Origin: Convolutriloba macropyga
Taxonomy: Eukaryota
Direction of reading: 5' to 3'
Assembly: GCF_964194025.1 (NCBI RefSeq)
Contig: NW_027450919.1
Span: forward strand, 1-50,426
DNA length: 50,426 bases
Shown here: in pieces, positions 1 through 50,426 of the stretch
Layout of the letters: each line of letters starts with the position of its first letter
Position numbering within the stretch: the first letter of the stretch is position 1
Translations under genes and position numbers: made by a program
The notes under the pieces: generated by a model
What the model was told of the DNA's origin: nothing
Seen by the model: only the letters and a program-made list of their open reading frames with translations
Database searches by the model: none

Positions 1-1705
1 CTGTGTAATAAATAAACGTGAATGCCGGCACCAACGAGACGGATCGTCGACTGCGGTCAGCGGTACTATCCTCGTTTATCACTTATTATGAGTAGGGTAG
101 GTACCTAAGTAGGTTGCCTTTTTTTCACCCCCGGGAGAAGCACCAAGGTTGCTATCCTACCTCTACAGTACTAGCCATATATAATTATAGCGACATGCCC
201 GCGATGGTAGTAGCAGGAGGACTCCTGGTAGTAGGGTACTGTACCTACCTACTACCTACGCACGAGTCTCAACAAAAGGATAAGGCCGATATCCGTACAG
301 TACGAGGACCCGGCCTACCCACCTAATAAAAGTAGAGATAGTAGCTGTCCTCAGGACTGTAATAATCAACCTCTCACAGCTCCAAGTAGAGATCAGGGAT
401 AGTTGTTTCAGGATCAGGTTGTTGTGGATAGCGATAGTCGTTTCAGGTCGCGACTCACGACTCGCGGATGCCGATTGCCGTGCTGAGTGGGGCGTGCCTA
501 CGAGAATACAGTACTGCTTGGGCGCTGGCATGCCCGATCTGCCAGCGGGCCGCGAAAGAGATCGGGGCACATGCATGACGTCATACCTACTGTACGAGTA
601 CTGCCTACCTGGTCATACTAGCTCGTACGTATCATACCTAGGGTACCTACCCTACCTGTTTAACCTGTGGCAATTGGTTAGTTAGTCAGCCACATATGGT
701 TTCGATCTGATGGACCACCACTCACCAGCCACAAAGTGACTTCGCGATTAACTATTAAAGTACTAACGGGTGATTACGCCGGGTACGTTATTAACCGTAT
801 CAAAATCAGGGTACACTCTCAAGAATTTAGAATACAAATATATCCGAATAATAAACGCAAATATGCCGGTGGCCACAAAGCATGTTACGTACCACTATAT
901 TATAGCAAAAGATTAAAAAAGAATTAAACAATTTACAAACACCAGTGATCACGATTCACGACCAGAAGTTTATAATTTAGTACTGAAGGCTGTAGGTAGG
1001 TACCTACCCCCTACCCAGCGATACCGACACCCTACATCTATGGACACCCTGCTACGTAGGGTATGAGCAGGAGGAACCTGGAACCTGATATCCTGGTACG
1101 AGTAAGAGTAGGGTCCCTACCTACCTAGAGTACCCAGGTCAAGCTTTGTCTATCTATTGGCCTACCAGTAGAAGCGTACAAATTTGCAGCTATCTACATC
1201 CCCATGTACGAGTACAAATGTGTACGTACTGCCAAATTAATTTATTTACTACCTTCACTCACTCTCCTACACAAAGGAACCCAACCCTACACAAAGTAAG
1301 CAAGGAATCTACCCAGGCAAGGGGCCACTCACGCCTGTACCTATACCCTACCTGCGGCATCAAGATCAAACTGTACACCCGCCCGGCCAGCGGGTACATG
1401 TACGCGTGTGGGACAACAAATGTAACGCGCGTGTCTCCCTAGTCCCTAGTCCCTAGTACTCCCTAGTCCATCTACACTGTACATGTACGTATCGGGAAGG
1501 GTGGGCATGCACATTGCACCGTACACACGGTCATTTATCCCTACCCTACTCATACTAAAAGCCCTCGCCCTCGGCCTCGGCCCCTCTGTAACAATCCACT
1601 CATACTCGTACTCAAAGCCAAATTGGGTCGATGCAATCACAAATCGCATGTTTGGTTTTGTTTTCATACAGTAGGCTCATGGTAGTCTCTGCTGATGAGT
1701 CGGGG

Positions 1706-1710
<5 letters not shown>

Positions 1711-1739
<29 letters not shown>
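1711..1739. repeat. (GT)n microsatellite, representative of many (GT)n/(CT)n/(CCAT)n and poly-C/poly-G tracts in host introns and intergenic DNA
   Basis: Further examples at ~3634, 4856, 6042, 29417, 31127, 37145, 43757, 44668, 46327, 46427, 48512 and 50189. Confidence 0.95.
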
Positions 1740-1741
<2 letters not shown>

Positions 1742-2973
1742 AGTGATTCTTTCCGCCGGGACATGCCATGCCCCGCCGACCATGATGGTCGGTCTAGAAA
1801 ACCCTGCCCCACTGGGATATATCGCTGGATCATATGCACGGAAGATGAATGCCTACTAGTACGCGCACATGTAAGTACGAGTACTGGGCTACCTGCACCG
1901 CGTACATGCATGCACCTACAGGCTACAGCCTACGGTACTCGTCCCTACGGGTAGGGTACCTCCGTGTCCTCCTGCTGAGAGCCTGAGACTACTACGAGTA
2001 TAGGGTAGGTACGAGTAGTAGGTAGGTAGGTACCCTAGCTGCTGCGATACCTATACAATGCTGATATGACATGCACATGTGATGTGTGCGCTGAATACTG
2101 ATCAGCTGATGCCTGCACACCGGATAAAGACGCGGCGTCCGTGTGAGGCCTGATCGGGGCCACCCAGGCCGGGGCCAGGACACGCCCAACAGAGGAGGTA
2201 TGTATGGCTACCCCATGTGGCTAGGGTAGGCAGGGTACGTAGGGGATATCGATCGGGGGTTGCAAGGTCACGGTCACAAGTCTAGACCGTACTTTAATCT
2301 CGACCCTAGTCTAGACTCTAGACCGTACTTGAAGATAAGTAGGTAGTAGGTACCATAGCAGTATCTCACATCCCTCACTCCTTTCCTGTACGAGTATTCT
2401 TATTTAAAAATTACATTCGCGCGGGCCCACCAGAGGGTTCTGGCCCGAGGTAGGGTAGATAGAGTAGCAGTTATCCAAGTCAGCAGCGCGTACGCGCGGC
2501 AGGAGCAAGCGCCGGCGAAGACCGAGTGCATGCCTGCAGTGCATGAGATCGGTTGACTGCCAAGACGCCGCTTCAGCTACACTGACAAAGTTCAACGGCA
2601 CGCGCAGCCCCACCCGTCACTCGACTAAACATTCGCGAGTCTGCTACTGACTCGGCTTCGTCACTTGCCTGGGACCGCCGCCTCTCCGGTCGTCCCTCAG
2701 ACCCGCTGAATCCCACCGTCCCGTTCTCAGGACGGACGCCGCGGCTTCTGACACCCGCCCCCTTCCTCCCCTCCCCTCCCCTCCCCTCCGCTCACAGCGC
2801 CCGGGTTGATCACATACAGCGTATGTCGGTAGTGATTGAAGGCCAGGCACCATGAGGTAGGCGGCTGACGGACTGCCTGACTTGTTGAGAGGAAGGAGGG
2901 ATAGAGACAGACGGACCAACATTCGGACACATAGGATCGCCTCCACATTCCTCTCCTGCAGCAGCCACAACTT

Positions 2974-3105
2974 NNNNNNNNNNNNNNNNNNNNNNNNNNN
3001 NNNNNNNNNNNNNNNNNNNNNNNNNNNNNNNNNNNNNNNNNNNNNNNNNNNNNNNNNNNNNNNNNNNNNNNNNNNNNNNNNNNNNNNNNNNNNNNNNNNN
3101 NNNNN
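2974..3105. other. Assembly gap (132 N)
   Basis: Run of n. It interrupts the 5' coding region of the glycosyltransferase gene. Confidence 0.99.
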
Positions 3106-4853
3106 ATCACTATGATGGCTCAAAACGCGGCTCAGCGGGATCAGGTCGCAACACTATCCTCATGTGTCTTGCGGTCCTTGTGGCGTACCCTTACGGACGA
3201 TACATAGGGTGGCACCTCGCTGGAAGGGGGGTCATCCGCCATGAGGCGACAGTAAAAGTCACAGTCAGCAACAGAGCACTCGGCCCGGCAAAGATGCCCG
3301 CCGGCAAAGATGCCCTGAAGAGCCTGTCAGGGTCAAGCCCAGCAACGCATCTTGAGAATGTGCCGCCTGCTGCTGACCAGCCTGCGGGGCCTGACATCAC
3401 CATCATCGGCTTCACCAACTATGGCATGCTGGACTTTGCCCTCAACTGGCTGTGGCACGTGCGCGAGGCCATCGGGACGGCAGAGATGGAGGAGAGGCTG
3501 CTGATGTATTGCGTGGGCGAGGACACCAAGGCTGCGCTGGTGGCGAGCGGAATGGTCACGCAAGCGATGATCAGGTGAGGGACGGCGGCGTCGAGTCTCG
3601 TGAAAGAGGGAGGGAAGGGGGGAGGGACGGATGCACACACACACACACACACACACACACACCGGGGCGTTAGGCGGGGCATGGGCCCAGGGAGCTCGGG
3701 GGCGGAAGGAGAGTAGGCGGCAGACGGGTTGAGAGGCACAGTGGCGATGAGTTGGCTTCAGTCCCCTCCTCTTCTTTTTTTTGTTTGCTGAATGCCGTCC
3801 CCCGCTTCCCCTTACAGGGACGGGACAATCGGTGCCACCGGCCTTGGCCACGGAGAAGCCAAAGAGGTCTGTCCCAAGTCGCAGCCCCGTCGCCGGACAA
3901 TTTTTTGATCTGCACGCACCAATTGCAACAACACCGAAAAGCGGTCCTGGCCATCCCACTATGCTTCCTCTCATGATGTTGTGCCGCTGTGTCCCGAATT
4001 TCTGAACGGAATTGCCTGCATGCCTCACTGTCCGCACCGGTGGCCGTGGCCTCTCGTCCCCGCAGGGCTTCAAGTACGAGTCCAAGGGCTTCAACAAGCT
4101 GGCGGCCCAGAGGCCTCACATCCTGCTGGCTGCCATCAACGAACGCAAGTCCGTCAGCAGGGCCGTGCTGTACTCCGACATGGACGTGGCGTGGCGGTCC
4201 AACCCTCTGCCGGAGCTGCGCAAGTACCTGGACTCGTACGACGTTGTGGGGCAGAGGGACGACTACCTGATCTGTACGGGGCTGTTCATGTTCAGCACCA
4301 GGTGGGGCGCGTTGGCCGCTGCTTTCACCGGATGTAGAGGGCAGAGATGCCGGGGGCGGTAAGCTGCCGAGACAGACCGGCCGACAGCCTCCCGCACCTG
4401 GGTAAGGTCGGACGTGAGAGGGTCCGGCACAGGCTTGGGGGGGGGAGGGGGCGGTCAGCAGCCAGCTTTGCTGAGGCTTCCTCTGCCTGTGCACAGCAAC
4501 GCCGAGGTGCCGACGCTTCTGACCTCGTGGGCGAAGACCATCGAAAGCGGTGACGTCGTGAACCAATATGAGTTCAACAACATGCTCAAGGTCGCCACCC
4601 CTACCCCTGGCCTGTCCCATCCTGCTGCAGCACACCACAGCGCACTTTCATGGGGGAGCGAAAGGCACCACCCATTCACCCTTCTGCCTCTATCTCTGCA
4701 CCATTCCATTCACGCCAGACCCTGTCTAATAGCCGCCGGCCGTCCGTTCCCGGCTTCTTGGCATGTTTGTCCCGATAAATGTTGCCGGCGTCTGGACAAC
4801 CCCGTGGAGATCCACATAGGCATGGCGTGGCCTGAAAGGAAAAGCTTGGAGGA

Positions 4854-4891
<38 letters not shown>

Positions 4892-6038
4892 TCATGGGTC
4901 TGCCCATCTATCCAGCACCTGACTGCCTGCGAGTCTATATGTCTGCACGCGCTGTCCATCCATCAGTGCCAGTTCCCACATGACAGCCCACCAGAGATTC
5001 TGCCTACCGGTCGGTCCCCAGCCTTGGCTGCGCGGAAGTCCTCAAGGGAGGCCCTTCGGCGTGTTTGTTTCTGCCTGGGCACCTCTGCTTCCGGCAGCCA
5101 AGCTTTGCCTTGGGGGACGGTCAGACGAGACCGAGGAGAGGAGAGGAGAGGAAGGGATGTGGGAGGCTCAGTGCCTCTCTTCCTGTCCCAGGGACCTGTG
5201 CTGACACAGTGTTTTGTTCACCTGCGCTCGGCAGAAGCACCCTTCTATCAGAGTCCAGGGCCTTCCCCACGAGACCTTTCCCTCCGGCCTTGAATTCTTC
5301 CACAAGCACAGGCACGCGACAACCGCCATCACGGTGCACGCCAACTACTTCCAGGGGCAGGTCGCCAAGCGAGACAAGCTGCGGAGCGCGGGCGTGTGGG
5401 AGGACGTCCCTATACCCGGCACCAAGGCTAAAACCATGGCACAGGAAGGAGCGGTTGGGCGGGAGGATGCGGATGACGAGGAGGTTCTAGCCCCTCTGCA
5501 TGCGCCACCCGCTGCCATGGTCACGGCCGGGCCCGACATCACCATCATCGGCTTCACCAACTATGGCATGCTGGACTTTGCCCTCAACTGGCTGTGGCAC
5601 TTACGCGAGGCCATCGGGACGGCAGAGATGGAGGCGAGGCTGCTGATGTATTGCGTGGGTGAGGACACCAAGGCGGCGCTGGTGGCGAGCGGAATGGTCA
5701 CGCAAGCGATGATCAGGTGAGGGACGGCCGGGCCAGCTCTCACACGTGTGCGCCAGCAGGAGCGAGCGAGGGAGGGAGGGTGAGAGAGGGGCACGTGGGA
5801 GAGACCTGTCCAGCGAGGCGCTGCTAAAACTGCTCTGGACCGAACGGTTCTACAGATCATTGGGGCAAGGCTTGCATGTGGAGAAGGGGAATGGGTCTCT
5901 GGTGCTGTTGCCGAGCTGGTGTGGAATGCTGTCTGTGCAGAGATGGCACGATCGGAGGCACGGACCTCGGGCGTGGGGAGGCCACCGAGGTGCGGCGCAC
6001 TGCGTCTTGCTTTCCGCTCTCACGTGCCACTGCCCACT

Positions 6039-6082
<44 letters not shown>

Positions 6083-9037
6083 GCTCTCGCTCTGTTGTTC
6101 CCAAAAGATGTATCCTGTTGAGAGGAAGGGCTTGCCCATCCCTGCTGAGCTGAGGAAGCTATGCTGATTGTGCTCTGCCCCCCCCCCCCCCCCCCCCCGC
6201 GCCTGCGCCTCGGGTCACCACAGGGCTTCCAGTACGAGTCCACGGGCTTCAACAGGCTCGCGGCCCAGAGGCCCCATATCCTGCTGGCTGCTATAGCCGA
6301 ACGCAAGTCCGTCAGCAGGGCCGTGCTGTACTCCGACATGGACGTGGCGTGGCGGTCCAACCCTCTGCCGGATCTGCGCAAGTACCTGGACTCGTACGAC
6401 GTGGTGGGGCAGAGGGACGACTACCTGATCTGTACGGGGCTGTTCATGTTCAGCACCAGGTGGGGCGCGTCGACCTCCCCCCCCCCCCCCCCCTCTTCCC
6501 TAGAGCCTGGCCAGGGTGGGATGCGCTGATGGCGGCAAGGGGCTCCCCTCCCTTCCCTGCGAACTACCTGCCGCAGGGCCCAGTACATGGCTTGAGAGAC
6601 CAAGAACAGAGCAGCAGAGGGGCAGGCCGGTCAGGTTGAAGGGGGTTAGGAGTAATGGCCACCAGACGAGCTCGGCCCGGGGACGAGGGACTGACTGCTG
6701 TGCTTTAACTTGCTGTCCCCCATTCGCTCAGCAACACGGAGGTGCCGGAGCTTCTCAGCGAGTGGGCGAAGATCATTGCGAGCGGATTGGTGGTCAACCA
6801 GTATGAGTTCAACAACATGCTCAAGGTCTCTCCCCCCACCCCCACCCCCACCCTCCCACAGGGATCCTGCCTCCGAATCAGCTCTGCCACCCTGGGATGA
6901 GGCTTTGTGCTACTGGACGTAGCACCAGCTGCGAGGACCCGAATTTCCCGCAAGGGCTATTTCGCACAGAGGCCGAGCGATGGGGGGAGGGGAAGCGAGG
7001 GCCAGTGCCAGGGGCAGCGCTCCATCACGTCCTCGCTCATGCCAGCGCCCGGCCCTGGTAGACGTGGGCAGCTGAGGACCTGATACCATCACCCAACCGT
7101 CCCAGCCCGTCCCCACAAACCGGCGGCTCCTCCCAGCGAGCGCACGTGCAAGCGCAGTGTCCTTTCTAGAGAGGTTGGGGCCGCACTGACGCCCCCTCCC
7201 TCCCTTTGCCCATGGCTCTGTGCGCTGCAGAAGCACCCTTCCATCCGGGTCCAGGGCCTCCCACACGAGACCTTCCCCTCCGGCCTGGAGTTCTTCCACA
7301 AGCAGAAGCACGCCAGCACCGCCCTGACGGTGCACGCCAACTATTTCCAGGGGCAGAAGGCCAAGCGTGAGAAGCTGAGGAGCGCCGGGCTGTGGAAGGA
7401 CATCCCGATCCCAAGCAAGGAAGACGCGGTCGCCGCGGTCCCTCTGCAGCACGTGGCACCTGTCAGGGGCCCGCCTGGGGGGCCCGACATCACCATCATC
7501 GGCTTCACCAACTACGGCATGCTGGACTTTGCCCTCAACTGGCTGTGGCACGTGCGCGAGGCCATTGGGCCAGCAGAGATGGAGGCGAGGCTGCTGATGT
7601 ATTGTGTGGGCGACAACACCAGGGCCGCGCTGCTGGCGAGCGGAATGGTCACGCAAGACATGATCAGGTGAGGCCCAGCCGTGTGCTTCTGTGTTCACCC
7701 AACATTTTGTCGCTGCCATGTTGTACTTCTGCCGTCATGTGATGCTTCTGGTGGATGAAACTCTGACTGCGGTGGTGGCGGCGCTTTGCCCTGTGTTTCC
7801 TGGACCCCCGCAGGGATGGAACAGTGGGAGGGACTGATCTCGGACATGGAGAGGCTAACGAGGTCCGCCGCGCTTCACATTCCTCGATCAGTATCGCAGT
7901 CCCGTGTTTCTGATTTGCGCATTGTGTAGTGTCTGACGCCCTTCTGAGCTGCGTGGAAAACCCTCACCGGCCCCGACGCCTGCCCCCCTTGGCTGCTGCC
8001 TTGCCACTCGTCCCCGCAGGGCTTCAAGTACGAGTCCAAGGGCTTCAACAAGCTCGCGGCCCAGAGGCCTCACATCCTGCTGGCTGCCATCAACGAACGC
8101 AAGTCCGTCAGCAGGGCCGTGCTGTACTCCGACATGGACGTGGCGTGGCGGTCCAACCCTCTGCCGGATCTGCGCAAGTACCTGGATTCGTACGACGTGG
8201 TGGGGCAGAGGGACGACTACCTGATCTGTACGGGGCTGTTCATGTTCAGCACCAGGTGGGGCGCTCAGGTTTCATTGCACCGAATCCGCGCCAGCGTTTT
8301 TGTGGCATTCAAAGGGAGACCAAGGAGAGGGGTCTTGGTGGGGCACAGCTAATGCATGTCGGCAGGGGCTCGACTGTGTAGGGGCAGGGGACGCGAGGAG
8401 AGAAAGGGGCCAGCGGAAAGGCAGAGGGACCCTTTGGGCAGGTGAAGTCAAAAGGGCGGATTTCGCACCGGCGGGGGAGGGTGGGACGGCATGCCCTTGC
8501 CTACTATGTTGACTCTCATGACTCACTCCTTTGCCCTCCTCTGTCGCTCAGCAACGCCGAGGTGCCGGTGCTTCTCAGCGAATGGGCAGAGATCATCTCG
8601 AGCGGAACGGTGGTCAACCAGTACGAATTCAACAACATGCTCAAGGTGCGTCGCTCTCCCCTTTCATGCCTGCCTGGCCCTTTTGGCCAGTCCCTGCTAC
8701 GGCGGCATGAGGCCCCGTCTACCCGCTTCGCTGTGCCACCCAGCATCCCCCACTGTCAGCCTGTCCCCTCATAGATCCACACACCGGGTAGCGCCCGCGA
8801 GATACTGACTTGAGAACTGCCTCGCTGCCACGACTCGGCGCTCTGCAGAAGCACCCTTCCATCCGGGTCCAGGGCCTCCCGCACGAGACCTTCCCCTCCG
8901 GCCTGGAGTTCTTCCACAAGCAGAAGCACACCGACACGGCGCTGACGGTGCACGCCAACTACTTCCAGGGGCAGAAGGCCAAGCGTGAGAAGCTGCAGAG
9001 CGCCGGGCTGTGGAAGGATATCGCTATCACAGCCTAG
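3106..9037 (+). CDS. Triple-domain nucleotide-diphospho-sugar transferase (GT77 / Nucleotid_trans-like glycosyltransferase), type II membrane protein, multi-exon
   Basis: Phase-consistent GT-AG exons: <3106-3574, 3818-3866, 4066-4301, 4497-4590, 5235-5716, 5941-5989, 6224-6459, 6732-6825, 7231-7667, 7814-7862, 8020-8255, 8552-8645, 8849-9037 (TAG). Each of the three units has IIGFTNYGMLDFALNWL, the DxD motif LYSDMDVAW, ICTGLFMF, NQYEFN, FPSG and VHANY...K..KL.SAGLW, which is the GT77 motif order. An N-terminal hydrophobic anchor TILMCLAVLVAYPYG is present. The frame is open into the gap; a possible start mini-exon ATGAG|gtagg lies at 2852. Confidence 0.88.
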
Positions 9038-11091
9038 CCACCGTTGGCTGTTTCCTGCATTACACGATACGGTAGACCGTTTCCCAACTAGCAATAGCCC
9101 TCCTTCCCCCCCCCCCCCCCCCCCCCCATTGTCTCTTTCCCTCTGCTGTTACAGTCCAACCCTGCGCTCAACCAAAGGCCTGGAAGGTGGACTGCTCGGC
9201 CTTAGCCATGACAGAGCCACGTCATGGCATGGCACGCACAGCTACAGGACAGAATAATGTCAGCCAAGTTTATTCATCATGTGAATCGGGAATCTGCCGC
9301 GTCCGATCGCTGCCAACCCTCAGCGGAGGTTTTAGGGGGGTGATTATTTTTTAAGATATATTGATAGCAAGCGTCGCTTCCAAGGGCAGCCACTTATCGC
9401 GCAAAAACCCACCAGGAAGGATTCGCGCACCGCGAGGGAAACAGTCGTGCACCATCTTGTCCTGTCCTGTCCTGTCCTGTCCTGGCCTGTGCTGTGCTAC
9501 AGAGAGAGGGCATGGCGAGAGTGCTGAACAGGACGGGATGGCTGTTGCCATGGCCAGTAACCAAGACGTGCTATGAAATTTGTGCTCAGAGGCACTGACA
9601 ATACACTCGCCGAGACCAAGCCACCTCGTGCATGTCTGCCCTGAACGTCATATATTGCGGCCGCTGCGTGCATTTCTGTCCGATTTCGCCGCCGCTGGGG
9701 AGCTGTACCGTGTCTGTAGCAGCATCCTGCCATTTCCGGGCAGCTGAGGCCTGGTGACCAATTCCACACGGACCCATTTCATCCTCATGGTAGGTGAGAG
9801 AGACAGCAGATTAAAATTCAAGGGTCCCAGAGAGCTGCAGTGGCGGTTTCAACGCAAGATCTGAGTCCATGGTAGCCCCGCACGCCAGGGGGAGTCCTGG
9901 CCGGTTGGAAAGCTCCCATTGTATACCAGGCAGGGTGGCAGGTTCTGGCAGCTTCCCCACTCTGTCCCCTCCCCTGGACACGTCCTTGGTCCCTGACCTG
10001 TTCCGTGCCGGTTGTTCCCCCCCCCCCCCCCCCCCCGCCTTTGCTCGCCATATGAGATTCGTCGATGTAGTGCGATTCACTGTCCGGTGGCCGGTAGGGT
10101 ACTCGTGGAACTGGGTAGGTGCAACACCTGGGGCCTCCGGCGCAATGTGCAACCGCACCTGGCGGACTGGCCGACTGTACGCGAGTGTACATTCACTGAT
10201 GTATCCAGCTAAATTTTTTAAATTACACAGCATGCCTTCTCATGTACCGTGTACGGCATGTGTACAGTGTATAACCCGCGTACCGCGCCGGGATCTTACA
10301 AAAGTATCCGTATCCGGGGAAACTGCAGCACTGGCCTCCCCAGCGGCCAGCGCGTAATAAGTCCTTTAGTAGCTAGTAGTAGTAAATGGTAGAGCTACAG
10401 TACTCGTAGAACGAGCGATGGCTATACCCAACGGCCAACGCGTGGCACCGGACGGTCGACTAGCGATACCTCGAGTGCTCTCCCGAACAGCTTGGTGTCG
10501 GAGAGTTCGTTTCGCGAATGTGGAAAGTTAGACCGCGTGCAGCTAGATCCTATCCCTACAGAACAGCGTAAATAGCAGTTCTTTCTCCATTCCTCCATCC
10601 CCAGGCAGTCCTGCGAGCCTCCACCAGCGCGGTGGCGACTGGCCCCAACTCGATAGGAGTACACCATGGTGAGCTCATATCGCCATGCCATGTATCACCG
10701 TGCAGTGTGATAACATGTCCTCTTGGTATACTAGCTAGCTGGGTGCCTCAGTCACAGTTTCCGCCACTCGAGGTCGCGCACGAGTCCAAGATTGACCGTT
10801 TCAGAGCCTCGTGCACGAGCCTACAATTATACAGATATCGCGAACCGGTGCCTTGAGAGGACGGGGTTAGTTAGGGTTGGTGAACTTTGTGCTTCTGGAT
10901 GTTCCGTGACCGGCGTACGGGGGGCCCGGGTCCGTGCATGGCGTACGCGTTGTGCAAATCCAGTGCAAGCTGCCGGTCGACGGACCACTGGCGTCCTCCC
11001 TGTGACTTGCTGACAACTCCCGCCGCTGACCCGTGTGAACATTCAGGGACGACGATCCGACGCGGGTCACACCTGGGATCCGACTGAGTTT

Positions 11092-13677
11092 ATGAAGACT
11101 GTCGACAGCGATAACGGCCAGTCTCCCAGCTTCGGCCCCTCGTTGTCCATGTCCGCAGGTCACCTCGCGTTACTAGGCCCACCGCAGACGGCTAGCCCGC
11201 TGTCCAACCTCGAGGTGAAACTCCCTGTCCGGCCGGGGTACAGGGCTACATCAAGAGCTGCATCGGCAGATCCTGTAGAGGTCGGGCTCGTGCCCTGGCA
11301 AGTTGAGCTCTCATCGTTGTCAGCTAGCAGCAACACTATCAAGGAGGACCCAAGTCGTCGCATGGGATTACACTCAACCCCCAGCAGCTCCATTGCCAGG
11401 CCACCGCTGCGAGGGGGGCGGGTGAAAGGATCTCCAACGCATATTAATGGCACACGCTTAGCTCCGACACAGGGGGGTAATCGTAGCATTTCTCCAAGCG
11501 GCCGGCAATATTTCTCCCAGGGCCGTAGGAGCCTGCAGGTCCCGAGGAAAGACACATCCTTTGACCCTCCTAAGAGACAATCAATGGATATGGGCCAGCT
11601 CTCCAGAGCCAGGCACTCGCTTACAAGACCTACGTATGGACGTAACACTGCAACTCCATCACCGCACCAGAGAGTGGCAGCTGCAGGGAGATGGTCACCC
11701 GATCCCATGCCCACCTACAAGCTGCCGCTCAGGGACCACCTTGATGCCACGCGGTGTGTTCCTGCGTTATCAACGTCGCCACAGGGTGCTGGCACAGCTC
11801 ATGTCCCAGCCCTACCGGCCATCACTAAGCTGTCAGTCTTTAGAGACCCGGAAACCGCGACGGCTGGTCAGGAGCCTTCCGGCACCCTGCAACGTCGGCC
11901 TGTATCCAGCAAGCGTGCAGCTTCCAGACAGCCGGAAGATTTGGAGGCAGGCCAGGAGCCTTCAATGCCAGGCCAATTCGACCCTCGTCAGGTGATCTGC
12001 TCCCGCTTGCCACTGAAACAGGTCTTCTCCAAGCCGCTCCCCTTTCTCGCTGCATGCCCAGACAACGTCGGTGTGCGGGCGTACCTGTGCAAGTATTACG
12101 CGGTATGCGGCAGTGGGTGGAATCTCGGACTGTGTTGAAGCGCACTTGTGTCCATGCAGGGAGCTGCGAATTTCGAGTCTACTGTGGTGGAGCTGTTTGG
12201 GCTGACACCAAGATCGGTGCGTCTTGCCTCTTCCGCTCTACTATAAGTTCCCGGCACTTTCTGTTTTGCTCTCAATACCACACCCAGTGAGCATCCAATA
12301 ATGGCACCTGCAAAGTTTCCTTCTCTATACGCATGTGAGTCTGACACGCTTGCCTGCGTTGTTTCGCGCTGTGGCTCCTCCTGCAACGCTTCAACAGTAT
12401 GCTGGCTCGTCACCATGGTGGAGCTACAGCTCAGGGTGATTCCCCTGCCCTGGCCATGCCCCATGAACGACCAGCGCCCCCATAACCTGCCTGCCAGCCC
12501 TGCCCTGCTGTGGTGATGGGATTCACATGTTTGTGCAATGGCGTACGTTTTCTACGGGCACGACTCAGCTATGTTGTGGCTGTGTGGCCGTGTCTGTGCA
12601 GAGGAACGCAGCAGTGGGGCCATCGGGAATCAGCGATAAACTTTGATGAAAGGATTCAAATCCGAGCATCGCAGCGGCAGCACGGCAAAGCAGGGAGCGA
12701 CCTTCAACCGTTTGTGGAAGGCGATGGTGACCCGGACAAGGCGGAAGCGCCGGGGCCCCAATCTGCGCCGTCGACGATGCACCATCTGAAGCGATTTGCG
12801 AGGGCAATCGTCAATGCATCGGCGCTCATGCCTTTACAGAGCAAATCCATCCGGCGGCGGAGGGAGAGCCTGCCGTTGGACGATGATTTCGCGGCAATGC
12901 AGGACGCCCAGGCCGGAGAGCACCGAGCTGGGCAGGGCCCGCAAGGAGAGGACCTCCCGAGCCTAGAGGATATTGCAGCCGATGGTGAGTTCTGGCTTGG
13001 CATTGTTGGGTTCGTCATCACCGCGGTTACGCAGGGGTCGATCAGGCGTAACGGCGTTTCAGGCTCTTTGAGTGTCACACCTGAGTTCTCTTGGCTGGGA
13101 TGTGTCTTCGGCACGCAGCCTTGAAGGAGCGCCAGCTGGAGGCCGTGTACATCTCCTTCTGCCTGTATGGGAAGTGGGACGCCGCTGCCATGGTGGTTCC
13201 TCACAAGTGCAATGGCATGAAGGAGAACAGCTTTCTGGCGCTGTGCCGAACGGTGGGCCTGGTTGATGACTTCCGAGCGTCGCCCGAGAACTTGAGGGCG
13301 GTTCACAGGGAGTTCAGATCCAAGGTGGGCGCCCCAGTGCCCATCACCAGTGCATCACCTCCAAAGCTGTCTGCACAGAAACCTGCGCTCTTGCCTCCTG
13401 CGACATTCGTTCCCAAAGATCGTGACATGTGCCGCGTGCCCCTCAGGACACGTCTGCGCTGCTGGACTTTTCCGGATTCATTTTAGCGCTGGCGGCGGTC
13501 TCAAGGCTGCGGCAGCGCCGAATCGAGTCGGTCCTGAAGGCCATACTGGATATCAACAGCGAGGGTAGGCTGTACATCCACGTGGACGCGAGGAGGAGGT
13601 ACAGGCTCCATGGCCAGCGTGGCGCGATGGCAGGGCTGCAGGCTTTGGTAACCGGTGCGCAAAAGAGTGCGGCATAG
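11092..13677 (+). CDS. Protein with long S/P/R-rich disordered N-terminus and C-terminal p25-alpha (TPPP)-like domain
   Basis: Exons 11092-11991, ~12612/12615-12984, 13119-13324 and 13447-13677 are phase-consistent. The spliced C-terminus LEAVYISFCLYG...MKENSFLALCRTVGLVDD..SPENLRAVHREFRSK-DTSALLDFSGFILALAAVS follows the p25-alpha pattern (L..F..F..FG...M....F.KLC.D..L.D....D.D.IF.K.K......F..F..AL). Confidence 0.68.
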
Positions 13678-14651
13678 ACACTGGTGCCCCTGTACCATAC
13701 ACAAACTATGCGCACGGCGAGGAGAGGTCCTACATGCTCTCTGCCTCAAGACGATCTCTGTACCATGCCCACACTTCACCACCGCGCAAAATTGAATCCC
13801 AGAAAGAATTTGTGTATCAGTAGTAGCACATGTCAAAAGCAGCACAGTCTTAGAGCACGTGCTGCGATTCTAAGAAATGCAAGAGGATTGCCGTCTTAAG
13901 AATTACAGATAGAGTGTCCTTCCCTCAGGCTCCACCGCCAGTCTGGTGTGCAATCCAATTGCCCTGCAGTGGAGTGCGTGGGCTAAAGGGGGGAAGACGC
14001 GGGGGCACGAAAACAGTTCACAGACTCAAGCTGAGCACCTTGAGCCCAGCACTCCAGGAGGGCACGTAAGTTCTGGGAGGGCGAGCCGCTGGCAATTTGG
14101 CTCCGCCATTTGAGGAGCAGTGTGGCGGCGCCCAGCAGCATTACACCTCCACCTTTCATTTTCACTGCCCGACCTGTATTGCATGCGACTCCATGGGGTT
14201 TCCCCAGTACCTCCCTCCCTGCCTCCCGTTCAGCAGATCAGCACACCGCCCAGGGGGTACGTCCCCCTGCCCGCCGCCAGGCCCTTCGCTTCTCTTGTCT
14301 CCCCATCAGCCCAGCTGTCTGCCCCTCTGACATCCGACTCCTCGCAACTCAGCGGGGCCGACCGAGCCAGCAAGGCATGCATTCCAGCACATGCGCAACG
14401 AAACTAGGCAAGGACGAGTTGGGCCCACATTCCTCCTTCTCGCCTCTAAGGAGAGGCGTTGTGTCCTGCGCCTTCTTGGTGCAGGACACAACATGTTTAC
14501 CCACCGGAGTCCCATAGCGCCTACATGAAGGGTGATCTCCCATCCAGTGCAGGTCTGTGACGGCGGACCCATGCTCCGCAATGGAGCGGTGGACGCCACG
14601 GCACGGCAACTCTGCCTGCGAGTGCAGGTGTCCTGTGATAACAATTATGAA

Positions 14652-14656
14652 TTACA
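14652..14656 (-). promoter_or_regulatory. Candidate TGTAA polyadenylation signal of the dehydrogenase gene
   Basis: TTACA on + (TGTAA on -) about 200 nt downstream of the stop codon. TGTAA is the established chlorophyte poly(A) signal. Similar motifs follow the transposase (22104) and the zinc-finger cargo gene (25673). Confidence 0.35.
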
Positions 14657-14849
14657 GCCATGTATTCATTGTGGTGTAACGAAAATCCTAAACTTGTCTA
14701 GTCTGTATCGGTCTGGAGCCACTGGGAGCCACCGCATGCTGTGCTGCTCCACAACTCCTGAGTCAGAGCTTGGCGTTGCAGCGAGCTCTGTTTCTTAGGC
14801 CAACCGCAATTTTTTCGCGGCGAGAGCTGCCAGTGCCCCGCCTTGGCAC

Positions 14850-16379
14850 TCACGCTGTCTCCTCGTACGTGAAGATTCCCCCGTACTCTGCGCGCACAGC
14901 ATTCAACACGTCTGGCCGGTCCTTGACAATGACCTTCTTGCCGGCTTTGGCAATGATAGAGGCAACCACAAGCTTTTGTGACTCCTCGATGATTGGCACA
15001 GAGCACGGCTCCTTGAAGGTTACAGTCTCAAACTCGTACGATTTCCTGTCCTCTGCCAGCAGCTGCTCTGCCTGGAGCTGGGCATGCACTTCGTTGCTCG
15101 CGTCAGTTGCACGTGAGAGTAGAGGAGGGACACCGATTGACTCGGCGTAGCCAGCGAGGGCGCGGTTGTCACGTGGGAAGCATGGGCCTCCGAATCCCCA
15201 GCCTGGCATGAGACACTTGGTGCCTACTCGGGAGTCGTGGCCGACTGCCCGGAGAATCTCATCTGCATTTGCGCCTGGGGTCTTGGCAGCAATGTCACCA
15301 ATGGTGTTGGCATACGCGATCTTCATTGTAACATAGCAGTTGATAGAGATCTTGCAGATCTCAGCACTGGACGGGGCCATGCGCTGAATGCTTGGCTTGT
15401 TGTCACAGATATTGTGGTACATAGCTTCAAGGGCGTCACCGGCCTCGGTGCTGCCCTCACCAATGAGTACGATGTCAGGATTCAGAAAGCCTTTCACGAT
15501 AGCGCCCTGGGCAATAAACTCGGGATTATATGACAGAGTGCAGTTGGTGGTGTCCCTGATAAGGTGGAGGCCAATGTCGCGGATATAGCCGGGCAGAACG
15601 GTGCAGCAAATGACGATGTGCTTGTTGGCCACCTTGGCGCTGTTGATCTGCGTCAGCACTCGGCCGAGCTTAGTTACGTCGTAGTGGCGCTTGCCACCGG
15701 TAGAGGGGGTGTCGACCAGGAGGAAGATGAAATCCGAGTGCTCGAGGGCCGCGTCAAAGTCGCAGGTGGCCCACAGGTTCTCGGCCTTGGATAGCATCTC
15801 CTCGACGTGCGGCTCGGAGCTCTTGAGGGTTCGATCGTTGATGGCTTCCACATAGTCCGGAAAGATATCCACTCCAAGGACATTGTACCCGGCCTTTTCG
15901 AAGCAGAGAGCGGTGACCAGACCAAGACGTCCAATGCCAATGATGCTAACGTTCTGCTTGTCGCCATTAAACGCGAAGGCGTGTCGCCTCAAGCCGCCGC
16001 TAGGGGACGGCAGAGTCTCGACGGGCGCCAAGTTAGGACGGGCCGCGAAGCTCGTGCTCCCGGCTGTGTTGTTTCCGTGGACAATGTTCGCCATGGATGC
16101 GACTACTCGTGCACAGATAGGGTGGATAGGACCGCGCCCGCGTGCCAAAGCAAGATCACCTAGGGTTCCTGCGTTACAAGCGGGGACAACCAACAGGGTC
16201 AACACCAGGCACGTTGCGGCAAGGCCTCCAGATAGAGACAGAGCACCATTGGAGACAGGTATTTTCAGTACGGAATATTTGGATTGACGGCATTGACGGT
16301 CTCCGCACCTCGAGCCTTGCAGGAAAGTCAGGGCTTGGAGGACATGCTGTCGCGGTTGTTGACGGGTTTCCATGGCCAT
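14850..16379 (-). CDS. UGD: UDP-glucose/GDP-mannose 6-dehydrogenase family protein, intronless
   Basis: Rossmann motif SIIGIGRLG..ALCF..AGYNVLGVD, plus LLVDTPS, CTVLPG, SYNPEFIAQG, SAEICKISIN and the catalytic GFGGPCFPRD. The start may be 16379 or the internal ATG at 16094 (MANIVHG). Substrate specificity is not established. Confidence 0.93.
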   Translation of the reverse strand: MAMETRQQPRQHVLQALTFLQGSRCGDRQCRQSKYSVLKIPVSNGALSLSGGLAATCLVLTLLVVPACNAGTLGDLALARGRGPIHPICARVVASMANIVHGNNTAGSTSFAARPNLAPVETLPSPSGGLRRHAFAFNGDKQNVSIIGIGRLGLVTALCFEKAGYNVLGVDIFPDYVEAINDRTLKSSEPHVEEMLSKAENLWATCDFDAALEHSDFIFLLVDTPSTGGKRHYDVTKLGRVLTQINSAKVANKHIVICCTVLPGYIRDIGLHLIRDTTNCTLSYNPEFIAQGAIVKGFLNPDIVLIGEGSTEAGDALEAMYHNICDNKPSIQRMAPSSAEICKISINCYVTMKIAYANTIGDIAAKTPGANADEILRAVGHDSRVGTKCLMPGWGFGGPCFPRDNRALAGYAESIGVPPLLSRATDASNEVHAQLQAEQLLAEDRKSYEFETVTFKEPCSVPIIEESQKLVVASIIAKAGKKVIVKDRPDVLNAVRAEYGGIFTYEETA

Positions 16380-17454
16380 GCATGCTCGTTTGTACTAGTA
16401 CTCGAAAATGAGAATGGTCGCACCCCAGCCGGCCGGGCCGGCAATCGACCGTCCGGGGCGCGGTGAGTCGGTGACCTCCATATTATGTCGTGTAGGGTAC
16501 AGACCGTACAGTGCTCCTACAGTACCAGTACTACAGCTTGCTCCTTCCTCCTGCTCCTACGAGCGTCGAGCACCCAGCTACTGGTATACCAGGAGCTCGT
16601 ACATAGATGTGTGCATGAGGATTGTTACTGTGGGGCCGAGGCCGAGGGGGCGGCCTAAGAAATTGCTAAAGGGTAGTACAGTACTAGTACAACCTTCTAC
16701 CTCCTGCTTCTACTCGCACAATAAAAAGTAGTATTTACAAAGGAGCCATGGCCTACGGGGCTCAAACCGCTCAATGCTAGACTAATAATGCCGCAAATCC
16801 ATCCAGGTTGGAAAACCACAACTGCAGAAACTCATTTACAAGAAAAGATTCTGTTCCTATTTATTTTGAAATCCGAATATTTGTGACAGAAAGGGATATA
16901 TTAAGAGTATAAATGAGAGATTATTATTCATTGGGGATTCACTCCCATGACAGTTTTTTGATTCTCAACAGGCACCCTACCCTACTACGAGTACGGGTAT
17001 AGAGATAGTGACAATATTTATTTCGATCTACATTGTACGCGGCCTCACGGCGTACGGAGCGTACGTGTCCGCACGTACCAGATCGCAGGGCGCCAGAGCC
17101 GGGGCCCCATGGGCGCCTGTGTAGAGATATGCCTGGAGAGCCTGTAGGCCGTACCTGTACCCTAAAGCTAGGTAGGGCCTTTTACCAGGAGGACCTGGCC
17201 TTATCTGCTCCGTTACATCTTTGTTGTACGAGTACATGCGAGGATATGATCCTCCTGATACGTACTCGTACGGGTACGCAGTACGCATTACAATTATATT
17301 GTTAAAGAATCCACGGTATTTAAATAATACATACACTGCAGTACAATACTCAATAGAGTATGTATCGACTATCCAGTCGGGAGTCGGTACCTACCCTACA
17401 GTACCCTACGTTTACAATCAGGGGCGCGGGCCCGCGGCCCAGGCATGCATTTAC

Positions 17455-17672
17455 GGATGTGGGGCAAAACAGGTGGGTTTGTGTACCGCTCCCACCACTT
17501 TTGCCCCCCTTTCGTTCGAATGAATCGTACTTCATATACATATTGTATGTAAACAAATACAACAGTGTAACTTCATATACTGTAAACAAGTACAACAACG
17601 TTCCCTGTCCATTTTCGAATTTTTGAAGGAGTGGCAGTCGCAGGCCGCAGTCTCGGCCCACGACTAAGTCGA
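17455..17672 (+). repeat. Left terminal inverted repeat (218 bp)
   Basis: Reverse complement of 29029-29246. No mismatch found by eye; pairing breaks at 17454/29247 and 17673/29028. Confidence 0.95.
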
Positions 17673-17844
17673 CGCGAAGCCATCATGCGGCAAGTCGTGA
17701 GAAGCAATCCACTTCAGTCGGCATAGGCAGTGCATCCCCTTCGAAAAACTTCGATTTCATCGGAACCTATGTATTGAGCGTTGCCGCGGTTATCAAGCTT
17801 TCGGCAGCTCGGCTGTTAGTACCGGACTTAAAGAAGTACCTAAC

Positions 17845-20800
17845 ATGGTAACGGCGAGAGTTAGAGCTGGCAACACTGCCTTATCGCGACATTTGCGCAA
17901 GCAAAGACGTGCCGGCCAGAAGCGGCGGAGTCAATCGACCCATTATTCGGATGGCGAGTCTGAGGATGGAAGTATAGATCGTGATTCGCCTGTCTTTGTG
18001 CCTTGCGGCGATAGTGAGCCGGACGAACCCGCTGCGTGCGATCATTGCACCTCCTTCGGGCCGGGCTCCGCAGTAGCGGTAGCATTGCCCATATCGGAGA
18101 GGCTGCAGCCCGCAGAGCGGAAATTGGTTTACGTCTCTCCGGATAAACACGAGGGCCATTTTCTCGTGGCAGCCCATAAGACGACACGGTATCATACGAG
18201 CCCACGCGAATTCGTTTTCGTGGGGTTCAGATTCGTACAGTGCCGAGGGGAAACGGTGTTGGTGGGGTGGTGTAGCGCTGATAGAGACTGTTCGGAGAGA
18301 TCATATCGAAGGGAGATGTTCCCTGAGATGGACTTTCCACACATGGATCCGGCAGAGATAGCGGAAGAAAGCCGGCTATGCCCGTGTGCTGCGAGGCTGC
18401 TGAGGAGCATGGGGGGTCCAGAAAGCTTGGAAGTCAAGCTTGTGATGGATGCGGTGGAAGCTCGGGAGCAATGGGAGGACAGTGAAGCGCTGATCGGACA
18501 TTGGGAGCTGCAACGCAAGCAATACTGCTGCATCAACCCGAGAGATCAAGCTGGCAGCGTGTTTGGCCAGTGGGGAGTGGTGAGGCAGGTCAAAGACGGT
18601 TTCCTCTGCACTATGTGTCAAGGAACCCCTAGGCACTGCATGCACACCCAGGTGCTCATGAACGCGGACAGCGGTCTACGAACTCCTATAGCTATGCCCC
18701 CAGAGGAGATGGATAGAAGGATCAAACGTGCATTGGACCCGTGCACTGGAAGGTTCCGTGTTGGCACTGTCTCTAAGTTCCCTCTCCCATTCTTCCCAGA
18801 GGATGACCCCGAAGTCCTACGAAAGCTCAAGGGTAGGTGGCTAGCACACCGAATGCACAGCGCCTGACATGGAGAGCACGGCATTTTTGTCAAACCACGG
18901 CTGAAAGGTGTTCTGCTATGTTGCATAGAGTTTGCAGAAGGACAGCGCCTACCTCCAAGACTCGCGCCTTCTCATTGGCCAGGATGTGAGACAGACGGTT
19001 GCTGTCGTTGTACCAACCCCTTGGAGAGAACGCAAGAGATGACGGTGTACTCAACATGTGGCAAGCAGGTGATTTCATACACCACACTTGTGTGCAGTGA
19101 GTGTGGCCATGAGATGGGAGTGGATGGTCTGCAACATGGGATCCTCATCCTCAGACGTGACGTAAGTGCAACATGCTGCCCTGTATTATGCCTGCATATA
19201 CCTGTAGTATGTCTGCTCATACCTGTCCTACATGCCGTTTATGTCCGGTTCTAGTACTTGTAGTATGTTTTAGCGTACTTATCTGACCTGCAGTGTGCTT
19301 CTGAACATCATACTTGTATTATGATAAAGCATACCTATCCTGACTGAAGCATATGTTTGTCTGTCATACTTGTAGTATGCTCTGCATTCTTATCTTACAC
19401 CCTGTAGCACCTGTCTATTTATCATACTTGTAGTATGTTTTGGATGCTTGTTCTCGCTGCTGTATTTGGGGTCTCGAATACTTCACAGCATACGTTTCGT
19501 CCGAGTGTGCAACATGTGTATGGAATTGATATTTCTAGTATGTCGACCTCCGATTAATGCAGATTGCCTTCTCCCATGAGCTTCTTTATCGATGGCAGTT
19601 CCATTTTGCCGTAAATGATGGCGGCTATTACTCGTATTGGAGAGGGGTGTTGGCCGGGTAAGTGGGCTTCCACTGATGTCGTGCTTACATCCCGAGTTAT
19701 GCTTGCCATTTGAGCAAGCGATTGTTACTTTGCATTGTATATATTCTCCTTAGAAATTGGCAATTGTGCAGTTACACTTGGCCAACGGGCACCACCCATT
19801 TGGAGCTGCGAAGGGAATTCGAGCGTACAAGAAAGTCCTTCACAGATGCAGTTAAAGCCTTCATCAGACTGCAAAGCCTACCGTACGGCGAGATCTTCCG
19901 TTGCAATTGCCAGGTAGGTACTAATCTAAGTGGTTACGGCATGACTCGTAGCAGAGGTGCTCAAACACGGTGAAGTATGCACAGACATATTTGGAATCTA
20001 ATCGATCGGGGTGCTCTGTATTATTAGACTTGAGATATGCATAGGCGTACTTACGTAAACTATCAATTACTGTACTTGTGATACCCCTGTACATACGAAT
20101 TCCACAGGGAGGGGTTCCCCAAAAAGTTCAAGCAGACGGAGTCTCACTCTCCATCAGAAAGTCGGCATGCTCGCTACAGCGCCCCTACTTGCCAAGCAAG
20201 TCGGATATCCTTTGTACTTCCACAGGTATGTATTGGCATATTACCTGCTTGTTGAAGACCCATTGTGTTTTGGGGGTTGACGGTTCATGGTTTGAGGTAT
20301 GCGAACGGTCGCAGGCTCAGCCTTCACAGACAGAGTCTTCATCGCCAACAAGACCTTGAGGAAGGAATTGATAGGGTGTTTTGAAGCGCACACAAGCTCT
20401 GGCGGCAGGGTGCGGGCAGGCGTCGTCCCAGACGCCGACACAATGAGCAGCTTGAAGCGATCGCTACTCTTGGATGAAAACGGGTGTGAGTCCCTGTGGC
20501 CCATCGTGCAGACAGCGTTTGGAGATGCCCCACCCGGCTCTGTGGTCCGGCACGTCTACATGGAGATCATACGGACACTGGCGACGAACGCTCCGGTTTG
20601 TCACCTCGTAAAGCCACATCTCTTCGAGATTGTTGACAACTTGATACATGGGGGGGAGCCATCCTTCCCCGATCTCGACAAGATTCACGTGCACAGCCCC
20701 GCTCTGCTGCGATTCATCAAAGGTGCTGGAGGTGCCGGCCATGGCCTGGATATTAACGTCCGACACCTTCTACGCGCCATGAGATACCGAGCTGAGGCTG

Positions 20801-22093
20801 CCTATGATGTCGGGGCAACTGACACTGAGGTATGTGTTTACATATTTCATTGCTACTCTGCGTCTCTGACTCCAAGTATCTCTTGACATAACTTTGCTCG
20901 AGATGCTCTCGTGTCACAACATATATCCTTCGGAATATCATACTATAGGTATCTCTTAACATATCTTGAATACTCCTGTCCTGTGATATGAGCAGACATA
21001 CTTCTCATCCAACTACAGTGTAGCAGGACTTTACGAATGGAATTAATTCCTGGCAGATTCCTGTGATATGAGCAGACATACTTCACATCCAACTACAGTG
21101 TAGCAGGACTTACCGAATGGAATTCCTGGCAGATACCTGAAGGCATGCGGAAAGCGGCGGAGGAGCATGGGGTTCAACGCCTTTCTGACCCTACCGGATG
21201 GTCCGAGGACGAAGCCTTCCTTCGAATGGGATTGTTCGGTGGTTTTGCTTCGACGCCCTACCAGCCGTCAGAGCTCGGCGGGAGCCACATCATCCGGCAA
21301 GTTCCTAGGTATGAAGCAGACGCCAAATCGGAAGAGAAAGGTTGCACCAAGCACAAGACCGCAAGTTCCAGTCATACCCCAGGTATAGTTTTGCGTATCA
21401 CCCCCTATGATACAGTGAACCATATTTCAAGTGTCAATTGATGTATTTCCCTGAGGTTGCAACGATCGTATGCAGGCATTATCGCCCACTGGTGCCTAGA
21501 CTGCAATATGTGCGTGGCTTGTGCCATGATGTCGGAATGCGAGAGCTCAAGGACCCTTTTCGACATGCTCTTTGCAATGTATCCCAATCCTCCTACCCTT
21601 GTGAGCTACGATAATGGGTAAGTATCGTATCCATATATCGTGTCTGCCGCCGCTCCCTTCCTTCCTGTGAGTTCGGCATCGTATCAGCATGTTTAATTCG
21701 TTCATATTACACATGCTCGCCAGGTGTAACCTGCATCAGTATATCCTAAATCGAGAACCCGCACATTTCAAGATGACGGAGATCGTGATTGACGAGTTCC
21801 ACGCGAAGAGCCACAAAGATTGTAGTATTAACTATAATTCTGGAGAGTTTAGATCGCGAGCTCGAAATTTCTCTCTGTGTGAGCAAAAGAATCGAGGCCT
21901 TGCGGCCATGGCGACCAACTTTTCGCACATGGATCAAATTTCTTTCTTAGAGTTATGCCGCTACAAACTCGCGGCTATTAACCTTTACCAGAAGGAGCGC
22001 AACTCCGTCTCTCACAAAGTCTTCTGGCGGCCTGCCATGCTCAATCTTCGCGAGTTCGAGGAGGGGTACGGCAGCTCTGGCGAGGAGGACTGA
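17845..22093 (+). CDS. KDZ-type DDE transposase with SWIM-like and CxC cysteine clusters, 9 exons, ~950 aa
   Basis: Exons 17845-18832, 18929-19161, 19563-19657, 19772-19913, 20108-20225, 20315-20829, 21133-21382, 21476-21617, 21724-22093 are all GT-AG and phase-consistent; they sum to 2853 nt with no internal stop. Motifs: CTMC..PRHCMH (SWIM-like), CCRC...VCSECGH..G.DG..HGIL, FRCNC..KVQADGVSL (first Asp), CTKH..HTPGIIAHWC, ESSRTLFD, VSYDNGCNL (second Asp), VIDEFHAKSHKDC, NFSLCEQKNRGL (Glu). This order is typical of KDZ transposases. Confidence 0.87.
20980..21134 (+). repeat. Tandem duplication (~80 bp x2) in transposase intron 6, duplicating the 3' splice site
   Basis: CTGTGATATGAGCAGACATACTTC(T/A)CATCCAACTACAGTGTAGCAGGACTT...TTCCTGGCAGAT occurs at ~20981 and ~21061. 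Confidence 0.9.
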
Positions 22094-22608
22094 TGCGCGA
22101 CGGTGTAAATATGACATTTGCCATATCTGAAATATGCATAACCATATCTGAAGGGCTTTTGTGTTACAGCTGAACTAATAGCCTCCTTGATCTCTTGTGA
22201 GTTGTGAGATCGCATGTTTTTAAGTGTTTGAAGTATGTCAATACGTACATTCCTGTTGGTGCACATCGATCCTGGCAACTAGCTATACTACACTGTGTAT
22301 AGCTAATCTACGGTGGGTATGGACAACCATACTTCAATTATGAATTCAGCTCTTTGGCGATAATATATACATCGTGTCGATAATAACATCTGAACTTGTC
22401 CTTGCTGTTAATAATGGTCGACATGTGGTTCTCTTGGTCGACTGTACCGTCAAGGTATGACATACCATATTACGCACGTGCGCGGGGCCTAGACGACAGG
22501 ACTGTATGTATCCATGGTATGTGCAGCCGTATCATGTGCAATCATTTATGCCCATTGTGCCCATTGTTGAAGTATATATATGTAGTGACATATTTATGAT
22601 ATCAAATT

Positions 22609-46455: not shown

Positions 46456-49400
46456 GCTGTCGGTCTGCCTGCCTGGTCACGTCGATCGCAACTCTCGCGG
46501 TGCACCACTCCGAAGTTCACTGCTCTGTTCCCGTCTTTCATGTTCCTAGTCTCCATCTCTTGCCCCGTCCATCCATCCAACCGTCCAGCGTGTCCAGACG
46601 CGAGTCTCACACCTGTCTGTCAGGCCGTGCCCTCCGAACAACTGCCTGCGTGCCTTCCTGACACGTCCCGCTCTGGCCCCTCCCCCGCGGCCACAGAGGG
46701 CGCCGCCATGAAAATTCTGTGCCGCCCCGCGAGTGCATGCTCTTCCTCACTTACCGTCGGAGCTCTGCTCCAGAGGAATGACTGCCGGCAGCGGCAGCTG
46801 GAGCCGGCGGTCGCCCGCCTCCGCATCCAAGCCAACACTGCTCAAGAGAGGGCGGGAGCTCCGGTTCAGGTGACGTCCCTCGGAACGGGAGCCGCCGCCG
46901 CCACCGCTGCTCCTCTCGTTAGAGTGGAACCTGGTGCGGACACTGCTCCTGTCGCGCTCTCGCCTTGCCTGACAACAACAGGGAAGTTGTGTTGGCCAAC
47001 CAGGACAGACGGGAAACAATGTAGGTACCGCCATGCAACGTGGTGCTGGAGGCCTCTGCCGGTGGTGATGGCTCCGGCGGTGTATCGGTCAGCGCTCATG
47101 CCAAGTATGGATCGGCAAACTCACGACATCCGTCTTCCAGATGAAGCCATGCCGGTGAAAAATCGATGCTTTTCACAGGGCGGCCGGAGGAAGGGGGGAG
47201 AGGGCTCTGGGAAGACACTGCCACGGAAGAGCCCACGGGGAGGGGGGGGGGGGACCACCTGAGAGGCAGAGAAATAGCGCTTGTCTTTGCTTGTAGCACC
47301 CGCGGCCATGCCCAAGTCTTCGAGTCCGCCCCCGGGCCGCCTGCGTTGCGGGGCGGGGTGGGGTGGGGCAGTGCGCGTCCTGTGTGTCAGCACTATACTT
47401 TGAAGACATGATGCCGTGCCGGCTCATTTCCTGATAGCAGCAGTGACGCCTAGCAGCGGGCTGTTGGCAGCGGGACTGCCATACAGAAGGACAAGTGGGG
47501 TGCCGCTGTGGGCTCCGCGGAGCGCGCCGCCGTAAAAAAATGGCTGCTGCCTCACTGGCGTAGCCCTGAAATGCGGTGGCCTGGGAGGCGGGTGTGAGAC
47601 AGGAGGCCGGCTCTCTACCGGCCTATCTTAACGGCACACTGTCTGCCATCACGTGGATCTATCAACCGGTAATATAGTTCTATGTTTGAACTTCTGCCTG
47701 CCCGTGCGTGGGTGTGCCTGACATATGCAGTCAACAGCCCGGCTGTGCCTGCCTTTCGAGGTGGCAGGGATCGACTGCGCTGTCTGTGGCTGTCAATGCC
47801 TGCGACCCAATAGTAGACGTTTACCCGCAGTCCGGAGACAGTCCATACATTTACGTCACTGGGTGCACCTTTCGACGGCCTCTGATACGACCGTATCCTC
47901 AATCTGCAGCAGCAGCAGCAGCAGCAGCAGACTCTAGGACATGATTACCTGGGAGCTGCCCTCCTCGGCTGGCTGCCGCCACCGCGGGCGGTATACAGAT
48001 GGTACGACGGGGTCTGGGCTCGGTAGAGGCTGTCGTATGCGAGGTTGTCCTTGTCCCCGTGGCTGTCGAACAAGTATGGCTCAGAGCCGCCGGCTCCACC
48101 GCTGGCCCCGCCGGCCGCTGCTTCCCCAGCGGCGGTGCGGTGGTGCTTCCGCTCCAGCTCCCGCACCTAAGCATCAGCAAAAAACAGGGCTCTCCTCCGC
48201 TGAACCACGCTGACAGCCGCCAAGCCGGGTCGATAACTCGAGAGTGCCATCGGGAAGCAAACGCAGAGGTGATGGAAAACAGCGGGTGGCCGGTAGAGAG
48301 GGGGAGGCGTCATCCAGCCGAATCGACGGGTGCCCAGGGGCCCAGGGGGGGGGGGGGGGGACTTGGTTACTCCAGGAATCGACGCACCAGGCACTTATTG
48401 GCTGTAGCTAGGCCACTAGAAAGCAGGGATCAGGAGGATGAAGTCTCATTCCCGTTTCCAGACTTCTTTCCCTGGCAACTCTCTGCATGCCTGTCTATCT
48501 TCCCATGTATTTGTGTGTGTGTGTGTGTGTGTGTGTGTGGAAGCATGCGCCAGCATGCAGTGGCTTGGCAGGTAGCACAAGGAGCGTCGTGCACACGCAG
48601 GGATCGACAGCCATGCGCCCGTGAAAGCAAGCGCACCTTATCAGCGTCTTGGCGTTGCCGGCTGTGCCTTGACCGGTGCTCCTTGTGGCTGTGTTTACTA
48701 TGGTCTCGCTTCCGTTTCCTTGACCTGGAGACCCGACACACAGAACACAGCGTACGTCAGGGCACGTGGAACGGCGGCCAGTGTGGCTGCAGGCCCCCGG
48801 GACAAAGAACCAAACACCGTTGGCTGGCCTTCATAGGCAAGCTTGGCCTCTGTCAGTCTTACTCTTTCTTCGGGGACCGGCGGTCCTTTTCTCTCTTCTT
48901 CTCGGCCTTCTTCTTCCTCCTCTTCCGGTCATCGCTGCTGTTGCCGCCAGTACGAGGGTCGCCCTCCACCGGGGCATGCGCCTCCGGGCCTGCGGCGGTC
49001 TGCGGCCCGTCCCCGTCCTCACTGCTGTCCTCATCGTCACTGCTGGATGCAAAGTACCCTGCGCGGCATTGCAGATAGCGACTCAGAGCGTACGGCATCC
49101 CACACTTGAATGCAGCTTGCCCTCCACCCCTCTGCGGTCTGCCTGGGGCCGGCCGCAGGCGCCCCGTTTACGACTGTTGCCCCATAATATTGCCGGTGCG
49201 TCCCCGGGCGATTCAAGATCAACACTGCCCTGGCAGGCCACACCTGACCTACGCCCTAACCAAATAAAAAAACACAGCCATAGCCACTGCGGCACGTGAT
49301 TGCTGGGATGGACGCACGGGCTGCCAAGCCGACACCACAACGAGAAGTTGGTGTGAGCCAGCGACCATGGCGTATGTGGGTCACAAATGATCGGCTCCGA

Positions 49401-50034
49401 GGCCCCTGCCCAGCGCCTGTGTTCTGGGCCGATAGCGACATGGATAGCTACGCTGCGAGGAGGCGTATGCTGTGCTACTTGCAGCGCAGCTTGCCTGTGT
49501 GAGCAATACCAGGCGGAACAGCTGGACAGCAGGAGAAGAGGGCACGGGCCGCCAGAGGGGGGGGTCGAGGAGTGCAGCAGGACGACGTCCCTCCGAGCGC
49601 CGGACCATCGTGTATGCACGCCGCGTTGATCGCACTGCCGCTCTGGACGTACCTTGGAGGTCTGCGGCTCGCAGCGGCACCTGCACACGGCTCGTGGGCG
49701 CTTGGCCGGGGTCCGGGGGGCGGTAGCTGGAGAACGCCGCGGCACCCAGCTCTGACACAGCCGCAGCCATCGCCAGTGGCCCGCCGTGGCCGCCTCCTCG
49801 CCCGGCTGGGCTTCCTGCAGCTTTTGCAGTCTCCCCTTCGTCATCCTGCGGCTCGCCGCTGCCGGCTTCTCGTGGCGACAGTGCTGCACTGGCAGCAGTG
49901 CGGCTGGGGTCATCTCCGGCATTCTGTGCCGATGCGCTCAAGGCCGTGTCCGGACCAGCGGTCCGACCATCACCTGCCGCATCGTGCTGCAATGGGAACA
50001 GCGCTCCACCGGCTGGGCGCTGGCCGCTGGACAT
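34205..50034 (-). CDS. NRDE2: Nuclear exosome regulator NRDE2 (HAT/TPR-like repeat protein), many exons
   Basis: Conserved NRDE2 segments occur in order across exons: FDSHGDKDNLAYDSLYR; RRTREFNEAVREEPWNLQTWLDYAAFQD; EKKLSILEKAL; GLWERYL; QSGYTERGVATIQAALEF..FKDFWRSGAPRIGDEGGRGW; WVEEEVRR..QWHP; DAERLVELDDMRSFLF; AKAILADRRDDLVLWGAYAEVE; CPVLWRIYL..VFLRAIHECPSSK-ALWLDG..DKEVFLRTDIFE. The start is assumed at ATG 50034 (MSSGQRP). Confidence 0.92.
41053..41842. repeat. 14/28-bp GC-rich minisatellite (CCTGTCCCCAGACG / CCTGTCCCCGACCG) in an NRDE2 intron
   Basis: About 790 bp of alternating 14-mers with variants, inside the intron spanning ~41001-42179. Confidence 0.95.
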
Positions 50035-50426
50035 CGTGCTGTCGTCGTCGACTCTGGTGGCGCTGATGCCGGCCTGCTGCCGTGCCGTCAATCACCTGTG
50101 CAATGCAGCTGGCAGCATGCCGGGCAGCCATTAATATCTCGGGCGGCACAGCTCAGCGAGAATCACCATAATGAAACATAGGTATCGACATCATCATCAT
50201 CTTCATCATCATCATCATCATGGGGCCTGGACGTCGGGCGTATGCCTCGTGGCAGCGCTCCGCTACAGCCAACTATGGACGATGCAATCATACCCGAACT
50301 GTCCACAACACCAAGGCTAGACGTGCATCAGGTGGTCACGACGCGTGCGTACGGCAGGCATGCGTCAGTATCCTGTTCTGGCACCACCGCCTGAGGCTCT
50401 GCAGTCCCAGGATGTTCGACAGGACG

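Follow-up and report, generated by a model that had tools for sequence, protein, structure and literature searches.

Tc1/mariner transposons duplicate their TA target, and when they excise, bases of the element end stay between two TAs after end joining (PMC2874221). The footprint left by Minos is 6 bp long (PMC10992017). Compared with such footprints (6 bp in Minos; C(A/T)G plus TA in Sleeping Beauty), the CGAG+TA unit described here, part of the octamer TACGAGTA and its reverse complement TACTCGTA, equals the Minos size. However, known Tc1/mariner footprints are rare, scattered lesions in experiments, whereas the octamer has a density of about 0.7 per kb in the genome sample, is the dominant intergenic word with a 4-nt spacer, is stacked in chains and is common to two species. 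The Minos scar consists of its four end bases plus TA, and Minos ends also start with CGAG. A literature search for the octamer or for the Minos scar sequence found neither, only the 6-bp size of the Minos footprint.

Stowaway-like MITEs offer a further parallel. The family identified here shares with them a length of about 560 bp, a 29-nt inverted end, TA flanks (27 of 27), many diverged copies and gene-proximal insertion into TA-dense DNA, and it is assigned to the superfamily from the TA duplication alone. Its end, CGAGGCTGGGAGG..., is presumably unlike the plant Stowaway consensus.

Origin and layout of the window

The window (the whole stretch analysed, 50,426 nucleotides of Convolutriloba macropyga contig NW_027450919.1) is GC-rich and lies within an AT-rich 1.18-Gb assembly. 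It is DNA of a green-algal cobiont that lives inside the sequenced animal, not of the assembled animal itself. As such, its features are not to be taken for host biology, and the genes that had been called 'host' genes in the preliminary description are those of the alga. The main features are as follows.

1-2550, no strand: carpet A, intergenic DNA rich in GC and dense in TA that runs to the contig end and precedes the + strand gene starting near 2851
118-150, - strand: dispersed retroposon tail fragment, poly-T on the + strand, then CACCCCCGGGAGAAG
1560-1606, no strand: dispersed element of about 40 nt, CCTCGGCCTCGGCCCCTCTGTAACAA-like, containing TGTAA, recognised by contig depth and matches
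2851-9100, + strand: multi-exon gene downstream of carpet A, ends approximate, exons internally repeated
10101-10850, no strand: carpet B, a weak carpet flanked by two + strand genes
14850-16094, - strand: UDP-glucose/GDP-mannose dehydrogenase family gene, single exon, true start near 16094
16401-17454, no strand: left half of carpet C; the dehydrogenase gene lies downstream of it
17455-29246, no strand: transposon inserted into carpet C, not carpet itself, whose 218-bp inverted ends (17455-17672 and 29029-29246) are identical
29247-30250, no strand: right half of carpet C; a + strand gene lies downstream of it and starts near 30.2 kb

A codon-usage scan of the gene at 2851-9100 placed + strand exons from 3270 to 9034, with an ATG at 2851 followed by GT. 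Among 20 ORFs of the window searched with Pfam, the dehydrogenase (PF03721 and PF00984) was the sole clear match, and one ORF had a faint NRDE-2 match far under the cut-off. A transcript of a related alga aligns to the dehydrogenase gene from its ATG at 82% identity. A search of the window for known RNA families found none, and no RNA run contains the stretch to give evidence of transcription starts. The regions 16390-17410 and 29450-30070, listed separately in the preliminary description, are a single intergenic region interrupted by the 11.8-kb transposon at 17455-29246.

Composition and chains of the TA carpets

The TA odds ratio is 1.3-1.5 in the four carpet segments (1-2550, where it ranges from 1.28 to 1.48, 10101-10850, 16401-17454 and 29247-30250) and 0.3-0.7 in gene bodies, and the carpets retain 47-55% GC. 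In carpet A, TAs number 9.3 per 100 bp, and each kb contains on average 27.8 vocabulary words and 18.8 GTACs. The left half of carpet C (9.4 TAs per 100 bp; 14.2 words per kb) and its right half (9.6; 33.9) carry the same grammar, as had been claimed, whereas the further site at 10367-10410 is weak, with 6.8 TAs per 100 bp and only 2.7 words per kb in carpet B (10101-10850). The claimed near-absence from exons and introns was confirmed, with 0.47 words per kb in the intron-rich gene body at 2851-9200 and 0.50 in 30251-50426. In 200 kb of other algal contigs, the same TA grammar occupies about 19% of the sequence.

Chains were defined as TAs with gaps of 0-4 nt, and 300 dinucleotide-preserving shuffles of 60-2400 served as background. 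Chains of at least 4 TAs hold 104 TAs in this region, compared to 48.0 ± 10.6 in shuffles (z 5.3), and those of at least 6 TAs hold 57, compared to 12.2 ± 7.7 (z 5.8). For gaps of 2, 3 and 4 nt, the numbers are about twice those expected. The chain at 1990-2037 reads exactly as first described and is the longest of the region (12 TAs; mean of the shuffles, 6.9); TRF finds a repeat of period 17 with 2.1 copies in it, at 1993-2028. Together, the vocabulary units cover 292 of the 2341 bases of 60-2400 (12.5%).

It had also been claimed that the grammar recurs only 5' of genes. Words are indeed concentrated upstream of genes, with 5.2 per kb at divergent junctions and 1.1 per kb at convergent ones, but about one quarter of the TACGAGTA words in the 200 kb are not faced by any predicted 5' end.

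Spacer vocabulary and the TA-CGAG-TA word

The spacer spectrum is not explained by dinucleotide composition alone. CGAG/CTCG spacers were observed 18 times against 0.4 expected from dinucleotide content, CCC/GGG 20 against 2.2, CC/GG 32 against 7.9, CG 13 against 3.3 and CAG/CTG 10 against 1.9; from the vocabulary originally proposed, only the single C/G spacer is not enriched (30 against 28). Within 5.8 kb of carpet the octamer has 18 copies, and it is absent from the remaining 39 kb, i.e., the window without the carpets and without the AT-rich stretch 19101-24700 inside the transposon; one additional copy, at 19629, lies within that stretch. Among 4-nt spacers in 200 kb of the alga, CGAG/CTCG was counted 137 times and the runner-up 12 times. 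The CGAG and CAG classes are also common to a related species that has no alignable intergenic DNA. The copies in carpet A, the example chain and the array in carpet C are listed below.

593-600, + strand: TACGAGTA word, putative MITE excision scar, context G-word-C
1097-1104, + strand: TACGAGTA word
1207-1214, + strand: TACGAGTA word, context G-word-C
1603-1610, - strand: TACGAGTA word; the + strand reads TACTCGTA
1876-1883, + strand: TACGAGTA word, context G-word-C
1990-2037, no strand: example chain, 12 TAs, with two TA-CGAG-TA words and a local 17-bp duplication
1993-2000, + strand: TACGAGTA word within the example chain
2010-2017, + strand: TACGAGTA word within the example chain
2389-2396, + strand: TACGAGTA word
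30003-30023, + strand: (TACGAG)x3.5 array, i.e., GTAC every 6 bp

A MITE family with CGAG ends

A candidate donor was found at L027 8072-8645, where a MITE has an inverted end matching at 26 of 29 positions and TA at either side. It belongs to a family of about 560 bp with ends CGAG...CTCG, present as full-length copies of 65-77% identity on several algal contigs. TA precedes all 27 CGAGGCTGGGAGG ends on algal contigs, while two chance matches to this end on host chromosomes have no TA before them, and all end pairs found lie about 576 bp apart. The base before the MITE's TA is G in 67%, C in 22%, A in 7% and T in 4% (n=27), and the base before the word is G in 68%, C in 17%, A in 9% and T in 6% (n=137). 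The carpet baseline is G 41, C 27, A 20 and T 13%, from which the MITE differs with p=0.009. CTCG or CGAG directly precedes the TA in 4 of the 27 MITE flanks. In the 200-kb sample there are 137 words and 3 MITE copies or partial copies, a ratio of about 50 to 1.

The preliminary description had asked for TA-targeting families whose ends match the spacers, and this CGAG family is the one case obtained. A local search of 220 kb for TA-flanked elements with CC, CCC or CAG ends gave only noise beyond it (control 8 versus 9), and no family emerged from the TACAGT contexts inspected. Two further families with TA-flanked terminal inverted repeats were identified, with CACTAYTGAGC ends (4 of 4) and CACCCCTCCAC ends (6 of 6, independent copies in both cases). 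CAC-ended families are present, yet CAC/GTG spacers are not enriched (16 in 200 kb).

Stacked excision scars as a proposed mechanism

Our preferred explanation is that the carpets, which consist of intergenic DNA of the green-algal symbiont and mostly lie upstream of genes, act as a landing ground for TA-inserting cut-and-paste transposons, with the commonest word being a MITE scar; as a whole it is given a probability of roughly 0.58. Insertion of the Stowaway-like MITE of about 560 bp would duplicate the TA, and on excision the break would be rejoined with the duplicated TA plus four end bases, like the 6-bp Minos footprint, to leave TA-CGAG-TA (TA-CTCG-TA on the other strand). The MITE appears to prefer G before its TA, i.e., a GTAC target, and each such scar would turn one GTAC into two, 6 bp apart. 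Because each scar doubles GTAC, scars would tend to stack, and stacking could produce GTACGAGTAC and (TACGAG)n, with inverted pairs roughly as frequent as direct ones. The 'self-feeding' step of the preliminary description draws support from this preference and this doubling.

A footprint origin is well supported for TA-CGAG-TA, since a TA-flanked, CGAG-ended family exists and a paralogous repeat carries a derived CTCGTA insertion, and this commonest word is probably a MITE excision scar. MITE excision would then account for most of the 137 words counted in 200 kb, and the CG and CAG/CTG spacers may be scars of the same or of other TA-targeting families. For CC/GG and CCC/GGG, no matching element turned up in the 220 kb searched; together with C/G, these units outnumber the other classes and are without a known donor. 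The wider proposal, in which footprints would have written the intergenic DNA as a whole, goes beyond this support: all units together make up about 12% of the region, and CC/GG, CCC/GGG and C/G lack a known donor. Under the scar model, the near-absence of words from introns also calls for target bias or selection as an extra assumption.

A more far-reaching and rather unlikely version would explain every TA-centred carpet unit, together about one fifth by area of the algal genome sampled, as scars piled up by several TA-targeting families. These families would keep re-inserting into the GTAC/CTAC sites created by their own scars, and the resulting GTAC arrays may since serve SBP factors.

Implications for promoter evolution

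Excision footprints have so far been known as rare single-locus lesions. If the commonest intergenic octamer is a scar, k-mer counts would record transposition events rather than surviving copies. Transposons would then add promoter sequence even after leaving, in a self-feeding manner as one GTAC target becomes two, and this would provide a concrete, testable source of lineage-specific promoter composition in green algae. Were all carpet units scars, promoter-proximal DNA of this algal lineage would in measurable part have been written by transposition, and the GTAC arrays may have been taken over as putative sites of plant-type SBP factors.

Alleles and paralogues

In alignment A1 of paralogous repeat copies, two have C-TA-GG where the third has C-TA-CTCG-TA-GG. 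Judged from the alignment, this 6-bp CTCGTA insertion at a TA in one of three copies is a derived scar, and it is the sole 'empty versus scar' case, between paralogues and not alleles. A search for an empty or scar allele of the L027 MITE copy gave no match, and no locus turned up where one allele carries the MITE and its counterpart a scar.

The two haplotypes compared in carpet B differ by 71-bp, 21-bp, 2-bp TA and 2-bp CT indels. The TA-only indel adjoins a TACTCGTA word, and there is also a same-length swap between TAGTAGTA and TACTCGTA. Haplotype differences had been suggested as a check, with spacer+TA indels set against C>T substitutions, and they favour neither: substitutions are mixed (18 transversions and 13 transitions overall; 8 and 5 in the carpet), and clean CGAG+TA indels between these haplotypes in carpet B are absent. 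Contigs from four DNA runs are identical to the window and so carry no allelic information, and exact-protein look-ups for more haplotype sequence returned one fold-back contig without new carpet.

Alternative explanations

The words could instead be selected cis-regulatory elements, with arrays of GTAC cores (SBP) and CCTACC-like sites marking promoters of this algal lineage and the likeness to the MITE end due to chance. GTAC would be the core recognised by SBP-domain factors of the plant type, and sites like CCTACC presumably resemble MYB sites. The concentration of words upstream of genes and their scarcity in gene bodies and introns would fit this, as would GTAC-type words upstream of the dehydrogenase gene in the related species, vocabulary words upstream of a gene within the transposon, at least 6 SBP-domain loci on algal contigs of the same composition, and the 61 copies of GTACGAGTAC compared to 17 or fewer for any one-mismatch neighbour. 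The carpets resemble SBP-box elements such as Chlamydomonas copper-response elements in the GTAC core (enriched, at 14% of all TAs), in promoter location and in the presence of SBP genes in the alga. Unlike such elements, they have flat flanks without a consensus of the CCGTAC or GTACGG type and a density far above any regulon, and their words abut and share TAs within chains rather than forming spaced sites. Moreover, word orientation relative to the gene is unbiased (48 to 46), one word arose as a 6-bp insertion in a repeat copy, and the top spacer would match the MITE end by chance in about 1 in 136 cases, with the target preference matching as well. We consider this reading improbable, though it stays a serious competitor of the scar model.

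No more probable is cryptic simplicity, by which slippage or local duplication of 4-6-bp units (TACC, TACCC, TACG, TACGAG) would have built the carpets without transposons. As in microsatellite-like scrambled repeats, short non-coding units stand in scrambled order with some short tandem arrays, including (GGTA)x7 at 2004-2032, (TACG)x4.8 at 29478-29496, (TACGAG)x3.5 at 30003-30023 and the 17-bp duplication at 1993-2028, and direct neighbours with the same spacer occur at 3-4 times expectation. Slippage may well explain part of the CC and CCC classes. However, the arrays found by TRF are short (2-7 copies) and a small share of the carpets, and 12-mers appear in many permutations without a long consensus. 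Inverted neighbours are enriched much like direct ones (GG then CC 3.2-fold, CGAG then CTCG 2.4-fold), which is unlike cryptic simplicity, as is the link of one carpet unit to a transposon end. Neighbouring CGAG-class words are direct in 9 cases and inverted in 6, and inverted neighbours this common are not products of slippage. Nor does slippage account for why one 4-nt spacer leads all others more than 10-fold, why it equals the MITE end and why a distant species has it too. As the sole cause it is rejected or minor.

The same holds for decay of longer dispersed repeats, for instance solo LTRs with GTAC arrays, which is very unlikely. Carpets do contain short dispersed pieces, namely the element of about 40 nt and retroposon tails, but a comparison of 60-2550 with the whole assembly found only the former elsewhere, and no 16-mer of the vocabulary recurs.

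Finally, the TA excess could stem from CpA>TpA mutation of the GC-rich intergenic DNA, either RIP-like (an alternative named in the preliminary description along with slippage) or driven by methylation, but this is scarcely credible. The carpets share with fungal RIP the classical indices of high TpA/ApT (1.3-1.55) and low (CpA+TpG)/(ApC+GpT) (0.76-0.96), and CA and TG are missing from the example chain, but composition balance, polymorphism spectrum and taxon led to its rejection. TAs rise by about 7 per 100 bp, far more than CA+TG fall (about 2-3 per 100 bp), CAC/GTG drops no more than GCC or CGC, and GC stays at 47-55%, not AT-rich. Of the 13 substitutions in carpet B, just 5 are transitions, of which only 3 are C>T or G>A. 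The DNA comes from a green alga rather than a fungus, the carpets are single-copy and not duplicated, and exact 8-10-mers recurring 60-137 times are not derivable from point mutation of unrelated DNA.

Short dispersed elements in the carpets

The retroposon tail at 118-150 also appears in the other haplotype near 10185, as a 57-bp insertion with a 14-bp target duplication. Its 16-mers were found in 6 of 17 sampled algal loci, and its depth is raised in metagenome contigs. For the element of about 40 nt at 1560-1606, summed contig depth is 109-497, whereas adjoining bins have 0-10 and no other part of the stretch exceeds about 50, and the element has nine short matches to other algal contigs.

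Chained TA words and the source of the contig

The preliminary description of this DNA read its TA-dense stretches as stacked transposon excision footprints, and the pattern behind that reading is both genuine and strong. Taken kilobase by kilobase, the opening 3 kb give TA odds ratios of 1.45, 1.48 and 1.28, and values are raised again at 10-11, 16-18 and 29-31 kb, with gene-body kilobases at 0.3-0.75; across 60-2400, 104 TAs lie in chains of at least four, compared with 48 ± 10.6 in dinucleotide-preserving shuffles. The spacers form a small and strongly non-random set, as had been claimed: CGAG/CTCG was observed 18 times (0.4 expected), CCC/GGG 20 (2.2), CC/GG 32 (7.9), CG 13 (3.3) and CAG/CTG 10 (1.9). 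The CGAG/CTCG word, TACGAGTA or TACTCGTA depending on strand, is found 18 times within the 5.8 kb of these stretches, here called carpets, and never in 39 kb of other sequence (the AT-rich 19101-24700 set aside). The broader proposal of intergenic DNA written by footprints is limited by length, at most a minor fraction being attributable to them, because vocabulary units combined occupy only 292 of the 2341 bases of 60-2400.

Carpets also contain recurrent small palindromes resembling hairpins, CCAGGAG-(2-6 nt)-CTCCTGG, often adjoining TA (window 205-230 and 29526-29550; L032 9517-9545, L036 4995 and L034 1293 in other sequences); these may represent an element that has lost its interior, leaving the ends joined, or else a separate class of word. 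A few words (TAGGGTACCTAGGTACC, TGGTACCTACTAC, GCTACCTACC) stand at 23940-24430, an AT-rich spacer upstream of a transposon-internal gene at 24622.

The window is the entire contig C1823 of an AT-rich assembly of 1.18 Gb and 4694 contigs, and has 58% GC against 31-42% in samples of large contigs. Only one of its genes can be clearly named, a member of the UDP-glucose/GDP-mannose dehydrogenase family whose protein is 91% identical to one from a marine-protist transcriptome; the next named relatives are algal. SBP-domain genes, a green-plant and algal family, are found in the assembly on small contigs only, with the same GC and short words as the window, and the contig is therefore green-algal cobiont DNA. 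Such contigs make up roughly a tenth of the small contigs sampled; 14 further GC-rich small contigs (C1000, C222, C2566, C2605, C244, C3903, C3925, C2921, C1814, C4205, C1304, C895, C3060 and C3973; 50-61% GC) are likewise cobiont and not host sequence.

Position relative to genes

Gene layout of the window, predicted by scanning for algal codon usage (training set: 17 long algal ORFs)
about 2851-9100, + strand: multi-exon gene directly downstream of carpet A (1-2550)
left of carpet C (16401-17454 and 29247-30250), - strand: dehydrogenase gene
right of carpet C, + strand: gene
34 to 49 kb, - strand: exons

The two parts of carpet C are one intergenic region, interrupted by a transposon of 11.8 kb whose 218-bp ends are identical, and the convergent junction near 33-34 kb is without a carpet. 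When all loci are pooled, word density is 5.2 per kb between divergent genes and 1.1 per kb between convergent ones (small samples, n=6 and 8, from crude gene calls), and words show no orientation bias relative to genes (48 versus 46). About a quarter of words have no predicted 5' end facing them, and the carpets are therefore mostly upstream of genes, not exclusively so as first described. The reported scarcity in exons and introns is borne out: words almost never lie within coding segments and are near-absent from introns. The latter also sustains a rival, less likely reading of the words as regulatory elements.

In the gene downstream of carpet A, exons within 3270-9034 recur three to four times, with DNA identities of 76-98% (e.g. 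4049-4312, 6207-6470, 8003-8264); it encodes a recently expanded repeat protein, for which no Pfam match was found. At 41053-41842, within minus-strand coding signal, a C-rich unit of roughly 24 bp (CGCCTGTCCCCGACCGCCTGTCCCCAGA-like) is repeated in a long, imperfect tandem array.

A MITE family with matching ends

Scanning algal loci for TA-flanked inverted ends yielded one element of 570 bp (L027, an algal locus, 8072-8645), with ends CGAGGCTGGGAGG... and located inside a carpet. It represents a MITE family with full-length copies of 65-77% identity on several algal contigs, whose similarity ends exactly at the flanking TAs. In pattern searches printing flanks, TA precedes 27 of 27 MITE ends on algal contigs, and two chance matches on host chromosomes do not follow TA. 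Among 4-nt spacers in the algal sample (17 loci, 200,571 bases), CGAG/CTCG, the end bases of the MITE, number 137 and the runner-up 12. In 18 of 27 ends the MITE's TA is preceded by G (G 67, C 22, A 7, T 4%), in agreement with the position preceding the word (G 68, C 17, A 9, T 6%), both deviating from the carpet baseline of 41% G; four MITE flanks terminate in CTCG or CGAG immediately before TA. An unrelated repeat with three paralogous copies is also informative: two copies read C-TA-GG and the third C-TA-CTCG-TA-GG, a derived 6-bp insertion at TA exactly of the predicted scar form. The scar of Minos consists of four end bases plus TA. Minos excision leaves 6 bp (PMC10992017). No allele pair of MITE versus scar was found.

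The expected TA-targeting family has thus been located for CGAG; for CC/GG, CCC/GGG and single C/G units, which outnumber the CGAG class, 220 kb yielded no donor element. CAC is the end sequence of two more TA-flanked families, yet CAC/GTG spacers show no enrichment. Taken by parts, the leading word has support as a footprint from MITE ends, target preference and the putative derived scar; the mechanism is plausible for some other words and unproven for the bulk of chain units.

Two TA-flanked TIR families, with ends CACTAYTGAGC and CACCCCTCCAC, are also found tandemly repeated over long stretches, at periods of roughly 1352 and 2685 bp (C1201 404-8543; C2400 5874-19593; C492 30433-47914), and these arrays look like satellites made of transposon copies.

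Under the proposed mechanism, the MITE would insert at G-TA-C, and rejoining of the break on excision would keep TA, CGAG (or CTCG) and TA, giving GTAC-GA-GTAC or GTAC-TC-GTAC. One preferred target would become two, which would account for the over-representation of GTAC (14% of TAs overall), the (TACGAG)n runs and the nearly equal numbers of direct and inverted word pairs. Assuming a vegetatively haploid alga, there would be no homologue to restore the element, so that every jump would leave a scar at flat copy number and scars could far outnumber MITE copies. The scarcity of words in introns would require target bias or selection as an added assumption. Lesions of the excision-footprint kind are already known; as far as could be found, no publication describes them building up into a dominant, stacked word of intergenic DNA common to two species.

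Slippage, repeats and mutation

Slippage in pure form, one of the alternatives raised initially, would have to accommodate TRF arrays that are short only and inverted neighbours about as enriched as direct ones, and is rejected. Long dispersed repeats fare no better: an assembly search with 60-2550 matched elsewhere only a roughly 40-nt element, and no vocabulary 16-mers recur. RIP-like CpA>TpA mutation is dismissed, as a TA increase of about 7 per 100 bp is set against a CA+TG decrease of just 2-3, CAC/GTG is depleted no more than GCC or CGC, carpets retain about 50% GC and haplotype substitutions are mixed.

The roughly 40-nt element (CCTCGGCCTCGGCCCCTCTGTAACAA-like; window 1560-1606 and, reversed, 16622-16660; L030 6080-6135) is dispersed over many algal contigs, the summed depth of the metagenome contigs being 109-497. 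It contains TGTAA, the green-algal polyadenylation signal.

Haplotype differences

Carpet B (10101-10850) offered no clean case of the spacer+TA indels anticipated between haplotypes. Its differences are a retroposon tail of 57 bp that carries poly(A) and is bounded by a 14-bp target duplication, at about 10185 (present in the other haplotype, L001, and absent from the window), a 21-bp indel, a TA-only indel adjoining a TACTCGTA word and an equal-length TAGTAGTA/TACTCGTA swap; together they are suggestive of activity within carpets. Fragments of the same retroposon tail occur at window 118-150 and in 6 of 17 algal loci sampled. In a metagenome assembly (L039; ENA ERZ25071359 ctg32120, 58039-79064), the transposon region appears as a fold-back, running from window 14622-25740 into 25728-17448 reversed and then a different flank, the explanation being either a chimeric assembly or a second insertion that has been rearranged.

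Distribution in the alga and a related species

TA-word carpets are a genome-wide trait of the alga. The 17 loci hold 137 TACGAGTA words (about 6 by chance) and 61 of GTACGAGTAC (about 0.4), and carpet-like segments, defined solely by [GC]TA[GC] density, cover 18.9% of the sample. In a related species (L002), the dehydrogenase protein is 73% identical and no DNA can be aligned beyond coding sequence; 16 TACGAGTA words occur in 20.7 kb, several just upstream of the orthologous dehydrogenase gene. The CGAG and CAG classes are present there, and CC/CCC is not in common. Two species share a perfect 16-bp palindrome, GTACTCGTACGAGTAC, in which the GTAC core occurs three times at 6-bp intervals (L002 10027-10048, 10105-10126 and 16092-16113; L011 4721-4742).
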